In this document: one piece after another, positions 1-64,000 of the stretch
Layout: each line of letters starts with the position of its first letter
How positions within the stretch are numbered: the stretch's first letter is position 1
NCBI GenBank assembly: GCA_965228895.1
Contig: OZ245842.1
Span: 2,272,001-2,336,000, forward strand
Origin: Alphaproteobacteria bacterium
Lineage (GTDB): Bacteria; Pseudomonadota; Alphaproteobacteria; SP197
Direction of reading: 5' to 3'
DNA length: 64,000 bases
Notes under the pieces: model-generated
The model's database searches: none
What the model was told of the DNA's origin: nothing
The model's input: only the letters and a program-made list of their open reading frames with translations
Made by a program: the position numbers and the translations under genes

Positions 1-994
1 ACACGTCTATCCAGCGTTCAAGGCCATGCGGCACGGTCAATCTGACCATCAGTTCGCGTTCGTTATCGGGCACGGCGGGTCCAGTTTCGCCGGCGGCACC
101 GAAACGCACGAGATTGGCGAGCCACCAGCGCAAGAGGTCGAGGGTGGTGCGGAACGCCTGATCGTTGGTCGGGCGGCCGAGGCGGTCCGCCAGGCTGTGC
201 ACGTCCAGGGCGCGCGGCTTCGGCAACTGGGCGAGCAGGCCCAACAAGTCGCGATAGAGGCCAAGGCCACCTAGGTCGGCCAAGCGCAGCGCCCTGCCCG
301 GACTGCCGTCCGCCAGCCGCGCCAGCGGTTCCAGGTCAGCCGCATCGAGGTCGGGCCGGTAGCGTTCAAGCAACAAGACGACCTGCTCGGTCTTCAACGG
401 TGTCAGCGGCACGGTGCGGCACCGCGACCTGATGGTCGGCAGCAACCGCGCGGGCGCGTGGCTGACCAAAAGCACCAGCGACTGGGCGGGCGGTTCCTCG
501 ATCATTTTGAGGGCCGCGTTGGCGGCGCTCGGGTTCATCAGTTCGGCGCCGTCGATGACGGCGATACGCCAGCCCCCCTCGCCCGCCGACGTCCGGAAGA
601 ACGGCGTCAAGCGGCGGACGTCGTCGACCACGATCTCGCTGCGCATCCTGCCGGTCTTCGGGTTGGGCACACGTTCGATGGTCAGGAGGTCACTGTGACC
701 TTCGGCGGCGATGCGTTGGAAGACCGCATCGGCTTCGTCGACGTTCAGGCTCTCTGGGGCGCCGAACAGGTCCTGGCCGGCACCGCCAGCCATCAGAAAG
801 CGGGCGAGCCGGTAGGCCAGGGTCGCCTTGCCGATACCCTCCGGGCCGGTTAGCAGCCAGGCCCCGGCAAGCCGGTTTGCCATGACAGCATCCAAAAAAA
901 CGCGTTCGGTATCCTGATGACCGATCAGCTCTGGGTTGGCCCTGGGTGCCGGCGCCAGGTCGTCATCGGTGTCGGTTTCGGTCGTCTTGCTCAT
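1..994 (-). CDS. holB: DNA polymerase III subunit delta' (runs off window start)
   Basis: Not in ORF track. ATG at 994 overlaps the tmk stop; reads MSKTTETDTDDDLAPAPRANPELIGHQ...AWLLTGPEGIGKATLAYRLARFL, later ANAALKMIEEPP and PTIRSRC; conserved tmk-holB order. Confidence 0.93.
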   Translation of the reverse strand, partial: MSKTTETDTDDDLAPAPRANPELIGHQDTERVFLDAVMANRLAGAWLLTGPEGIGKATLAYRLARFLMAGGAGQDLFGAPESLNVDEADAVFQRIAAEGHSDLLTIERVPNPKTGRMRSEIVVDDVRRLTPFFRTSAGEGGWRIAVIDGAELMNPSAANAALKMIEEPPAQSLVLLVSHAPARLLPTIRSRCRTVPLTPLKTEQVVLLLERYRPDLDAADLEPLARLADGSPGRALRLADLGGLGLYRDLLGLLAQLPKPRALDVHSLADRLGRPTNDQAFRTTLDLLRWWLANLVRFGAAGETGPAVPDNERELMVRLTVPHGLERWIDV

Positions 995-1620
995 GACAGA
1001 CCGAACTTGGCGGCGACGTCGGCGAAGATCAACGCCGCCACATCATCCTCGCTGCCCGTCGCGTCGATCAGGCGGCAGCGCTCGGGATGGTCGGCGACGA
1101 TGTCCTGGAACGCCTGGCGCAGGCGTTCGTGATAGGCCGGCCCCATGCGCTCGTAGCGATCGGCGCCGCCACGCTCGGCCGCACGCGCCAAGCCGATCTC
1201 GACGGGCAGGTCCAAAACCAGGGTCAGGTCTGGTTTCAGGTCGCCGACAGCGATGGCGTAGAGCCGGTCAACCACGTCGCGCCCGGCACCTTGAACGATG
1301 CCCTGGTAGGCCATGGTTGAATCGGCGAAGCGGTCGCATATGACACAGGCGCCGCGCTCAAGAGCGGGCCGGATCGTCACCTCCAGGTGATCGCGCCGTG
1401 CCGCAAAATGAAGCAGTGTTTCGGTGATCGCATCCCAGCGATCGACGTCGCCATCGACCAGAATGGCGCGGATGGCTTCGGCGCCCGGCGCGCCGCCGGG
1501 CTCGCGTGTCGTGACAATTTCGTCGGTCTGGCCGCTCAGCGCCTCGGCGAGCCGGCGCACTTGTGTCGACTTGCCAGCCCCCTCGCCGCCCTCAAGCGTG
1601 ATAAAGCGGCCGGCAATCAC
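991..1620 (-). CDS. tmk: Thymidylate kinase
   Basis: FITLEGGEGAGKSTQ P-loop, TREPGG, CDRFADSTMAYQG. Confidence 0.97.
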   Translation of the reverse strand: MIAGRFITLEGGEGAGKSTQVRRLAEALSGQTDEIVTTREPGGAPGAEAIRAILVDGDVDRWDAITETLLHFAARRDHLEVTIRPALERGACVICDRFADSTMAYQGIVQGAGRDVVDRLYAIAVGDLKPDLTLVLDLPVEIGLARAAERGGADRYERMGPAYHERLRQAFQDIVADHPERCRLIDATGSEDDVAALIFADVAAKFGLS

Positions 1621-2756
1621 GTTCCCGACGGGCCAAACACCAGATAGCTGATCGCCGCGCCCAGGCGGCTGAACATGGAGAGTTCGCCGACATCGGCGCC
1701 GGCGACAAGCGGCACCTCAACCGTCTCCATGTTGGGGGCTTCCAGCACCAGCATGGCAACCGGCGTTCCCTTGACGATGGGTGCCGGGATCGGACCTTCG
1801 AAGACGGCCTTGACGGTCATCTCGCGGCGCGCCTCGCGCGACATCGTGATGACCAGATCCTCTTCGATGACCAGTGGCACGGTGTCTTCGTCGCCCAGCC
1901 AAACCTCGGCATCTGTCACCGTTTCACCGGCCCCCAGAAGCGCATAGGCATCGAACTCACGAAAACCCCATTCGATCAGGCGTTCGGCCTCGCGGGCGCG
2001 CTCTTGGGAACTGTCGACGCCGTTGATCACAAGCACCAGGCGGCGACCATCACGCTCTGCGGAGGCCGTCAGCCCATAGCCCGCGGCTTCCGTATGACCG
2101 GTCTTCAGACCATCGGCGCCGGAGGCCGTATAGAGCAGCGGGTTGCGGTTGCTCTGTTCGATATCGCTGAACGTGAACGTCGTCTCGGCGTAGTACGGAT
2201 AGTACTCGGGAAAGTCCTCGATCGTCCTGATGGCCAGCGTGGCGAGGTCGCGCACCGTCGTGACGTGCTCTGGGTCCGGCCAGCCCGACGCGTTGCGGAA
2301 GTTGGAGTTCGTCATGCCCATTGCGTGGGCCTGATCGGTCATGTCGATGGCGAACGCTTCTTCCGATCCCGAGATGCCTTCGGCCAGAACGATGGTGGCG
2401 TCGTTGCCGGACTGGACGACGACGCCGCGGACCAGATCCTCGACCATGACGCGGGTATCGACCTCGACGAACATCTTTGAACCGCCCATGCGCCAAGCCT
2501 TCTCGCTGACCGGCAAGGTCGCGTCCAGGCTCAGGCCGCCCTCGGCGAGTTTTTTGAAGACCAGATACATCGTCATCATCTTGGTCATCGATGACGGATA
2601 GGTCGTTTCGTCCGCATTCTTCTGAAACAGCACCGTCCCGGTCGACATGTCGATCAGGATTGCCTCGCGGGCCGAGGTTTCGTTAGCGCGCGCCGGTAGA
2701 CCGGCAGCAAGGGCCGTAAGGACGACAATCAGGGTGGCAAGGACACGACGGGACAT
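1617..2756 (-). CDS. dacA: D-alanyl-D-alanine carboxypeptidase (PBP5/6 family)
   Basis: Signal peptide; SMTK (SxxK), SGN (SxN) and KTG motifs; C-terminal PBP5 domain. Confidence 0.93.
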   Translation of the reverse strand: MSRRVLATLIVVLTALAAGLPARANETSAREAILIDMSTGTVLFQKNADETTYPSSMTKMMTMYLVFKKLAEGGLSLDATLPVSEKAWRMGGSKMFVEVDTRVMVEDLVRGVVVQSGNDATIVLAEGISGSEEAFAIDMTDQAHAMGMTNSNFRNASGWPDPEHVTTVRDLATLAIRTIEDFPEYYPYYAETTFTFSDIEQSNRNPLLYTASGADGLKTGHTEAAGYGLTASAERDGRRLVLVINGVDSSQERAREAERLIEWGFREFDAYALLGAGETVTDAEVWLGDEDTVPLVIEEDLVITMSREARREMTVKAVFEGPIPAPIVKGTPVAMLVLEAPNMETVEVPLVAGADVGELSMFSRLGAAISYLVFGPSGT

Positions 2757-2828
2757 GGCGGGGTCACTATCCGTGGACGATGAAAGCTGCCGACGCTTAG
2801 CGGCCCAGTTGGGCAGAATTGCGCCAGT

Positions 2829-3644
2829 TTAGTCGATGACGATACGCGCCTCTTGATAGCCGGCGGCCATGACACGGTAGCGCATGTCGCCCGCTTGATC
2901 GAGATCGGCATAGGGTCCCAGCCGCACGCGGTAGAACGGTAGGCCGTTGGCGACCACACGGTAGATCTGAACGTGGTCCAGCATAGCGAGCTGCCGGCCG
3001 ACCTTTTGGGCGTTATCGGCTTCGGTGAAGGCGCCGATCTGGACGTAGATGGCGCGGTCAGGCTCCTCGGAGATGAGGTCGATTGCGGCGGTTGTCACCT
3101 CAGGTTCAGGCGGCGCTTCCGGGTCCTGTGCCGCAAAGGCAGTGCCGGTATCCGGGTCGACGACCTGGACCCTCACCTGGGCCGTCCCCGCGCGCTCAAA
3201 GCCCAAGAGCTGGGCCGATCGGCGCGAGACGTCGATGATCCGGCCATAAGCGAAAGGCCCACGGTCGTTCACCTTCAGCACCAGCGAGCGGCCGTTATCC
3301 AGATTGGTGACCCGGACATAGACCGGCATCGGCAAGGTCTTGTGGGCCGCCGTCAACAGGTTCATGTCGTAGACCTCGCCGTTGGCCGTGCGCCTGCCGT
3401 GGAACGGCTCGCCATACCAGGAGGCTATGCCGACCTCGTCGTAGTACGGGTCTTCGGCGGGGTAGTACCAAGCGCCGTTGATCTGATAGGGATTGCCGAC
3501 CTTGTAGCTGCCGCCGGTATCGCTGTCGCGCTGCGCTTCCTTGCTCAGCGTCGCCAAAAGCTCTGTTTCGGCACATCCCGCAACGATCGCGGCGACAAGA
3601 AACGACGAGAAAACAAGGACAAAACCGCGATATACGCCAAACAC
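2829..3644 (-). CDS. rlpA: Septal ring lytic transglycosylase RlpA family lipoprotein with SPOR domain
   Basis: Lipobox VAGC; ASWYG..FHGRRTANGE, TAAHKTLP, VNDRGPF, RIIDVS; C-terminal YVQIGAF...YRVRLGP. Confidence 0.95.
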   Translation of the reverse strand: MFGVYRGFVLVFSSFLVAAIVAGCAETELLATLSKEAQRDSDTGGSYKVGNPYQINGAWYYPAEDPYYDEVGIASWYGEPFHGRRTANGEVYDMNLLTAAHKTLPMPVYVRVTNLDNGRSLVLKVNDRGPFAYGRIIDVSRRSAQLLGFERAGTAQVRVQVVDPDTGTAFAAQDPEAPPEPEVTTAAIDLISEEPDRAIYVQIGAFTEADNAQKVGRQLAMLDHVQIYRVVANGLPFYRVRLGPYADLDQAGDMRYRVMAAGYQEARIVID

Positions 3645-3680
3645 GCCAAGCCTGCCCGCTAGATATAGTGGTGGCGAACT

Positions 3681-4661
3681 CTAACGGCTGACGATCTCAT
3701 CGGCAAGACGCACGACTGACATGGCAAAATAGTCCGACCGGTTCCAGCGCAAGATGACCCGATAATTGCTGAAAACCAGATAGGCCGGACCGCCGTCGCC
3801 GGCCGGCATGGCAAGCGTTGTCGGTTCGTCGGCCGCGACAGCCGGTGGCGCTGCGATAAAGGTCACGCCCTCGTCCAGCCAGGCCTGCAGGGGACGTGGC
3901 GAATCGTGGCCCGAACGAGAGGCATCCATGCCGGCGGGCAACGTTACCGCTGCACCCCAAGGCTCATCCAACTCCCAGCCGTAGCTCGAGAGATAATTGG
4001 ATGCGGACGCAAACACGTCACCGCGGGTGGTCCAAATGTCGCGCCTGCCGTCCTTATCCCAGTCGACGGCGTAACCCATGAAACTGGATGGCATAAACTG
4101 GCTTTGGCCCATGGCGCCAGCCCATGAGCCAACCATTTTGTCTTTTGTTATATGGCCTTCGTCCAAAATCTTGAGAGCATGCATCAGCTCACGCCGAAAG
4201 AAGTCGCTGCGCCTTGGATCCCAGGCCAGGGTCGCAAGCGCGGCGATCACGTCGAAACCGCCGGTATAGGTGCCGAACCGAGTTTCATGCCCCCACAGCG
4301 CGATGACGGCTTCGGGATCAACGCCATAGACGTCGCTTACCGAGATGAGCAGCGGCAGATGTTCGTCGTAGTTACGCCGCGCCTCGGCAATCAGTGCCGA
4401 CGGCATGCGGCTCGCCATGTATTCGGCGAACGTGACCGTGCCTTCCGGCTGGCGCCGATCCAGCTCGATCACCCGATCGATGGGCTGAATGTCGTTGAGG
4501 GCCGCGTCGAGCGTTGCCTGGCTGACACCTTGGGCGGACGCTTCAGCGCGAACACCGTCCACGAATGTTGTCCAGTCCGGTTGCGTCTGAGCCTCTACCG
4601 GCACGACGAACAACAGCAGGACGGTTAACTGAATGAGGACGCTTTGGGCTTTTGGGCGCAT
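3681..4661 (-). CDS. mltB: Lytic murein transglycosylase (MltB family)
   Basis: WGHETRFG, GSWAGAMGQSQFMPSS, DGRRDIW; start moved to MRPKAQ (ATG 4661) after GGGAGA, giving a signal peptide. Confidence 0.9.
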   Translation of the reverse strand: MRPKAQSVLIQLTVLLLFVVPVEAQTQPDWTTFVDGVRAEASAQGVSQATLDAALNDIQPIDRVIELDRRQPEGTVTFAEYMASRMPSALIAEARRNYDEHLPLLISVSDVYGVDPEAVIALWGHETRFGTYTGGFDVIAALATLAWDPRRSDFFRRELMHALKILDEGHITKDKMVGSWAGAMGQSQFMPSSFMGYAVDWDKDGRRDIWTTRGDVFASASNYLSSYGWELDEPWGAAVTLPAGMDASRSGHDSPRPLQAWLDEGVTFIAAPPAVAADEPTTLAMPAGDGGPAYLVFSNYRVILRWNRSDYFAMSVVRLADEIVSR

Positions 4662-4755
4662 GGATGGACACCGTCTCCCTTTTGTTCGTGTGTGTGGCAC
4701 AGCCCGGCCAATCGTGCAATGGTCGCAGCAGCCAAAACGGCCGCGGCCGAAAGCC

Positions 4756-5019
4756 ATGCGCATCGATAAAAAGGACGTCAAACGTTTCGTCGTTGTTGCG
4801 GCGGGGCTCTATGTGGCCGTTGGCCTCGTCGCGCTGATTGCGCCGGCTGTTGCCTTTCCGCTCGTGATTGCGTTGACGGCGTTGCTGGCACTGGTGGTGG
4901 TGCTCGTGCTGTTCCTACGTGCCTGGCATTGGTTCATCAGCGAAAGCTTCAGCCTGATTGAAGATCGCTCGCGCGAATTGCGAGAACGGCCGCATCAACA
5001 ACGCGCCAAGCGGCGATAG
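4756..5019 (+). CDS. Small membrane protein, hypothetical
   Basis: MRIDKKDVKRF followed by two hydrophobic helices and a basic tail; fills the intergenic gap. Confidence 0.6.
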   Translation: MRIDKKDVKRFVVVAAGLYVAVGLVALIAPAVAFPLVIALTALLALVVVLVLFLRAWHWFISESFSLIEDRSRELRERPHQQRAKRR

Positions 5020-5057
5020 AACGGTTCCGCTCGTCTCGGTTTTGCGTAGCGTCGCGA

Positions 5058-5315
5058 CTATCCCTTTGGCTCGTCGTCCTCGCCTGTGTCCATGCCGCCA
5101 CCGGCACGATCGTCGTGGCCATGGTGGTGGCTGTAATAGGAGAGCCGCATCAGGCCAACGCCCAGGCCGGTGACGAAAATGACGCACAGAATAATCGCGA
5201 TCACACCGTGGATGCCCATCTCTACATCGTCGAGCGCGAGCCAGACATCGATGGCGTAGATCAAGGTCCCGCTGAGGATGATCACAAGCGCGAGAGCGAC
5301 AAGAGCGGTCTTCAT
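5058..5315 (-). CDS. Small two-TM membrane protein, hypothetical
   Basis: 85 aa; two TM segments then YYSHHHGHDD and an acidic tail. Confidence 0.7.
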   Translation of the reverse strand: MKTALVALALVIILSGTLIYAIDVWLALDDVEMGIHGVIAIILCVIFVTGLGVGLMRLSYYSHHHGHDDRAGGGMDTGEDDEPKG

Positions 5316-5402
5316 TCGTCTGCCATTCCGGTTCGGCCAGGATGGGTCGTGACGGGTTCACCAGAATCGTAGTGAGGACCGTCACAGATCGCGCGGGTGC
5401 GC

Positions 5403-5430
5403 TTGATTCCTGTGGGCAAGGTCTTAACAT
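5403..5430 (+). promoter_or_regulatory. Candidate sigma70-type promoter for the riboswitch-parA leader
   Basis: TTGATT (5403-5408) N16 TAACAT (5425-5430), about 45 nt upstream of the aptamer; overlaps a TTAAC pentamer. Confidence 0.4.
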
Positions 5431-5474
5431 TGCTTTCGTCGGCTGGAAACGCCGATATGGGCAGCCACTAACGG

Positions 5475-5572
5475 CTCCCAGATAAAGGCAAACCGGTGGA
5501 AACATCGGGACGCAAAGCCACCGGCCTTCACCTCGGTCAACGAGGGCAAGGTAGCGGGGTTACCAAAGGGAA
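5475..5572 (+). ncRNA. Cyclic di-GMP-I (GEMM-I) riboswitch aptamer
   Basis: AAAGGCAAACC-GGTG-GAAA-CATC-GGGACGCAAAGCCACCGGCCT...AAGGTAGCGGGGTTACC matches the GEMM-I consensus: P2 CCGGTG/CATCGG with GAAA tetraloop (5499-5502), GACGCAAAGC junction, P3 with CCTCG/CGAGG apical stem, 3' GGTAGCGGGGTTACC. Confidence 0.9.
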
Positions 5573-5580
5573 GTCGTACT

Positions 5581-5733
5581 ATGTGTTGTGACAAGACAAA
5601 GCCGTCTGCTGCCATCTGGAAGACCTCCGGTCTCCCCACAACCGATTTCGCCTCCCCTTGTGCCGCCGTCTTGGCGACACCGGGTTTTCTGCGCTGTCAA
5701 TCCGCTGTCGCCACGCGGGGTACTTCATGCTGA
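5581..5733 (+). CDS. Putative 50-aa leader peptide (uORF) between riboswitch and parA
   Basis: GGGAAG 7 nt before ATG 5581; open frame MCCDKTKPSAAIWKTSGLPTTDFASPCAAVLATPGFLRCQSAVATRGTSC*; overlaps parA ATG (ATGCTGA). Below ORF-track cutoff. Confidence 0.35.
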   Translation: MCCDKTKPSAAIWKTSGLPTTDFASPCAAVLATPGFLRCQSAVATRGTSC

Positions 5734-6497
5734 GCTCGATGCGTGTCCTCGTTGTCGCCTCGCAAAAAGGCGGCTCCGGCAAGACGACCTTGTCCGGTCA
5801 TCTTGGTGTCGAGGCCGAGCGCGCGGGCCACGGTCCGGTCGCGCTGATCGATACGGATCCGCAGGGCAGCCTGGCTCAGTGGTGGAACGCTCGTGAAGCG
5901 GAGACCCCGGCCTTCGTCCAGTCGAGCGGCCAGACCCTGCGCGACGATTTGATGGCCCTTAGAGAACAGGGTTTCAAACTGGTCGTCATCGACACGCCGC
6001 CCGCCGCGACGCGCGAGATTTCCGAGGTCGCCGCGTTCGCCGATCTGGTCATTCTGCCGACGCGCCCGAGCCCTCACGACTTGCGCGCCGTCGCCTCGAC
6101 GATCGAGATTTTGGAGCAGCGCGGCAAGGCCATGGTCTTCGTGCTGAACTCCGCAACGGCACGTGCGCGCATCACTGGCGAGGCCGCCATTGCGCTGTCG
6201 CAGCACGGCACGGTCGCGCCGGTCACAGTTCACCATCGCGTCAATTTCGCCTCCAGCATGATCGACGGCCGGACGGTCGCCGAGATCGACGAGGAGAGCG
6301 CGTCCGCCAAGGAGGTCTCCGAACTCTGGAGTTATCTGGCTGATCGCATCAGCCGCAAACACATGGTCGCCCTGCCCGGCGGCGTCGAGAAGGTCGAACA
6401 GCCGACACCGGCGGTCGCCCATCCTGTCGCGCCGGAAGGCCTGAGGCCGAGCCAGCCTTTTGGCCGGCGCGGACGCGACGAAATCCATCTGACTTGA
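5727..6497 (+). CDS. parA: ParA-family ATPase (short, type Ib/Soj-like, no N-terminal HTH)
   Basis: Deviant Walker A SQKGGSGKTT, IDTDPQGS, Walker B VVIDTPP; start at ATG 5727 (GGGG upstream) or 5739. Confidence 0.92.
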   Translation: MLSSMRVLVVASQKGGSGKTTLSGHLGVEAERAGHGPVALIDTDPQGSLAQWWNAREAETPAFVQSSGQTLRDDLMALREQGFKLVVIDTPPAATREISEVAAFADLVILPTRPSPHDLRAVASTIEILEQRGKAMVFVLNSATARARITGEAAIALSQHGTVAPVTVHHRVNFASSMIDGRTVAEIDEESASAKEVSELWSYLADRISRKHMVALPGGVEKVEQPTPAVAHPVAPEGLRPSQPFGRRGRDEIHLT

Positions 6498-6516
6498 TCA
6501 AGGACGATCGGGCGTC

Positions 6517-6963
6517 ATGAGCAAAGGCAAGGTAGCGGTTCTCCATAGCGGCCTGTTGGCACGCAAGGGTGAAGCACGTCCGATGGCGGTCTACGCCGCG
6601 CCGCCGGTCACAGCGCCCGAGCCGGTCGCGCCGCCGCCTGCCCCCGCGCCTGCCGCAGCTTATCCACAGCCCGCCAAGTCCGGCCACAGCACGGACACAA
6701 TAGCGCCGCAGGTTGCCGCGTCATGTCCGAACATCAAGCTGCCGCCTGAGTTCGCGCGCGATGGCAAGAAAGCCAAATCAGGCCCGCGCACCGAACTCCA
6801 CGCGCGGCTGGCAAACACGTCGCATAAGCGATTGAAGATTGCATCGGCCCGCCTTGGCCGGTCGCAGCAGGAGATTGTCTCCGCCGCGATCGACGCCTAC
6901 CTCGATTACATCGAGGGCGATGTGCTGAACGGTTGCCGATGCATGAGGAACGCCCGGGGCTAG
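6517..6963 (+). CDS. ParA-associated protein: basic N-terminal peptide, Pro/Ala linker, probable C-terminal ribbon-helix-helix
   Basis: AAGGA before ATG; N-terminal LHSGLLARKGEARP; C-terminal RTELHARL-ANTSHKRLKIASARLG-RSQQEIVSAAIDAYL fits a strand-helix-helix RHH pattern. Confidence 0.75.
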   Translation: MSKGKVAVLHSGLLARKGEARPMAVYAAPPVTAPEPVAPPPAPAPAAAYPQPAKSGHSTDTIAPQVAASCPNIKLPPEFARDGKKAKSGPRTELHARLANTSHKRLKIASARLGRSQQEIVSAAIDAYLDYIEGDVLNGCRCMRNARG

Positions 6964-7053
6964 GGACTTACGCGCTCGACCCCTTGCCCTGGCGTCGCGG
7001 GCCGGTGAGATTCCAAGCATCTCATCGGCCCGCAACTTTTTCGGACCGATGAA

Positions 7054-7944
7054 CTAGGCCGCGTGCTCCACGATGAACGCGCCGGCGCGCGCCAATGCCG
7101 CGTTGGCTTCCGGCACTTCTGGCGCCAGATGATGCCAGACATGCGGGGCGCCCTCTTCGATCTCCAGAACCGCTGTGCTGCCGGCCGCTGTCATTCCGTC
7201 GGCGAGTGAGCGCGCATCGTCCAGCAGCAGTTCGGTATCGCCGACCTGGATTAGGATCGGCGGTAAGCCTGAAAGATCGCCGTGATGGGGCGCCACATAG
7301 GGATGGCGAAGGTTGTCGCCGTTCAGATACGTCTCAACAAAAACCTCGAGTTCGCCGACGCTCAGGAAGGCGTCACGGTCGGGATCGCCGGCGCGCCACG
7401 TGCCCTCGCCTTCCATGTCGCACCACGGCGATATCGCGACACCACATGCGGGCAAAGGCAGTCCTTCGTCGCGCAAGCGCAGCATGACGGCGAACACCAG
7501 CCCGCCGCCCGCCGAATCGCCGGCAAAGGCGATCCGGCGGCTGTCGCCCATCTCCTGCACCAGGGCACGATAGGCTTCGACACAGTCATCGATGGCGGCG
7601 GGAAACAGATGCTCCGGCGCCAGCCGATACTCCGGAAAGAAGAGCCGGCAACCCGCCGCCTTTGCAAGTCTCGTGACGATCATGATGTGGCTCTTCGTCG
7701 ATCCCATCGCGTAGCCGCCACCATGAAAATAGAGGATGGCGCGATCGGGGTCGGCGTTCGGCGGGTCGAATTGCCATCCCGGCACGCCGCCCAGCGCCGT
7801 CCGGTTTGCGGTCACGCTGTCGTCGCCGGGAAACTCATCGCCCAGCTCGTCGTAGGACACCCGGCGCTCGGCCATGGTGGCGTCTTCAGGTAGCACAGCC
7901 TCGGCCAGAATCTTCTTGTAACGCTCAAGCTCAGGGCTGGGCAT
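7054..7944 (-). CDS. Alpha/beta hydrolase, HSL-family esterase
   Basis: HGGGY, YRLAPEH, GDSAGG nucleophile, ELLLDD, HVWH. Confidence 0.93.
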   Translation of the reverse strand: MPSPELERYKKILAEAVLPEDATMAERRVSYDELGDEFPGDDSVTANRTALGGVPGWQFDPPNADPDRAILYFHGGGYAMGSTKSHIMIVTRLAKAAGCRLFFPEYRLAPEHLFPAAIDDCVEAYRALVQEMGDSRRIAFAGDSAGGGLVFAVMLRLRDEGLPLPACGVAISPWCDMEGEGTWRAGDPDRDAFLSVGELEVFVETYLNGDNLRHPYVAPHHGDLSGLPPILIQVGDTELLLDDARSLADGMTAAGSTAVLEIEEGAPHVWHHLAPEVPEANAALARAGAFIVEHAA

Positions 7945-7946
7945 GG

Positions 7947-8846
7947 CTAGGCTCCCGTGTGTCGTTGAACAAAGATACCAATGCGGTCGATGGCCGCCAT
8001 GGCTTCCGGCAGCAACGGCACCGCGTGATGCCAGACGTGAAAGGCGCCCTCTTCGATCTCCAGCGTCGCGTCGACACCGGCGGCCTCGGCGTGATCGGCA
8101 AGCCTCGTGGCGTCACTGAGCAGGACTTCCAGGGTGCCGACTTGGATCAGGAGCGGCGGCAGGCCAGTAAGGTCGCCGAAGATGGGTGATGCCAGAGGAT
8201 CGCGCTGGTCAGCGCCGTTCATGTAGTCGGTGGCGAAGCTGATAAGTGCGGGCGCGTCACAAATGGGATCCGAAGCCGGATCGGCGTCACGCCAGGCGCC
8301 CCGTCCATCGAGATCGGTCCACGGAGAAATTGGAATGGCACAGGCCGGCTGTGGCAAACCTTCGTCGCGCAAGGCGAGTAGCAGGGCGACGGTCAGCCCG
8401 CCGCCGGCGGAATCGCCGGATACGGCAGTGCTCTTGGCGTCATACCCTTCATCGAGCAGCCAACGGTAGGCCGCGACCGCATCCTCGACGGCCGTCGGAA
8501 AGGGATGTTCGGGAGCAAGACGATAATCGAGGGCAAGCACCTTTGCCTTTGCTGCGCCGGACAGACGCGACGTCAGGCCGATGTGGGTCGATACGGAGCC
8601 AGAGACGTAGCCGCCGCCGTGCAGGTAGAGGAGCACACTGTCATCCCGGGCGGTGCTGGCGGTCTGCCATTGTGCGGGTACGCCGCCGGCCACCGTGTCC
8701 ACCGTTCTGACGCCTTTGGCGATGGGGAACATCCGGCCGAACTCTTCGTATTGGTCCCGGATCTCCGCTAGTGGCCGATCGGGCGGCGCCTTGGCCTGCT
8801 CATCGTAGAGCGCCGCGATGAACCGTTCCATCTGCTTGCTGACCAA
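7947..8846 (-). CDS. Alpha/beta hydrolase, HSL-family esterase
   Basis: HGGGY, YRLAPEHPFP, GDSAGG, EVLLSD, HVWH; TTG start after AGGAGG. Confidence 0.93.
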   Translation of the reverse strand: MVSKQMERFIAALYDEQAKAPPDRPLAEIRDQYEEFGRMFPIAKGVRTVDTVAGGVPAQWQTASTARDDSVLLYLHGGGYVSGSVSTHIGLTSRLSGAAKAKVLALDYRLAPEHPFPTAVEDAVAAYRWLLDEGYDAKSTAVSGDSAGGGLTVALLLALRDEGLPQPACAIPISPWTDLDGRGAWRDADPASDPICDAPALISFATDYMNGADQRDPLASPIFGDLTGLPPLLIQVGTLEVLLSDATRLADHAEAAGVDATLEIEEGAFHVWHHAVPLLPEAMAAIDRIGIFVQRHTGA

Positions 8847-8859
8847 GAATGTCCTCCTG

Positions 8860-9516
8860 CTATGCAGTGGCGCGCACCGCCATCATGGCAATGCCGGTCG
8901 CCGCATGAACGGGGTCGATCACCCTCACCCCAACGGCGCGTTCTAACATCGATCCATACGGCACCATGCCGGCGCAGCCAAGAATCACGACATCGGCGCC
9001 GCGATCCTTCAACCGCTGGGCAGCGGCGCCAAGTTCCTTTGCGGCGCGCCTTGTATCATCAAGTCCGGTTACGGCAATTCCGCACGCCTCAATACCGGCA
9101 AGTCGTGCGTCGAGGCCGAGTCCTCGAATCTGACGCAGGCCGGACCCAATGTCGTCTGCCATGTTGGTCAAAATGCCGTAGTGCTCGCCGAAATTGAGCG
9201 CCGTTGTCACACCGCCCTCACAGATCCCAATGACCGGCTTACGTGTGGTCTCGCGTGCAGAGGCCAGGCCCGGGTCGCCGAAACAGGCGATGACAAAGGC
9301 GTCGGCGCGTCTGTCTTCGCGTGCGATAAGATCGCATAGCGGACCGACAACCTGATCGGCGTGGCGCGCCGTTTCGATACCACGCGGTGCGTCATCCAGG
9401 GTTTCACAGCGAATTTCGGGTCCACCTGTGAATCGCAGGGTTTCCAGGTTGCGGTCCATGGCCGCGGTGACGGCGCGGTCACTGTTGGGGTTGATGACGA
9501 CAATCCGTCCGTGCAT
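8860..9516 (-). CDS. Asp/Glu/hydantoin racemase family protein
   Basis: Start MHGRIVVINPNS (ATG 9516, GGGAGG upstream); two catalytic Cys motifs IACFGDPG and ILGCAGM. Confidence 0.9.
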   Translation of the reverse strand: MHGRIVVINPNSDRAVTAAMDRNLETLRFTGGPEIRCETLDDAPRGIETARHADQVVGPLCDLIAREDRRADAFVIACFGDPGLASARETTRKPVIGICEGGVTTALNFGEHYGILTNMADDIGSGLRQIRGLGLDARLAGIEACGIAVTGLDDTRRAAKELGAAAQRLKDRGADVVILGCAGMVPYGSMLERAVGVRVIDPVHAATGIAMMAVRATA

Positions 9517-9603
9517 GGCGGCCTCCCCGTCCCCGGCCTTCTCGACGCGTGCCGGAGTATGCCACGATGCCCGGGCGGGAACAGCCAGGCCGAGGAGAAT
9601 GAC

Positions 9604-10545
9604 ATGGCGCGGATGATGAAGGTGGCGGCGGCACAAATGGGGCCGGTTGCGCGTGAGGATACGCGCCAGCAGGTCGTTGCCCGTCTTCTTGAGATGATGC
9701 GCGAAGCCGCCGGCTGGGGCGCCGATGTGGTCGTGTTCTCGGAACTGGCGCTGACCACGTTCTTCCCGCGTTGGGTGATCGAGGACGAGGACGAAACCGA
9801 TCGTTGGTATGAACGCGATATGCCGAGCGCGGCGACCCAGCCGCTGTTTGATGAAGCAGCCAAGCTGGGCATTGGCTTTCACCTTGGCTTCGCCGAACTG
9901 GCCTTTGACGACGACGGCACCAAACATCGTTTCAACACGTCGATCCTGGTCGACAAGGCCGGTGCCATCGTTGGCAAATTCCGCAAGGTCCACATTCCCG
10001 GACATGCCGAGGCCAAAGACCGGCCGGGTCAGCATCTGGAGAAACGCTACTTCGAGGTCGGCGACCTCGGCTTTCCGGTCTACCGCGCCTTCGGCGGCAT
10101 CATTGGCATGTGCATATGCAACGACCGGCGCTGGCCCGAGACCTGGAGGGTCATGGGATTGCAAGGCGTCGAAATGGTGTTCTGCGGCTACAACTCCCCG
10201 GTCGGCCTGGGCGACACCTTTGATCTCGACGCGCTCGAGCCGTTCCACAACCACCTGGTCTTCCAGTCAGGCTGTTATCAGAACGCGACCTGGGCGGTCG
10301 GCGTCGCCAAGTGCGGCAACGAAGAAGGTTTCAACATGATCGGCCAGAGTTGCATCGTCGCCCCGTCGGGCGAAATCGTGGCGCAATGCGGGTCGATCGA
10401 GGACGAGGTGATCGTGCACAAATGCGACCTGGATGCGGCCCGCGCCTACAAGGACGACATCTTCAATTTCGCACGGCACCGCCAGCCGCAGCACTATCGC
10501 CTGATCGTCGAACGCACCGGCGCGGAGCCGCCGCCGGAGACTTAG
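9604..10545 (+). CDS. N-carbamoyl-D-amino acid amidohydrolase (D-carbamoylase, nitrilase superfamily)
   Basis: GAGGAG RBS; Glu-Lys-Cys triad in VFSELALTTFFPRW, RKVHIPGH, MCICNDRRWPE; C-terminal FNFARHRQPQHY. Confidence 0.92.
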   Translation: MARMMKVAAAQMGPVAREDTRQQVVARLLEMMREAAGWGADVVVFSELALTTFFPRWVIEDEDETDRWYERDMPSAATQPLFDEAAKLGIGFHLGFAELAFDDDGTKHRFNTSILVDKAGAIVGKFRKVHIPGHAEAKDRPGQHLEKRYFEVGDLGFPVYRAFGGIIGMCICNDRRWPETWRVMGLQGVEMVFCGYNSPVGLGDTFDLDALEPFHNHLVFQSGCYQNATWAVGVAKCGNEEGFNMIGQSCIVAPSGEIVAQCGSIEDEVIVHKCDLDAARAYKDDIFNFARHRQPQHYRLIVERTGAEPPPET

Positions 10546-11978
10546 TCCTCCTCACCCCGCCACAGGTCTGCCGGCGTCTCGGCGCGGCGGATGGTCTTGA
10601 CCGAACCGTTTTCGCAAACCATCACCGCGCCCGGACGCGGGCGCCCGCAATAATGGTTGGCGAGCTCCAGTTGATAAGCGCCGGTATCGAGGATGGCGAC
10701 GAGGTCGCCGCTGGTCGTCGCGGCCGGCAGTTCGCGGTAGCCCGGCATGTGAACGAGCTTGTTTTCGAGCAAGTCGCGGTCTTCCGCCCAACCCGGCCGT
10801 GCGTCGACCAGAGCCTGGACCTTGGCCTCGCCCTCCATGTCGAAATAGACATCAATGGAGTCACAAAGAGGTCCGACGACGCGGAATTGGTCGGTCTCCG
10901 TATCGTCGGTCCGGTTGGCCGTTACCATGTGGAAGTACCAGCCGAAGGCCGATTCCGGGATGATGTTGTAGCCGGCGTCCAGGTAGAGCCACGTTGTGCC
11001 GTCGCGCCGCTTCAGGCCCTCGACCCGCGTCAACAGCAGCGCGCTGTCGCTGGTCATGGCGCGTCCCGGCTCGGTCAGGATTTCGATGCCGGAACCGAGC
11101 TTGTCTTCCAGGACCGGCACGACCTTCGCCGCCACATCGCTTGGCTCGAGGGCGCTGTGGAAGTAGCCGATGTCCGGCGACTGGTCGTTGTACTTGACGT
11201 AGCTGATCGGAAAACCGCCGCCGACGTTGACGTGCCGGAAATCGTCGCCGAAGCGTGCCTTGATAGCCGCCGCCTTCTCAGCCACCACCTCGGCTGCAGC
11301 GACGTAGAGGCCGAGATCGGTCATCTGGGATCCGATATGGACGTGCAGGCCGGCAAGCGCGATCTCGCCTGGTTGCGCCTCGGCGATTTCCAGGCAACGC
11401 GCGATCTCGTCTTCGACCATGCCGAATTTGGAGCGCGTCGAGCCGGTCTCGATACCCGCCGTCGAGCCGCCTTCGACATGGGGCACGGCGCGTAGCGCGA
11501 TGTTCGCACGCACGCCCCGCGCACGTGCGACATCGACGATACGCTCGAGTTCGTGGACTGAATCCACGTTGATCGCTTTGATCGGTGGGTCGAGGGCGTC
11601 CTCGATCTCTTGTTTCGATTTGGCAACGCCGTTGAACACCATGCGGTCGGCGCCCAGGCCGGCGTGTTTGGCCTTGGCGATTTCACCGCCGGAATTGACC
11701 TCTATCGCCACCCCCTCCTCGGCCATCAGCCGGAGCACGGTCAGATTGGCGCAGGCTTTGCTCGCGAAACACACGCTCGCGTTTTCGTGGTGGTCGCGGA
11801 AGGCCGCGGTCAGCCGTCTGGCGTTCCGGCGCAACCGTTGTTCGGAATAGGCAAACACCGGCGAGCCCTGTTCCTCTGCGATCCCCACAAGATCGACGCC
11901 GTCCATATGAAGGTGACCGTCACGATCCTCCAAAAAGCCCGGTTCCGACCACGGGTTCAGGTGGAATGCGTCTTTCAT
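10542..11978 (-). CDS. PLP-dependent fold-type III decarboxylase (LysA family; D-ornithine/D-lysine decarboxylase-like)
   Basis: FASK (PLP Lys), HVHIGSQ, NVGGGF, EPGR, GPLCD, GAY...RPR; GGGAGG before ATG 11978; motifs differ from canonical LysA. Confidence 0.85.
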   Translation of the reverse strand: MKDAFHLNPWSEPGFLEDRDGHLHMDGVDLVGIAEEQGSPVFAYSEQRLRRNARRLTAAFRDHHENASVCFASKACANLTVLRLMAEEGVAIEVNSGGEIAKAKHAGLGADRMVFNGVAKSKQEIEDALDPPIKAINVDSVHELERIVDVARARGVRANIALRAVPHVEGGSTAGIETGSTRSKFGMVEDEIARCLEIAEAQPGEIALAGLHVHIGSQMTDLGLYVAAAEVVAEKAAAIKARFGDDFRHVNVGGGFPISYVKYNDQSPDIGYFHSALEPSDVAAKVVPVLEDKLGSGIEILTEPGRAMTSDSALLLTRVEGLKRRDGTTWLYLDAGYNIIPESAFGWYFHMVTANRTDDTETDQFRVVGPLCDSIDVYFDMEGEAKVQALVDARPGWAEDRDLLENKLVHMPGYRELPAATTSGDLVAILDTGAYQLELANHYCGRPRPGAVMVCENGSVKTIRRAETPADLWRGEED

Positions 11979-12040
11979 CGTCGGCCTCCCTTCGGCGTCT
12001 ACACCGGACATGGTAGGTATGGCATGGCGGGAGGAGCCGG

Positions 12041-13473
12041 ATGGCTGATTTTGATCTGATCGTCAAGGACGGGACCGTGGTGACGGCCAGCGACACCTAT
12101 GCCGGCGATATCGGCGTGCGTGACGGTCGCATCGTCGCGCTGGCCGAAAACCTTCCCTCATCACGGGCCGAGACGGTGGTCGATGCGTCAGGCAAACTCG
12201 TTCTGCCCGGCGGTATCGAGGCACATTGCCATATCGACGAGCCCAGTTTTGGCGGCGCTGTGCTGGCTGACGACTTTGCTTCGGGTTCCGTGGCTGCAGC
12301 CTGTGGTGGGACGACGACCTTCATTCCCTTCGCGACCCAGGTGCCGGGCCAGACGTTGCGTCAGGCTGTCGACGACTATCACGCCAAGGCCGAAGGCCAA
12401 TCGCTGATCGACTATAGCTTCCACATGATCGTCTCGGACCCAACGGATCAGGTCCTGGGTCAAGAACTTCCCGGTCTGCTGCATGACGGCTACACCTCCT
12501 TCAAGGTCTTCATGACCTATGATGACTTTTGCCTGGATGACGGCGAAATCCTGAATGTCCTGGCAACCGCGAAGCGTCACGATGGTTTTGTCATGGTGCA
12601 TGCGGAAAACGATCACTGCATACGTTGGCTCGCCGAGCAGCTTGAGCGGGCCGGTCAGACGGAGCCGGCATCGTTTTCCATCGCCCACGGACCGGTCGCC
12701 GAGCGCGAAGCGACGCACCGCGCCATCAGCTTGGCGGAGATCGTCGATACACCTGTCTTCATCGTTCATGTCTCGTCAGCTCAAGCGATGGAGCAGATCG
12801 CCTGGGCGCAGGCGCGCGGTTTGCCCGTCTACGCGGAGACCTGTCCGCAATACTTTTTCTGTCCGACCAGGACTTCAAGCGGGAGGGCTGGGAAGGTGCG
12901 AAGTATCTATGTGCGCCGCCGCCGCGCGATCCCGGTAATCCCGATCGGCTATGGCGGGGTTTGAAAAACGGCACCTTCCAATTGATTTCGTCGGACCATT
13001 GCCCCTACCGGATGGAAGGACCGGGCGGCCGCATCGAGTCCGCGGGCGAACTCCATTTCCACAAGATCAGTCCGGGCGTTCCGGGCATCGAACTGCGTCT
13101 GCCACTGATGTTTTCCGAAGGCGTGACCAAAGGCCGCATCGATCTCAACCGCTTCGTTGCGCTGACCGCGACCGATGCCGCCAAACTCTATGGGCTCTAT
13201 CCCCAGAAGGGCACCATTGCCGTCGGCAGCGACGCCGATCTGGTGCTTTGGGACCCCGAGCGGCGCACCACCATTCGCCACGAGATGCTCCATGAAGGCG
13301 CGGACTATACGCCCTATGAGGGTTTTGAGCTGACGGGATGGCCGGTTCTGACGCTGTCGCGCGGCGAGACCGTATGGCAGGACGGGCAGGTCCATGGCAA
13401 ACGTGGTCGCGGTCGGTTTCTAAGGCGCGGCAGGTCGGCCGCAATCGGGCGGAGTCAGCCCTGCTCGACCTGA
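12041..13473 (+). pseudogene. hydA: Dihydropyrimidinase / D-hydantoinase split by a single-base frameshift (pseudogene or sequencing error)
   Basis: First ORF has PGGIEAHCH, SFKVF, HAEN, HVS, ETCPQY; homology continues in the -1 frame after TACTTTTTCTG (about 12851-12861) as LSDQDFKREGWEGAKYLCAPPPR, joining the SSDHCP...GVPGIE ORF (12961-13473). Confidence 0.88.
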
Positions 13474-13536
13474 CGTCCCAAACTGCTAGCATGTCGCCGG
13501 GCGCAGACGGGGAACAGTTGGAGTTTTGACGTGAGG

Positions 13537-14268
13537 ATGGCGTTTAAGCGGTTGTTACCGCTAGGTGCGTGTCTGGCGTTGGCGGGAACCGCACAGGCAC
13601 AAGGGCTTGAAGGTATTGGCAACGTTGATCTGGTGGAGGTCTGGGCCTACGGCACGCCGCCGGGCGGCGAGCGCGATTCCATCTTTCGCGGTCATCAAGT
13701 CTATACCGACCAAACCATCGAAACGGTGTCGAGGGCTTATGTGCACATGACCTTTGTCGATGGTACGACGCTGGCGATTGGCGAGAGCACGATCTTGGTT
13801 CTCGATGATTTCGTCTACGATCCCAATGCTCCCGATAGCTTGGTCGCTGATTTCACCGGCGGTCTCTATCACCTGATTTCCGGCGACATCGACAAACAGG
13901 CGGTCCTGATCCGAACACCTGGGCTCGCGATCGGCTTGCGCGGGACGGACATCGTCGTGCAAGTCGGCGAAGACGGCACGACCGATCTGGCGGTCCTGGA
14001 CGGCACGGCCACGGCGACACCGACTGCCGGCGGCGACACGGTCGAGGTCAATGCCGGCCAGACGGCGACGGGCAAACCCGGCGATCCTACGGTTGTTCTG
14101 ACCAACGGCTTGCCGGCCTTCGCCACCACCGACTTACCGACCGGCACAAGAGGCACCCGAAATCTGGGCGGCGCTGCTGGCGATGGGCGTACCGGCGTTG
14201 GTGGCGATGGAGACAGCAGCAGTGGCGGCGACTCGAGCAGCGGGTCCAGCAGTGGAGGCATAAACTGA
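13537..14268 (+). CDS. Secreted FecR-domain protein with Gly/Ser-rich tail
   Basis: Signal peptide ending AQA; FVDGTTLAIGESTILVLDDFVYDP and IRTPGLAIGLRGT; GGDSSSGSSSGG tail. Confidence 0.8.
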   Translation: MAFKRLLPLGACLALAGTAQAQGLEGIGNVDLVEVWAYGTPPGGERDSIFRGHQVYTDQTIETVSRAYVHMTFVDGTTLAIGESTILVLDDFVYDPNAPDSLVADFTGGLYHLISGDIDKQAVLIRTPGLAIGLRGTDIVVQVGEDGTTDLAVLDGTATATPTAGGDTVEVNAGQTATGKPGDPTVVLTNGLPAFATTDLPTGTRGTRNLGGAAGDGRTGVGGDGDSSSGGDSSSGSSSGGIN

Positions 14269-14299
14269 GACGTTTGCTCTTGATGCGCGGACGTTACCC

Positions 14300-15094
14300 A
14301 TGGCGATGACCATCACCCGGTGGGTCGACATGGCGACGATCGACTTCGCGACGCTTGACCCCGCGCGCACGATAGCCTTGTTGCCCGTCGGCGCTGTTGA
14401 GCAGCACGGCCCTCACCTGCCGCTTGGAACCGACACCATGATCGCCGACGGTATCGTGGCGCGGACGCTTGATGTCGTTGACGGCGACATCACCGTCCTG
14501 GTCCTGCCGACACAATCCATTGGCGATAGCCTGGAGCACGCCGACTTCCCGGGTACGCTGAGCCATATGGCGGAGACCTTGATCGCATCGTGGCTGGAAC
14601 TAGGTCGCTCGGTCCATGCTGCGGGTTTGCGCAAGATGATGATCTTCAACGCGCATGGCGGCCAACCTCAGATCGTTGATATCGTCGCCAAGCGCCTGCG
14701 TGTCGAACTGGACATGCTGGTCGGGCGTGCGACGTATTTCTCGTTCGGTTGCCCAGACGGTCTGATCGACCCGGACGAGTTCGCCTTCGGGATTCATGGC
14801 GGTGATCTCGAAACGTCCATGATGCTTCATCTGCACCCGGACTTGGTGCGGCGAGACAACATGGCTGACTTCGAGAACCGCATGCGCACCATCGCCCCCA
14901 CGATGCACCGCATGGGGCGCGGCGGACGCACCGGTATTGGCTGGAAGGCGAGCGATCTCAATCAGGCGGGTGCCGTCGGCAATGCCGACGCCGCGACGGC
15001 GGAGAAAGGCCGGGCCTTGGTCGAGCACTTTGCTGATGAATTGGCGCTTCGGCTTGCCGATCTCGCAGCTTTCGATTTGGCAGACCTGCGGTGA
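14300..15094 (+). CDS. Creatininase/creatinine amidohydrolase family protein
   Basis: LPVGAVEQHGPHLPLGTD, EHADFPGT, NAHGG, HGG..ETS, ATAEKG. Confidence 0.92.
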   Translation: MAMTITRWVDMATIDFATLDPARTIALLPVGAVEQHGPHLPLGTDTMIADGIVARTLDVVDGDITVLVLPTQSIGDSLEHADFPGTLSHMAETLIASWLELGRSVHAAGLRKMMIFNAHGGQPQIVDIVAKRLRVELDMLVGRATYFSFGCPDGLIDPDEFAFGIHGGDLETSMMLHLHPDLVRRDNMADFENRMRTIAPTMHRMGRGGRTGIGWKASDLNQAGAVGNADAATAEKGRALVEHFADELALRLADLAAFDLADLR

Positions 15095-15101
15095 CTGGCA
15101 G

Positions 15102-16403
15102 ATGTCATACGGCCAGCGTGGTGAGCTGGGTGTGAAGATCGCGATCATCGGCGGCGGTATTGGCGGGCTGACGGCGGCGTTGGCCCTGCACAAGGCTGGT
15201 TTTCGCCCGACCGTTTATGAGTCGGTGGGCGATATCCGCGCGTTGGGCGTCGGTATCAACCTGCTGCCCCATGCCGTTCGGGTGTTGAGCGATCTTGGTC
15301 TTCAGCGCGACCTCGCGGCGACCGGCATCGCGACGCGAGAACTGCTCTATTTCAACAAGTTCGGCCAGAAGATCTGGCAGGAGGATCGCGGCCTTGATGC
15401 CGGTTATCCGTGGCCGCAATACTCGATCCTGCGCGGTGCCGTGCAGTACCTGTTGCTGGAGGCCGTGACGATCCGTCTTGGCGCCGACTGCTTGAAGACG
15501 GCTCACCATTTGGTGGGCCTCGACAACACCGGCGACACCGTCAAACTCAGTTTTACGGACGGGCGCGGCGGGTCGTTGGTTACCGGGGAGACCGCCGATC
15601 TCGTGATCGGCGCCGACGGTATTCACTCCGAGGTACGGCGGCACTTCTATCCCGGCGAGGGACCACCGATTTGGAACGGCGCGATTCTGTGGCGTGGCGT
15701 GACGGAGAGCGCGCCGTTTCTGACCGGCCGCTCTCTGTTCATGGCCGGTCACGTGAATCAGAAGTTCGTCTGCTATCCTGTCTCGCGGGATCATTACGAT
15801 CGCGGGCGGTCGCTGACAAACTGGGTCGCGGAGCTGCGTGTCGATCCTGGCGCGGGTTACAGGCGCGAAGACTGGAACCGGGAAGCCGATTGGGACGATT
15901 TCCTGCCGGCGTTTGAAGGCTGGCGCTTTGATTGGCTGGATATCCCGCATTTGATTTCAAGCGCCCAGACCGTCTACGAATATCCGATGGTCGACCGCGA
16001 CCCCGTTGAACGCTGGACGTTTGGGCGGGTGACGCTGCTGGGGGACGCGGCGCATCCCATGTATCCTATCGGCTCCAATGGTGCGTCCCAGGCCATTCTC
16101 GATGCGGAGACTCTGGCCCATGCGTTGCGGGACAAGCCTGACCCGGCGGAGGCGCTGGCGCACTACGAAGAGACACGCCTGGAGGCGACCGCTGAGATCG
16201 TTCGAAGCAATCGCCAGAACGGACCCGATCAGGTCATGCAGATTGTTGAAGAGCGCGCGCCCAACGGATTCGACAATCTGGTTGACGTGATCAGCCAGCG
16301 CGAGCTGCAGGAGATCGCCGATCGTTACAAGCAGGTCGCAGGTTTTGACAAGGCGCGCATGATCGAGGCCGCGCTAAAACCGGACACGTCCGCCGAAGCG
16401 TGA
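15102..16403 (+). CDS. FAD-dependent monooxygenase (class A flavoprotein)
   Basis: GGGIGG Rossmann, GADGIHS, LLGDAAHPMYPIGSNGASQAILDA; start ATG 15102 or GTG 15132. Confidence 0.92.
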   Translation: MSYGQRGELGVKIAIIGGGIGGLTAALALHKAGFRPTVYESVGDIRALGVGINLLPHAVRVLSDLGLQRDLAATGIATRELLYFNKFGQKIWQEDRGLDAGYPWPQYSILRGAVQYLLLEAVTIRLGADCLKTAHHLVGLDNTGDTVKLSFTDGRGGSLVTGETADLVIGADGIHSEVRRHFYPGEGPPIWNGAILWRGVTESAPFLTGRSLFMAGHVNQKFVCYPVSRDHYDRGRSLTNWVAELRVDPGAGYRREDWNREADWDDFLPAFEGWRFDWLDIPHLISSAQTVYEYPMVDRDPVERWTFGRVTLLGDAAHPMYPIGSNGASQAILDAETLAHALRDKPDPAEALAHYEETRLEATAEIVRSNRQNGPDQVMQIVEERAPNGFDNLVDVISQRELQEIADRYKQVAGFDKARMIEAALKPDTSAEA

Positions 16404-16427
16404 GGACAGGTCGATGACCAACGGAGC

Positions 16428-17339
16428 TTGCGCGTGAATCGGGGCCTAGCGGAGTCATCCGTTGCGCATGTGATCGCTGCCGACGACGGTGCGGAGCTGA
16501 TCGCACGCCGTCTGGGCAATCCGGATGGACCGCGCGTTCTTGTCAGCCATGGCGTTGGTTTTGCCGTCGATGGTTTTGCGCCCATGTGGTGCCACCTGGA
16601 ATCGGACTGTGACCTGATTCTGGTGGATCTGCGCGGTCACGGTCGCAATCCCCCAGTGGCGCCGGAGAGCGTCAGGGGACCGCAGATCATCAGTGACATG
16701 AAGGCGGCTCTTCGTGGCATCCAGAACGAATGGGGTGAAAAATCCCTATGGGGCTTGCTTCATTCCTATTCAGGCCTGACGGCGCTGCGCCTTGAATCGA
16801 CCGAGCCCGGTTGGTTCGCCGGTCTCATCTTGATGGAGCCACCGGCCATGCCGCCGCCGGACCATCCAGCGTTTCCCGGTTTCGACAAAGGACGTCTGGC
16901 CCTCGCCGAACGTAGTCTGAAACGTCAGGCCGTGTTCACGTCAATCGACGACTTGGTGGCGAAGTACACCAGCCGCGACCAGTTCTCACGCTTTGCGCCC
17001 GGGGCAGCGCGGGCTTTGGCCGAATCGCTTCTGGTGCCTGATGACGACGGCTGGCGTCTTGCCTGTTCGCCTGAGGTCGAGGCGCGCTTCTACGCAACCA
17101 ACGAAGACGACGGTCTGTGGCAGCGTCTGCATCACGTCACATGTCCGGTCATGGTGCTGGCTGGTGGTGACGACATGCGCGATGGCGTACCGCCTGCCCT
17201 CACCGCCCGCGATCTGGCTCGGATCGGTGGCTTCGACCTCGTCGAAGTCGCCGGCACGACGCACATGATGGTGCTTGAGCGGCCGCGCTTCGTGGCCAAG
17301 CTGGCACGCACGTTCATCTCGGCCGATCAACCTGGTTGA
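16428..17339 (+). CDS. Alpha/beta hydrolase
   Basis: SHGVGF, DLRGHG, LHSYSG nucleophile elbow, THMMVLE; start uncertain. Confidence 0.85.
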   Translation: MRVNRGLAESSVAHVIAADDGAELIARRLGNPDGPRVLVSHGVGFAVDGFAPMWCHLESDCDLILVDLRGHGRNPPVAPESVRGPQIISDMKAALRGIQNEWGEKSLWGLLHSYSGLTALRLESTEPGWFAGLILMEPPAMPPPDHPAFPGFDKGRLALAERSLKRQAVFTSIDDLVAKYTSRDQFSRFAPGAARALAESLLVPDDDGWRLACSPEVEARFYATNEDDGLWQRLHHVTCPVMVLAGGDDMRDGVPPALTARDLARIGGFDLVEVAGTTHMMVLERPRFVAKLARTFISADQPG

Positions 17340-17920
17340 ACGAGAATCTTGTCGAGATAGGCGTTGAGGTGCGCGACCTGACGCTCGGCAGGCCACTCCT
17401 TGGCATCGAGCACCGCGCGCAGGCCGATGCCATTGACCAGGGCGACGATCGTCTCGGCCTCGAACGCGATATCGACATCCGGTGCCAGGAGACCGGCGTC
17501 CGCCACCAGGTTCAACCGCTCAACAAGCGTGTTGAACCAGCGCACATGCATGTCGCGCTGGCGGCGGTTCAAAGCGGCGCTTGAGAATGTCCTCGTCCAG
17601 AAACTGTACCAAACTTTGATACCCTCTCGACTCTCCCGGTGGAGCGGCAAGGTTTCGGCAAGGAACCCTCTGAGGTCGACGGGATCTTCCTCGACCGCGC
17701 GCGCCATACGCCGGTTGAGCCGTTGAATGACAAGGTCGAGAGCCGCCAGCATCACCGCATCCTTGTCGGCGAAGTAATGGGTGATGGCGCCGGTCGTGCA
17801 AGCGGCCTGGGCGCCGATATCACCCAGGGTCACGGCGTCGATGCCTTGGCGCGCGATCACTTTACAGGCCGCCGCCGCGATAACTTCTCGTCGCTCGTCG
17901 TGATCAACAACTCGGGGCAT
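17327..17920 (-). CDS. TetR-family transcriptional regulator (BetI-like C-terminal domain)
   Basis: MPRVVDHDERR, N-terminal HTH, TGAITHYFADKD; divergent from the acyl-CoA operon. Confidence 0.92.
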   Translation of the reverse strand: MPRVVDHDERREVIAAAACKVIARQGIDAVTLGDIGAQAACTTGAITHYFADKDAVMLAALDLVIQRLNRRMARAVEEDPVDLRGFLAETLPLHRESREGIKVWYSFWTRTFSSAALNRRQRDMHVRWFNTLVERLNLVADAGLLAPDVDIAFEAETIVALVNGIGLRAVLDAKEWPAERQVAHLNAYLDKILVQPG

Positions 17921-17944
17921 AGATTTTTACAAAACCAAGGTTAC

Positions 17945-17958
17945 ATAATAAGGATTAT
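17945..17958. promoter_or_regulatory. Candidate TetR operator
   Basis: Inverted repeat ATAAT-AAGG-ATTAT in the AT-rich gap between divergent tetR and the first acyl-CoA dehydrogenase. Confidence 0.45.
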
Positions 17959-18012
17959 ATTATAGATTTTGTGGCCGAATCGCAATGTCGGCATCGCAAG
18001 GGAGGCTCAATC

Positions 18013-19182
18013 ATGGACATGGCTCTCAGCAAAGATGATCTGGATGTCCGGGACCGCGCCCGCGAACTTGCCCGGAAGTTCCTGTTTCCGGTCGAAGAGG
18101 AACTTGATGAGAACGACTACTTGCCGCCGGAAAAAGAGCAGGTCATTCACGACGCGGTTCTCGACTATCGCCTGAACGCGATCAATCACAGCCCCAAACA
18201 CGGCGGCCAGGGCATGACGATCGTGCAGCAGTGTATCGTCAACGAGGAGGTCGGTGCCTCAACCGGCGCGTTGTGGGGCCGTGTCTGGCAACCGCCCATG
18301 TGTCTGAAGGACGGTAGCCCGGAGCAGATCGAAAAGTATCTGCTTCCGGCCTGCGCAGGCGACCTGAAGACCGCCTTCTGCACGTCGGAACCGACCGCGG
18401 GTTCGGATGCCGGTGGGGTTCGCACGAACGCGGTCCTGGATGGCAACCAGTACGTCATCAACGGCGAGAAGTGTTTTGCGAGCGGTGCGGAGTATGCCGA
18501 TCTGTCGCTCCTGACCACGATTGTCGACGGCGACTCAGCAAAACCGACCTTGTTCTTGATCGACAAAGGCACGGAAGGTTTCAACATCAGGCGCCTGCCG
18601 CGCTTCTCCCAACGCTCCGGCCATGGCCATCCCGAAGTCGATATCGAGGATATGCGGGTGCCAGCGAGTCAGATCCTCGGCGAGGTTGGTCAGGGTTTCG
18701 AACTGACCAAAGATTGGTTCGTCGAGGCCCGCCTGGCGATCGCCGCCCGCAGCATCGGCATGGCCGTCCGCGCGACCGAGTTGGCCAACGCATGGGCCAA
18801 CGAACGTCAGCAGTTCGGCCAGAAGATCATCGCGTTTCAGGCGGTCGAGTTCATGATCGCCGAGATGGCGACCGACATCATGGCCGGCAAGAGCATGCTC
18901 TATCGCGTCGCCGCCGAGATCGATGCCGGTCTGGACCGCAAGCAGGCCCATGCTAAGGCAAGCGCCATCAAATTGTTCTGCTCGGAAGTCGGATGGCGTG
19001 TGGTCGACAAGGCGGTTCAGATCTTCGGCGGGCGCGGCACCATGTGCGAAAACCCGGTCGAACGGCTCTACCGCGACGTCCGCGTGGAACGCATCTGGGA
19101 GGGCACGTCGGAGATCCAGAAGGTCGTCATCGGCGGCCAAGTCGCCAAGCGCGGGCTGGATATGTATGTCGGCTGGAACTGA
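18013..19182 (+). CDS. Acyl-CoA dehydrogenase
   Basis: GGGAGG RBS; SEPTAGSD, INGEKCF, RQQFG, QIFGGRG, RIWEGTSEIQK. Confidence 0.95.
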   Translation: MDMALSKDDLDVRDRARELARKFLFPVEEELDENDYLPPEKEQVIHDAVLDYRLNAINHSPKHGGQGMTIVQQCIVNEEVGASTGALWGRVWQPPMCLKDGSPEQIEKYLLPACAGDLKTAFCTSEPTAGSDAGGVRTNAVLDGNQYVINGEKCFASGAEYADLSLLTTIVDGDSAKPTLFLIDKGTEGFNIRRLPRFSQRSGHGHPEVDIEDMRVPASQILGEVGQGFELTKDWFVEARLAIAARSIGMAVRATELANAWANERQQFGQKIIAFQAVEFMIAEMATDIMAGKSMLYRVAAEIDAGLDRKQAHAKASAIKLFCSEVGWRVVDKAVQIFGGRGTMCENPVERLYRDVRVERIWEGTSEIQKVVIGGQVAKRGLDMYVGWN

Positions 19183-19270
19183 TGCCCCGCCCTCGCTTCT
19201 TTGATTGACGGCGGGCCACCCCTGCTCTCCCATACTTCCGACATTTACGTTGCCTAGGGCCACGCACTCT

Positions 19271-20443
19271 ATGGACGATCGCTTTACCGATACCGACCGT
19301 GACATCCGCCGTCGCGCGGCTGAGTTCACGGACACGTACCTTATTCCCCTGGAGGAGCCGACCGAGGAACGCGGCGGTCACTGGAGTTGGGCGGAGACCC
19401 AGCACGTGCGCGATGCGGCTGTCGAATACGGCCTCTCCGCCATCAACATCAAGAAGGAGTACGGCGGTCAGGAGTTCACGGTCCTGCAACAAATCCTGGT
19501 GCACGAGGAGATCGGCCGGGCGACTAACGGTCTCTTCGCCCTGCTCCCCTTCCCCCATGTGCCCCTGCAGCACGGCACCAAAGAACAAATCGACGGTTAT
19601 CTACGGCCGATGTGCGCGGGCAAGATTCGCTCGGCGTTTCTGGTGACCGAAGAAGGCGCGGGCTCCGATCCGCGTCAGGTCAAGACGAAAGCGATGCGCA
19701 AGGGCAACGGGTTCGTGGTGACCGGCGAGAAGTGGTTCGCGACATCAGCCGACGTTTCCCAGGTGCAGATCGTCCACGCCCATGTCGACGATGACCCCGG
19801 TCAGCCGACCCTGTTCTTGATCCCGACCGCCCGCGATGGCGTCACCATCAAGGAACTGCCCACCTTCACCCACAACTATGTCTTTGGCCATCCGGTGATG
19901 GCCTTCGACGAGGTCGAGGTCGGCGCCGATGAAATCCTCGGTGAAGTCGGCCAAGGTTACGAGCTGACCAAGGATTGGTTTGTCGAGGCACGGCTTGAGA
20001 TCTGCGCCCACTGCATCGGCCAATCCCGGCGCGCGGCCCTGGTCGCCAACGCCTGGGCCGGTGAGCGTGAGCAGTTCGGTCAGAAGATCCAGGACTTCCA
20101 GGCGATCCGTTTCATGATCGCCGACATGGCCGTCGCCATTTATGCCATGCAGAGCATGGTCTATCGCCTGGCCGGTGACATTGACCGCGGAATCGACCGC
20201 AAGACCGCACATGCCCAGGCGAGCGCCGCCAAGCTGTTTTGTTCCGAACAAGCCGGCAAGGTCGTCGACGGCGCCGTCCAGATCCTGGGCGGACGCGGCT
20301 ACATGCGCAAGAATCCGGTCGAACGCCTTTATCGCGATGTGCGTGTCGAGCGCATTTGGGAGGGCACCTCCGAGGTGCAGCGCGATGTTATCGGCCGCAT
20401 GGTCGCCAAGCGCGGCCTGGGCCGTTACAGCCTGTGGGACTGA
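19271..20443 (+). CDS. Acyl-CoA dehydrogenase (paralog of upstream gene)
   Basis: TEEGAGSD, GEKWF, REQFG, QILGGRGY, RIWEGTSEVQR; start ATG 19271. Confidence 0.95.
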   Translation: MDDRFTDTDRDIRRRAAEFTDTYLIPLEEPTEERGGHWSWAETQHVRDAAVEYGLSAINIKKEYGGQEFTVLQQILVHEEIGRATNGLFALLPFPHVPLQHGTKEQIDGYLRPMCAGKIRSAFLVTEEGAGSDPRQVKTKAMRKGNGFVVTGEKWFATSADVSQVQIVHAHVDDDPGQPTLFLIPTARDGVTIKELPTFTHNYVFGHPVMAFDEVEVGADEILGEVGQGYELTKDWFVEARLEICAHCIGQSRRAALVANAWAGEREQFGQKIQDFQAIRFMIADMAVAIYAMQSMVYRLAGDIDRGIDRKTAHAQASAAKLFCSEQAGKVVDGAVQILGGRGYMRKNPVERLYRDVRVERIWEGTSEVQRDVIGRMVAKRGLGRYSLWD

Positions 20444-20445
20444 CC

Positions 20446-21696
20446 ATGAAACATCCGGAGTCGCTCAAGGAGATCGTCGAAAACGGCCTTTGCGTCGGCT
20501 GTGGTCTCTGCCAGTCGATCGCCGGGACCGACCGCGTCGAGATGACCATGGTCGACCCGCCGGGCCGGTTGCGGCCGCGTATCAAGGCGCCTCTCGACGA
20601 CGAGACGGAAAAGACCATCCTGGCGGCCTGCCCGGGTGCGTTGATCGACGAGCCCGTCGAAACCGATCGCCATGGCGCCGACGTAAAGGTCGACGCTTCC
20701 TTCGGTCCGTGGCGCCGCGTTTGGAAGGGCCATGCGAGCGAGCCCGAAATTCATCACATGGCATCGTCAGGAGGCTCGCTGACCGCGCTCGGTATCTTCC
20801 TTTTGGAGACCGGCAAGGTCGACTTCGTGCTGCACGTCGCCGCGTCAAAAGAAAAGCCCATGCGGACTGAACGACACTTGTCGTTCGATCGTGCTCAGGT
20901 TCTTGAAGGCGCGGGATCGCGTTATGGCCCTTCGTCGCCCTTGATCGATTTCACCGATCAGCTCGACAAGGGCAAACCCTTCGCGGTGATCGGCAAACCC
21001 TGCGACATCTCCGGCGTCCACAACATGCGCAAGGTCGATCCGCGCGTCGACGAGCTCGTCAAGTACACGATGGCGTTTTCCTGCGGCACGTTTGCCGATC
21101 TGCAGTGTTCACGCTGGATGCTGGATCGCCAGGGCGTCCCTGGCGGTGAGGAGAACCTCTCGCTGTTCCGTTACCGTGGTTATGGCTGTCCCGGGCCGAC
21201 GCGCGCGGTGACGAAGGACGGCCAGGTCTTCGACGAACCCTATCTGGATTTCTGGTATGGCCCGCACGGCTGGACCCACCAGTTCCGCTGCAAGATCTGC
21301 CCCGACCCGACCGGTGAAATGACGGATATCTCAATCTCCGATGCCTGGCCGGGCGGCGGACCGACCGAAGAAGAATGGGGTGGTTACAGCCTCTTCATCA
21401 GCCGCACGCTGAGGGGCGATGCGCTGATGCAAGAGGCGATCGATGCAGGCGCGATAACCGTCGAACCAAGCGACATGACGGCGCTCCATGATTGCCAGCC
21501 ACACCAGGCGGTCAAGAAAGACGGTATGAACGCGCGTCTTCAAGCCATCGAGGACGAAGGCGGCGTTGGCCCAGTCTATCGCCATGTCCGATTGGACGAA
21601 GCGGCGGCCCAACGGGACGGCGTGTTCTATGAGGAGAACCGGGCGGGCACGCGCGAGCGGATTCGAAAAGGTGTCAACCGTGAATCACTCCCCTGA
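20446..21696 (+). CDS. Coenzyme F420 hydrogenase/dehydrogenase beta subunit (FrhB/FdhB) family Fe-S flavoprotein
   Basis: Start MKHPESL; CVGCGLC...CPG ferredoxin-like N-terminus, ASSGG, GSRY, GKPCD, FSCG, YRGYGCPG, RCKICPD, ISISDAW. Confidence 0.88.
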   Translation: MKHPESLKEIVENGLCVGCGLCQSIAGTDRVEMTMVDPPGRLRPRIKAPLDDETEKTILAACPGALIDEPVETDRHGADVKVDASFGPWRRVWKGHASEPEIHHMASSGGSLTALGIFLLETGKVDFVLHVAASKEKPMRTERHLSFDRAQVLEGAGSRYGPSSPLIDFTDQLDKGKPFAVIGKPCDISGVHNMRKVDPRVDELVKYTMAFSCGTFADLQCSRWMLDRQGVPGGEENLSLFRYRGYGCPGPTRAVTKDGQVFDEPYLDFWYGPHGWTHQFRCKICPDPTGEMTDISISDAWPGGGPTEEEWGGYSLFISRTLRGDALMQEAIDAGAITVEPSDMTALHDCQPHQAVKKDGMNARLQAIEDEGGVGPVYRHVRLDEAAAQRDGVFYEENRAGTRERIRKGVNRESLP

Positions 21697-23800
21697 CCTC
21701 CCCATCCCTGATGCCCGCACCGTCCGGCGCGGCAACCTCAATCGCCTGCTCAAAGCACGAAGCCTTGTCTTCATTGGCGGCTCGGCGATGCGCGGCGGCG
21801 TCGCCTATTGTCGGGAGATGGGGTTTGACGGCGACGTATGGGTCGTCAATCCGACCTATGACGAGATCGGCGGCGTTGACTGTGTGCCATCGCTGCAGGA
21901 TCTTCCCGCTACACCGGATGCAGCGTTTCTTGCCGTCAACACGGAGCGTGCGATTGCCGTCACAGCGGAGCTCGCCGCCATGGGCGTGCCCGCGACTGTC
22001 TGCTACACCGCTGGTTTCGCCGAAGTCGATGAAGGGCGATTGCAAGCAGACCTGATTGAAGCGGCTGGCGATACCATGGCTGTCGTCGGTCCGAACTGCA
22101 TCGGAATCGTCAACTACTTCGACCGTGTGCCCGTGGCGATCGGCAATCACGGTATCGAACAGGCGGAGCGTGGCATCGCGGTGATCGCGCAAAGCGGCAC
22201 GATCACCATCAACATCGTCGGCAGCGACCGCTCGTTGCCGATCGGATACCTGCTCAGCATCGGCAATCAGGCCGTCATGGATATGGCTGACTATATCGAC
22301 GTGGTCGCCGATGACCCCCGTGTCTCTGCCATCGTGCTCTATGTCGAGGCGATCACGGATGTCCGCGCCTTTGCTGCGGCGGCCGCGAAAGCGTTTCACA
22401 AGGGCATCCCCATAGTCGCCCTGAAGGCTGGCATGTCGGAAACCGGCCGACGCATTGCCCTGAGCCACACCGGCTCCATGGCCGGCGCGCCGGAGCTTTA
22501 TCGGGCGTTGTTCGATCGTTTGGGCATCATCAGCGTCGCGTCGTTCTCCGAATTGCTGGAGGCCGTTAAGATTCTGGCCATGGATGCCGAGCCAGCCGGC
22601 AACCGACTGACGATCGAAACGTGCTCGGGAACCGATTCAGGCTATTGCGCCGATCTCGCCGAACGATACGGCATCGATTTGCCGCAGCCGGAAGGTGCGG
22701 TGAAGGAGGCGTTGCGCGCGGTGATTCCACCGATTGCCACGCCGATGAACCCGGTTGACGTAACGATGGTGCAGTGGACCGACCGTGAGGCACAGGCAAC
22801 GTCGTTGCTGACGCTTCTGCAGCAACCGAGCGACGCGGCGGCCTTGATCATCAACTTCCCGCGGGCTGTCTGGAAAGACACCTACATGCCCGCGATCAAC
22901 GCGATGATTGACGTCAAAGCCAAGACGTCCTTGCCCTGTTTTGTCATTTCGAACCTGGCCGAAGGTTTGCCGCAAGATGTGCGCGAGCATCTGATCGCCG
23001 ATGGCGTGGTACCGCTTCAAGGCATCGAAGACGGCCTTGCCGCGTTTGGCCGTATTGCCAATCACGTTCCACGCTGGAATGCGTTGCGCGAACACGGAGG
23101 CCCTGACGCAAGACTGCTGGATGGGCCGCCCGATGGCGGCGCCATGACGGCCCACGATGAATGGGCCAGTAAGGCCTGGCTGAAAAACGCCGGTATCGAA
23201 ACACCCGACGGACGGTTTGTCGCCGATGCGCGTGCAGCGGCCGCCGCGGCTGCCGACATCGGTTTCCCGGTTGCGCTTAAGGCGGCAGGCTCCACGTTGC
23301 AGCACAAGTCCGATGTCGGTGCTGTCGCCCTGGGTCTCGCTGATTCCGCGACCGTCGCAAACGTCGCGCAGGCGATGGCCGATGACGTTCCGGGTGTTGA
23401 GGGGTTCCTTGTCGAATCGATGGTTGGTGATGCGGTCGTTGAACTCATCGTCGGTCTGCGCCGTGATCCGCTGTTCGGCATGTCGCTGCTGATTGGCGCC
23501 GGCGGTATCTTCACCGAACTGATGCGCGACGTCGGCCATCTGCTGCTGCCGGTATCGCGCCAGGACATCCGCGCCGCCATCGAGGGTCTGAAAATCGCCC
23601 CCCTGTTGCATGGCTTTCGCGGGCGGCCGCCAGGTGACATCAACGCGCTGGTCGAGAGTATTCTCGGGTTGGTGTCTCATGTCGAAGCACACGGCCAGCA
23701 TGTCCTCGAGCTGGACATCAATCCGCTGCTGGTCCGCGCAGCCGGTCACGGGGTTGTTGCTGTCGATGCCTTGCTGATAACCCAGGACCCCGAACCATGA
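21680..23800 (+). CDS. Acetate--CoA ligase (NDP-forming acyl-CoA synthetase) family, fused alpha+beta
   Basis: CoA-binding N-terminus, GPNCIG, AQSG, SIGNQA, SHTGSMAG phospho-His, ATP-grasp HKSDVGAV, LDINPL; GTG start at 21680. Confidence 0.92.
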   Translation: MNHSPDLPIPDARTVRRGNLNRLLKARSLVFIGGSAMRGGVAYCREMGFDGDVWVVNPTYDEIGGVDCVPSLQDLPATPDAAFLAVNTERAIAVTAELAAMGVPATVCYTAGFAEVDEGRLQADLIEAAGDTMAVVGPNCIGIVNYFDRVPVAIGNHGIEQAERGIAVIAQSGTITINIVGSDRSLPIGYLLSIGNQAVMDMADYIDVVADDPRVSAIVLYVEAITDVRAFAAAAAKAFHKGIPIVALKAGMSETGRRIALSHTGSMAGAPELYRALFDRLGIISVASFSELLEAVKILAMDAEPAGNRLTIETCSGTDSGYCADLAERYGIDLPQPEGAVKEALRAVIPPIATPMNPVDVTMVQWTDREAQATSLLTLLQQPSDAAALIINFPRAVWKDTYMPAINAMIDVKAKTSLPCFVISNLAEGLPQDVREHLIADGVVPLQGIEDGLAAFGRIANHVPRWNALREHGGPDARLLDGPPDGGAMTAHDEWASKAWLKNAGIETPDGRFVADARAAAAAAADIGFPVALKAAGSTLQHKSDVGAVALGLADSATVANVAQAMADDVPGVEGFLVESMVGDAVVELIVGLRRDPLFGMSLLIGAGGIFTELMRDVGHLLLPVSRQDIRAAIEGLKIAPLLHGFRGRPPGDINALVESILGLVSHVEAHGQHVLELDINPLLVRAAGHGVVAVDALLITQDPEP

Positions 23801-24588
23801 CCGTTCCTGAGATCTTTGCGCCAGGCCTCTTCACCGGCCGGCATGCCGTGGTGACCGGTGGCGGCACCGGCATCGGCCTGGCCATTGCGCATGAGCTCGG
23901 TCGGCTGGGCGCGCGCGTCACGCTTGCCGCGCGGGACGAAACGCGCCTTGCCCGCGCCGCTGACGAACTGCGGCAAGACGGCATCGACGCCGCTTGGTAC
24001 GGCCTGAACATTCGCGACGGCGACGCGGTCAAGGCCTTTTGGACGCGTGTGCGCGACGAACGCGGTCTCCCAGACTTTCTGGTCAACAACGCCGGTGGCC
24101 AGTTTGGTGCGAAGGCCATCGATATCTCGCCCAACGGCTTCCGCGCCGTCATGGATCTTAACGTCCAGGGCACGTGGCAGATGTGCCATGCCTTTGCCTC
24201 TGATCTGATCGAAGCCGGCAAACCCGGCCGTATCGTCAACATCGTTTTTGCCCATACCCAGGCGATGCCCTATTTCGTCCACGCCGCCGCGGCGCGTGCC
24301 GCCGTCGTCAACATGACGCAGACCCTGGCGCTGGAGTGGGGTGAGCACGGCATTCTGGTGAACGCGGTCGGACCCGGCCCGGTCAAGACCGAGGCGGTCG
24401 AACAATATACCGACGCCATGAGCGGTGATCGCGTCATAGCGAAGATGCCCGTGCCACGCTGGGGTGAACCCCACGAGACCGCTTATGCCGTCGCGTTTCT
24501 GCTGTCGCCCGCCGGTGACTGGATTACCGGGATCCTGCTGCCCGTTGATGGTGGCGGCCAGCTTGCGGGTCGACGTTTCGACGGATGA
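23797..24588 (+). CDS. Short-chain dehydrogenase (2,4-dienoyl-CoA reductase / citronellol dehydrogenase-like)
   Basis: TGGGTGIG, NNAGGQF, ISPNGF; HAAAAR in place of YxxxK; ATGA overlap with the ligase. Confidence 0.88.
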   Translation: MTVPEIFAPGLFTGRHAVVTGGGTGIGLAIAHELGRLGARVTLAARDETRLARAADELRQDGIDAAWYGLNIRDGDAVKAFWTRVRDERGLPDFLVNNAGGQFGAKAIDISPNGFRAVMDLNVQGTWQMCHAFASDLIEAGKPGRIVNIVFAHTQAMPYFVHAAAARAAVVNMTQTLALEWGEHGILVNAVGPGPVKTEAVEQYTDAMSGDRVIAKMPVPRWGEPHETAYAVAFLLSPAGDWITGILLPVDGGGQLAGRRFDG

Positions 24589-24600
24589 TGCAGCCGTTCA

Positions 24601-24651
24601 GGCTCTGTGGTGCCACGAGCGCTTGGCGATCCCGCAGAGCCCACCCGCCAT
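24601..24651. terminator. GC-rich stem-loop after the SDR gene
   Basis: GGCTCTGTGG...CCGCAGAGCC with inner TGCCA/TGGCG pairing; no U-tract. Confidence 0.3.
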
Positions 24652-24742
24652 CAGCACGTGAGGCATTTGGGTTGACGAATCCTGGTGTGGCTGCAATGCA
24701 GAGGCCGAGGGTTGTTGACGCTACCAAGGGGCCGTGACGTCG

Positions 24743-24934
24743 ATGAAACAGGTGGTCTTCGTGGTTTCGCTGGCTTTGTTGGCTGGTGCGTGCAGTTTTC
24801 CCAACGCATTTTCGGCAGCCGACCGCAAGTACTACCGGGCCAATGTGTGCACGCAATACCTGTCGCCTGAATCGACCACACCCAATCTTGCGGGACGCGG
24901 CAGATCCTGTGTCGTGAACTCCCGCAATCAATGA
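24743..24934 (+). CDS. Small putative lipoprotein
   Basis: MKQVVFVVSLALLAGAC signal with relaxed lipobox; 63 aa; two more Cys. Confidence 0.5.
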   Translation: MKQVVFVVSLALLAGACSFPNAFSAADRKYYRANVCTQYLSPESTTPNLAGRGRSCVVNSRNQ

Positions 24935-24935
24935 T

Positions 24936-26354
24936 ATGGGCGCACCTCGCGGTGGCCCTCAGTCCGAAGCGCGATCAAGCGTCTGGCTCAATGACGCTTT
25001 GGCGACCGAGAATGGCGGGCATGTAACGCCGCTGGACGGTTCGGTGCGCGCCGACATTTGCATTGTCGGCGGTGGCTACACCGGATTGTGGACGGCTCTG
25101 GAGCTCAAGGCGCGGGATCCCGCTCTCGACATCGTGGTTCTGGAAAAGGACCTTTGTGGATCCGGCGGCAGTGGCGCCAATGCCGGTTATGCGCTGTCGA
25201 TCTGGCTGCAGTTTCCCCTGCTCGACAAAATGTATGGCACCGAGGAGGCGCTGCGCTTATGCCGCGCCAGCGACGATGAACTATCTGCTATCGGGTCATT
25301 TAGCCAAGAGCACGGCATCGATACGCAGTTCAACCGGCAGGGCGCGATCTGGGGCGCGACGTGCGAGGCCCAGTCAGGCCACTGGAACCCCATGCTGGAG
25401 AGCCTGGAACGTCATCAGGTCCGCCACTACAAACGCGTTGATCGCGATGAGATCGCGGCGATGACAGGCACCACCGCCCATGTTGCCGGCGTGCTTGATC
25501 GCTCGGCCGCGATGATCCAGCCGGCGATGCTGGCGCGCGGGCTCCGTCGCGTTGCGCTTGAGCAAGGCGTCAGGGTCCATGAAAACTCGCCGATGGTCAG
25601 GCTTGAGAGGAAGCGCCCACCTGAGGTGGTGACGCCGCGCGGTACCGTCACCGCCGACAAGGTCATCCTGGCGCTTTATGCCTGGTCCCTGGGTGTGCGC
25701 GAGTTACGCTCAAGCATCATGGTGATTTGCACCGATGCGGCGATGACGGCGCCGGTACCAGACGCCTTGGACGACCTGGGATGGCGCAGCGGACCGGCTT
25801 TGATGGACTCGCGGACCTTTGTCGAAGCCTATCGCACCACGGAGAACGGACGGGTCATGTGGACCAAGTCCGGCGGTGCGATGCCCTATGGCGACCGGGT
25901 CGATCCCTGCCTGAAGGATATCTCGCGCCCGCTCGATGATCTGCGCCAGGTTCTCCACGCACCCTACCCTGGCCTGTCGGGTCGTCCGGTAACGGGCACC
26001 TGGGCGGGACCCATCGACCGAACGCGCGACGGTCTTCCCATGTTCGGTGCCTTATCGTCAGCGCCCGATATTCTCTATGGCTACGGCTATTCCGGCGCCG
26101 GGATCGTGTTCTCCAAGCTGGGTAGCCACATTCTGGCGTCCCTGGCACTGGAGACTGAGGACGCCTGGTCGCGTGGCGGTCTGGTCAGGCCGGTTCAGGG
26201 CGGTTTTCCCCGCGAACCCGCGCGTTACGTGGGCGCCCACATGGTCCGCGCCGCAATCGCCCGCAAGGATCGCCTGGACCATGAAGGCCGTGAGGTCGGC
26301 CCGATCACCCGAGGACTGCTCAAGTTCAAGCCGCAGAGCTACAAGCCGACTTAG
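24936..26354 (+). CDS. FAD-dependent oxidoreductase (DadA/PuuB-OrdL-like amine oxidase family)
   Basis: DICIVGGGYTGLWTA, GSGGSGANAG, QPAMLARGL, WAGPIDRT, GYSGAG. Confidence 0.9.
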   Translation: MGAPRGGPQSEARSSVWLNDALATENGGHVTPLDGSVRADICIVGGGYTGLWTALELKARDPALDIVVLEKDLCGSGGSGANAGYALSIWLQFPLLDKMYGTEEALRLCRASDDELSAIGSFSQEHGIDTQFNRQGAIWGATCEAQSGHWNPMLESLERHQVRHYKRVDRDEIAAMTGTTAHVAGVLDRSAAMIQPAMLARGLRRVALEQGVRVHENSPMVRLERKRPPEVVTPRGTVTADKVILALYAWSLGVRELRSSIMVICTDAAMTAPVPDALDDLGWRSGPALMDSRTFVEAYRTTENGRVMWTKSGGAMPYGDRVDPCLKDISRPLDDLRQVLHAPYPGLSGRPVTGTWAGPIDRTRDGLPMFGALSSAPDILYGYGYSGAGIVFSKLGSHILASLALETEDAWSRGGLVRPVQGGFPREPARYVGAHMVRAAIARKDRLDHEGREVGPITRGLLKFKPQSYKPT

Positions 26355-26493
26355 AGCGTCGGGGTGCATGTTCGTCACGCCCCTTCTTTGGAGCGTGTGC
26401 CAATGCTTAGCTTTGATTGGACATCACGGGTTCGTGAGACTATGTTGAACCTCAAGAACAGGGCCTAACCATCGGGCCGAACAGAGGTTTTCG

Positions 26494-27180
26494 ATGCTAG
26501 TCAACTTCTTCCCACTGACTGTCTACAAAGAAAAAGTCGGCCTGGACGACAAGACGCGCAAGCTCTTTGCGTCAATTATTGCCGACCAGCAGAAGGCGAC
26601 AGGCAAGGATGAGGACAACCCCAATGAAACGTGGGTTGGCGGACTGCATGGCGAGCTATCGCTCCATCTCGCCGACGAGTTTCAGCCGCTCACCCGAGAG
26701 TACTCCAAGCACCTTAAGGCCTACCTGTCGCATCTCGGCTTTGTCGACAATGACCTCGATGTCTTTATCACCCGCAGTTGGGGCACCTATGGCCTAGCCA
26801 ATGAAGCAATCTCCCAGCATAGGCATACAAGCTCAGCTCTCTCGATCGCCTATTATGTTTCGTTGCCGGAAGGCAGTGCCAACATTACTTTCAGTACTGA
26901 TTATCACCAAAACGAACCTATCCCGGGTTTGTTCCGCGAGGGACTGGTCAATCGGAAGATCGACCCCAGGAATCCGCTGTCGGCGATTAATGCGATGATC
27001 GAGGTGGAGGAAGACGACATGGTGATCTTTCCGTCGCATATGATGCACGGCGTCCGCCCGGGCCAGCAGAATGCGCCGCGCATCTCGATAGCATGCGACA
27101 CGGTTTTCCTGACCAAGACTGTCACGAATTCCGAGAAGATTCTGCCGCCGGTAACGAACTGGAAGAACGTTAGCTGGTGA
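26494..27180 (+). CDS. Putative 2OG-Fe(II) oxygenase (TIGR02466-like)
   Basis: N-terminal FFPLTVY; HRH...LSIAYYV; IFPSHMMHGV; RISIA. Confidence 0.8.
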   Translation: MLVNFFPLTVYKEKVGLDDKTRKLFASIIADQQKATGKDEDNPNETWVGGLHGELSLHLADEFQPLTREYSKHLKAYLSHLGFVDNDLDVFITRSWGTYGLANEAISQHRHTSSALSIAYYVSLPEGSANITFSTDYHQNEPIPGLFREGLVNRKIDPRNPLSAINAMIEVEEDDMVIFPSHMMHGVRPGQQNAPRISIACDTVFLTKTVTNSEKILPPVTNWKNVSW

Positions 27181-27238
27181 CGCCTGCCGCATGCAGCGAG
27201 TACAAAGCCCTCGCCCGCAAACGGGCCGGCGGCATGCT

Positions 27239-28282
27239 CTAGAATTTCAGGACGATGACCACGAGAACCGCGAACATGAGCGGAAACCCGACCCGACAAA
27301 TCTGGTCAATCCGGCCGGCCAGCGCCACACGTTCCTTCGCGACCAGGTAGGTTGTCGTCAGTGACTGGATCAGAGCCAGAAACACGACGATCGTACAGAC
27401 GTTGATCAACCGATCCAGAATGGTGAAATAGCCGAGCTTCGGCACGACGTTCGACGTGGCGAAGATGAAGGCGATCAATGTCAGCATGGCCGTTGCCGAC
27501 AAGCCGATTTGCGTGCCGAAGTGCGCGGGATTGATCCAGAAGACAGACCATGACATCGCGACGATCAGCGCCAAAGGAAGCAGTACTTTCCAGACGTAGT
27601 AGTCCGAGATGCGCTGGGTCGAGATCGTCAGGTCGTAGCGCGCGTGGTAGCGGTCATAGGCGTCAACAAACTGGCTGTTGACGCTCCCTGTGGCGCTGTT
27701 GACCGTCCAGTCGGAAATGTTCAGGCGATCGGCCACGCCGGACAACCGTTCATCGACCAACAACATGACCTCATCCTCTGAAGCCTCAATGGGCAGCAGC
27801 GAAACGACAATCTCTTGCCGGTCGAACGGGAACTCCCGCAGGCTGTGGTAGCTCGCCATGGTGCCGAAGTACCGTTGAACGTACCTCACCTGCCCATCGG
27901 GCCCGACACTCACTTCCATCGGTCGGCTGGTGAACAGACGTCCCGAATTGCTGAACACCAGGCCCGGGGTCCACACGTCGTCAAGCGGGATCTCACATCC
28001 TTCAAGATCCGCGAGCCGCGGATCGATCCATGACACCACGACAACATAGTCGCCGGTTAGAGTCTGCGCGACATCGTTGATTTCGTGGAGGTCGGCCAGG
28101 CGAATGCCGACCGTGACCGACTCGGGCGCCCCGCCGTCGTTGGGGCGGACATGGGTGGCGAGGTGCGGTGTGGCGCAGGTTTCGTCAACTGTCGCCGCAT
28201 CCGATTGACCGTAGGACGGTTCCATCGAAAGAACGGCGCACAGTGCCACGACGAGAAGCGCAAGCGCCATTTCGACCCTCAT
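27239..28282 (-). CDS. Pentameric ligand-gated ion channel (prokaryotic pLGIC, GLIC/ELIC family)
   Basis: Signal peptide; WIDPRL, VWTPGLVFSN, Pro-loop LREFPFDRQ, pre-M1 R...YYVWKVLLPL, four TM helices with PKLGYFTILD M2-M3 loop. Confidence 0.92.
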   Translation of the reverse strand: MRVEMALALLVVALCAVLSMEPSYGQSDAATVDETCATPHLATHVRPNDGGAPESVTVGIRLADLHEINDVAQTLTGDYVVVVSWIDPRLADLEGCEIPLDDVWTPGLVFSNSGRLFTSRPMEVSVGPDGQVRYVQRYFGTMASYHSLREFPFDRQEIVVSLLPIEASEDEVMLLVDERLSGVADRLNISDWTVNSATGSVNSQFVDAYDRYHARYDLTISTQRISDYYVWKVLLPLALIVAMSWSVFWINPAHFGTQIGLSATAMLTLIAFIFATSNVVPKLGYFTILDRLINVCTIVVFLALIQSLTTTYLVAKERVALAGRIDQICRVGFPLMFAVLVVIVLKF

Positions 28283-28504
28283 GGGACAAGTCCCGGATCG
28301 TACACAAGAGGCGCGGCTGGCGTTTTGTGAAACGCGGTCGCGTTAGATGGATGCACGGCTGACGACACGCCCTGAATGTTCCCCGTAGAAAGGGTCCCAC
28401 GAAATCGCGATTCGGCCAAGCGCTTAGCCGCTGCGCGCATTACGGGTGGCAAGTTTCGACTTTTCGCGGTCGATGTGCGCTGCTAGGTATCCGTTGCAGG
28501 CGCA

Positions 28505-28594
28505 GGACGGGTGGCCGAGTGGTTGAAGGCAGCGGTCTTGAAAACCGCCAGGCGTGCAAGCGTCTCGTGGGTTCGAATCCCACCCCGTCCGCCA
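28505..28594 (+). tRNA. tRNA-Ser (anticodon TGA)
   Basis: Acceptor GGACGGG/CCCGTCC-GCCA; anticodon arm GCGGT-CTTGAAA-ACCGC; long variable arm; T-loop GGTTCGAATCC; encoded CCA. Confidence 0.98.
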
Positions 28595-28623
28595 TGCTGC
28601 AGCTTCTGCGTGCGAAGCGGGGG

Positions 28624-29484
28624 GTGTACATTTTGGTCGAGTTAGACTGGGGTGCCCGATGCGCCCCGACAACTGATGCCGTTGACGCCTATCTGAGCGG
28701 GCAGAACAGGCGCCATAGAGAGCGGTTGGTGCATGCCACGATCGATGGCCGTGCGGTCTGGATCAAGCGCTACGATGTGGAACGCCGAGCCGTTGGCCGG
28801 CTGCTGCATGCCGCGATCAGCCCTTTGATGCCATCGCCGGTCTTTAAGGCATCGCGATTTGCCAAGCCGTCGGAACTTGCCAAACGCGAGGAACGGAAGA
28901 TCGCGGCGTTTGCCGCCGCCGGCTTCTATGTCCCGCACGTGCTGTTGCGCAAGGACGCAACACTTGTCTTGTCCCACGAGGGGCCATCGCTACAGGTCCA
29001 ACTGGCGGAGCTTCGCAGGGACGATACCGACGCAGCCGCTGCGATCCACGATGATCTGCTCTGTCGGACCCCACAGATCTTAGGCGACGTTCATACCGCA
29101 GGTCTGTGTCATGGGCGCCCACATACGCGCGACATGTCAATGCAGAACGACCGCTGGTGCTTCTTCGACTTTGAAGAAGAGCCAGAGGCGGTTATGCCGT
29201 TGTCCATGGCACAGGCACGCGACGTGTGGCTGATGTTTTTTCCGATCACCCATGCAGCTCTGGCGCCGGACACGCCTGCGCGCGCATTTGACGCTTATCG
29301 AACGGCCGCCCCGCCTGAAGTCCTGGATAACCTGAGGACCCTCGTCGGTTCGTTCGTGGGGGTGCTGCCCATTCTACGAGCCATCCTGCGCGTGCGTCCC
29401 GGTGGCGATCTCGGCCGCCTCAGAAAGGTGACGGAATTGATGATGCGCGAGCTGGGTTTGCGCGACGACGTGACGAACCGTTGA
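28624..29484 (+). CDS. Protein-kinase-like fold protein (InaA/Kdo-WaaP/BUD32-like)
   Basis: VWIKR, HGRPHTRD catalytic-loop variant, FFDFEE; start uncertain (GTG 28624), since the listed ORF start lies inside the tRNA. Confidence 0.7.
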   Translation: MYILVELDWGARCAPTTDAVDAYLSGQNRRHRERLVHATIDGRAVWIKRYDVERRAVGRLLHAAISPLMPSPVFKASRFAKPSELAKREERKIAAFAAAGFYVPHVLLRKDATLVLSHEGPSLQVQLAELRRDDTDAAAAIHDDLLCRTPQILGDVHTAGLCHGRPHTRDMSMQNDRWCFFDFEEEPEAVMPLSMAQARDVWLMFFPITHAALAPDTPARAFDAYRTAAPPEVLDNLRTLVGSFVGVLPILRAILRVRPGGDLGRLRKVTELMMRELGLRDDVTNR

Positions 29485-29488
29485 CGTC

Positions 29489-30313
29489 GTGAACGAGGAC
29501 GTGTCCAAGGCTCGGGTCAGGGCCTTCTATGATGGCGATCCCCAGCGGGAGTGGAACAGGCTATCGGAGTCCTGGCTGGAGTATCAGGTCACGCGAGAGA
29601 TGATCGATCGGGTGTTGTCTGAGCCGTCGCGAGTCCTCGACATCGGCGGCGGTCCCGGTGTGTATGCTCTTGATCTCGCGGCAAGCGGTCATTGCGTTGA
29701 TTTGGTCGACCTGTCCGACGCCAACATTGCGTTCGCGCAAGCCAGAGCGGAAGAGCGGGATGTGGCGCTTCATCGTGCCGAGGTGGGTGATGCGACCTGT
29801 CTCGCGGACTATGAGACCGGAACCTACGACCTCGTGCTCTGCCTGGGACCGCTCTACCATTTGCCTGAGAGCGATGATCGGGAGCGTGCTGTTCGCGAGG
29901 CCGTCCGCGTGCTCAAGCCGGGTGGTGTTGGGTTCTTCGCCTACCTGTCGCGTTACGCGCCCATTTACTACCAGCTCAAGACGGAGCGCGAGACGATCGC
30001 GAGCATGCAGGCGACCATCCATTCGGTTCTCGAGACCGGCGTTCATCGCGTCAGTTCGGATGACGGTGCATTCTTCACTGACGCCTACTTCACTGACCCC
30101 CGAACGATCGCGTCGGACATGAATGATGTTGGTCTGGAAGAACTCAGTGTATTCGGCGCCGAAGGTGGTATGGCGCAGAGCGAAACGGCGCTTCTTGCCC
30201 TGGACGATGACGCTAAGGCTGCCTGGCAGCGTATCGCATCGTACTTGGCAACGAGCCCGGCCGGTCTCTATGGGTCCGAGCACCTGGTCTACGTCGGACG
30301 CAAGACGCGGTAG
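29489..30313 (+). CDS. Class I SAM-dependent methyltransferase
   Basis: VLDIGGGPG, DLVDLS, VLCLGPLYHL, RVLKPGG. Confidence 0.92.
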   Translation: MNEDVSKARVRAFYDGDPQREWNRLSESWLEYQVTREMIDRVLSEPSRVLDIGGGPGVYALDLAASGHCVDLVDLSDANIAFAQARAEERDVALHRAEVGDATCLADYETGTYDLVLCLGPLYHLPESDDRERAVREAVRVLKPGGVGFFAYLSRYAPIYYQLKTERETIASMQATIHSVLETGVHRVSSDDGAFFTDAYFTDPRTIASDMNDVGLEELSVFGAEGGMAQSETALLALDDDAKAAWQRIASYLATSPAGLYGSEHLVYVGRKTR

Positions 30314-31047
30314 CGATAGCCGTAGACAGTGTTAAATCCGAACGAAGCATAGAGCGCGTGGGCCGGAGCGTTGGCCTCGACAACCTGAAGCGCGCCCTGT
30401 GTGGCGCCCTCGTCTCTGCCCCAGGCCATCAGGCTTTCCATGATCTTGCGCCCATGACCGCGCCGTCTGTGGTCACGACGCGTGAGCATGTCGTAGAAAC
30501 TGACATAACCGCGCTCAGCGACGGCCATGCCGAAGGCGACGGCCTCGCCATGTTGCTCGACACGGGCGAGCTTGGCGTTTGGCACAATGGCGGCCAGCAT
30601 CGCGCGCAGGGTTGTTTGCTGTGCTGCGTTCAAGTCGTCGGCCTGCGCGAACGCTCGAAGCCACGTGGCGTCGTCGAGGTCGCTCAGCGTGACATCCGGT
30701 GCGTACGACCAGTCGGATTGCATGTCGGCCACCTGCACCAGACTGGATTCGACGAGGTCGTAGCCGCGCGCTGCGAGTGCATCCTCCAACGCTTCGGGCG
30801 ACAATGGCGTCAGGCGGAAAGTCACCGCCAGGCCGGCGCGGGCATAACACGTCTCGGCCCAGGCAATTATGTCGTCCAGTGGCAGGCTACCCGGCAAAAG
30901 CGCATGGACGGAGTTGGCGCGTTTGGTGTGCCCGCGCGCCTGGCGCAGAACCCAGCCGTCGCGTTCGGTCTGGCGTAGTGCCGGCCAGGCGTTGCGCGAG
31001 ATTTCTTCGAGCTTGGTAACCAACTCCGGTGCAGCCACTCTCTCCAT
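30289..31047 (-). CDS. GNAT family N-acetyltransferase
   Basis: NAWPA...GWVLR...TKRANS; RRRGHG acetyl-CoA motif; LQVVEANAPAHALYASFGF; start ATG 31047. Confidence 0.88.
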   Translation of the reverse strand: MERVAAPELVTKLEEISRNAWPALRQTERDGWVLRQARGHTKRANSVHALLPGSLPLDDIIAWAETCYARAGLAVTFRLTPLSPEALEDALAARGYDLVESSLVQVADMQSDWSYAPDVTLSDLDDATWLRAFAQADDLNAAQQTTLRAMLAAIVPNAKLARVEQHGEAVAFGMAVAERGYVSFYDMLTRRDHRRRGHGRKIMESLMAWGRDEGATQGALQVVEANAPAHALYASFGFNTVYGYRYRVLRPT

Positions 31048-31186
31048 GATATCTCTCAGCAACGAAAGGCCGTGAGACATGCCCCAGACCGGCACGCCAA
31101 TCAAGAAAAGCCGTATGGCCTCATCTGGATTGACGGGAGAACCCCTTGCCCTGAAGCTAGCTCTTCCTGAAGCGAGAGAGTGCACC

Positions 31187-31789
31187 ATGACGACAATGAC
31201 AGTCCCCGCGGCCGAGGGCCGCGCGGTTGACGTGACCGCCGGCCAGACTATTCGCGTGACGACGCCCCACGGTCACCAGGCAGCGGATTTCTTTGCCTAT
31301 AGTGCCGAAGATTTGTCGGAATGGCTGTCGCCCATGCACACGTGGGTCACGACGCGCAGCGTGAAACCACGTCCAGGCGACCAGTTTCTATCGCGTTTTC
31401 GCCGGCCCATGCTGACGCTGACCGGCGATACGGCGGAAGGCTGCCACGACATGCTGATCGCTGCCTGCGACCAAAAACGCTACGAGCATTTCGGCTTTGA
31501 GGGTCATCACCGCAGTTGCTCGGAGAACCTGGCGATCGCCATGAACGAGCGCGGCCATGCGGTGGCCGTGACGCCGCAACCCGTCAATTTCTTCACCAAC
31601 ACGCTGGTCGATCCCGATGGCGCCCTGCTCTCGCCGCCGAACCCGGTCGCGCCCGGCGCCTATGTTGAGATGGAAGCACTGATGGATCTGATCTGCATCG
31701 TCTCGTCCTGCCCGTTCGACCTGAAGATCGAAGGCTGGACGATCAATGCGGCGGGCGGGCCGAGTGAACTGGAGATCGCGATCCGCTGA
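31187..31789 (+). CDS. DUF1989 / urea carboxylase-associated family protein
   Basis: GHQAADF, HDMLIAACD, HRSCSENL, PVNFFTN, VSSCP. Confidence 0.88.
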   Translation: MTTMTVPAAEGRAVDVTAGQTIRVTTPHGHQAADFFAYSAEDLSEWLSPMHTWVTTRSVKPRPGDQFLSRFRRPMLTLTGDTAEGCHDMLIAACDQKRYEHFGFEGHHRSCSENLAIAMNERGHAVAVTPQPVNFFTNTLVDPDGALLSPPNPVAPGAYVEMEALMDLICIVSSCPFDLKIEGWTINAAGGPSELEIAIR

Positions 31790-32041
31790 TCAGCCGCCCT
31801 TGATAGGCGGAAAGACGGTGAGTTCGTCGCCGTCGGTCAGAACCGCCTCGTCCTGTACTGAGGGACGTACGACCGCGTCGTTGACCAGCGTCATGTACAT
31901 CTCTGCGGCCGCCACATCGAGATGATCCAGCGCATCGGCGACCGTTGCGCCGTCCGGTAACTCGATCTCGCCTTCACCGTTGTCATCGATGTTCGGAATG
32001 GCGTCGCCGACATAGGCGACCAGCCGAACCGCGATCTTCAT
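31790..32041 (-). CDS. MoaD/ThiS family sulfur carrier
   Basis: 83 aa beta-grasp ending FPPIKGG. Confidence 0.9.
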   Translation of the reverse strand: MKIAVRLVAYVGDAIPNIDDNGEGEIELPDGATVADALDHLDVAAAEMYMTLVNDAVVRPSVQDEAVLTDGDELTVFPPIKGG

Positions 32042-32044
32042 GCC

Positions 32045-33874
32045 TCAGGCAAGGCCCAGCCGGGTCAAGGTCTGACCGCGCGGGTTGCCTTCCTCGTCCC
32101 AGCCACGGCTATCGTAGTAATCCGGCAACATGTCGCCGAGGCGCGCGACCTGTCCCTTGGCGGTGCCCGATGGCGCTGGCTCGTTCAGCATGCGCGGCGG
32201 CAAGGTATCGTCGGCACGGCCCAGGCCCGCCTTGATATTGAACAGGCGCTCCAGGTTCCAGATGCGCTCGCCGGTTTCGCGGATGCGCTCGGTGGTCCAG
32301 GTGCTCTCCAGATCGCCATTCAGCATCGCCGCGATCTGATCGGTCGAGATGGCGCCGCCAACAAAGGCGCAGATGCCGGCGGAGTCGAAGGATGCCGCGC
32401 GTTCATCCTGGGTGGTGCGCACGATCTCGACCTTGTCATCGAGTTCCTGGGTCTGGAAGTCCGACTGGAACGGGCTGGCGCGCAGATGGCAGGCACCGCG
32501 ATTCGACGTGGCGTAAGCCAAGGCCATGCCTTGCATCGCACGCGGGTCGTAACCGGCGAATTCCTGGCCTTTGACCACCATGGCCAGTTCCGGTCGGCCG
32601 TACTTCTCGCACAGTCGCTTGGCGCCCAGGCCGACCACGCGGCCAAAACCCTCGCCCTTGGCCGTCTGTTCGCTCATCGCGACGAGGCCCTCGGCCGATC
32701 CGAAAGAGAGATCGACGCCGCCTGTCTCATCCTTGGTGATGACGCCTTCTTCATAAAGCTCCATGGCGGCCGCCAAGGCCCCGCCGAAGCTGATGGTGTC
32801 CATGCCGTCCTCGTTGCACAGGAAATTGGCATAGGTCACGGCGTCGATGTCATCGACACCGACCATGGCGCCCAGCGCGAACGCGTTCTCGTACTCCAGA
32901 CCACCGGAAGCGTGGTGGTATTGCGGCTTATCCTTCACCGAGAAGTGCTGGGGATCGATCGTCGCGATGCGGCCGCAAGCTATGGTGCAGGCAAAACATG
33001 CCTTGGTGGCGACAAGGTTCGCCTTGCCGTCGCTCTTCCTGACCTTGCGCGACGCCGCCGCGTTGATCTTGTCGGCGCCGTCGAACTGGACCTCGCGGTC
33101 GTTCATTGTCGGCAGGCTGCCGAACTTGTGGGTCACATCCAGCATCGCGTGGGTGCCGATGGTCGACAGGCGTTTGCGGACGGGATGGGGTTGTAGCGTG
33201 CCTTTGGCAGCGTTGACCGCGGCCATGAACGCCTTGCCGTCGTGCGCCGTCACCCCCTTGGTGCCGCGTGCCGCCACCGCCTTCAGGTTCTTTGAACCCA
33301 TGACGGCGCCAACCCCGGACCGGCCGGCGGCGCGGTGGAGATCGTTGACGACACAGGCGAAACGCACGCCCTCCTCGCCGGCGCGGCCGATCGACGCCAC
33401 CTTGATTTCCGGATCGCCGAGTTCGGCCTTGATCGCCGGTTCGATATCCCAGACCGAGCGGCCCCACAGATGACCGGCATCGCGCAGTTCGGCCTCGTCG
33501 TCATGGATGTGCAGGTAGACCGGTCTCGGAGACTTGCCCTTGATGATGACCATATCCCAGCCGGCAATCTTAATTTCCGCGCCGACCTTGCCGCCGGAGT
33601 TGGAACAGGCGATGGCACCGGTCAGCGCGCCCTTGGTCACCACGGAGTAACGCCCGGCGGTCGGTGCCATGGTGCCTGTCAGCGGCCCGGTCGCAAAAAT
33701 CAGCACGTTGCCGGGATCGAGCGCATCGACGGCCGGGTCCATCTCCTCATAGAGGTACTTGGAGGCAAGTCCGCGCTGGCCAAGATACTGCTCCGCCCAC
33801 TCGGTGTTCAGCGGTTCGCCGGTGCACGTGCCGGCGGTTAGGTCAACACGCAGGATCTTGCCGGTCCAGGCCAT
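32045..33874 (-). CDS. aor: Aldehyde:ferredoxin oxidoreductase (tungstopterin AOR family)
   Basis: GKILRVDL, AAGRSGVGAVMGSKNLKA, CFACTIACG, EYE, DGMDTIS, YDPR, RGACH, DTLPPR. Confidence 0.93.
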   Translation of the reverse strand: MAWTGKILRVDLTAGTCTGEPLNTEWAEQYLGQRGLASKYLYEEMDPAVDALDPGNVLIFATGPLTGTMAPTAGRYSVVTKGALTGAIACSNSGGKVGAEIKIAGWDMVIIKGKSPRPVYLHIHDDEAELRDAGHLWGRSVWDIEPAIKAELGDPEIKVASIGRAGEEGVRFACVVNDLHRAAGRSGVGAVMGSKNLKAVAARGTKGVTAHDGKAFMAAVNAAKGTLQPHPVRKRLSTIGTHAMLDVTHKFGSLPTMNDREVQFDGADKINAAASRKVRKSDGKANLVATKACFACTIACGRIATIDPQHFSVKDKPQYHHASGGLEYENAFALGAMVGVDDIDAVTYANFLCNEDGMDTISFGGALAAAMELYEEGVITKDETGGVDLSFGSAEGLVAMSEQTAKGEGFGRVVGLGAKRLCEKYGRPELAMVVKGQEFAGYDPRAMQGMALAYATSNRGACHLRASPFQSDFQTQELDDKVEIVRTTQDERAASFDSAGICAFVGGAISTDQIAAMLNGDLESTWTTERIRETGERIWNLERLFNIKAGLGRADDTLPPRMLNEPAPSGTAKGQVARLGDMLPDYYDSRGWDEEGNPRGQTLTRLGLA

Positions 33875-33995
33875 ACAAACTCTCCATCGAAAGACAACGC
33901 GGCGCGCATGCTAGTCGATAGAGGCCGGTGATGACACCCGTGTTCGTGCCGGCCCGTTTGTTGTCTGGTTTGACGGCCACGATAGGCGACATCGG

Positions 33996-34877
33996 CTAGG
34001 CATAGTCGGGCACGACATAGAACATGGCGCGCGCGAGGTCGCCCGTGTAGTTCCAGAACTGATGGGGTGTGCCGCGCGGCAGGTAAAGGCAGTCCTTTTC
34101 GCCCAACTCAAACCAGTCAAAGGTCGCCGGCAGGTGGACGTTGACGCGGCCCTTTTCACAGAAAACAACCTTGTCGCCACCCTCGTGGACCAAGACGTCA
34201 CCGCGAAACGATGCGGGCAAGCTCAGGCTGCCCGCGGTCATTTGGTCGGTGCTCACGTAAAGTGACTCACGGGCCTGCGACGCCTCGCCCTGCAGCACGT
34301 GAAGCGCATCCTCCTCGCCAAGCGTAACGACCGCGCCGTCGCACAGGCGTCGGTCGCGTTCGCCCGGCAAGGCGGCGGGCCACGTGCCAAGGAGATCGCG
34401 TCGCGCGTTCACGACCTCATCCAGATCGGGTTTGGTTTCCCCGAAGACGACTTCGGGCACATCCGGCGGGCGTTCCTGGGGCGCGTACCAGTCCAAGACG
34501 ACGGTTTCGATCGCGCCGAAGTTGAACCCGAAATGCCACTTGGCGCCACGCCAAAAGATCGCTTCGCCCGGCTGCGCGACCGCGACATCGCCGGTCTCCG
34601 GGTCCTGGATGGTCAACTCGCCTTGCAGCACGTAATAGAAGCGGTCCTGGTCGAACAACGCTTTCCATTTCCGTGAACTGCGAAAGTTTCGCCCTGGCGC
34701 GAGTGTGAAGATCAAGCAGCTTATCGATTGGCCACGGCCATAGATGATGTCGTTGACCTCGCCCGACTGCTCGTCGCCCCAAAGGAAACGCAAGGTCTCG
34801 CCATAACCGACGCGCATCGGCTGGTCGGCGAACAAAGGAACGTTCGTTGGTGCCTGTACCGCCTGCTTTTTTGCCAT
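33996..34877 (-). CDS. Cupin-fold (bicupin-like) protein
   Basis: Two cupin-like repeats: YYVLQGEL...WHFGFN and VHEGGD.VVFCEKG...LYLPRGTPHQFWN. Confidence 0.7.
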   Translation of the reverse strand: MAKKQAVQAPTNVPLFADQPMRVGYGETLRFLWGDEQSGEVNDIIYGRGQSISCLIFTLAPGRNFRSSRKWKALFDQDRFYYVLQGELTIQDPETGDVAVAQPGEAIFWRGAKWHFGFNFGAIETVVLDWYAPQERPPDVPEVVFGETKPDLDEVVNARRDLLGTWPAALPGERDRRLCDGAVVTLGEEDALHVLQGEASQARESLYVSTDQMTAGSLSLPASFRGDVLVHEGGDKVVFCEKGRVNVHLPATFDWFELGEKDCLYLPRGTPHQFWNYTGDLARAMFYVVPDYA

Positions 34878-34921
34878 GACGACCCCCGGTCTTAGCCGAA
34901 TGGGAGTCTATCAGACGCGTA

Positions 34922-36826
34922 TCAGGTGATCATACCTCTCTCGCGCAGCATGGCGACGACCTGATCGGCGGCCTCCTCGGCCGTCATCGTTTCGGTCTTC
35001 AGCGTCAGCTCTGCGGCTTCCGGCGCTTCGTAAGGTGAGTCGATGCCCGTGAAGTTTGCGATCTTGCCGGCCCGCGCCTTCTCATAAAGCCCCTTGGGAT
35101 CGCGGCCTTCGCAGATTTCGAGCGGCGTGTCGACGAAGATTTCCATAAACTCGTTCTCAGGAACGGTTTCGCGCGCCATGCGCCGCTCGCTGCGGAACGG
35201 CGAGATGAACGAGACCAGGACGATGATGCCGGCATCGACGAACAGCCTGGCAACCTCTGAAACACGGCGGATGTTCTCGACACGATCGGCGTCGGTAAAA
35301 CCGAGGTCGCGGTTAAGGCCGTGGCGGACGTTGTCGCCGTCCAGCACATAGGTGTGGCGCCCGATCGCGTGCAGGCGCTTTTCGACCAGGTTGGCGATCG
35401 TCGACTTGCCGGAGCCGCTAAGACCGGTGAACCAGAGGATGCCTGGCGCCTGGCTCTTCAGCCGCGAATGGGCCGCCTTGTCGACATCCAGCTCCTGCCA
35501 GGCGATGTTCGCGCCACGGCGCAGCGCAAAGCTTATGGCGCCCGCGCCCACGGTGCCGTTGGTCAACCGGTCGACCAGGATGAACCCGCCGGTCTGGCGA
35601 TTGTCCTCGTAAGCATCGAAGGGGATCGCCTGATCCAGCGACAGGTTGCACCAGCCGATCTCGTTGAGGTGCAGGTCTTTCGCGGCCTGATGATCGAGCG
35701 TGTTGACGTTGACCTTGTACTTCAGCTCCGTGATCGTCGCGGTCACGGTCTTGGTGGCACTCTGCATGATGTATTCACGGCCTGGATAGAGCGGCTCATC
35801 GCTCATCCACAGCAGGTGAACACCGAACTGGTCGGAGACCTCGCACGGTTTATCGAGGGCCGCGAGGATGTCGCCGCGACTGATGTCGATTTCATCCTCA
35901 AGGGTCAGTGTGACCGCCTGGCCCGTTACGGCGCTGTCGAGATCACCATCATAGGTGACGATCCGCTCCACCTTGCTTTTGCGGCCGGACGGCAGCGCAA
36001 TCACAGGATCGCCCGGCAGGACGCGGCCGCCGGCAATGGTGCCGCTATAGCCCCTGAAATCCAGATTGGGGCGCGACACAAGCTGTACCGGCAGACGGAA
36101 TGGCTGCTCGACATCGGCAGCGGCGAGGTCGACGGTCTCCAGGTGCGCCATGAGTGTCGGGCCGCCATACCATGGCGTGGTGTCGCCGGCCGTCAGCACG
36201 TTGTCGCCCTTGAGCGCCGACATCGGGATCGCTGTGATGTTGTCGACGCCAAGCCCGCTTGCGAAGACGCGGTAGTCGTTGACGATGGTATCGAAGACGT
36301 CCTCGGAATAGTCCACCAGGTCCATCTTGTTGACGGCCAGGACGACCTGACGGATGCCCATCAACGAGACGATAAAGCTGTGCCGGCGTGTCTGAGTCAG
36401 AACGCCTTTGCGGGCGTCGACCAGGATCACGGCGAGCGATGCGGTCGATGCGCCCGTCGCCATGTTGCGCGTGTATTGTTCGTGCCCGGGCGTGTCGGCC
36501 ACGATGAACTTGCGCTTGTCGGTCGAAAAGAACCGGTAGGCGACGTCAATGGTGATGCCCTGCTCGCGTTCGGCCTGCAGACCGTCGACCAGCAAAGCTA
36601 GATCGACATCGTCGCCGGTCGTGCCCGACACCTTGCTGTCGCGCTCTAACGCGTCAAGCTGGTCTTCGTAGATCAGCTTGGAGTCATAGAGCAGCCGGCC
36701 GATCAGTGTGCTCTTGCCGTCATCGACACTGCCGCAGGTGATGAAACGCAAGAGGCTCTTGTGTTCCTGTTCGGCCAGGAACTCTTCGATCGAGGGCTGC
36801 GCCACGATTGCCTGGTCGCTCGCCAT
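34922..36826 (-). CDS. cysNC: Bifunctional sulfate adenylyltransferase subunit 1 / adenylyl-sulfate kinase
   Basis: [34 protein letters not shown]; C-terminal [22 protein letters not shown]. Confidence 0.97.
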
Positions 36827-37761
36827 CAGAAGTACCCTTCCTGTTTCTTGCGTTCCATGGAACCTGCCTGGTCGTGGTCGATCACCCGGCCCTGACGTTC
36901 GGACGTGCGCGCCAGCATCATCTCCTCGATGATGGACTCGATATCGTCGGCGGTTGATTCGACCGCGGCGGTCAGCGGGTAACAGCCGAGCGTTCGGAAG
37001 CGGACCGATTTCATCATCGGCTTTTCGCCCGGCAGTAGTTCCATGCGATCGTCGTCGACCATGATAAGGCCGCCGTCGCGCTCCACCACCGGACGGTTGG
37101 CCGCAAAATAGAGCGGCACGATCGGGATCTGTTCACGCCGGATGTACTGCCAGATATCCAGCTCGGTCCAATTGGACAGCGGGAAAACCCGGATACTCTC
37201 GCCCTTGCGCACCCTGGCGTTATAGAGGTTCCACAGTTCCGGGCGCTGGTTTTTCGGGTCCCAGCGATGGTTCGCCGAGCGGAAGGAAAAGATCCGTTCC
37301 TTGGCGCGGGATTGTTCCTCATCGCGCCGGGCGCCGCCGAATGCCGCATCGAAGCCGTGCTTGTCCAGGGCCTGCTTCAGCGCCTGGGTTTTCATCACAT
37401 CGGTGTGAAACGCCGAACCATGGGTAAAGGGGCCGATGCCCTGCGCGACACCGTCCTGGTTGGTGTGAACGATCAGATCGAGCCCCAACTCAGCAGCCAG
37501 GTTGTCGCGGAACGCGATCATCTCGCGGAATTTCCAGGTCGTGTCGACATGCAGGAAAGGAAACGGTGGCTTGGCCGGATAGAAGGCCTTCAACGCCAGA
37601 TGCAGCATGACCGACGAATCCTTGCCGATCGAATAGAGCATCACGGGCTTGCGGAAGACCGCCGCAACCTCGCGCATGATGTAAATGCTCTCTGCTTCCA
37701 GATTGTCGAGATGGCTCAGTGCCGCGCCGTCCCGCATTTTTGCGTCCGTTGTCTTTGACAT
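36826..37761 (-). CDS. cysD: Sulfate adenylyltransferase subunit 2
   Basis: [44 protein letters not shown]; start ATG 37761. Confidence 0.97.
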
Positions 37762-37875
37762 AGATCCCCAGATGGAGTCGCCGGCCTGGCTTGTCCATAA
37801 CGATATCACAGCGCCCGGGTCGAGCTAAGGTAATCGGCCGCAAAATGCAACAGTTTGGCGGGTTTGAACTGGTAT

Positions 37876-37891
37876 TTGAACGTTCATTCAA
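37876..37891. promoter_or_regulatory. Palindromic operator candidate between divergent cysD and SDR
   Basis: TTGAACGTTCATTCAA: perfect inner palindrome TGAACGTTCA plus outer TTGAA-N6-TTCAA in an AT-rich stretch. Confidence 0.5.
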
Positions 37892-37928
37892 TTAAAATCA
37901 AGTGACGGATCTAACGAGGGATATGGGC

Positions 37929-38690
37929 ATGACGGGCAGGTTGGACGGGAAGACGGCGATCGTGACCGGCGGCACCAAAGGTATCGGCCGCGGCATCGTC
38001 GAGCGCTATTTGCGCGAAGGCGCCACCGTTGTGGTCACGGCGCGCAGCGCACCGGATCAAGCGTTTTCTGATGGCGCGGCCGTCCACTTCATGGCCGGCG
38101 ATGTCGCCAAGCCCGATCACGCGCGCGCGGTCGTTGATGCCGCGCTTCAGCAGTCCGGCCGGCTCGACATTCTGGTCAACAATGCGGCAATGCAGGTCGA
38201 AAAGACGGTGCCCGATACGACCGAAGAAGAATGGGACCGGATCTTCGCGGTCAACGTGAAAAGCGTCTTCAACTTCTGCCAAGCGGCCCTGAAACCCATG
38301 ACCGAGGCCGGCGCCGGCTCGATCATCAATATCGGATCCTATGACGGGTTCATCGCCGACCCCGGCCTTGCCGCCTATTGCGCCACCAAGGGCGCTGTCC
38401 ACGCCCTATCGCGAGCAATCGCGGTCGATCACGGCGGCGAAGGCGTGCGCTGCAATGTCATCTGTCCGGGCTGGGTCAAGACCGAGATGATGGATGCGTA
38501 CCTGGCCAGCGTTCCCGATCCTGAGGAAGCGGCCAAACTTCTGGATGCCAACCAACCCGTCGGCCGGATCGGCCGCCCCGACGACATCGCCAGTCTCGCC
38601 TTGTGGCTGGCGAGTGACGAAAGTGCGTTTACGACCGGCCAGCTCATGGTGTGCGACGGCGGCCTGACCGCCCGGGCGTCACAGCCCTAG
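37929..38690 (+). CDS. Short-chain dehydrogenase/reductase
   Basis: TGGTKGIG, NNA, YCATK, CPGWV; GAGGG RBS. Confidence 0.93.
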   Translation: MTGRLDGKTAIVTGGTKGIGRGIVERYLREGATVVVTARSAPDQAFSDGAAVHFMAGDVAKPDHARAVVDAALQQSGRLDILVNNAAMQVEKTVPDTTEEEWDRIFAVNVKSVFNFCQAALKPMTEAGAGSIINIGSYDGFIADPGLAAYCATKGAVHALSRAIAVDHGGEGVRCNVICPGWVKTEMMDAYLASVPDPEEAAKLLDANQPVGRIGRPDDIASLALWLASDESAFTTGQLMVCDGGLTARASQP

Positions 38691-38701
38691 CAGTCTGCCC
38701 G

Positions 38702-39373
38702 TCAGGTATCCGCCCACATGCGCAACAGGTTGAACCGCGCTTTCTCCAACGTCATGAAGGCACCGGAATCCGGTGCGCGGTGATGCAGGTCCTCGGCGAC
38801 TGTCGCCAGTTCAAACAGGATCTGGCGCCGCGCGGGATCACGGATGGTGCTTTCAATCCAGGTGACGACGGCGAGCCGCTCGCCCTGGGTGACCTCGTCG
38901 ACCCGGTGGACGAAGTGCGTGGGATAGACGATGGCATCGCCCGGGGGCAGCTTGATGCGCTGGGTCCCCGGCGCGGTGTCGATGACCAGTTCGCCGCCCT
39001 CATAGCTATCGGGGTCCTGGAGGAAGATCGTCATCGAGCAATCGACACGGAACGGCTGGGCGCCGCCCATGATGGCGTTATCCATATGGTCGCCATACCG
39101 CATGCCCGGACGATAGCGGCTCATGATAGGCGGCATGATGCGCCGCGGCCTGGCCAGAACCTGCAGGGTTTTGTTCTGCCACAGCCGAGCAAGCAGCATG
39201 CGCACCAGTTGCTCGCGCCCCTTGGCGCCGACGGCCAGTTCCTCGTTCACCTTGCGATCGGCAACCAGAAAGCCGGCTGAATTCATGCCATCGGCAAACT
39301 CGCCGGTCTTCTCGACATCGCGGATCGCCGCGACTTCCTCCGGCGATATGATCTGGCGTATGATCTTAAGCAT
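38702..39373 (-). CDS. PKHD-type Fe(II)/2OG-dependent hydroxylase (PiuC/YbiX family)
   Basis: YGDHMDNA, YEGGELVI, YPTHFVHRVDEVTQGERL, NLLRMWA. Confidence 0.9.
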   Translation of the reverse strand: MLKIIRQIISPEEVAAIRDVEKTGEFADGMNSAGFLVADRKVNEELAVGAKGREQLVRMLLARLWQNKTLQVLARPRRIMPPIMSRYRPGMRYGDHMDNAIMGGAQPFRVDCSMTIFLQDPDSYEGGELVIDTAPGTQRIKLPPGDAIVYPTHFVHRVDEVTQGERLAVVTWIESTIRDPARRQILFELATVAEDLHHRAPDSGAFMTLEKARFNLLRMWADT

Positions 39374-39478
39374 CAAACAAAGTCCCATAGGGCACGTTGG
39401 ATGAGTGGTTCTACCCCAATCGAGAACTCACGAACACATCATGTGTAATCGCGAAACCGCTGACCTAGCGTTTCCGGC

Positions 39479-40117
39479 ATGATTATCGATGTCTTTTCCG
39501 ATCCCATCTGTCCTTGGTGTTTCATTGGCAAACGCCGGATGGAGCGCGCGTTCACCGATTTGCCTGCCCGGGAACGGCCGCAGGTTCGCTGGCGTGCTTT
39601 CATGCTGAACCCGGAAATGCCGGCTGATGGCATGGAGCGCAACGCCTATCTGGCGCGCAAGTTCGGCAGCGGCCAGCGCGCCATGGAACTTTATGACGTC
39701 ATCGCCCAGACCGGCTATGAGGAAGGTATCCTGTTTGCCTTCGGCGACATCGCGCGTACGCCAAGCACGATGAACGCGCATCGCCTGATTCGTTATGCCG
39801 GCGAGAATGGGGTCCAAAACGAGGTCGTCACGGATCTGTTCGACCGGTACTTCCTGAATGGTGAGGATATCGGTAGCAGTGACGTGTTGAGGGCGGCGGC
39901 GGAACAGGCCGGGTTGGACGGCTATACGGTCGTCACATTCCTTGAGGGCGATGAGGAACGCGATGCCGTGCTGGCCGATCACAATCTGGCCCAGCATATC
40001 GGTATCAGCGGCGTGCCCTGCTTTATTCTGGATGGCCGCTACGCGGTCTCCGGTGCGCAATCGCCGGATGTCTTCAAACGCATGATCGAAACGGCGACTC
40101 TGACCGCCGCCGAGTAA
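39479..40117 (+). CDS. DsbA-family oxidoreductase (FrnE-like)
   Basis: SDPICPWCFIGKRR, GISGVP, SGAQ. Confidence 0.92.
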   Translation: MIIDVFSDPICPWCFIGKRRMERAFTDLPARERPQVRWRAFMLNPEMPADGMERNAYLARKFGSGQRAMELYDVIAQTGYEEGILFAFGDIARTPSTMNAHRLIRYAGENGVQNEVVTDLFDRYFLNGEDIGSSDVLRAAAEQAGLDGYTVVTFLEGDEERDAVLADHNLAQHIGISGVPCFILDGRYAVSGAQSPDVFKRMIETATLTAAE

Positions 40118-40128
40118 GTCTTTTCCAG

Positions 40129-43100
40129 CTACTGCGCTGCACTGACGGCTGGTTCGCCGGCGCGCGCGATGGCCGCCAACCGCTCGATCAAGGTGCGGGT
40201 GCCTGTCAGGCGCTGATCGACGTCTTCCCAGACCCTGGTCGCGACCAGGCGGTGGTCGGGCCTGAGTTTGACCATGCCGGCCTGCTCGGCGATGAAGTCA
40301 ACCAGTCCGGCCGGGTTGGCGAACTGCTCGCCGTGAAAGGCGATGCTGGCGCCGCGCGGTCCTGAATCGACCTTCGCGATGCCGGCGGCGCGGCACAGGC
40401 CCTTGATCGCGACGATGTCCAGCAGGTTCTGGACCTCCTTGGGCAGCTCGCCGAACCGGTCGGCGAGCTCTTCCGCCAGATCGTCGATCTCTTCCTGGTT
40501 TTCCAATGCGGCGATCCGCCGGTAAAGGCCGAGCCGGACATCGAGATCGCGGACGTAGTCGTCGGGGATCAGGACCGCGGTACCAATGTTGATCTCCGGC
40601 GACCAGGTGTCGGGCGCTGTTCCGGCACGCCCTTCCTGAGCCGCCTTGGCCGCGTGCACCGCCTCCTCCAGCATCTGTTGATAGAGCTCGATACCGACCT
40701 CCTTGATGTGGCCGGATTGTTCGGTGCCCAAGAGGTTGCCGGCGCCGCGAATGTCGAGGTCGTGGCTGGCCAGACTGAAGCCGGCGCCCAGGCTGTCCAG
40801 GCGCTGCATCACCTCCAGCCGGCGCTCGGCCGTACGGTTCAGCTTTTTGCCGGGCGGCAAGGTCAGATAGGCATAGGCGCGGGCCTTGGCGCGGCCAATG
40901 CGGCCCCTGAGCTGATAGAGCTGCGCCAGACCGAACATGTCGGAGCGATAGATGATCATCGTGTTCACGTTCGGAATGTCGAGCCCGGACTCGATGATGG
41001 TCGTGGAAATCAGAACATCGATCTCTGCGTCATAAAACGCGCCCATGATCTGCTCGAGGTCGCCGCTCGCCATGCGGCCGTGGGCGATGGCAAATCGCGC
41101 TTCCGGCACCAGGTCCTCGAGCTGCTTGCGCACTTTGTCCAGGTCGGAGATGCGCGGGCAGACAAAGAAAGTCTGGCCGCCACGCAGCTGCTCACGCCGG
41201 ATCGCCTCGCGCACGGTGACCGAATCGAACGGCGTCACGAAGGTTCTGACGGCCAGACGGTCAACCGGTGCGGTGGCGATGAGACTCAAGTCCTTAACGC
41301 CGGTCAGCGACATCTGAAGGGTTCTGGGGATCGGCGTCGCGGTCAGTGTCAGCACATGAACGTTGGCCTTCATCTGCTTCAGGCGCTCTTTGTGTTTCAC
41401 CCCGAAATGCTGCTCCTCATCGACGATCAAGAGGCCCAGATTCTTGATGGTGACGTCCTTGGCCAGCAGCGCGTGGGTGCCGATGGCGATATCGATGGTG
41501 CCGTCGAACAAGCCCTGTTTGGCGACTTTTACATCCTTGGTGCCGACAAATCGGGATAGTTGCGCGATCTTGACCGGCAAGCCGCGAAATCGCTCGGCGA
41601 ACGTGGCATGGTGCTGGCGCGCCAGGAGCGTGGTCGGCACGACGACAGCGACCTGATACCCCGCCATGACGGCCAGAAAAGCGGCTCTTAGCGCAACTTC
41701 CGTCTTGCCGAAACCGACATCGCCACAGACCAGGCGGTCCATCGCCCGGCCCGCCGCCAGGTCACCGGCGACATCGCCGATCGCGCGCTCTTGATCCTCC
41801 GTCTCGTGAAACGGAAAGCGCGCGCAAAACTCGTCATAGAGTCCTTGTGGCGCTGACATGCTCGGGCCTGGTTGCAACTTTCGTTCGGCAGCGATCTTGA
41901 GCAGGTCGCCGGCGATTGCTTGAATGCGCTCCTTAAGACGAGCACGGCGCGATTGCCAACTGGCGCTGCCCAGCCGGTCGAGCTGCACAACCGTGTCGTG
42001 GGAGCCGTAGCGCGACAGCACGTCGATGTTCTCGACCGGGACAAAGAGTTTGTCGTCGCCGTCGTAGACGATTCGCAGGCAATCATGAGGCGCCTCGCCC
42101 CGCGTCAGTGTCTGCAGCCCATCGAAGCGGCCGATGCCGTGGTCGACGTGAACGACATAATCGCCTTCGCCGATTTGCGACGCTTCGGTCAGGAACCGTT
42201 CGGCATCACTTCGGGTGCGCTTGCGCGCCGGACGGCCGATGCGATCGCCGACGATATCCTGCTCGGTCAGCACCAGAAGGCCGGGCGCCTCGAAACCGTG
42301 CTCCAGGCCGAGCACGGCGGCGACAACGACATCACCGGCCAATCCGTCAGCGCCTTGCCAGTTGGCGATGTTTTCGATCGCCGGAATGCCGTGGTCGTGA
42401 AGCAGCTTGGCTAGCCGATTGCGGCTGGCGATGGTTGCACCGGCAATGACAACGCGCCTTCCGTCCGCCTGCTCGTTTTGGACATGGTTGGCGACTTCAT
42501 CGAACAGGTTGACGTCGGTGCGCTGGCGTTCGGCGCTGAAATCATGTGCCCGGCGTCCCATCGCATCGATGATGACGGCGTCACCCGACGGTGCCTCACT
42601 GAACGGCGACATCGCGACGACTTCGGCGTCGGCTAGAGCGTTGTCCCAGGCCAGTTCATTTAGATAGAGCCGTTCCGGCGGGACCGGTTTGTAGGGTGGC
42701 GCCTCGTCGCCGGACGGTTTGGCGTCCGCCTCGCCGATGCGGTGACTGAAGTGATCGCGGATAACCTCCAACCGGGCATCGCGCGCTTCGACGATTCGGT
42801 GGTCCAGTACGACGATCGGGTTGTCGAGATAATCTGCCAAGGTTTCGAGCCGATCGTAATAGAGCGGCAGCCAGTGCTCCATGCCGGCGTAGCGGGCGCC
42901 CGCCATCACGGCTTCGAACAGGGGATCGTTGCCGGCCGCGATGCCAAAGAGCTCATGATAGCCACGCCGGAAACAGGCGATTGTCGTTTCGTCCAGAAGC
43001 ACTTCGCTGGCTGGGCGCAAAGAGAGCGTCTTGAGGCGGCCCGTCGAGCGCTGGTTCATGGGATCGAAACGGCGCAGCGCCTCCACCTCGTCACCGAAGA

Positions 43101-43656
43101 GGTCGATCCTGACGGGCTGCGCCTCGCCGGTCGGGAAGATGTCGACGATATCGCCGCGTAGCGCGTAATCGCCGGGTTCCATGACGGTGCCGGTCCGCGT
43201 ATAGCCGCCGCGCGCCAGAAGCGCCTGAAGTGCTTCGCGGTCGAGTTCCTCACCCACGGTTATGGCCAGTTTCGCGCCTCTCAGGACGTCGCGCGGCGGT
43301 ACGCGCTGCAACAAGCCGCCGGCTGTCGTGATGACGATCTGCGCCCGCGCCTCGCCGTCGGCCAGGGCCGCCAGCGCGGCGACCCGCTCGCCGGAAACGG
43401 TCGGATTGGGCGATACGCGGTCATAGGGCAGACAATCCCAGGCCGGAAAGGCGAGGATTTCCGCTTCCGGGACAAAAAACGCCAGTGTATCGGCCAGGCT
43501 TGCGGCTCGCTCCGCATCGCGGGCGACCACCACGATGTCACGGCCCGGCGCCTGGCGGCCGATGTCGCCCAGCAAGAGTGCGTCGAGCCCTTCCGGCGCG
43601 CCACAGATCACCGTGTTCTGTGTTTTGTTCAGGCGATTTACTATGTTTTCGATCAT
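40129..43656 (-). CDS. mfd: Transcription-repair coupling factor
   Basis: FPAWDCLPYDRVSP, VVHVDHGIG, GDVGFGKTEVA, DEEQHFGV, QLRGRIGR, TRCF C-terminus. Confidence 0.98.
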   Translation of the reverse strand: MIENIVNRLNKTQNTVICGAPEGLDALLLGDIGRQAPGRDIVVVARDAERAASLADTLAFFVPEAEILAFPAWDCLPYDRVSPNPTVSGERVAALAALADGEARAQIVITTAGGLLQRVPPRDVLRGAKLAITVGEELDREALQALLARGGYTRTGTVMEPGDYALRGDIVDIFPTGEAQPVRIDLFGDEVEALRRFDPMNQRSTGRLKTLSLRPASEVLLDETTIACFRRGYHELFGIAAGNDPLFEAVMAGARYAGMEHWLPLYYDRLETLADYLDNPIVVLDHRIVEARDARLEVIRDHFSHRIGEADAKPSGDEAPPYKPVPPERLYLNELAWDNALADAEVVAMSPFSEAPSGDAVIIDAMGRRAHDFSAERQRTDVNLFDEVANHVQNEQADGRRVVIAGATIASRNRLAKLLHDHGIPAIENIANWQGADGLAGDVVVAAVLGLEHGFEAPGLLVLTEQDIVGDRIGRPARKRTRSDAERFLTEASQIGEGDYVVHVDHGIGRFDGLQTLTRGEAPHDCLRIVYDGDDKLFVPVENIDVLSRYGSHDTVVQLDRLGSASWQSRRARLKERIQAIAGDLLKIAAERKLQPGPSMSAPQGLYDEFCARFPFHETEDQERAIGDVAGDLAAGRAMDRLVCGDVGFGKTEVALRAAFLAVMAGYQVAVVVPTTLLARQHHATFAERFRGLPVKIAQLSRFVGTKDVKVAKQGLFDGTIDIAIGTHALLAKDVTIKNLGLLIVDEEQHFGVKHKERLKQMKANVHVLTLTATPIPRTLQMSLTGVKDLSLIATAPVDRLAVRTFVTPFDSVTVREAIRREQLRGGQTFFVCPRISDLDKVRKQLEDLVPEARFAIAHGRMASGDLEQIMGAFYDAEIDVLISTTIIESGLDIPNVNTMIIYRSDMFGLAQLYQLRGRIGRAKARAYAYLTLPPGKKLNRTAERRLEVMQRLDSLGAGFSLASHDLDIRGAGNLLGTEQSGHIKEVGIELYQQMLEEAVHAAKAAQEGRAGTAPDTWSPEINIGTAVLIPDDYVRDLDVRLGLYRRIAALENQEEIDDLAEELADRFGELPKEVQNLLDIVAIKGLCRAAGIAKVDSGPRGASIAFHGEQFANPAGLVDFIAEQAGMVKLRPDHRLVATRVWEDVDQRLTGTRTLIERLAAIARAGEPAVSAAQ

Positions 43657-43657
43657 G

Positions 43658-43933
43658 TTAGGTCGACAACTTGAACTTCATGAAGAGGTTGAGGACATCG
43701 TTGATCTGGTGTTCCGGCGTCGGTCGGCGCCCGCAGTACCACGCGTAGACGTCGGGATCCGGTTGATTCAGCAGCAGCTCGAACCGGTGGAGCTGGTCGT
43801 CATCGAAGTCCCTGATGTGGGTATCGGCGAAGCTGCCAAGCAACAGATCCATCTCCAGGATCCCGCGATGCCAGGCACGGTAGCGCAGCCGCTTGCGGCG
43901 CGCGTCCAGATCTGATGTCTCGGCATCGGCCAT
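43658..43933 (-). CDS. sdhE: Succinate dehydrogenase assembly factor 2 (SdhE/Sdh5)
   Basis: RRKRLRYRAWHRGILEMDLLLG; start ATG 43933; sits between recG and mfd. Confidence 0.92.
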   Translation of the reverse strand: MADAETSDLDARRKRLRYRAWHRGILEMDLLLGSFADTHIRDFDDDQLHRFELLLNQPDPDVYAWYCGRRPTPEHQINDVLNLFMKFKLST

Positions 43934-44015
43934 GGGTCCGGTCCTTTCGATGGCAGACCATCTATCGCGTCGTTCGCCGGATGTCACCCGGCGTGGGCTG
44001 TCATAGACTGACGAC

Positions 44016-46097
44016 ATGCGCCCGGAGATTCTGTTCCCCATCTTCATGCCGGTCACCGGCCTGCCCGGCATCGGCCCGCGCCTCGCCAAATTGGTCGAGC
44101 GGGTGGCAGGCGAGCGCGTGGTCGATTTGTTGTGGCTCCTGCCGAGCGGCATGGTCGATCGGCGCCATGCGCCGGATATCCGTGACGCCGAGCCCGGCCA
44201 GATCGTCACATTGCGGGTCACGGTCGGTGAGCACCAGCCGCGGCGTAATCGGCGCCAGCCCTATCGCGTTGTCTGCACCGACGATACGGGCTCCCTGATG
44301 CTGGTCTTCTTTCACGCCAAGGAAGACTACCTGAAGCGCACCTTGCCGACCGGTGAGGTGCGGATTGTCAGCGGCAAGCTTGAGCGATACGGCGAACGGC
44401 TGCAGATGGTGCATCCCGATCACATCGGCACCGAGGAGGAGTTTGCCGAGTTGGCGCGGGTCGAACCGGTCTATCCGCTCACCGAAGGCTTGACGCCAAA
44501 GACGCTGGCCAAGGCCATGCGCGCGGCTCTCGACATGGCACCCGAGCTTCCGGAATGGCAGGACGCGGCCTATGCCGCCAAACAGGCGTGGCCCGGCTGG
44601 CAGGAGTCGTTGCTAGCGGTGCATCACCCGCGCGATCGTCATGACCTCAGCCCCCACGCCCTTTGCCGACGCAGGCTGGCCTTCGACGAACTGCTCGCCA
44701 ATCAACTGGCGCTCGCTCTGGTTCGCGCCTCACAAAAGAAGGCGCGTGGCCGGCCGCTGCATGGCGACGGCCACTTGCGCACGAAAGCCGTCGAGAAGCT
44801 GCCGTTTACGCTGACAGGGTCGCAGCAGACGGCGCTGGACGAAATCGCAGCCGACATGGGCAGCGAGGAACGCATGTTGCGCCTGCTGCAGGGCGATGTC
44901 GGCAGCGGCAAAACCGTGGTCGCCTTGATGGCGATGCTGATTGCCATCGAGGCCGGCTGTCAGGCGGTCCTGCTCGCCCCGACCGAAATCCTGGCGCGCC
45001 AGCACGCCGCGACGATCGGCACGCTGATCGCGCCGCTTGGGTTGAAGACGGTGCTTCTGACGGGCCGCGACAAGGGTAAGAAACGCAGCGAGAAGCTTCT
45101 GGCCTTGGCCGATGGATCAGCCTCCATCGCTATCGGCACCCACGCCTTGTTCCAGGATGATGTCGCGTACCGTGATCTCGGTGTTGCCGTGATCGACGAG
45201 CAGCACCGTTTCGGCGTCCACCAGCGGTTGATGCTAACCGGCAAGGGCCGTGGCGTTCATGTCCTCGTCATGACCGCGACACCGATCCCGCGCACGCTGC
45301 AAATGACCGCCTTCGGCGATCTCGATGTGTCGCGGCTGACGGAAAAGCCTGCCGGGCGTCAGCCGATCGCGACCCGTGCGATGCCACTGGAGCGCCTCGA
45401 CGACATCATCAACCGGGTGCGCCGTGTCATCGATGATGGCGCCCAGGTCTACTGGATCTGTCCGCTGGTCGAAGAGTCCGAAACAGGCGATCTGGCCGCC
45501 GCGGAAGAACGCTACGCCTCCCTGGAACGGTTGTTCGGCGACAAGGTCGGGCTGGTCCACGGCCGCATGAAGGGACCGGAGAAAGATGCGGTCATGGAGC
45601 GGTTCGTCGACGGCACGATCAAGGTGCTGGTGGCAACGACCGTGATCGAAGTCGGCGTCGACGTGCCCAACGCAACGATCATGGTGATCGAACACGCCGA
45701 ACGGTTCGGCCTGGCGCAGCTCCACCAACTGCGCGGCCGGGTCGGGCGCGGCAGCAAGGCGTCGGCCTGTCTGTTGCTCTATGCCGCGCCGCTCGGCGAG
45801 ACGGCCAAGGCGCGAATCAACATCCTGCGCGATACCGAAGACGGTTTCGTCATCGCCGAAGAGGACCTGCGTTTGCGCGGCGCGGGCGAATTGCTCGGGA
45901 CGCGCCAAAGCGGCTTTCCTGAGTTCCGCCTTGCCGACCTCACCGAACAAGCGGAACTGCTGGCGGCAGCCCGCGACGACGCGCGGCTAATCCTCGACCG
46001 CGACCCCGAGCTCGCCAGCGATCGCGGCAAGGCGCTGCGCACCCTGCTCTACCTCTTCGAACGCGACTCAGCCGTGCGGCTGCTCCGTTCAGGCTAG
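44016..46097 (+). CDS. recG: ATP-dependent DNA helicase RecG
   Basis: MRPEILFP, QGDVGSGKT, DEQHRFGV, MTATPIPR, QLRGRVGR, DGFVIAEEDL. Confidence 0.98.
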   Translation: MRPEILFPIFMPVTGLPGIGPRLAKLVERVAGERVVDLLWLLPSGMVDRRHAPDIRDAEPGQIVTLRVTVGEHQPRRNRRQPYRVVCTDDTGSLMLVFFHAKEDYLKRTLPTGEVRIVSGKLERYGERLQMVHPDHIGTEEEFAELARVEPVYPLTEGLTPKTLAKAMRAALDMAPELPEWQDAAYAAKQAWPGWQESLLAVHHPRDRHDLSPHALCRRRLAFDELLANQLALALVRASQKKARGRPLHGDGHLRTKAVEKLPFTLTGSQQTALDEIAADMGSEERMLRLLQGDVGSGKTVVALMAMLIAIEAGCQAVLLAPTEILARQHAATIGTLIAPLGLKTVLLTGRDKGKKRSEKLLALADGSASIAIGTHALFQDDVAYRDLGVAVIDEQHRFGVHQRLMLTGKGRGVHVLVMTATPIPRTLQMTAFGDLDVSRLTEKPAGRQPIATRAMPLERLDDIINRVRRVIDDGAQVYWICPLVEESETGDLAAAEERYASLERLFGDKVGLVHGRMKGPEKDAVMERFVDGTIKVLVATTVIEVGVDVPNATIMVIEHAERFGLAQLHQLRGRVGRGSKASACLLLYAAPLGETAKARINILRDTEDGFVIAEEDLRLRGAGELLGTRQSGFPEFRLADLTEQAELLAAARDDARLILDRDPELASDRGKALRTLLYLFERDSAVRLLRSG

Positions 46098-46117
46098 AGC
46101 GGTTCTGCTCTAAGCCT
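46091..46117. terminator. Hairpin spanning the convergent stop codons of recG and the SBP gene
   Basis: AGGCT-AGAGC-ggttct-GCTCT-a-AGCCT. Confidence 0.35.
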
Positions 46118-47708
46118 GGCTGTCGTCGATCCAGATCTCCTGATAGGGCCAACCGGCGCCCATCTGGTTGGCTGGGCTGCCGTGGAAATTCTGAATGCGC
46201 TTGGTGATGCCGTTAATGTCGTTGGTGAAGAACGGGATGAACGAACCACCATCGTCGTGCAGCAGCGTGCAGGCCTCGCAGTAGATTTCCAGGCGCCTTT
46301 CCGGATCGGTCTCGATGCGGCCCATGGCGAGCAGTTCGTCGAACCGCTCGTTGCACCATGCGGTCTCGTTCCATGACCCCCCGCATTGGTGCGCGATGGT
46401 CAGGATCAGATCGGCAGTGGGCCGCGAGTTCCAACCGGTGACGCAGAGCGGCACCTGCATCCAGGTGTGGCTCCAGTAACCGTCATCGGGTACGCGGTTG
46501 ACGTCGATTGTGATGCCCGCCTCCTTCGCTTGCTCCTGCAGGACGAGACTGCAGTCGACGGCATTCGAGTTCGCGGCGTTTGAAACGTTGAGCTCGATTG
46601 ACGACAAGCCGGTCTTGTCCCAATAGAACTTCGCTTTCTCAGGATCGAAATCGTGCTGCGGGATGTCCCGGCAATAGGTGGGCAGGCCGGGGTTGACTGG
46701 GAAATCGTTGGCGACCTGGCCGTGACCCAGCAGAACGTTGTCAACGAGGTATTGGCGATCGACCGCGTGTTTGAGTGCCAGACGCACATTGACGTCGTCG
46801 GTCGGCGCCCGGTCCGCCATCATGATCCAGGCAAACCACGCGCCCGATGCCGACGAGATGATCTCGACGCCGGGGTCCTGCTCCATCAGGTTGGCGACCT
46901 TGGGTTCGATGTTGCGGATGATGTCGACATCGCCGGTTCTGAGCGCATTGCTGCGCGCGACATTATCGGGAATGCCCATGGTGATGAAGCTGTCGACGTG
47001 GCCCGCATCCGAGTTCCAGTAGTTGGCAAACCTCTCGGTCACCGATTCCTGGCCCGGCGTGAAGTCCGTGAGCCGATAAACGCCCGTGCCGTTGACCGGG
47101 TCGCCGTCGACCCAGCCATCGGCGACGATGGACGTGTGATAGTCGTAACCCAGCATCACCGGGAAGTCCGCGTCGCCGGCGACAAGCGTGAATTTCACGA
47201 CATGATCGCCGTCCGCCTTCATGTCGACGATCGGTTCAAGCAGCGGTTTGGCCGGTGATTCCGAACCTTCCTTGATGTGCTCGGTGACGGAATAGATCAC
47301 GTCGGCCGACGTGAACGGCTTGCCGTCGTGGAACTCCACGCCTTCGCGCAGCTTGAAGGTCCACTCGGTCGCGTCGCCGTTGGTCTCCCACTCCTCGGCA
47401 AGGCTGGGCACCAGCTGCATGTCGCGGTCCAGGTCGGTCAGACGGTTGTAGACCTGGTAGGAGCGCTGAATGTCGGTCGAGTTGGTCATCTTGGTCGGGT
47501 CGAAGGTTTCTTCCGATCCCGCGTATTCGGTCGCGACCGTCACGGTGCCGCCGGCCTTCGGTTCAGCCGCGACGCCATGGCGCGACAACAACGTTGTGGC
47601 GGCTGCAGCCGTCACGCCCAAGGCGCCGGCCCGGCCGATAAATTCGCGCCGGCCCATGCGACCGGCCTTCACCTCGTCCGCCATCCACGTGAGTTTTTTG
47701 TCGTTCAT
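46110..47708 (-). CDS. ABC transporter substrate-binding protein (DppA/OppA family 5), Tat signal
   Basis: MGRREFI twin-arginine; LAEEWE...WTFKLREGVEFHDGK..T..DV..S; GTG.Y. Confidence 0.92.
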   Translation of the reverse strand: MNDKKLTWMADEVKAGRMGRREFIGRAGALGVTAAAATTLLSRHGVAAEPKAGGTVTVATEYAGSEETFDPTKMTNSTDIQRSYQVYNRLTDLDRDMQLVPSLAEEWETNGDATEWTFKLREGVEFHDGKPFTSADVIYSVTEHIKEGSESPAKPLLEPIVDMKADGDHVVKFTLVAGDADFPVMLGYDYHTSIVADGWVDGDPVNGTGVYRLTDFTPGQESVTERFANYWNSDAGHVDSFITMGIPDNVARSNALRTGDVDIIRNIEPKVANLMEQDPGVEIISSASGAWFAWIMMADRAPTDDVNVRLALKHAVDRQYLVDNVLLGHGQVANDFPVNPGLPTYCRDIPQHDFDPEKAKFYWDKTGLSSIELNVSNAANSNAVDCSLVLQEQAKEAGITIDVNRVPDDGYWSHTWMQVPLCVTGWNSRPTADLILTIAHQCGGSWNETAWCNERFDELLAMGRIETDPERRLEIYCEACTLLHDDGGSFIPFFTNDINGITKRIQNFHGSPANQMGAGWPYQEIWIDDSQA

Positions 47709-47875
47709 GACCTGCCTTCCCTTGCTCGATGATGTGTCAAATCATCCGAGGACGCTGGTCGAAGAGACTACCTTGTCGCGACCTTCGCCGGCGCCTCGGC
47801 ACTCGTGCTTGGAAAGTTTACATGTTCGCGTGGATTTCCAAAGCAGGAATCGCGCGAACAGGCGAGCGGCAGGTT

Positions 47876-48595
47876 CTAGTCGGCGGCCTGGCTGTTGCCG
47901 CCTTTGACCTCAATCGGTTCATTGACGGCGCCCTTGGCGATATCGGGCGTGACCACGCCGCCGGAGATGACAAGCTTGATCCCCTGCTCGACCGTCATGC
48001 TCAGAAAGATGACATCCTTTTTCGGCAGGAACAGCAGGTAGCCGGATGTCGGGTTGGGTGTGGTCGGCAAGAAGACGTTCACGACTTCGTCCTGAATGGC
48101 ATCCTGGACCTCGCCCTTGGTGGTGCCGGTTGCGAAACCGATCGCCCAGCAACCCTGGCGCGGATAGGGGATTAAGACGACATCGCGAAAGGCGCGTGAG
48201 TTCTGGGTAAAGACGGTTTCGAAGATCTGCTTCAGGGCGGAGTAGATACTGCGCACGACCGGCATGCGGTCGAGCAGGTTTTCGCCGACCCGTACTACGG
48301 TGCGGCCGACCAGCCCGGTCGTCAGCCAACCGATGAAGGTCAGCACGATCACCATGATGACGACGCCGATGCCCGGTACGGCGAACGGCAGATAGGTCTC
48401 GGGGTTATAGCGCAGCGGGATCAACGGGACGATTTTCTCGTCGATCAGGCTGATGACCAACGACACCAGATAGATCGTCAGGGTGATCGGCGCGACGACA
48501 ATGATGCCGGTGATGAAGTAATTGCGGCATCTCAGCCAGAAACTCCGCTTATGCGGATGTTGGCTCTCGTCGTGTGTACCTTTTGTCTCGCTCAT
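47876..48595 (-). CDS. DUF502 family membrane protein
   Basis: YFITGIIVVAPITLT, PVVRSIYSALKQ, VFLPTTPNPTSG. Confidence 0.92.
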   Translation of the reverse strand: MSETKGTHDESQHPHKRSFWLRCRNYFITGIIVVAPITLTIYLVSLVISLIDEKIVPLIPLRYNPETYLPFAVPGIGVVIMVIVLTFIGWLTTGLVGRTVVRVGENLLDRMPVVRSIYSALKQIFETVFTQNSRAFRDVVLIPYPRQGCWAIGFATGTTKGEVQDAIQDEVVNVFLPTTPNPTSGYLLFLPKKDVIFLSMTVEQGIKLVISGGVVTPDIAKGAVNEPIEVKGGNSQAAD

Positions 48596-48743
48596 GGGTC
48601 CCCACGGGCCGATTCGGGCGCACTATGGGGATCAAGAACGCCTGACGCAAGCAAGCGCACACCACGATGTGATGCCGTATTGAGTCATCCGACACCATGT
48701 CCGGGTGAGTACACTATGTGACCGCACTGTATCAGGACGCCCG

Positions 48744-49802
48744 ATGCCGACCGATTACTCGCCTGTTCCAGCGCTCGCCGCGCTAGCGACCACCGTGCCC
48801 CGGCACGTGCTGTGCCAAGAGGATGTGAAGGCGGCCGGCCGGTATCTATTCCAAGCAGACTTCCGTGATCTCGACCGGCTGCTTTCCGTCTACCAGCATG
48901 CCGGCATCGACCGACGCTACTCGTGTGTGCCGCTGGATTGGTATTTGAGCGAACACAGCTTCGGCGAACGTAACGCACTCTACCTAGACCACGCCGTCAC
49001 CTTGCTCAGGGATGCGGCCACCAAAAGCCTGGGCACGGCCGGGTTGGCGCCTGCCGACATCGACATGATCGTAGCCGTGTCGACATCCGGCATTGCCACG
49101 CCAAGCATTGACGCGCTGCTGATGGAAACGATGCCGTTTCGCCGCGACGTCATGCGCCTGCCAATCTTTGGCTTGGGGTGCGCCGGCGGCGTGGTCGGCT
49201 TGGCGCGTGCTGCGGCGATGGCACGTGCCCACCCTGGTGCCCGCGTGCTCTATTTGTGTGTCGAGCTGTGCGGTCTGACCTTTCGTCACTTCGACCGTTC
49301 GAAGAGCAACTTCATTGCCACCGCGTTGTTCGGTGATGGTGCCGCCGCCGCTGTCGTGTCGACCGACATCGACGGCCTGGCAATGACCGGCTGGGGGGAG
49401 CACACATGGCCGCAGTCCCTCGACATCATGGGATGGAACGTCGTCGACGACGGCTTTGGCGTGCTGTTTTCGCGCGACATTCCGTCGATGGTGCGCCAGG
49501 AGTTCCGCACGGTGGCCGAGACTTATCTGGAGCGCCACGCCATTGGTATCGACGATATCGACGCGTTCCTATGTCATCCCGGCGGCGCCAAGGTCGTCAC
49601 GGCACTGGAAGAAGCCCTCGACCTCGACCCCAATGCACTCGCCTTGTCGCGCGAGATTCTGCGTGACTACGGGAACATGTCGGCGGCGACCGTTTTGTTT
49701 GTCCTGGCGCGCGCCTTGGAACAAGAGGCACGCGGCCGCTGGTTGTTGTCATCGTTGGGCCCGGGCTTTACCGCCGGCTTTCTGACTCTCGAAGCCGCCT
49801 GA
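48744..49802 (+). CDS. Type III polyketide synthase (chalcone synthase-like; SrsA/BpsA type)
   Basis: Cys-His-Asn triad in GLGCAGG, HPGG, GNMS; LFGDGAAA; GPGF. Confidence 0.95.
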   Translation: MPTDYSPVPALAALATTVPRHVLCQEDVKAAGRYLFQADFRDLDRLLSVYQHAGIDRRYSCVPLDWYLSEHSFGERNALYLDHAVTLLRDAATKSLGTAGLAPADIDMIVAVSTSGIATPSIDALLMETMPFRRDVMRLPIFGLGCAGGVVGLARAAAMARAHPGARVLYLCVELCGLTFRHFDRSKSNFIATALFGDGAAAAVVSTDIDGLAMTGWGEHTWPQSLDIMGWNVVDDGFGVLFSRDIPSMVRQEFRTVAETYLERHAIGIDDIDAFLCHPGGAKVVTALEEALDLDPNALALSREILRDYGNMSAATVLFVLARALEQEARGRWLLSSLGPGFTAGFLTLEAA

Positions 49803-50290
49803 TGTGGCTTTATGCCATCGTCGCGTTCGTGGTGCTGCAGCGGCTCGCCGAACTGGCTGTCTCCGCAAGGAACACAAAACGGCTACTGGCGGCAGGTGCC
49901 CATGAAGCCGGTCGCAGCCATTATCCGCTTATCGTCGCACTGCACGTCTTGTGGTTGGCCGCTTTGTTGGTGCTCGTTGATCCCCAAACGGAACCAGACT
50001 TCTGGCTTCTTGGCGTCTTTGTCCTGCTGCAGGCCACGCGCGTTTGGGTGCTTGCCAGCTTAGGCCCGCGCTGGTCGACGCGCATCATCGTGCTGCCCGA
50101 AGCGCCACTGGTGGTACGCGGTCCCTACCGCTTCATGCGCCATCCCAACTATGCGGTGGTTGCCGCCGAGATTGCGGTTCTGCCGCTCGTGTTTGGCGCC
50201 TGGCAGATCGCCTTCGTGTTTACGATCTTGAACGCTGCGATGTTGTGGTGGCGCATTCGCGTCGAGGACCAGGCGCTCGGTCGCCGTTGA
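49802..50290 (+). CDS. Isoprenylcysteine carboxyl methyltransferase family (SrsB/BpsB type)
   Basis: QRLAEL..S.RN, LG.RW.TRI, GPYRFMRHPNY, RIRVE; TGATG overlap with the PKS. Confidence 0.93.
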   Translation: MWLYAIVAFVVLQRLAELAVSARNTKRLLAAGAHEAGRSHYPLIVALHVLWLAALLVLVDPQTEPDFWLLGVFVLLQATRVWVLASLGPRWSTRIIVLPEAPLVVRGPYRFMRHPNYAVVAAEIAVLPLVFGAWQIAFVFTILNAAMLWWRIRVEDQALGRR

Positions 50291-50341
50291 GAGAATCAAG
50301 GGCGCGCGCTACCGTAGCCAATCACATTGAGGGATATCACC

Positions 50342-50995
50342 GTGGCAGATCCTGGCTCCCGGCCCATCGTGTTTGGCGCAACCTACAGCGTCTATACCCG
50401 CATCGCCCGGATGGCGCTTGCCGAGAAGGGCGTCGATTACCGCCTCGAGGAAGTCGATATCTTCGCCGACGATGGGCCGCCGGCTGGTTATCTGGAGCGT
50501 CACCCTTTCGGGCGAATTCCAGCCTTTCAACACGGCGATGTCCGGCTGTTCGAGACTGCCGCCATCTGCCGCTATGTCGACGACGTCTTCGACGGTCCTA
50601 ACCTAACGCCCGATGACGCGAGGGCCCGTGCTCTGATGGCGCAGACCATTGGGGTTCTGGACAGCTATGCGTACCGCGCGATGGTCTGGGACGTTTATGT
50701 CGAAGTGATCGCGAAACCCAAGGACGGCGAAGCCCCGGATTCAGAACGCGTCGAGGCGGGTCTCAAAACCGCCGCGATCGTTCTTGACGTGCTCAATGCA
50801 CAACTGGGGCGTCACGCCTGGTTGGCCGGTGACCAGTTTAGCCTCGCCGACCTTCACGCTTGGCCGATCTTCGACGACTTCCTTTTGGCGCCACCCGGCC
50901 TCTTTCTCTCCAGCAAGTTCGACAACATCATGCCGTGGACAAAGGCCGTAGCCGCGCGTGACGCAGCCAAGGCAACGGCCTTTCCCGACGATTAA
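50342..50995 (+). CDS. Glutathione S-transferase family
   Basis: SVYTR, HPFGRIP, LFETAAICRY, SLADL; GTG start after GAGGGA. Confidence 0.92.
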   Translation: MADPGSRPIVFGATYSVYTRIARMALAEKGVDYRLEEVDIFADDGPPAGYLERHPFGRIPAFQHGDVRLFETAAICRYVDDVFDGPNLTPDDARARALMAQTIGVLDSYAYRAMVWDVYVEVIAKPKDGEAPDSERVEAGLKTAAIVLDVLNAQLGRHAWLAGDQFSLADLHAWPIFDDFLLAPPGLFLSSKFDNIMPWTKAVAARDAAKATAFPDD

Positions 50996-51007
50996 GGTGA
51001 ACTCGAG

Positions 51008-51367
51008 ATGACCGATGATAAAAGCCGGGAGGCCGCTCGTGATCCTCAGGATCTGGAACGCCTGCTGATTGCCCGGCAGTGGGCAGGCGACGTCGATGGC
51101 ATGGCGGCGCTTTACGAGTCCGATGCGGTCCTCGATAGCGGCGACGGACAACTAACGGTCGGCAGAGAAGCGATCAAAGCCTTGTTGGGGGGCGTTACCG
51201 CAACGGGAAAAAAGTTTGCGGCCGGCAAACAAAGTCCGGCTGTCGTCAGCGGCAACTTGGCGCTCACATCTACCCACCTTCCCGACGGCAGCGTTACGGC
51301 CGAAGTCGCCCGCCGCCAGAGTGACGGCACATGGCTCTGGGTGATCGACCGTTACGCCGTAACCTAA
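51008..51367 (+). CDS. YybH / SnoaL-like (NTF2 fold) protein
   Basis: AGDVDGMAALYESDA, GREAI, EVARRQSDGTWLWVID. Confidence 0.85.
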   Translation: MTDDKSREAARDPQDLERLLIARQWAGDVDGMAALYESDAVLDSGDGQLTVGREAIKALLGGVTATGKKFAAGKQSPAVVSGNLALTSTHLPDGSVTAEVARRQSDGTWLWVIDRYAVT

Positions 51368-51379
51368 CAGCCGCTCGAA

Positions 51380-52024
51380 CTAATTCTCGTCAACCTTGGT
51401 ATAGACCTCGCGCTTGGGTGCATCGAAGACACGCGCCATGGCTGGCATGAAGGCATCCAGCGGCATGGTATCGTAGTCCGGGTCGAAAGACGTCTGGTCC
51501 CACTTGTCACAGAAGTCTTGCGTCGTCTGCGCAAACGGGTGGCCGCGATGTTGGTCGCGGACATTTCGGTCGCCGCCCAAGTGATGGAAGAAGTGATAAC
51601 CCTGAAAGACCTCGTGATGCTTGACCAGCCAATAGACCTCCGGGCGAACGAAGGCTTTCAGGACCGACGCGCCGAACTCGCCGTGATTGAACGGCGCGAA
51701 GTAGTCGCCCATGTCATGCAGCAAAGCGGCGACAATCATCTCGTCGTCGTCTGAAGCACCGTCGCGCCACGCCCGTGTTGCCGTCTGCAGGCTGTGCTCA
51801 TAACGGTTGACCAGCATGGCCGGGCTCGGCGCCTTCAGTTTTTCGAGGTGCTCCAGGCACAGGTCGATGACGGAGCCATGGCGTTCTTCCCGGCGAGACA
51901 TGATAAGCGCCCAGTCCTCAGGCGTGCTCTCGGCGAAGGACCGGAACTTCACCTGTTCCAACCTCTGATCGTCCGGGGTCGCCGTGTCGGCGCCGTCATG
52001 CATCATGCCTGTTGTCTCATCCAT
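51380..52024 (-). CDS. HD-domain protein (PhnZ/TmpB-like metal ligand set)
   Basis: EHSLQTA, AALLHDMGD, NHG, VKHH, WDQ. Confidence 0.85.
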   Translation of the reverse strand: MDETTGMMHDGADTATPDDQRLEQVKFRSFAESTPEDWALIMSRREERHGSVIDLCLEHLEKLKAPSPAMLVNRYEHSLQTATRAWRDGASDDDEMIVAALLHDMGDYFAPFNHGEFGASVLKAFVRPEVYWLVKHHEVFQGYHFFHHLGGDRNVRDQHRGHPFAQTTQDFCDKWDQTSFDPDYDTMPLDAFMPAMARVFDAPKREVYTKVDEN

Positions 52025-52072
52025 GCCACATCGAGCCCTTTGGTCCGGTTGTCATATCGATAGACAAGCCTA

Positions 52073-52510
52073 TCAGGTCACGACGTCGACGCACCAGAGA
52101 TAACCCTCGGGGTCATAGATGAAGGCTTCGCGCGTGCCGTGCGGCTTCGTGGTCGCGGGCTCCAATACCTTGAAACCCAGGCGGTCGGCCGCCGCGCAGG
52201 CCTCGTCGGGATCGCGGCCGTGGACCCTGATCTCGCATCCGATGCCACGATCGAGGTCGGCGGTCAGGCTGCGGTAGAGCGGATGGCCGTCATAGGTGTG
52301 ATCGGCATGCAGCATCCACGACGTGCTGTCATAAGCGAACGAGGCAAAGTCGACGCAGACATATTCGGCCTTCGCGCCGAGCACCTCGGTGTGGAAGGGA
52401 ACGCAGTGTTCGACCTCGCGGACCAGCAGGTTCAGCGTCACGCCCTTTAGCCGCTTGGCGTAGTCGCCGGTCGACATCCACCATTCGTCGGGATTGCTCT
52501 TAACGGTCAT
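52073..52510 (-). CDS. VOC/glyoxalase family protein
   Basis: LNLLVREV...F..EVLG, KPHGTREAFIYDPEGYLW; start ATG 52510 after AAAGGGA. Confidence 0.85.
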   Translation of the reverse strand: MTVKSNPDEWWMSTGDYAKRLKGVTLNLLVREVEHCVPFHTEVLGAKAEYVCVDFASFAYDSTSWMLHADHTYDGHPLYRSLTADLDRGIGCEIRVHGRDPDEACAAADRLGFKVLEPATTKPHGTREAFIYDPEGYLWCVDVVT

Positions 52511-52524
52511 GGAGTGTCCCTTTC

Positions 52525-53304
52525 CTATTCGCCCGTTATGGCCCAGCCGCCGTCGACGACAAACGTCTGGCCGGTGGTCCAGCGGCTCGCCGGCGCGGCA
52601 AGGTAGACGGCGATGCCGGCAAGGTCGATCGGATCGCCGATACGCCCCAGCGCGGTCGCCTTCTCTGCCGCGGCCAAGCTGTCCGGGTCTTCCCACAACG
52701 CCTTAGCGAAATGGGTCTTGACCAAGCCCGGCAGGATGGCGTTGGCGCGGATGCCGTCTTTGCCATGGGCGACCGCCAGGTTCTTGACCATCTGTACGTC
52801 CGTCGCCTTGGTCAGACAATAGGTCCCAAGGTAGTCGCTGCCGTGCAGCGCGCCGGTCGAGGAGACGATGATAATGGAGCCATCGCCACGTTCGGCCATG
52901 CCGGGGATCACCATGCGGCACAGCTTCATGACGTTGCGCACGTTGACCAGCATGGTCTTGTCGTACATGTCGTCGGGGATATCCAGGAACGGACCGTAGT
53001 GCGGGTTGGCCGCGGCGTTGCAGAGCAGGGTGTCGATGCGTCCCCACGCGCCCAAGGTCGTCTCGACAAGCGCCTCCAGCTGATCGACATGGCTGACATT
53101 GCAGGGCACGGCCATGGCCTCATAGCCCATTGACGTCAGGATCTCGGCAACCTCCAGACAGCTCTCTTCCTTACGGCTCGAGATAACGACTTTCGCGCCA
53201 TGGGCGGCCAGGGCTTCGGCGGCGGCCCGGCCGATGCCGCGGGTCGATCCGGTGACGATGGCGACCTGACCGCTCAGATCAAACAGCTGCTTCGGGTTGC
53301 TCAT
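52525..53304 (-). CDS. Short-chain dehydrogenase/reductase (DHRS4-like)
   Basis: TGSTRGIG, ISSRK, CNAAANP, YCLTK, PGLVKTHFA. Confidence 0.93.
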   Translation of the reverse strand: MSNPKQLFDLSGQVAIVTGSTRGIGRAAAEALAAHGAKVVISSRKEESCLEVAEILTSMGYEAMAVPCNVSHVDQLEALVETTLGAWGRIDTLLCNAAANPHYGPFLDIPDDMYDKTMLVNVRNVMKLCRMVIPGMAERGDGSIIIVSSTGALHGSDYLGTYCLTKATDVQMVKNLAVAHGKDGIRANAILPGLVKTHFAKALWEDPDSLAAAEKATALGRIGDPIDLAGIAVYLAAPASRWTTGQTFVVDGGWAITGE

Positions 53305-53998
53305 CGTCCTCTCCTTGGGTTTGTGATTTGGCGGGCTGCCGCAGCCTGCTGGCGGGGATCTTGCGGACCCGTTCGCGCCCGATCAGCCAGGTATCGAAGC
53401 CGCCGGGAAAGAGTTCGGCGAAAGCCTCGTCGAAAACATCCAGACCACCGGTGTAAGCGCCGAAGGCCGGCAAAACCGTGCGGGCACCGTTGCTGGCGAA
53501 ACAACGCCGCCGGAGTGATTTGCCGCGCACCCTGACGGTGGCGCAGGGATGCAGATGACCGGCGATTTCCCCGGCGACCCCATTGGCCTGGGGTTCGTGA
53601 CGGAACAGCAGCGGACCGATGGCAATTTCCTCGACCCGTTTGCCGCCAATGCCATCAGGCAGTTCGGGATCGTGGTTTCCCGCAATCCAGATCCAGTCGC
53701 GCGATCCCGTCAGCGTCCGGATACGCGTACGGTCTTGGTTGTCCAGACGCTGGCCGGCATCGGTGTCGTGAAAGCTGTCGCCCAGGCACAGCACGACCTC
53801 GGGCTCGCGCCGCGCGATGACATCGCCGAGGGCTTCGAGCGTCGCGCGACTGTCATAGGGCGGCAGGAAGAGACCGGCCCGTGAGGCGTAGGATGTGCCC
53901 TTCTCGAAATGCAGATCGGCGACCGCGAGGACGCCGTATTCCGGCCAATAGATGGCGCCGGAAAGATCGACCTCTAGCGTGACCCCGTTGACGATCAT
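53279..53998 (-). CDS. pdeM: Ligase-associated DNA damage response endonuclease (metallophosphoesterase, PdeM/MPE)
   Basis: VADLHFEKG, LPPYDS, LGDSFHD, GNHD, HEP, GHLHP, LPAFGAYTGGL; ATG 53998 overlaps the helicase stop. Confidence 0.92.
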   Translation of the reverse strand: MIVNGVTLEVDLSGAIYWPEYGVLAVADLHFEKGTSYASRAGLFLPPYDSRATLEALGDVIARREPEVVLCLGDSFHDTDAGQRLDNQDRTRIRTLTGSRDWIWIAGNHDPELPDGIGGKRVEEIAIGPLLFRHEPQANGVAGEIAGHLHPCATVRVRGKSLRRRCFASNGARTVLPAFGAYTGGLDVFDEAFAELFPGGFDTWLIGRERVRKIPASRLRQPAKSQTQGEDDEQPEAAV

Positions 53999-56430
53999 AA
54001 CATCCGGGTCGCGTCGTCGATCAGTTCGGCCTCGACCTCGTCGAGCAGGTCGTCCATCGCCTCGCCCTGCACCATCTGCTTGCTGATCTCCAGCATGATG
54101 GGCACGGCCAGCGGCGACACCTGCTCCAACTCTTTCACGACAATCCGCCCCTTGATCCGTTTCAGCATGTCGCCCAATCGGCGCACGTCGAGCAAGCCGC
54201 CCGCAGCCTCGGCCCACGTTGCCTGCAAAAGAACATGGTCGGGTTCGTAACGCCTCAAGACGTCATAGATCAAATCGGAGCTGAAGGTCACCTGCCGGCC
54301 GGTTTTTTCTTTGCCCGGGTGCCGCCGTTCGATCAGGCCGGCGACAACACCGACATTACGAAAGGTGCGTTTGAGCAGGCTGGACTCCGCCATCCACTCT
54401 TCGAGGTCGTCGCCCAGCATGTCCTCGTCGAACAGGGCATCGACCGCTTCGACCGGCTTCAAACCCCAGATGGCGAGCGCATAGTCGTTGCACATGAAGC
54501 CGAGCGGTCCGAGGCCGCGCCGGTCCATGCGCCGGGTCAGCAGCATGCCCAGCGTCTGGTGGGCCGGACGGCCTTCGAAGGGATAGCAGACCATGTAGAA
54601 CTTGCCGCCGCGCGGAAACGATTCGACCAGCAAGTCGCCTGGCTTGGGCAGGATCGAGCGCCAGGCCTGCATGTCCAGCCAGTTGCGCACGTCCGCCGGC
54701 AAGTCCCGCTGTCGGTCTTTGGACGCCAGCACCGCGCGCAGCCGTTCGGCGACATTGGTCGTCGGCGGAAACTTGCCGCCGCCATAGACCGGCACCTGCG
54801 GTTGGTCGGCCTTGGCGGGGCTGACGATGACCACCATGTCGCGGATGCCTTCCAGGCTCCAGATCTGACCGGCAAAGGCGAAGGTGTCGCCGGGCTCCAG
54901 GCCTAGGATGAACCGCTCTTCGATCTCGCCGATCTCCCGCCCGCGCTTGCGCTTCACCTTCAGGACGGGGTCTTCGACGATGGTGCCGACATTCATGCGG
55001 AACTGCTGGACCATGCGCGGGTTGGCGATGCGCATCTTGCCGTCCTTCGTCGGATAGAGCCGCTTGTACTTGTCATAGGCGCGCAGGGCGTAGCCACCGG
55101 TTGCGACGTAGTCGAGAACGCGGTCGAACAGCGCCCGGTCGACACGTGCGTAAGGCGGTACCGCGATCACTTCTTCATACAAAGTATTGGGATCGAACGG
55201 GCCGCTGCAGGCGACGGCCAGAATGTGCTGGGCCAGGACATCAAGACCGCCGTCATCACGCGGTGCGCCATCGATGACGCCGTCGCCGATCGCTTCGAGG
55301 GCGGCCTGGCATTCCAGGAGTTCGAAGCGGTTGGCCGGCACCATCAAGGCCTGGCTCGGCAAGTCGAGGCGATGGTTGGCGCGGCCGATCCTCTGCAGCA
55401 TGCGCGAGATGCCCTTGGGCGCGCCGACCTGGATCACCAGGTCGACGGACCCCCAGTCGACGCCGAGATCGAGCGTCGACGTGCAGACGACGGCGCGCAA
55501 CGTGCCGCGCGTCATCGCCGCCTCGACCTTGCGGCGGTTCTCGACCGACAGCGAGCCGTGATGCAACGCAATCGGCAGGTTGTCGTCGTTCAGGCGCCAG
55601 AGTTCCTGAAACACGATCTCGGCCTGGCTGCGCGTGTTGACGAAAATCAGCGCCGTCTCGACGCTCTTCAGGATCTCGTAGATCTCGGGCAAGGCGTGGC
55701 GCGCGGTGTGGCCGGCCCATGGCACCCGCGCGCCGGAAACCAGAATGCCGATATCCGGTTTGGCCCCGCCGGATACCTGAACGCGCTTCACGCTTTCTCC
55801 CGAACCAAGATAGCCCTTCAGCTTTTCCGGTTCGGCGACCGTCGCCGACAGCCCGATACGCCGGTGGCCGGGCGACAGTGCTGCGAGCCGAGACAGCCCG
55901 AGTGCCAACTGGTCGCCGCGCTTGGTGCCGGCGAGTGCATGGAGTTCGTCGATCACAACGAAACGCAGATTGCCGAACAGCCTGGGCGCGTCTTCATAGG
56001 ATATCAGCAGCGCCAGGGATTCCGGTGTGGTCAGCAGGATGTCCGGGGGATCGCGACGCTGTCGCTGGCGGCGCGAGGACGGTGTGTCGCCGGTGCGCGC
56101 TTCCAGGCGGATTGGCAAGCCCATATCGGTGACCGGTGTTTCCAGGTTGCGTTTGACGTCGACGGTCAGTGCCTTCAAGGGCGAGACGTAGAGCGTGTGC
56201 AGCCCCTCGCCCGCCGCGCCGGCGGCCAGGTCGATCAGGCTGGGCAGAAACCCGGCAAGTGTCTTGCCGCCGCCGGTCGGCGCGATCAGCAGACACGAGT
56301 GGCCGCCGGCAACCGCCTCGACCATCTGAAGCTGATGAGGATGGGGCGCCCAGCCCTTTGACTCGAACCAGCCGGCGAAGCCTGACGGCAGAACGGCCGG
56401 GGGGCTGGATGTTGCGGAAACAAGCGCCAT
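53995..56430 (-). CDS. Ligase-associated DEXH-box helicase (Lhr-core)
   Basis: APTGGGKTLAGF, SPLKAL, TTPES, DELH, SAT, HHGSL, QRIGRANH; start near 56430. Confidence 0.93.
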   Translation of the reverse strand: MALVSATSSPPAVLPSGFAGWFESKGWAPHPHQLQMVEAVAGGHSCLLIAPTGGGKTLAGFLPSLIDLAAGAAGEGLHTLYVSPLKALTVDVKRNLETPVTDMGLPIRLEARTGDTPSSRRQRQRRDPPDILLTTPESLALLISYEDAPRLFGNLRFVVIDELHALAGTKRGDQLALGLSRLAALSPGHRRIGLSATVAEPEKLKGYLGSGESVKRVQVSGGAKPDIGILVSGARVPWAGHTARHALPEIYEILKSVETALIFVNTRSQAEIVFQELWRLNDDNLPIALHHGSLSVENRRKVEAAMTRGTLRAVVCTSTLDLGVDWGSVDLVIQVGAPKGISRMLQRIGRANHRLDLPSQALMVPANRFELLECQAALEAIGDGVIDGAPRDDGGLDVLAQHILAVACSGPFDPNTLYEEVIAVPPYARVDRALFDRVLDYVATGGYALRAYDKYKRLYPTKDGKMRIANPRMVQQFRMNVGTIVEDPVLKVKRKRGREIGEIEERFILGLEPGDTFAFAGQIWSLEGIRDMVVIVSPAKADQPQVPVYGGGKFPPTTNVAERLRAVLASKDRQRDLPADVRNWLDMQAWRSILPKPGDLLVESFPRGGKFYMVCYPFEGRPAHQTLGMLLTRRMDRRGLGPLGFMCNDYALAIWGLKPVEAVDALFDEDMLGDDLEEWMAESSLLKRTFRNVGVVAGLIERRHPGKEKTGRQVTFSSDLIYDVLRRYEPDHVLLQATWAEAAGGLLDVRRLGDMLKRIKGRIVVKELEQVSPLAVPIMLEISKQMVQGEAMDDLLDEVEAELIDDATRML

Positions 56431-56450
56431 ATGGGCATCATAACGCGCGG

Positions 56451-56466
56451 CGACAAAAGGGGAACA
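56451..56466. promoter_or_regulatory. Degenerate alphaproteobacterial LexA (SOS) box candidate
   Basis: CGAC-AAAAGGG-GAACA versus consensus GAAC-N7-GAAC, in the 39-bp gap between divergent repair genes. Confidence 0.3.
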
Positions 56467-56469
56467 CAC

Positions 56470-57480
56470 ATGACCGGTACGGCGCCGACCTGGCTGAGGC
56501 CCGTTCCGGGTGGCCTCTATTGCGCGCCCGGCGACTTCTATGTCGATCCGACCCGGGCGGTCGATCGCGCCGTCATCACCCACGGCCACGCCGATCACGC
56601 CCGAGCCGGCCATGGCAAGGTCCTGGCAACGGCGGAGACGCTTGCCATCATGACGGCGCGCTATGAGGAAGAGGATACGCCGGGTCGCCAGGCGCTGGCC
56701 TATGGGGAAGCCGTTACGTTCGGCGACGTCTCCGTGCGTTTGATCCCGGCTGGCCATGTGCTGGGCAGCGCCCAGGCGGTTCTCGAACACAACGGCGAAC
56801 GCATCATCGTCTCCGGTGACTACAAACGCCGGCACGACCCGACCTGCGCGCGCTTCCAGGTGGAGCCGTGCGACCTCTTCATCACTGAGGCAACCTTCGG
56901 TTTGCCGGTGTTCCGCCATCCCGATGACGGCGAGGAACTGGGCAAACTCTTGGCCTCGCAACGAACGTTCCCGGATCGCGCCCACCTGGTCGGCGCCTAC
57001 ACGCTGGGCAAGGCGCAACGCATCATCGTCCGTCTGCGTGAGCTCGGCTACGACCGGCCGATCTATATCCACGGCGCGCTGGAGGGCATCAACGCGATCT
57101 ACGCGCGCTTTGGCGTTGACCTCGGCGAGCTGCGCCTCGTCATGGATACCGAGAAGAAAGACATGGCGGGCGAAATTGTCGTCGCGCCGCCCTCGACGCT
57201 CAACGAGCGCTGGTCGCGTCGCCTGCCCGATCCGGTCACGGTCTTCGCGTCCGGCTGGATGCGGGTGCGCGCCAGGGCTCGTCAGCGCGCCGTCGAACTG
57301 CCGCTCGTCATCTCCGACCATGCCGACTGGGACGAACTCAACGCAACGCTGGACGATGTCGGCGCGCCTCACGTCTGGGTGACCCACGGTGCCGAAGAAG
57401 CGCTCGTCCACGCCGCCACGGAACGCGGATTCTCGGCCAAGGCGCTCGCGTTGGTGGGCTATGAGGACGACGCGGAATGA
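56470..57480 (+). CDS. Ligase-associated DNA damage response exonuclease (metallo-beta-lactamase fold)
   Basis: THGHADHAR, PAGHVLGSAQ, SGDYKR, TEATFGLPVF, ISDHADW, VTHG. Confidence 0.93.
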   Translation: MTGTAPTWLRPVPGGLYCAPGDFYVDPTRAVDRAVITHGHADHARAGHGKVLATAETLAIMTARYEEEDTPGRQALAYGEAVTFGDVSVRLIPAGHVLGSAQAVLEHNGERIIVSGDYKRRHDPTCARFQVEPCDLFITEATFGLPVFRHPDDGEELGKLLASQRTFPDRAHLVGAYTLGKAQRIIVRLRELGYDRPIYIHGALEGINAIYARFGVDLGELRLVMDTEKKDMAGEIVVAPPSTLNERWSRRLPDPVTVFASGWMRVRARARQRAVELPLVISDHADWDELNATLDDVGAPHVWVTHGAEEALVHAATERGFSAKALALVGYEDDAE

Positions 57481-59048
57481 AGGCATTTGCCGACTTGCTC
57501 GACCGGCTCGCCTATCAGCACAGCCGCAACGCCAAGCTTGAGCTGATCAAGCGCTATGTGGCGGAAGCGCCGGATCCCGATCGGGGCTACGCGATCGCGG
57601 CGATGACCGGCGGGCTGGAGTTTCGCTACGCCAAGGCCGGTCTGGTGCGCGGGCTGGTCATGGAACGGGTCGATCCCGTCCTGTTCGGCCTCTCCTACGA
57701 TTATGTCGGCGATCTCGCCGAGACCGTCGCCCTGATCTGGCCGCCGGAGCCCGGCGCCAATCGTGTGCCGCCGCTCGGCGAACTCGTGGAGACACTCAGT
57801 CAGGCCGGCAAGAGCGAACTGCCGGGTCTGTTGGCACGGTTGTTCGACGCCATGGGACCGAACGAACGCTGGGCGACCATCAAGCTCATCACCGGCGCGC
57901 TCCGGGTCGGTGTGTCCGCGCGCCTCGCCAAGACGGCCCTGGCGGCCCAATGGGCGCGCGAACCCGACGAGATCGAGGAGGTCTGGCACGCGGTCGAGCC
58001 GCCTTACGAGGACCTCTTCGCCTGGCTCGAGGGACGCGGCCCCCGTCCCGACCCCGCCAAAAGCGCGGCGTTCCGCCCGGTCATGCTGGCGCATCCCCTG
58101 GAGGAGCGCGACCTTGAGGCGCTGGACCCCGCAGACTATCGCGCCGAATGGAAGTGGGACGGCATTCGCGTTCAGTTGGTCGGCGAGGCCGGCAAACTGC
58201 GGCTTTACTCCCGAACCGGTGACGAGATCGGCGCGGCGTTTCCCGACCTCGTCGACGCGCTGGATTTCGATGCCACCCTGGACGGCGAACTTCTGGTGGT
58301 GCGCGACGGCCATGTTGCACCCTTCAGCGACCTTCAGAAACGTCTGAACCGCAAAACTGTTAGCAAAAAGATGCAGTTAAGTCACCCTGCTCATGTGCGA
58401 CTTTATGATGTTCTCGTCGACGGTGACCAGGATGTCCGCGCCGCCCCGTTCGACGAACGGCGCGAGCGCCTGGAAGCTTGGATCGGCGCCAACCAGCCGC
58501 CGTTGATGGACCTCTCGGTTCAGGTGCCGTTTAGCGCGTGGGACGAGTTGGCGGCCCGCCGTCAGGGCAATCTGGCGCCCGGCGTCGAAGGATTGATGCT
58601 GAAGCGCGGCGACAGCGCCTATGTGCCCGGGCGCCCGAAGGGTCCGTGGTTCAAGTGGAAACGCGATCCCTTCCTGGTCGACGCGGTCCTGATGTACGCC
58701 CAGCGCGGCCACGGTAAGCGTTCGTCGTTCTATTCCGACTACACGTTCGGTGTCTGGCGCAACGGCGAGTTGGTGCCGGTCGGCAAGGCCTATTTCGGTT
58801 TTACCGACGAGGAGATGAAGGAGATCGACCGTTGGGTGCGCAACAACACGACGGAGCGTTTTGGCCCGGTCCGGGAAGTCTCCAAGGAACTGGTGCTGGA
58901 AGTCGCCTTCGAAGGGCTTCAGCGATCGACGCGGCACAAGTCCGGTGTCGCCATGCGATTTCCCCGGATTTCGCGCATCCGCTGGGATAAGCCGGCGGCG
59001 GAAGCCGACGTGATTGCCAATCTGGAGGCGCTGCTGCCGGCCTTCTGA
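57477..59048 (+). CDS. ATP-dependent DNA ligase (cisplatin damage response type)
   Basis: EWKWDGIR adenylation motif, LDGEL, EGLMLK, WFKWK, RFPRISRIRWDK. Confidence 0.95.
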   Translation: MKAFADLLDRLAYQHSRNAKLELIKRYVAEAPDPDRGYAIAAMTGGLEFRYAKAGLVRGLVMERVDPVLFGLSYDYVGDLAETVALIWPPEPGANRVPPLGELVETLSQAGKSELPGLLARLFDAMGPNERWATIKLITGALRVGVSARLAKTALAAQWAREPDEIEEVWHAVEPPYEDLFAWLEGRGPRPDPAKSAAFRPVMLAHPLEERDLEALDPADYRAEWKWDGIRVQLVGEAGKLRLYSRTGDEIGAAFPDLVDALDFDATLDGELLVVRDGHVAPFSDLQKRLNRKTVSKKMQLSHPAHVRLYDVLVDGDQDVRAAPFDERRERLEAWIGANQPPLMDLSVQVPFSAWDELAARRQGNLAPGVEGLMLKRGDSAYVPGRPKGPWFKWKRDPFLVDAVLMYAQRGHGKRSSFYSDYTFGVWRNGELVPVGKAYFGFTDEEMKEIDRWVRNNTTERFGPVREVSKELVLEVAFEGLQRSTRHKSGVAMRFPRISRIRWDKPAAEADVIANLEALLPAF

Positions 59049-59069
59049 GCCGCGAGGCTCAGCGGCGGC

Positions 59070-59807
59070 TTAGCTGCCGCGCGCCTCGGCGATCAGGGCT
59101 TCCAGTTCAGCGCGACTGACCGCGCCGGGGACCAGTTCGTCGCCGATGATGAAGGCCGGCGTGCCGCGAATGCCGAGCGCCTGGGCGAGCTCATAGTTGG
59201 TGTTCAGATGCTCGTCGATGGCCGGGTCTTCCATGTCGGCGCGCAGCTGATCGGTGTCCAGGCCGACGCTCTCGGCCAGCGCCATGATCGAGGCCTCGGA
59301 AAAGTCGATATCGGCGAACATCAGGGCTTCGTGGAACGGCTGGTAAAGCCCCTGATTGCGCGCTGCGAGCGCGGCCCGTGCTGCCAACACCGACGGGTCG
59401 CCCAGGATCGGGAACTCCTTATAAACCAGTCGGATGCCCTGATCGTCGTTAATCGCCGCGAAAAGGTCCGGCGCCACCCGCCGGCAATAGCCGCAGCGAT
59501 AGTCGAAGAACTCAACGATAACCACGTCGCCGTCCGGATTGCCGGCTTCCGGCGTTTCGGCGTCGCGATAGATAATGTCGGCCAAGCGCGCCATCGACTC
59601 TTGGGCCCTGGCATCTTGGTCGGCCGACGTCTGGCGCTCATAGGCCTGCAGGGCCTCGATGACGACTTCCGGGTTTTCGACCAGGTATTCGCGCACGATC
59701 TGTTCGATCTGCTCGCGGCTGAGGTCGGGCAAATCGTCGGCCGCATTAACCGGTGCGGTGGCGAACACCATGAGGGCACCAAGTAAAACTGCTGAAATCA
59801 TACGCAT
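59070..59807 (-). CDS. DsbA-family thioredoxin-fold protein (ScsC/Com1-like)
   Basis: Signal peptide; EQIVREYLVENPEV helix; EFFDYRCGYC; GIRGTPAF. Confidence 0.92.
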   Translation of the reverse strand: MRMISAVLLGALMVFATAPVNAADDLPDLSREQIEQIVREYLVENPEVVIEALQAYERQTSADQDARAQESMARLADIIYRDAETPEAGNPDGDVVIVEFFDYRCGYCRRVAPDLFAAINDDQGIRLVYKEFPILGDPSVLAARAALAARNQGLYQPFHEALMFADIDFSEASIMALAESVGLDTDQLRADMEDPAIDEHLNTNYELAQALGIRGTPAFIIGDELVPGAVSRAELEALIAEARGS

Positions 59808-59875
59808 ACAATGACTCCTTCGAACGCCCGTTTAGGCGCTTTTTACCTTGTCGGTCAAATAACCGTTGGGTGAGA

Positions 59876-60589
59876 TCACCCTGCGTCCGTCTCGGACCTT
59901 GCCATGCGGACCAGTTCACGCAAGGTCGTTTCATCGAGTGTGCCGACAAACAGCATGTCGCCAACGATGAAGGCCGGTGTGCTGTCAATGCCATCATCCC
60001 TGGCGGCTGACCGATAAGCCGACAGAATGGCGGACGTTTCGGGCGAATTTGCATCATCGAGCAGCTTTTCGCCGTCCAGCCCCAGGCTTTCGCCCAGTTC
60101 GACCATGGCCGCATCGGTCCAGGTGACCGTCGAGTACATGAGTGCCCGGTGAAAGGTGCTATAGGCATCCTGCCGTGCCGCGGCCAGGGCGAAACGGGCG
60201 GCGACGTCCGATTCCGCTCCCAAGATTGGGTATTCAACCAGGATCAGACGTATCCCGAGGTCGCTGTCAACGAGGTCCTGCACCACCGGCGCCATGCGTC
60301 GGCAATGGGGACAGCGATAGTCAAAGAGCTCGATGATCGTGACATCGCCGTCGCTGCTGCCTTCGATCAGCAGCGGTCCGGCGGCGGCCAATTTTTGTTC
60401 CAGCACCGCCTGGTCGACCGTCGTCAGCGTCCGCCCGTCGACGGTCGGGCCGAAGAAACCGGACTCGCGGCCGACCACCGCGATCGCGGCGACGATCAGG
60501 ACCATCATGATCGTGCGGCTGCCGCGCGCACGCCGGGACATCAGCTCTTGAACGTCATCCGGTTCGCGCTGATCACCAAATCCTCTCAT
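59876..60589 (-). CDS. DsbA-family protein with N-terminal membrane anchor
   Basis: ELFDYRCPHC, EYPILG, DSTPAF; GGGAGG before ATG 60589. Confidence 0.88.
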   Translation of the reverse strand: MRGFGDQREPDDVQELMSRRARGSRTIMMVLIVAAIAVVGRESGFFGPTVDGRTLTTVDQAVLEQKLAAAGPLLIEGSSDGDVTIIELFDYRCPHCRRMAPVVQDLVDSDLGIRLILVEYPILGAESDVAARFALAAARQDAYSTFHRALMYSTVTWTDAAMVELGESLGLDGEKLLDDANSPETSAILSAYRSAARDDGIDSTPAFIVGDMLFVGTLDETTLRELVRMARSETDAG

Positions 60590-60679
60590 CGAGCCTCCCA
60601 AGCCGTCTTGTCGCGGCCTGTCTTTCCCACAACCGTCGTCTTATCCTAACCGCCTACCCCTCGATACGGGAGTGCCACG

Positions 60680-61627
60680 ATGCGAATGATCAGAAATCCC
60701 GTCCCCTGGCCGGGCGGCGCGACCTGTGCGGTCGCCTTTACCTGGGATGTCGACGCGGAATCGGTTCTGCAGATCGACCATCCCGACACCGCGCACCAGC
60801 GCTTGTTCAGCCTGTCGGCGATGCGTTACGGGCCGGAGACCGCGGTGCCGCGCATATGCGACATTCTGGCGGAGTTCGGCCACAAGTCGACCTTCTTCGT
60901 GCCGACCTGGGTCGCGGAACGTTATCCGTTGGCCATGGAGCGCATGCTGGGCGACGGCCACGAAATCGGCCATCACGGCTACCTTCACGAAAGCCCGAAC
61001 CTGCAGAGCCCGGAAGACGAAGCCTATTGGTTCCAGCGCGCCCATGAAGGGCTGGAGGCGATCACCGGGCAGAAGATCATCGGCTACCGGGCGCCAAGCT
61101 TCGATGTCTCGCCGGTCACCCAGTCGCTCCTGAACGACGCCGGTTACCTTTATGACTCCTCACTGATGGGCGACGACGTGCCCTATGTCATGCGCGAAAA
61201 CGGGCGCGACCTGATCGAGATACCGGCGACGATCATCCACGACGACTGGCCGCACTTTTCCCACAACTGGGATCTCGGCGCGACCAACCAGATTTCGACA
61301 CCGGCGCGCGCCAAAGAGCTTTACCTCTCGGAGTTCGACGCCGTATGCGACGACGGCGGTCTATGGGTCGGCGTCTGGCATCCCTGGATCTCAGGACGCC
61401 CGGCCCGCGCAAAGATGATGTTCGAGATGATCGAGTACATGCAGACACGCGCCAATTGCTGGTTCGCGCCGCTGAAGGACATCGCCGCACATATCGCGAA
61501 GGTGACGGCGGACGGCAGTTGGACGCCGAACGTGCATCAGATGCCCTATCACCCGGGCCGGCTGGCCGAATGGGACAAGGCGACGTGGCAGCCGGCCGCG
61601 TCAAAGTCATCGGCGACTGGCGACTAG
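60680..61627 (+). CDS. Polysaccharide deacetylase family (PgdA/PuuE-like)
   Basis: FTWDVDAE, HEIGHHGYLH, GYRAP, YDSSLMGDD.PY, WHPWISGRP. Confidence 0.9.
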   Translation: MRMIRNPVPWPGGATCAVAFTWDVDAESVLQIDHPDTAHQRLFSLSAMRYGPETAVPRICDILAEFGHKSTFFVPTWVAERYPLAMERMLGDGHEIGHHGYLHESPNLQSPEDEAYWFQRAHEGLEAITGQKIIGYRAPSFDVSPVTQSLLNDAGYLYDSSLMGDDVPYVMRENGRDLIEIPATIIHDDWPHFSHNWDLGATNQISTPARAKELYLSEFDAVCDDGGLWVGVWHPWISGRPARAKMMFEMIEYMQTRANCWFAPLKDIAAHIAKVTADGSWTPNVHQMPYHPGRLAEWDKATWQPAASKSSATGD

Positions 61628-61645
61628 CCGGAGCAAGACAAAACC

Positions 61646-61772
61646 ATGCTGCTCACGCCCCGGCCGAAGAGCCGGGGTCCATGAACACGGAATTGCGCCC
61701 TATGGTTCTCGGTAACGCGTCGCTTTCCGATCCCGTGATCTTTGGTCCCGGGTCAGGCCCGGGATGCAGCAT
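61646..61772. repeat. REP/REPIN-like double-hairpin palindromic element
   Basis: ATGCTGC..CCCCGGC-cgaaga-GCCGGGG-TCCATGAACACGG ... CCGTGATCTTTGG-TCCCGGG-tcagg-CCCGGGA-TGCAGCAT between convergent genes. Confidence 0.6.
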
Positions 61773-61790
61773 TGATACTGCGACAGGAGA

Positions 61791-63065
61791 CTAGGCTTTC
61801 TCCAGCCCGCACCAGTCGGCAATGAAGAGCGCGATTGACTTGGTGACCTGCATGCAGGACTCGAGATTCACGCGCTCGTCGAAGCCGTGGATGTTCTCGG
61901 CCACGGGTCCATAAACAAGCGCCGGCATGTCGGCATAAAGGCCGAAAAAGCGAGCGTCGGTGGTGCCGGTCAGCATGCGATCGGGCAAGTCGTCGCCGTA
62001 AATCGCCTGATGGCTGGACCGAAGGATCGTTTCGGCCTCTGTGCCCTCTTCCTGCACATACCCTTCGGCCTGAAAACCGTCCCAGGTGATCTCTGGCGGA
62101 CTGTTGGCGAGGAAAGGGTCCTCGCGCGCGGCGTCTTGCAGGCAGGTCTCAATCTCGCGGCGCGCCTCGCCCAGATCCTGACCGGGAAACAGCCCGGCAC
62201 GCATGTGGAAGGTGCACCAGGCGGGAACGCTGGACGCCCAGTCGCCGCCCTCGATCTTGCCGACGTTAAAGTTGAGCGGGTGGTCCATGTGGCCATAGCG
62301 GTCGTGGCCTCTGGCGTTCCAGGCGTCCTCCAGCGTGTGCAGTTCGCCGATCAGCCGGTACGCCGCCTCAATCGCGTTGGCGCCGCTGCCGGCATAGGCG
62401 ACATGAACGGGATGGCCGCGCACGGTGACCTGGAACCACATCACGCCGACCTGGGCGCGCATCATGGCGTCACCCATGGGTTCGGGGATCAGGGCGGCGT
62501 CGCCGCGATAGCCGCGCTGCAGGCAGGCAAGCGCGCCGTTACCGGTGGCCTCCTCTTCGATCACGGCCTCGATGAAGACATCCGCGGCCGGTTTGAAACC
62601 GGCGCGTTTCAGCGCCTCCAGAGCGAACAGGCCGCACACCCAGCCTGACTTCATATCGCCGGCGCCGCGCCCGTACATCCAGCCATCCTTGATGACGGGA
62701 TCGAAGGGCGGTGTCTGCCACATCTCATGAGGCCCTTCCGGTACCACGTCGATATGACCGTTGATGACAAGCGAGCGGCCCTGGGGGCTCGATGACCGAA
62801 GGGCGCCGACTGTCACATAAGCGTCCTGGTAGCCGTCCAACTTCGGGGAATAGCCCGGCATGTCCTGGATGTCGGCGACATCGATCGTCCAGCGATCAAC
62901 GGCGAAGCCCCGCGCGCCCAATTCGCGAGCCAGGAAATCCTGGGCTGTCGCCTCCTGACCGCGCAGGGACGGAAAGCGCACGAGGTCCTGGGTAAACCGA
63001 ATCTGTTCGTCGAAACTGGCCTCGACCGCTGTGACGATCGTTTCGGCTGTATTCTGCTCAACCAT
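61791..63065 (-). CDS. ArgE/DapE family (M20) deacylase
   Basis: NGHIDVVP, GRGAGDMKSG, IEEE, IPEP, HGFDE. Confidence 0.93.
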   Translation of the reverse strand: MVEQNTAETIVTAVEASFDEQIRFTQDLVRFPSLRGQEATAQDFLARELGARGFAVDRWTIDVADIQDMPGYSPKLDGYQDAYVTVGALRSSSPQGRSLVINGHIDVVPEGPHEMWQTPPFDPVIKDGWMYGRGAGDMKSGWVCGLFALEALKRAGFKPAADVFIEAVIEEEATGNGALACLQRGYRGDAALIPEPMGDAMMRAQVGVMWFQVTVRGHPVHVAYAGSGANAIEAAYRLIGELHTLEDAWNARGHDRYGHMDHPLNFNVGKIEGGDWASSVPAWCTFHMRAGLFPGQDLGEARREIETCLQDAAREDPFLANSPPEITWDGFQAEGYVQEEGTEAETILRSSHQAIYGDDLPDRMLTGTTDARFFGLYADMPALVYGPVAENIHGFDERVNLESCMQVTKSIALFIADWCGLEKA

Positions 63066-63206
63066 GTCTTCCCCGTGTGTCGTTTTGCTGGAGGTTAGCG
63101 GCCGCCCTCACCCGCGCCAAGAACGCTTCCACAGCCGTCCTAAATTCCGTCTACACTGGTATCGTGCGCCGCTCTGGCGCTTCGGTCTGAGAACCTGGGC
63201 TTGACG

Positions 63207-64000
63207 ATGGATCCCCACAAACGAATTCGTTCCGTGATTGCCGGTGAGCGCCCCGACCGGCCGGCGTTTGCTCTGTGGCAGCACTTCCCGGACGCCGACG
63301 CGTCGCCGCGTGACTTGGCCGACGCAACCATCGATTTCGCCCGCACCTGGCGGCCCGACCTGATCAAACATACGCCCAATGGCATGTTCGCGGTCGAGGA
63401 TTGGGTTATCGCCCTGACGGGAAGCCGGAACCTGGAGGTCGACGCCGAGATCGTTCCCTATGCCCTCAATCTCACGTTCGATTGGCGGGAGCTGCCAAGG
63501 CTTAACGTCCGCGAAGGTGCGCTAGGCCGAGAGCTGGAGGCTCTACGTCTTGTGTGTGACGCCATTGGCCCGGAGATGCCGGTCTACATGACGCTGTTTG
63601 GCCCCTTGACCCTGGCGGGCAAACTTGGCGGCCCGCGTGTCGTCGCCGACATGAGACAGGACCCCGCCGCGCTTCACGACGGCCTGGCAATCATTACCGA
63701 TACCATGATCGCCTTCACGAAGGCGGTGCGCGAGGCTGGTGCCCACGGCCTTTACTTCGCGACTCAGTATGCCAGCGAAACGTTGTTAAGTGAGGAAGAG
63801 CACGCGACCTTTGGTGAGCCCTATGACACCGCCCTTTTGGATGCCTGGGACAATGCCGGGCCGGTTATTTTGCACCTGTGCGGTGAGGATGTGTTCTTTG
63901 ATCTCTGCAACACCTATCCCGTCCAAGCGGTCTGCTGGGATCACGGGCTTTCGCAGCCGACGTTCCGCGACGCCTTTGAACGGACAGACCGGGTGTTGGT
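63207..64000 (+). CDS. Uroporphyrinogen decarboxylase superfamily protein (MtaA/CmuA-like; runs off window end)
   Basis: Not in ORF track. Open frame from ATG 63207: MDPHKRIRSVIAGERPDRPAFALWQHF...MTLFGPLT...AGAHGLYFA...ILHLCG. Confidence 0.82.
   Translation, partial: MDPHKRIRSVIAGERPDRPAFALWQHFPDADASPRDLADATIDFARTWRPDLIKHTPNGMFAVEDWVIALTGSRNLEVDAEIVPYALNLTFDWRELPRLNVREGALGRELEALRLVCDAIGPEMPVYMTLFGPLTLAGKLGGPRVVADMRQDPAALHDGLAIITDTMIAFTKAVREAGAHGLYFATQYASETLLSEEEHATFGEPYDTALLDAWDNAGPVILHLCGEDVFFDLCNTYPVQAVCWDHGLSQPTFRDAFERTDRVL

Follow-up and report, generated by a model that had tools for sequence, protein, structure and literature searches.

The window analysed here, a stretch of 64,000 nucleotides from an alphaproteobacterial contig, carries on its forward strand a riboswitch aptamer of the c-di-GMP-I (GEMM-I) class, a short leader ORF and genes for a ParA-like ATPase and a ribbon-helix-helix (RHH) partner (Table 1). 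The initial annotation had described a near-consensus GEMM-I aptamer about 155 nt upstream of a two-gene parA operon on the same strand, and this description held. The Rfam c-di-GMP-I model RF01051, the search that had been proposed, matched at 5477-5567 above its gathering score (77.8 bits versus a cut-off of 35), the distance from the aptamer end to the ParA ATG is 158 nt, and the two genes are followed by a strong terminator-like hairpin, beyond which the next gene (7054-7944) lies on the opposite strand.

Table 1. Features of the locus, in window positions
Feature	Position	Strand	Remarks
Palindrome AGTGAGGACCGTCACA	5371-5386	+	Differs from TGTGA-N6-TCACA at one position; candidate CRP-type regulator site
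Promoter-like TTGATT (5403-5408), 16-nt spacer, TAACAT (5425-5430)	5403-5430	+	Read from the sequence; conserved TTG block
CUCCC, putative 5′ strand of the outer closing helix	5475-5479	+	Complementary to Shine-Dalgarno GGGA
c-di-GMP-I (GEMM-I) aptamer	5477-5568	+	RF01051 and RF03167 models; covariation
Shine-Dalgarno-like AAGGGAAG	5566-5573	+	Overlaps g5568, last pair of the closing helix
Leader ORF, 50 codons	5581-5733	+	Starts 7 nt past the GGGAAG box
Predicted long hairpin, 3′ half of the leader	5659-5725	+	MFE folds; pairs the G-rich box before the ParA ATG
ParA-like ATPase, 256 aa	5727-6497	+	ParF-like; second possible start at 5739
Partner, 148 aa	6517-6963	+	C-terminal RHH by profile and fold
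Intrinsic terminator-like hairpin, 15 pairs, then T run	6997-7043	+	Operon end

The ligand contacts of the Vc2 riboswitch are named G20, A47 and C92 in the accessible part of PMC4744006, and on our reading of the model alignment they would correspond to g5487, a5514 and c5563 in the window. The first is the junction G located 5′ of the first paired GC (AAAGGCAAACC), the second is the first junction base 3′ of CGC (CGCAAAG) and the third is an unpaired C located 5′ of the closing helix (GTTACC); the first hairpin ends in a GAAA tetraloop at 5499-5502. These are the contact nucleotides of the c-di-GMP type, not of the A20 cGAMP type, as the initial annotation had proposed. The same three letters were found in all six copies first aligned, including the first G of GGCAA. 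Among 31 distinct related aptamers, 95.0% of the helix cells held standard pairs compared with 29-45% when the partners were slid, and double changes occurred in 9 of the 22 aptamer pairs, as counted on an alignment fitted to the covariance model. Judged by its sequence, the window aptamer is a canonical c-di-GMP-I member of the G/A/C type.

Recurrence of the aptamer-ParA pairing

The genome contains another aptamer with the same layout, located ahead of a ParA paralog of 56% identity. Within the window's family, a ParA of this type was found in 13 of 33 genomes, all 13 of which contain aptamers, and the 17 aptamer-free genomes all lack such a ParA. The aptamer lies directly upstream of 16 of the 20 ParA genes of this type in the family, the remaining four being paralogs without one. 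In a scan upstream of homologous parA-RHH pairs, as the initial annotation had suggested, five of the best 80 ParA homolog loci were found to carry the aptamer and 75 to lack it. A pattern scan recovered aptamer and ParA together in 26 of its 31 matches, representing 26 further species from mostly other alphaproteobacterial lineages. The other five matches were rejected as Soj-ParB operons (three records of the Ochrobactrum/Brucella group, one Rhizobiales isolate and one betaproteobacterial MAG). Mapped on the tree, the aptamer state required 6 changes versus approximately 30 with shuffled labels, and none of 500 shuffles gave a number as low. The link between riboswitch and ParA is conserved well beyond chance, in cis and across many genomes.

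Two arrangements were observed. In leader-type loci, including the window, an ORF separates the aptamer from ParA. In the direct arrangement, the ParA start lies 6-9 nt past a Shine-Dalgarno box; here the ParA ATG was located 12-13 nt past the RF01051 aptamer end in L095, L096, L098 and L115, and 6-8 nt past a GGAG box in L019, L030 and L035, leaving no room for another promoter.

A Shine-Dalgarno box within reach of the closing helix

The Shine-Dalgarno box sits directly behind the closing helix of the aptamer. A purine-rich box, mostly GGAG- or GGGA-like, was found at this place in 31 of 31 aptamer tails, and in every one of them a candidate start codon follows 8-16 nt past the RF01051 end. 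Because the box begins only 3-4 nt past the C92-like base, the closing helix necessarily covers part of it. The outer part of this helix was judged by duplex energy relative to random-13-mer controls, since the 5′ flank is out of register in the model-fitted alignment (the length of the joiner varies), making that alignment unusable for counting outer-helix pairs. In the window the duplex between 5′ flank and tail reached -9.0 kcal/mol compared with a control mean of -3.3, beating 99% of random 13-mers. Across the family (27 unique instances) the mean for the 5′ flank/Shine-Dalgarno duplex was -6.7 versus -4.8 kcal/mol in controls; 18 of the 27 fell within the best fifth of controls and only 5 within the best 5%. 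Roughly a third of the instances showed little or no such pairing, and in L002, L102, L103, L114 and L115 the duplex was no better than random. Family-wide support for outer closing helix pairing is moderate. Read together with the position of the box, these sequences suggest translational control, with expression probably OFF at high c-di-GMP.

The opposite sign, with ParA-RHH induced at high c-di-GMP (sessile cells) because the ligand exposes the Shine-Dalgarno box or averts premature termination, is unlikely. An ON model by terminator competition was proposed for many GEMM members in the discovery paper (accessible part of PMC1950547), and the window leader does contain a weak terminator-like hairpin with TTTTCT at 5670-5684; however, this site has only 5 pairs, two such sites were found versus 1.7 expected in shuffles, and a terminator would not fit at loci where ParA directly follows the aptamer. 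The MFE fold of the full window leader pairs GGGAAG with a downstream CCUCCCC, which could represent a ligand-free OFF state, and the third of instances without convincing 5′ flank pairing would also accommodate an ON switch. Against this stands the short distance between the C92-like base and the box, which obliges the closing helix to cover part of the latter.

A ParF/ParG-like pair

The ParA homolog contains the deviant Walker A motif KGGSGKT, which agrees with KGGxGK[ST] and includes the signature lysine, together with the Walker A′ and B aspartates; K14, G15, G16, G18, K19, T20, T21, D42, D44 and D89 do not vary across 23 sequences. It lacks an N-terminal DNA-binding domain, the ATPase core beginning at residue 5, and it has a conserved C-terminal FGRR motif. 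Pfam matches were to AAA_31, CbiA, MipZ and VirC1. The ParA_partition model NF041546 aligned over 1-202 of its 203 profile positions with 169.2 bits, below its cut-off of 180, and owing to this near miss the protein is filed as a related branch rather than a member. Its nearest solved relatives are TP228 ParF/ParA (4dzz and 5u1g, E 3.3e-15). The initial annotation had called the protein an orphan ParA. It is a small, ParF-like ParA and no lone oddity, belonging to a ParA-RHH family that is widespread in Alphaproteobacteria, mostly without the riboswitch.

The partner consists of an N-terminal GLLARKGEARP peptide, a Pro/Ala-rich linker, an RHH at approximately residues 92-135 and a terminal CxC, with R16, K17 and G18 invariant in a 30-sequence alignment. 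At E values up to 0.01 it had no Pfam match, including to ParG (PF09274). When its profile was compared with the PDB, 10 of 11 matches were RHH domains (ParG 1p94, E 0.0045). AF2 modelled residues 91-148 with pLDDT 85-96, and the top Foldseek matches were RHH proteins (PutA, ParG, CopG, omega) with a TM to target of up to 0.92 and E values of only 0.09-0.8. In the protein atlas, RHH/ParG-type families appear only at 0.90-0.91 and the nearest partner clusters are unnamed, which we treat as a lead only. Profile and predicted fold support a ribbon-helix-helix C-terminus, in agreement with the initial annotation.

By homology, ParA and its partner would constitute a ParF/ParG-like (type Ib) machine, in which the RHH protein would bind DNA and its N-terminal R-K peptide would stimulate the ATPase. 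A single complex prediction (two ParA 1-215, two ATP, partner 1-40) gave 0.56 versus 0.41 for the control, which we weigh neither for nor against contact between the two proteins. The term "positioning system" is a label given by homology. No iteron-like or centromere repeat array was present in 4700-7400, where only two-copy, chance-like repeats occur and the sole tandem repeat is a 15-nt GCCCGCC run. A Sel1-like repeat protein was the sole conserved neighbour in 59 mostly sphingomonad loci, as judged by noisy ORF clustering, and is absent from the window.

Given that the nearest curated family is the plasmid-type ParA_partition and the nearest structures are those of plasmid TP228, the pair might be a partition cassette left over from a plasmid or integrative element, with no host role and with a riboswitch that only limits its cost. 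Within one genus the distribution is patchy, covering 3 of 23 genomes, and a pseudogene and an apparent deletion each occur once, as might be expected of a leftover. It is, however, a chromosomal pair, shared by a whole 59-row sphingomonad clade and encountered in several further orders. Local G+C (0.60-0.67) is like that of the surroundings, the vicinity shows no integrase, transposase or repeat array, and among the best 80 homolog loci an FGRR-like ParA tail and an LLARKG motif within 700 nt downstream of ParA were each kept in 79. Chromosomal spread, G+C and kept motifs point to long vertical maintenance of ParA-RHH, making a leftover cassette improbable.

A leader ORF that overlaps the ParA start

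The window sequence between aptamer and ParA is best read as a coupled leader ORF, which corrects the view of this stretch as a bare UTR. The ORF ends with the TGA at 5731-5733, which overlaps the start of ParA in the sequence ATGCTGA, and the same overlap between leader stop and ParA ATG was found in 9 of 9 leader-type loci, as ATGnTRA in six and TGATG in three, with the leader start 7-9 nt past the Shine-Dalgarno box. The leader peptides are unrelated between genera; those of a sister genus share QxLFLPSY, and changes there are mostly synonymous third-position ones. At one locus (L021) the leader is 82 nt long and contains no ORF of this kind.

In MFE folds, the hairpin in the 3′ half of the window leader includes an inverted repeat (5672-5686 / 5699-5713) and engages the G-rich box GCGGGG at 5715-5720, which lies 6 nt before the ParA ATG. 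The leader fold had z = -2.1 in the window and ranged from -3.0 to +0.1 across seven loci, in five of which the hairpins were not significantly stable, so that these predictions lend weak support to a hairpin over the ParA start. Every leader-type locus has a separate G-rich box for ParA, suggesting that coupling may not be obligatory.

This box and the 158 nt preceding ParA would both suit an aptamer that governs only the leader ORF or a small RNA, with parA expressed from its own promoter and box within 5570-5726. Such a separation is very unlikely in view of the direct arrangement in 7 loci and 26 scan loci, the stop-start overlap at all nine leader loci, the decayed ParA of G014 that still lies behind its aptamer, and the conservation of the leader in the window's genus, where it differs at 5-13% of bases versus approximately 30% of ParA third positions.

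Ligand class of the aptamer

Rfam cmscan of the whole window returned two matches over threshold, one tRNA and the variant model RF03167 (c-di-GMP-I-GGC; 68.5 bits versus a cut-off of 59, E 4.3e-14, 5478-5568 (+)); RF01051 is missing from this output because the clan rule retains only the lower E-value. As read from the family name and the consensus CGCGAA, the GGC variant is defined by G replacing A at the A47-like position, where RF03167 has a consensus G. The window has A at this position (a5514), as do 35 of 35 aligned relatives (G in 0 of 35), and the GGC variant was rejected. The cGAMP-sensing GEMM-I variants carry A instead of G as the G20-like base; G was found there in the window and in each of the 35 relatives, and this type was rejected also. 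A ligand other than c-di-GMP, whether 3′,3′-cGAMP or a GGC-class ligand, is highly improbable even though RF03167 is the Rfam model with the lowest E-value and its cut-off is exceeded by each of the genome's three aptamers, given these letters and the higher bit score with RF01051; the RF03167 consensus flanks resemble these sequences, and its high score may reflect shared ancestry. In the accessible parts of the literature, the GGC model is named only as an Rfam entry (PMC9943018, PMC12452182) or nothing on GGC appears (PMC5473149).

Proposed mechanism

We consider it likely that 5371-7043 acts as one regulatory unit, through which ParA-RHH would be made at low c-di-GMP and switched off at high c-di-GMP by masking of the Shine-Dalgarno box. 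The order of the unit would be CRP-like box and promoter, aptamer, Shine-Dalgarno box, leader ORF, ParA, RHH partner and terminator. Binding of c-di-GMP would lock the closing helix, the outer part of which would pair the Shine-Dalgarno box with the CUCCC upstream of the aptamer, and with the box masked the ribosome would be prevented from starting. At loci with the direct arrangement ParA itself would be blocked, whereas in the window the block would fall on the 50-codon leader ORF. Translation of this ORF would be needed to open the hairpin over the ParA start, it would bring ribosomes to the overlapping ParA ATG, and it may in addition protect the leader against Rho.

Upstream of the aptamer, the candidate CRP-like box resembles TGTGA-N6-TCACA, which we take to be the CRP-type consensus, and its centre lies approximately 58-61 nt 5′ of a transcript start that we infer near 5437 from the promoter-like sequence. 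A site with no more than two mismatches was found 80-105 nt 5′ of the aptamer in 26 of the 28 ParA, 2-TM, 113-aa and 90-aa aptamer loci of the window's family and in 0 of its 3 "other" aptamer loci, compared with a background of 4.4% in 5000 random windows. GTG was the sole invariant block upstream of 15 aligned aptamer-ParA loci. The genome encodes two CRP-type regulators, at genome positions 1,359,076 and 1,993,358. A strict sigma-70 scan, which is uninformative for this organism, returned zero promoter-like sites in 5200-7200.

In a broader and speculative reading, which we hold to be unlikely, box, promoter, aptamer and masked ribosome binding site would together form, in the window's family, a reusable two-messenger gate placed ahead of ParA-RHH and also of several families of small membrane proteins. 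A CRP-type regulator responding to a cyclic mononucleotide would permit transcription, and c-di-GMP would act as a veto on translation, restricting the ParF/ParG-like DNA-positioning machine to low-c-di-GMP (dispersal or motile) cells, and conserved leader peptides (QxLFLPSY) would provide a further input in some genera.

Relation to known systems and significance

The Vc2 riboswitch acts on translation and is an OFF switch. Located upstream of VC1722/tfoY in Vibrio cholerae, it has the same aptamer class and the same three contacts (accessible part of PMC4744006) and is likewise a 5′ cis element before a coding region. The window differs in its host (alpha- rather than gammaproteobacterial), in its target (a ParA-RHH operon rather than a regulator), in having the Shine-Dalgarno box within the 3′ strand of the closing helix and in a switch that would act through a coupled leader ORF.

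With type Ib TP228 ParF-ParG, the window pair shares a small ParA that lacks a DNA-binding domain at its N-terminus, the ATPase-then-RHH gene order and a partner whose N-terminus is flexible and whose C-terminus is an RHH, with ParG 1p94 among the best profile and fold matches; ParG has an arginine-finger role. Unlike TP228, the window pair is chromosomal, conserved across orders and without an iteron or centromere array found at the operon, its ParA has a C-terminal extension ending in FGRR, its partner has an LLARKG motif of its own and no Pfam ParG match, and its expression would be under a putative riboswitch rather than, or besides, RHH autorepression. VirC1-VirC2 of Agrobacterium Ti plasmids also place a ParA-like ATPase beside an RHH protein (VirC2); the VirC1 match of the window ParA is weak (Pfam residues 5-176, E 7.8e-6, 25.8 bits versus 24; NCBIfam 25.5 versus 313) and, unlike that system, no transfer genes lie near the operon. 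CdbA of Myxococcus xanthus, a c-di-GMP-binding RHH nucleoid protein (6sbx, rank 48 in the fold search), is another case in which c-di-GMP and an RHH DNA-binding protein are connected. In CdbA, however, c-di-GMP binds the protein, whereas in the window the signal would act on mRNA, and the similarity is generic for RHH. In riboswitch leaders of the mgtA/mgtL type, a short translated ORF influences expression of the downstream gene. The window ORF differs in beginning past the aptamer, at the Shine-Dalgarno box that the aptamer would mask, and its stop falls on the target's start codon, suggesting simple termination-reinitiation coupling.

Known c-di-GMP riboswitches are found mainly upstream of motility, adhesion, secretion and signalling genes, and the cell-cycle effects of c-di-GMP in alphaproteobacteria are attributed to protein receptors. 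The pairing with ParA had been put forward as unfamiliar from the literature, and our searches likewise found no report of a c-di-GMP riboswitch paired with ParA; supplementary lists of GEMM and variant genes could contain ParA-like genes, which at that time frequently bore the name cobyrinic acid a,c-diamide synthase. Seven c-di-GMP riboswitch targets in a Methylophaga strain include no ParA in the accessible part of PMC12530212, and the visible part of the GEMM gene-family table lists no ParA and mentions "partitioning" only under the 6C motif (PMC1950547).

Here a predicted RNA receptor is located directly at a partition-type ATPase operon, repeatedly and in several lineages mostly known only from metagenomes, which would link a lifestyle signal to a partition-type machine. 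The pairing singles out an uncharacterised ParA-RHH family, marked by the FGRR tail and the LLARKG peptide and conserved across Sphingomonadales and other orders, and it offers a compact natural example of putative riboswitch control passed on via a coupled leader ORF. Two nucleotide messengers may be combined on one small regulon, as the shared CRP-like box suggests. The testable questions raised are whether the ParA/RHH machine is switched with the motile-sessile decision and what cargo it moves. If the broader two-messenger reading is true, alphaproteobacteria would possess a second system for organising or segregating DNA that is gated by lifestyle.

Identity of the aptamer

Two matches over threshold, a tRNA and the c-di-GMP-I-GGC variant (RF03167), were returned when the 64-kb window was searched with Rfam cmscan. 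The output hid one overlapping match from the same clan, c-di-GMP-I (RF01051), and RF03167 was displayed because its E-value was slightly lower. The window RNA passed both models, and the direct genome search with RF01051, a search proposed in the initial annotation, scored over the gathering threshold, confirming the near-consensus GEMM-I aptamer described there upstream of a parA operon. The ligand contacts of Vc2, the Vibrio cholerae reference aptamer, are given as G20, A47 and C92 in PMC4744006. In our reading of the alignment, g5487, a5514 and c5563 would be their respective counterparts, in line with the c-di-GMP-type contact nucleotides already annotated. The GGC variant was rejected because the window carries a5514 where the RF03167 consensus shows G, and the cGAMP type because G occupies the G20-like position, rather than the A that we take to be the mark of cGAMP-type aptamers. 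Across 31 distinct related aptamers, in an alignment that was fitted to the covariance model and leans towards it, 95.0% of pair cells held standard pairs (29-45% in a slid-partner control) and 9 of 22 pairs had double-sided changes. By its sequence the window RNA is an ordinary c-di-GMP-I member.

Features of the window in and around the ParA operon
Feature	Coordinates	Strand	Details
Lytic transglycosylase and neighbouring 271-aa ORF	2829-4781	minus	SLT_2, E 1.7e-102; 271-aa ORF RlpA/SPOR-like by eye
TGTGA-N6-TCACA-like palindrome	5371-5386		16 nt before TTGATT
c-di-GMP-I (RF01051)	5477-5567	+	77.8 bits, gathering score 35 (direct genome search)
c-di-GMP-I-GGC (RF03167)	5478-5568	+	68.5 bits, gathering score 59, E 4.3e-14
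Unpaired G before first helix	g5487		model alignment and sequence
First junction base, after CGC	a5514		model alignment and sequence
Unpaired C before closing helix	c5563		model alignment and sequence
ParA	5727-6497		256 aa; Pfam matches AAA_31, CbiA, MipZ, VirC1
Partner	6517-6963		148 aa; RHH by 30-homolog profile and AlphaFold/Foldseek
Terminator-like 15-pair hairpin and T run	6997-7043		ends operon
Alpha/beta-hydrolase gene	7054-7944	minus	Abhydrolase_3, E 4.9e-56
Adjacent paralogous alpha/beta-hydrolase gene	7947-8846	minus	visibly similar to the first
tRNA	28505-28591		87 nt, long variable arm; Rfam tRNA, 61.3 bits

ParA and its ribbon-helix-helix partner

Over its full length, the NCBIfam model ParA_partition matched ParA at 169.2 bits, just below the 180 cut-off. 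Among solved structures, those closest to ParA are ParF/ParA of plasmid TP228 (E 3.3e-15). The partner had no Pfam match; 10 of the 11 PDB sequences matched by its homolog profile are ribbon-helix-helix (RHH) domains (SvtR, ParG at E 0.0045, PutA, CopG and omega). Residues 91-148 of its AlphaFold model are confident (block means 85-96), and the top Foldseek matches are the RHH domains of PutA, ParG, CopG and omega (TM to target up to 0.92, rmsd 0.9 Å), although the E-values for so small a domain reach only 0.09-0.8. Profile and fold thus uphold the RHH partner proposed at the outset. With ParA nearest to ParF/ParA and the partner reaching ParG, the pair resembles ParF/ParG of TP228 and forms an uncharacterised branch, close to the threshold, of the type Ib (ParF/ParG-like) systems. 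The N-terminal tail of ParG stimulates the ATPase, and by analogy the N-terminal R-K peptide of the partner is a candidate ATPase-stimulating tail; the invariant residues of the partner alignment are R16, K17, G18, A20 and P22.

An FG(R/K/C)(R/K) motif lies within the last 30 ParA residues at 79 of 80 homolog loci, and [LIM][LIM][AVSM]RKG is encoded at most 700 nt downstream of ParA, likewise at 79 of 80; in most loci an ORF of 80 codons or more follows, starting at -8 to +40 nt. Among the loci examined (L008-L087), FGRR stands at the extreme C-terminus of ParA (window 6437-6497), after a variable linker to which the ParA length range of ~232 to 396 aa is due. A CxC at the partner's end (window 6925-6963, GCRCM) is present in the non-sphingomonad branch and absent from the sphingomonad branch.

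The gene after the terminator-like hairpin, the first of the two hydrolase genes, is convergent to the operon, as is the second, and the lytic transglycosylase and 271-aa ORF, cell-wall remodelling genes, lie just upstream of the ParA unit. Canonical ParB is encoded far away in the same genome, G+C around the operon is ordinary, and no repeat array was found near it.

Linkage of aptamer and ParA in the genome and family

The genome carries three aptamers over threshold. The second (L002, G000:C1:3311118-3312558 in the window's own genome) precedes a ParA paralog of 56% identity, with the same MLSSMRV start and C-terminal tail, and the third (L003) precedes a 99-aa two-TM protein. The window's partner gene is the only one in the genome and none lies behind the L002 paralog, so the one RHH protein may serve both ParAs, or the paralog may act without a partner.

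Sixty-one genomes were compared: the window's own and 60 relatives, 32 from the same family and 28 from single-genome families of the class. Aptamers were borne by 18, namely the window's own, 15 of the 32 and 2 of the 28. ParA lay at most 610 nt downstream in 15 of 31 oriented aptamer loci, and was the first or second ORF in 13 of those 15. Within the family, ParA of the window type was encoded by 13 of 33 genomes, all bearing aptamers, and none was found at E ≤ 1e-30 in the 17 aptamer-free family genomes. By coordinates, an aptamer stood directly upstream at 16 of 20 family ParA places, one of them a remnant (G014), supporting the annotated tie between a c-di-GMP riboswitch and the ParA operon; four aptamer-free ParA paralogs occur, in two family genomes.

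Three family genomes have an aptamer without ParA: in G028 a contig end falls inside the leader ORF, in G031 the aptamer is followed by an 86-codon leader-like ORF alone, and in G005 (L101) it runs into the 3' part of a hydrolase-like ORF resembling window ORF 9361-10545, which looks like deletion of the ParA operon. The remnant (G014:C1:999684-1000426) has three stop codons; the aptamer 210 nt before it is intact. The G014 and G005 loci can be read as signs of loss.

Aptamer-led ParA beyond the family

At least 547 ParA relatives were found in the species-representative collection. The upstream scan of parA-RHH homologs that had been suggested, run with a custom covariance model built from six aptamer copies, located an aptamer at five of the 80 best loci; when 20 of these 80 were scanned with Rfam, three aptamers were found, each already among the five. 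Matches to a DNA pattern that links the aptamer core with the Walker-A codons came from 31 species genomes, 26 of which had a covariance-model match (65-100 bits) and a ParA start directly behind a GGAG-type box; the remaining five were ordinary Soj-ParB operons and were dropped. ParA was complete in 25 of the 26 confirmed loci, with an FGRR-like tail in 23 and a LLARKG-type partner motif downstream in 24; two of the 26 seem to belong to the family of the window itself.

On a FastTree phylogeny of 110 ParA cores, in which supports are local only and the long branches L002 and L158 meet, aptamer state required 6 changes; shuffled labels needed ~30, and none of 500 shuffles came as low. Aptamers were absent from a clade of 59 rows, mostly sphingomonad; outside it 35 of 51 rows had one, a fraction biased because 20 of the 110 rows were chosen for having an aptamer. 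One aptamer-ParA locus on a Flavobacteriaceae-labelled MAG contig (L140) has a ParA core identical to that of L156, from an alphaproteobacterial MAG, and is probably a binning error.

Expression platform and direction of control

All 31 tails shared the aptamer end ...GCGG(G/A)(G/A/C)..(A/G)(C/U)C, a purine-rich box behind it (CGAAGGGAG-like in most) and a candidate start codon 8-16 nt past the RF01051 end. This start codon is ParA's own in seven loci (L019, L030, L035, L095, L096, L098, L115), and in nine it opens a short 22-55-codon ORF with a stop that overlaps the ParA start, as ATGnTGA or ATGnTAA (the window, its two congeners, paralog L002, L090, L091) or TGATG (L089, L099, L100). The exception, L021, has an 82-nt leader without a stop-overlapping ORF.

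Leader peptides of different genera are unrelated. Four leader ORFs of one sister genus (L088, L090, L091, L093) have QxLFLPSY in common, a motif absent from the window's own leader peptide. The variable sites of the six L-F-L-P-S-Y codons are five synonymous third positions and one non-synonymous, and this mostly synonymous variation is, at the codon level, the mark of a translated peptide, which may be functional and is perhaps ribosome-arresting. Within the genus of the window, 8-19 bases of the 153-nt leader differ, without codon periodicity, compared with 70-81 of 256 third positions in ParA, so the leader RNA itself is constrained. The leader 3' half can pair ParA's own G-rich box (7 of 7 MFE folds), although fold z spans -3.0 to +0.1.

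The box behind the aptamer starts 3-4 nt past the C92-like base, so that the closing helix takes in part of it, and the rest can pair with pyrimidines directly 5' of the aptamer, which read CUCCC in the window and CUCCUCG in many cases. In the proposed mechanism these two elements would mask the ribosome-binding box, and the riboswitch would work at the masked box, in some genera via the coupled leader ORF. The 5' flank/box duplex averaged -6.7 kcal/mol, compared with -4.8 for random 13-mers; 18 of 27 unique instances fell within the best fifth of controls and 5 within the best 5%. Another 5 were no better than random. The main rival is an ON switch, which would induce ParA-RHH at high c-di-GMP. 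Because the closing helix covers part of the box and the 5' flank can pair the rest, an OFF switch, shutting expression off at high c-di-GMP, is somewhat favoured, given that control exists.

A shared upstream box and other aptamer-led genes

When 15 aptamer-ParA loci, drawn from four genus groups, were aligned over their upstream DNA, the sole invariant block was GTG, within a palindrome (T)GTGA-N6-TCAC(A). The promoter-like order in the window is TTGATT, a 16-nt spacer and TAACAT. With up to two mismatches to TGTGA-N6-TCACA allowed, the box occurred in 26 of 28 family loci that lead ParA or a two-TM, 113-aa or 90-aa protein (leader-type ParA 11/11, direct ParA 3/4, two-TM 8/8, 113-aa 2/2, 90-aa 2/3), in 0/3 'other' loci, in 3/23 scan loci of other lineages and in 4.4% of random windows as background; it lay 80-105 nt before the aptamer (L001-L003, L088-L115). 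Since the box is found in nearly all family classes and is rare in other lineages, the aptamer appears to travel with a promoter cassette within the window's family. The TGTGA-N6-TCACA consensus is presumably the binding site of CRP-type regulators. The genome has 13 HTH_Crp_2 matches, and two of the five best proteins carry the RE(T/S)xx(R/K) recognition helix, which we take to mark regulators reading this type of box. The sequences suggest that these loci have one promoter-riboswitch cassette in common and that a CRP-type regulator reads it; two nucleotide signals may be combined in the regulon.

The 99-aa protein behind the L003 aptamer (G000:C1:1548220-1548298, minus strand) has two hydrophobic segments and no Pfam or NCBIfam match; its family stands behind aptamers in several related genomes (L104-L108, L111, L113; 27-93% identity). 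Tandem units at L103/L115 (G006), L112/L098 (G011) and G004:C3:63023-63647 comprise two aptamer-led genes in the same orientation, an aptamer with a 113-aa membrane-protein gene and, 520-600 nt on, an aptamer with ParA. Similarity between the 113-aa protein and the 99-aa family is weak (E 0.003).

Significance of the pairing

From sequence comparison, it is very probable that a true c-di-GMP-I riboswitch acts in cis on the ParA-RHH operon; the whole mechanism, including the OFF direction and leader coupling, is at best reasonably probable, with direction its weakest step. In the literature searched, no c-di-GMP riboswitch was found reported ahead of the operon of a partition-type ATPase, and the initial annotation likewise knew of none. 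The RNA class (c-di-GMP-I) and the ParF/ParG-like kind of system are already known. What that literature did not show is the wiring: the operon of a partition-type ATPase led by a c-di-GMP riboswitch, an arrangement kept in several alphaproteobacterial lineages, of which a masked ribosome-binding box and, in some genera, a coupled leader ORF would be part.

Follow-up and report, generated by a model that had tools for sequence, protein, structure and literature searches.

Hydantoin-utilisation (hyu) clusters, like the industrial 'hydantoinase process', combine a hydantoin racemase, a D-hydantoinase and a D-carbamoylase, for instance in Agrobacterium and Sinorhizobium. All three of these enzyme families are represented in the 64,000-nucleotide stretch of alphaproteobacterial DNA analysed here (contig OZ245842.1; hereafter, the window), where a fourth enzyme, a predicted D-type decarboxylase, is embedded among them. 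The cluster would therefore yield an amine as its final product rather than a D-amino acid. The closest characterised enzyme to this decarboxylase is DokD (STM2360, Salmonella enterica; PDB 6n2h and later entries), which acts on D-Orn and D-Lys according to the available text of PMC13397332 and PMC13294871. The dokD gene has genes for an ornithine racemase and for APC permeases as neighbours, as also described in the available text of PMC13397332, rather than hydantoin genes. LysA, the diaminopimelate (DAP) decarboxylase, belongs to the same superfamily and also acts at a D-stereocentre. In the available text of PMC8277567, Arg249 and Arg285 of the Thermotoga DAP decarboxylase bind the distal carboxylate of the substrate and Glu315 its distal amino group, and ODC and ADC carry an Asp at the Glu315 position.

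A hydantoin-type cluster with an embedded decarboxylase

The four genes that the first-pass annotation had placed at 8860-13473 are indeed found there: hydantoin racemase (-), N-carbamoyl-D-amino-acid hydrolase (DCase) (+), LysA-family decarboxylase (-) and D-hydantoinase (+). Since they alternate in strand, they are not one operon in this genome. No transporter is present in the four-gene cluster of the window. The features of the region are:

7054..8846 (-): two tandem hormone-sensitive-lipase-type esterases, GESAG subfamily (PF07859, 190 and 193 bits)
8860..9489 (-): hydantoin racemase, 209 aa (PF01177, 153 bits, residues 1-198; Asp/Glu/hydantoin racemase family)
9604..10545 (+): DCase (D-carbamoylase), 313 aa (PF00795, 159 bits)
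10542..11978 (-): fold-type III PLP decarboxylase of a DokD-related clade, 478 aa (PF02784 and PF00278); predicted D-amino-acid decarboxylase
12041..12862 (+): D-hydantoinase/dihydropyrimidinase, N-terminal part up to the frameshift (NF009941 410.5 bits, TIGR02033 296.3 bits, profile 2-272)
12848..12858 (+): 1-base deletion splitting the hydantoinase, near 12852 (from contig comparison)
12853..13473 (+): D-hydantoinase, C-terminal part, in the next frame (NF009941 239.4 bits, TIGR02033 202.3 bits, profile 303-466)

The racemase has hydantoin and allantoin racemases as nearest solved relatives (74.3 bits to 2eq5) and contains both Cys motifs, ACFGDPG and LGCAGM; its ORF is open upstream as far as 10254, the PF01177 domain beginning at Met 9489. 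The DCase aligns end to end with 11 solved DCase sequences of Agrobacterium type (376-385 bits), the next-best solved family, N-carbamoylputrescine amidase, reaching only 77.6 bits. The stretches of these solved DCases that hold what we take to be the catalytic Glu, Lys and Cys are matched in this alignment. The decarboxylase ORF is open to 12011 but its start is likely at 11978, because homologues are 478-480 aa long; it overlaps the DCase gene tail to tail by 4 nt. The tandem esterases score 235.9 and 281 bits against NF058651, both below its cut-off of 430. Close relatives show conserved synteny between these esterases and the cluster, the esterases adjoining the racemase at L004, L008, L009 and L098.

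The cluster also differs from known hyu clusters in that its hydantoinase is broken in this strain. This gene occupies two frames, with ORFs at 12041-12964 (the end of which is out of frame) and 12961-13473, a split that had been overlooked in the first-pass annotation. The frame of the second ORF is free of stops from about 12850 onwards, and the NCBIfam matches leave a gap between profile positions 272 and about 303-307. The N-terminal part has the HxH metal motif, and the C-terminal frame translates as LFLSDQDFKREGWEGAKY...SDHCPY, of which SDHCPY presumably holds the catalytic Asp. In a near-identical strain, represented by the contig of run X8 and differing by 3 substitutions over 1501 nt, an extra C behind 12852 restores the frame and the gene is intact, whereas the contigs of runs X7 and X9 carry the same deletion as the window. 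In the same-genus genome G087, the hydantoinase is likewise in one frame. To judge from its reading frames, the hydantoinase is thus inactivated in this strain by a 1-base deletion. Therefore, hydantoins probably cannot feed the route here unless a different amidohydrolase encoded in the genome takes over this step; other cyclic amidohydrolases are present, one matching TIGR02033 with 555 bits and another adjoining a second DCase paralogue.

Residues and relationships of the decarboxylase

All the motifs quoted for the decarboxylase in the first-pass annotation are present in its translation (FASKAC, EVNS, VFNGVAK, DAGYNIIPES..GWYF, GPLCD and GAYQLE..HY..RPR). Each of them differs from its counterpart in the genome's own canonical LysA (YAVKAN, DIVS, VFSGVGK, DAAMNDMIRPALY, GPVCE and AGAYG). 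K74 and C372 (478-aa numbering) are kept, in columns common to all LysA, DokD and ODC-like rows that we take to be those of the PLP Lys and of the active-site Cys; R306, the Arg of EPGR, is also kept. H212 is common to DokD and the clade, whereas LysA rows carry D or A. The departure from DAP decarboxylase that had been noted extends to the residues that recognise DAP's distal end: E342 stands in place of the distal-carboxylate-binding Arg (Arg285 equivalent) and D373 in place of the Glu of the CE motif (Glu315 equivalent), Arg and Glu being found at these positions in 6/6 canonical LysA rows. These two acidic residues suggest a substrate with a side chain ending in a cationic or H-bond-donating group, such as that of D-Orn, D-Lys or D-diaminobutyrate; decarboxylation would then yield a diamine. 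At the Arg position, a Glu is found in 15/15 full-length hydantoin-linked rows and an Asp in DokD and in all rows linked to a transporter (30/30), an M81 peptidase (14/14) or a PF00144 hydrolase (2/2); the remaining 15 rows comprise 4 Glu and 11 Asp. This pattern tracks the tree and may reflect ancestry rather than function.

The likeness to DokD, to which the first-pass annotation had pointed, holds for the gene from the Salmonella record: DokD has the same motif variants (FASK(A/T)C, E(V/A)NS, NGV, DAGY, GPLCD and RPR), an acidic residue at the distal-Arg position, an Asp for the CE Glu and the Tyr430 equivalent. DokD is also the best PDB sequence match (227.6 bits; the highest-scoring DAP decarboxylase reaches 198.7). 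In a Foldseek search with the AlphaFold model (pLDDT 92.2), all rows listed above the first DAP decarboxylase (rank 16) are DokD chains (TMq 0.82-0.85); LysA folds are comparable (TMq 0.72-0.81). However, DokD is only about 30-32% identical to the window enzyme (32.1% by tblastn, 29-30% by Foldseek), has Asp rather than Glu at the distal-Arg position and has an insertion of about 10 aa before DAGY that is missing here. Conversely, it lacks the insertion after GPLCD to which attention had been drawn; this insertion is real, of about 33-38 residues relative to DokD and LysA, forms a helical hairpin in the model (residues ~381-408) and is conserved across the clade of ~480-aa proteins. Assignment as a DokD equivalog is ruled out, the score of 289.7 bits being far below the cut-off of 700.

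A phylogeny against LysA, DokD and ODC had been proposed as a check. Maximum-likelihood trees set DokD and the clade apart from LysA (SH-aLRT 99 with 84 rows; 98/94 with 33 rows), both with long-branch warnings. The grouping of DokD with LysA instead is not rejected by the AU test (p = 0.187).

Genomic neighbourhoods of related decarboxylases

Linkage of the decarboxylase to hydantoin genes extends beyond this genome; had it been confined to this one, that would have counted against the first reading of the locus. DCase and/or hydantoinase genes lie within 8 kb of the decarboxylase at 16 of 79 related loci. Both are present at 8 of these 16; in 5 of the other 8 (L005, L006, L007, L009 and L010), the contig ends at or just past the decarboxylase gene. 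The linked loci comprise a 6-row clade that includes the window (support 99) and a further group, within which a 9-row clade has support 100; gene order differs between the two subclades. At L018, L024, L067, L074 and L080, DCase, decarboxylase and hydantoinase form tight operons, following one another in this order on a single strand with the matched stretches about 5-50 nt apart, and at L048 and L052 the decarboxylase directly follows the DCase. The linkage is kept from 91% to 40% decarboxylase identity, across the change in gene order. The linked loci are kin, and the tree forces only two label changes, hence few independent events.

Other loci have other neighbours: a Lys/Arg/Orn-type binding-protein ABC transporter at 30, an MlrC-like M81 peptidase with a peptide ABC transporter at 14, and a PF00144 hydrolase (best match D-aminopeptidase) at L017 and L078. 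These fit a role in the metabolism of D-amino acids or basic amino acids. In G087 and at L009, a PF00144 gene is located between the DCase and the decarboxylase, directly downstream of the latter; it is missing in the window. Furthermore, within the window's family, six genomes of genus g4 carry a DCase at 64-71% identity, without any match to the decarboxylase, and both of those inspected have a hydantoinase-DCase operon. The module thus exists both with and without the decarboxylase, which is an optional addition to it.

A candidate route from hydantoins to amines

We infer from the gene neighbourhood a four-step route, in which the racemase would interconvert D- and L-5-substituted hydantoins, the D-hydantoinase would open the ring to give an N-carbamoyl-D-amino acid, the D-carbamoylase would release the D-amino acid with NH3 and CO2, and the PLP-dependent decarboxylase (10542-11978, minus strand), acting on the D-stereocentre of the free D-amino acid, would convert it into an amine. 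The D-specificity, the coupling to the carbamoylase and the substrate class are inferred as well. We consider this route, probably with a basic side chain, somewhat more probable than its alternatives taken together. Against it count the alternating strands, the hydantoinase frameshift and the lack of a cluster transporter in this genome; moreover, no natural hydantoin bearing a basic side chain is known to us.

The decarboxylase might instead be a second DAP decarboxylase, a LysA paralogue making lysine from meso-DAP, e.g. scavenged from cell walls. It exceeds the cut-off of TIGR01048, the NCBI lysA equivalog (332.5 against 297.9 bits), keeps the PLP Lys column, the active-site Cys column and the EPGR Arg, and its listed homologues, where named, are called 'diaminopimelate decarboxylase' except P0053 (D-ornithine/D-lysine decarboxylase) and P0023 (hypothetical protein). 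We nevertheless regard this as very improbable. According to the available text of PMC13397332 and PMC13294871, DokD, which carries the same changes, uses D-Orn and D-Lys, and the second of the two Arg residues assigned to the distal carboxylate in that of PMC8277567, like the Glu assigned there to the distal amino group, is replaced here but unchanged in the true LysA rows. In addition, the separate canonical lysA that had been proposed as a check is present, after an argH-like ORF (G000:C1:4735564-4736784; 448.1 bits, against 331.7 for the window gene), and the neighbours of the window gene are catabolic. DokD itself, in a 2017 paper, reportedly had no DAP activity. Because of the two replaced residues and the lysA elsewhere, the window gene probably does not encode a DAP decarboxylase; the LysA label would come from automatic annotation, and a D-amino-acid decarboxylase is more likely.

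The enzyme could also serve, outside any linear hydantoin pathway, as a general sink that removes a single free D-amino acid or a few of them, in the manner of DokD with D-Orn and D-Lys, a possibility to which we give a minor but appreciable weight. An equally tentative part of it is that these D-amino acids come from any source, such as uptake, D-peptide hydrolysis or racemases, the position among hydantoin genes then being a loose 'D-amino-acid island'. This would agree with the absence of hydantoin genes at 63/79 loci, where transporters or peptidases adjoin instead, with the strand arrangement in the window, with the g4 operons that do without the decarboxylase, and with the PF00144 serine hydrolase of same-genus relatives, which is secreted-looking and on the same strand as the decarboxylase. 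It fits less well with the five loci where the decarboxylase is tightly enclosed on one strand, with its place behind the DCase at L048 and L052, with the persistence of the linkage despite altered gene order, and with the subclade-specific Glu present in all 15 linked rows. Lastly, the cluster may be decaying in this strain, leaving the decarboxylase without a current role, which we judge improbable. The deletion is shared by the window and contigs of two runs of one study and is absent from the near-identical strain and G087, and the 4-nt overlap is found where G087 and L009 have the PF00144 gene. However, the decarboxylase, DCase and racemase frames are intact, the decarboxylase is 90-91% identical to same-genus orthologues without stops, in 8/8 columns, among them those of the PLP Lys and the active-site Cys, its residue is that of all 76 clade rows or is shared with close relatives, and the other cyclic amidohydrolases could substitute. 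Such decay would in any case concern the strain and not the function of the system.

Full-text literature searches returned no description of a hydantoin cluster with an embedded D-type decarboxylase. Hence, the favoured reading, in which the decarboxylase extends the hydantoinase module, suggests that the conversion of hydantoins into amines is an undescribed natural route.

A hydantoin gene cluster and its interrupted hydantoinase

Four neighboring genes, called from the ORF listing and family scans of 8860-13473, alternate in strand and were viewed by the first-pass annotation as a possible hydantoin-to-amine pathway. Every motif that it quoted was found in the translation.

Genes of the cluster (positions in the window, strand, product)
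8860-9489, minus strand, Asp/Glu/hydantoin racemase (PF01177, 153 bits)
9604-10545, plus strand, carbon-nitrogen hydrolase, i.e. N-carbamoyl-D-amino-acid hydrolase (DCase; 376-385 bits end to end against solved DCases)
10542-12011, minus strand, fold-type III PLP decarboxylase (PF02784 and PF00278)
12041-13473, plus strand, D-hydantoinase/dihydropyrimidinase (NF009941 and TIGR02033)

The racemase and DCase genes are divergent with 114 nt between them, the DCase and decarboxylase genes converge with a 4-nt overlap, and the decarboxylase and hydantoinase genes are divergent with 62 nt between them. Since its homologues have 478-480 aa, the decarboxylase probably starts at the Met at 11978. By sequence, the DCase matches solved N-carbamoyl-D-amino-acid hydrolases at orthologue grade: it is intact, reaches 385 bits over its full length, and aligns with them at the stretches that we take to hold its catalytic Glu, Lys and Cys. 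The nearest solved relatives of the racemase are hydantoin and allantoin racemases; the match is at family level, and the curated models do not tell hydantoin racemases apart from other PF01177 members. Long spurious ORFs (8860-10254, minus strand; 10311-11495, plus strand) overlap these genes on the other strand or upstream; they are usual at 63% G+C and inflate naive ORF lists.

The first-pass annotation had overlooked that the hydantoinase gene is broken. A 1-base deletion near 12852 splits it over two frames, the N-terminal part covering profile positions 2-272 and the C-terminal part 303-466; the second frame reads as good hydantoinase sequence already from about 12850. Beyond the break lies the motif SDHCPY, which presumably holds the catalytic Asp. 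The frameshift call is based on assembled public contigs compared over 12000-13500. The contig of run X8, which comes from a different study under a different organism label and represents a near-identical strain, shows 3 substitutions in 1501 nt and has a C put in behind 12852 that restores the frame. The contig of run X7 contains every one of the sampled words, and the assembly of the window may derive from it; runs X7 and X9 belong to one study and the contigs of both carry the deletion (site 12848-12858). Furthermore, the hydantoinase is in one frame in the same-genus genome G087, whose decarboxylase is 90% identical, and is a single ORF of about 470-480 aa in six related loci (L004, L010, L018, L067, L074, L080). 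Since the near-identical X8 strain and G087 have the gene in frame and the X7 and X9 contigs share the deletion, the break is strain-specific and probably real. A programmed frameshift is unlikely: there is no slippery heptamer of the form X XXY YYZ at the site and the frame of close relatives is plainly intact. Elsewhere, the genome encodes a full dihydropyrimidinase (C1:3025523-3026881, 555 bits to TIGR02033), as well as a second DCase paralogue that shows 60% identity and adjoins another cyclic amidohydrolase (217 bits to TIGR02033; G000:C1:4478775-4481670).

Several other genes surround the cluster. Two tandem hormone-sensitive-lipase-type esterases (7054-8846, minus strand; nearest to the GESAG subfamily, under its cut-off) also adjoin the racemase in L004, L008, L009 and L098 and may therefore be part of the same unit. 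After the hydantoinase, 13531-17920 encodes a FecR-domain protein, a creatininase-family protein, a FAD monooxygenase, an alpha/beta hydrolase and a TetR regulator; synteny with L004, L005, L007, L008 and G087 covers most of this block. A glycerol-3-phosphate dehydrogenase gene, absent from the window, lies between the hydantoinase and this block in L004-L010. This DAO-family gene was considered as a pathway member and rejected, given its 626.7 bits against the glycerol-3-phosphate dehydrogenase cut-off of 360. In same-genus relatives, G087 among them, the gene directly downstream of the decarboxylase encodes a serine hydrolase of the beta-lactamase family (PF00144) that apparently carries a signal peptide (L098, 7699-9030, minus strand; L009, 1202-2515, plus strand); this gene is missing from the window, where the DCase and decarboxylase overlap tail to tail at the corresponding position (10542-10545). 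Further away, the product of 27239-28282 (minus strand) is a bacterial relative of the pentameric ligand-gated ion channels, with 55.3 bits to Neur_chan_LBD and 38.2 bits to Neur_chan_memb.

The decarboxylase compared with LysA and DokD

The decarboxylase scores 332.5 bits (331.7 in the genome search) against TIGR01048, the equivalog model of diaminopimelate (DAP) decarboxylase (LysA), which is above the cut-off of 297.9, and pipelines will therefore name it LysA. Where sources name the listed homologues, "diaminopimelate decarboxylase" is almost always used. The genome also holds a separate canonical lysA (G000:C1:4735564-4736784, 448.1 bits) after an argH-like ORF. According to PMC8277567, Arg249 and Arg285 of the Thermotoga DAP decarboxylase bind the distal carboxylate of DAP and Glu315 binds its distal amino group, a position occupied by Asp in ODC and ADC. 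Residue roles in DokD were assigned by alignment together with that paper; residues of the decarboxylase are given in its 478-aa numbering. The first distal-carboxylate Arg (R306) is kept everywhere in the alignment. The second (Thermotoga Arg285, in the "IRP" motif) is Arg in 6/6 canonical LysA rows and Glu (E342) in the decarboxylase, while the Glu of GPxCE (Thermotoga Glu315), present in 6/6 LysA rows, is Asp (D373) in the decarboxylase and in all 76 rows of its clade of approximately 480-aa relatives. These substitutions thus deprive the pocket of one carboxylate-binding Arg and give it two acidic groups. The altered pocket fits a side chain with a cationic or hydrogen-bond-donating end. 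It is therefore unlikely, from these residues, that the enzyme is a DAP decarboxylase, and the name "diaminopimelate decarboxylase" is probably wrong for the clade. Hydantoin-5-propionate and dihydroorotate are natural ureides, which is why acidic substrates were considered; D-Glu and D-Asp are less likely since the pocket gains two acidic residues.

By fold, the best match of the decarboxylase (AlphaFold model, pLDDT 92.2) is DokD, the D-ornithine/D-lysine decarboxylase of Salmonella: in Foldseek, all rows above the first DAP decarboxylase (rank 16) are DokD chains, with TMq 0.82-0.85. E342 (Asp in DokD), C372, D373 and Y443 align with DokD active-site residues; the DokD counterpart of Y443, Tyr430, was identified by comparing wild-type and Y430F chains. 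A quick ML tree of 84 rows sets DokD and the clade apart from six LysA rows (SH-aLRT 99). A careful tree of 33 of these 84 rows, picked to span the subclades, gives the same split a support of 98/94, with DokD weakly nested in the clade. Fragmentary decarboxylases below 400 aa (L009, L010, L012, L025) were left out of the trees. However, the AU test did not reject a grouping of DokD with LysA (p = 0.187) and both trees gave long-branch warnings. The insertion that the first-pass annotation had pointed out after GPLCD is real: the clade has about 33-38 aa there that are absent from DokD and LysA, confidently predicted by the AlphaFold model to form a helical hairpin (helices 381-393 and 395-408). 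Because of the AU test, the long branches, an identity to DokD of about 30-32%, this insertion and a score of 289.7 bits against the DokD equivalog NF052544, far under its cut-off of 700, the enzyme is filed as DokD-like and not as DokD.

The DokD sequence was taken from a Salmonella record in a plasmid collection (L089), where its neighbors are an APC permease, an ornithine racemase and an amino-acid permease, a setting that PMC13397332 also describes. This layout differs from that of the window and the 79 related loci, which show other neighbors. The plasmid collection yielded no member of the 480-aa clade, all matches being below 60% identity and the best listed at about 30-33%. A search for DokD in the 81 genomes of the family of genome G001, which is evidently not enterobacterial, gave no match over the cut-off.

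Neighborhoods of the clade

In one species-level genome collection, 514 relatives of the decarboxylase were confirmed, and the best 80 of them, representing 79 distinct loci, were surveyed by searching for neighbors within 8 kb by tblastn with window proteins and representatives of other neighbors. The hydantoin linkage recurs beyond the window: a DCase and/or a hydantoinase lies within 8 kb in 16/79 loci. Other loci have, within the same distance, a family-3 binding-protein ABC transporter (30/79), an MlrC-like M81 peptidase (14/79), a PF00144 hydrolase with at least 40% identity (2/79) or none of these neighbors (17/79). Both DCase and hydantoinase are present in 8 of the 16 linked loci; in five of the other eight, the contig ends at or just past the decarboxylase.

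The linked loci fall into two groups. L004-L010, whose decarboxylases are 62-91% identical, are laid out as in the window, with a divergent hydantoinase; the DCase and the racemase lie a few kb away on the opposite side. In the second group (L018, L024, L040, L043, L048, L052, L067, L074 and L080; decarboxylases 40-49% identical), L018, L024, L067, L074 and L080 carry DCase, decarboxylase and hydantoinase, in that order, on one strand with about 5-50 nt between matched stretches (the source genome of L024 is flagged as unpublished; L080 has the same layout). In L048 and L052, DCase, decarboxylase and an FrhB-like gene follow one another in this order, with a racemase beside them. On the tree, the rows with the linkage fall partly into a 6-row clade that contains the window (support 99) and partly within a second group that includes a 9-row clade (100); the hydantoin-link label needs four changes, two of them forced by well-supported branches. 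Since the two groups differ in gene order and only two changes are forced, the linkage survives deep divergence and gene-order change, yet reflects few independent events.

In seven of the nine second-group loci (L018, 10816 onward; L048, 9404-10681; L052, L067, L074, L080 and L024), the DCase-decarboxylase(-hydantoinase) operon is followed by a gene for a protein of about 425 aa that belongs to the FrhB/FdhB family (F420 hydrogenase beta-subunit family). The window has a copy with only 40% identity at 20239-21696, where its neighbors are two acyl-CoA dehydrogenases, an ADP-forming acyl-CoA synthetase and an SDR. Given this identity and these acyl-CoA neighbors, it was not counted as a member of the cluster.

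Several observations argue against a fixed coupling. Hydantoin genes are absent within 8 kb in 63/79 loci from the best 80 of the 514 relatives. Among 41 genomes searched within the family of the window, the decarboxylase is found in seven, including that of the window (genus g1, 2/2; g2, 3/3; g3, 1/3; g4, 0/15), and the DCase in 28. For instance, six g4 genomes have a DCase that is 64-71% identical and no decarboxylase match, with a hydantoinase-DCase operon in the two that were examined; the one scanned for families (L100) has a Dpp-type transporter and a class-V aminotransferase next to this operon. Since the DCase and hydantoinase-DCase operons occur in genomes of this family without the decarboxylase, the latter is an optional module.

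The remaining subclades have other partners. Pseudomonas, Neptunomonas and Amphritea are the sources of the 30 transporter-linked loci. In L019, the only one of them scanned, the decarboxylase comes after a LysR regulator and a polar-amino-acid ABC transporter, and the binding protein is nearest to a lysine/arginine/ornithine model, whose cut-off of 256.35 it narrowly misses with 249.1 bits. Dongia, Inquilinus and relatives are those of the 14 M81-linked loci, 11 of which have a peptide binding protein upstream; among the scanned examples, L071 adds an RpiR-type regulator to such a protein, and in L056 the MlrC-like M81 peptidase directly precedes the decarboxylase. PF00144 hydrolases are found in L017 and L078, the copy of L078 being best matched by D-aminopeptidase (122.5 bits, under the cut-off). 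In the hydantoin-linked L018, a PotA/PotC-type transporter follows the operon (TIGR01187, 363.7 bits; cut-off 355.6). These neighbors are either enzymes potentially able to liberate D-amino acids or transporters of basic amino acids and amines; as a set they fit a D-amino-acid decarboxylase and lean to basic substrates. Moreover, one MAG carries two paralogues of the clade on separate contigs, one hydantoin-linked (L080) and the other M81-peptidase-linked (L053), which argues for different roles.

The residue at the old Arg position differs between the subclades. It is Glu in 15/15 hydantoin-linked full-length rows, and Asp in 30/30 transporter-linked, 14/14 M81-linked and 2/2 PF00144-linked rows as well as in DokD. 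The 15 remaining rows comprise 11 Asp and 4 Glu, all four Glu in the group holding the second linked clade. The equivalent of DokD Tyr430 is Tyr in the clade of the window and Asn in 9/9 rows of the second linked group. As both patterns follow the tree, they are hints of differing specificity, not proof.

Proposed route and its significance

In the proposed pathway, the racemase would equilibrate the enantiomers of a hydantoin, the D-hydantoinase would open the ring, the DCase would release the D-amino acid and the decarboxylase would take off the alpha-carboxyl at the D-centre to give an amine. PMC12091041 states that DokD decarboxylates D-ornithine with inversion of configuration. The first three putative steps have strong family assignments behind them, while the fourth and its coupling to the third are proposed from the active-site comparison and the gene neighborhood. 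If the route exists, a basic D-amino acid is the favored substrate, at about even odds. Taken jointly, the data allow a reading that we put forward tentatively and consider rather doubtful. In it, racemic 5-substituted hydantoins whose side chain bears an amino group would be converted in full to diamines such as putrescine or cadaverine by a natural cascade of racemase, D-hydantoinase, D-carbamoylase and D-specific decarboxylase. The clade would be a new D-amino-acid decarboxylase family marked by the helical-hairpin insertion, and the old Arg position would act as a Glu-or-Asp "ruler" that fixes different substrate lengths in the hydantoin-, peptide- and transporter-linked subclades.

DokD, LysA and the enzymes of the hydantoinase process are each already known. 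In the full-text literature within reach, which covers few subscription journals and no supplements, we found no description of a hydantoin cluster holding a LysA-like decarboxylase, nor of the 480-aa clade. The LysA name on such a large clade (514 relatives) can mislead lysine-pathway reconstructions. To our knowledge, D-specific amino-acid decarboxylases are rare, and a family whose specificity residues differ between subclades would help the one-pot production of amines from racemic hydantoins. As far as we know, it is still uncertain what D-hydantoinase and D-carbamoylase pairs act on in nature and what role they play, despite their industrial use. By including a D-type decarboxylase as well, a conserved operon suggests an amine as end product and makes the question of their role testable with a small substrate panel. 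If true, the cascade would give the enzymes of the "hydantoinase process" a physiological end point.
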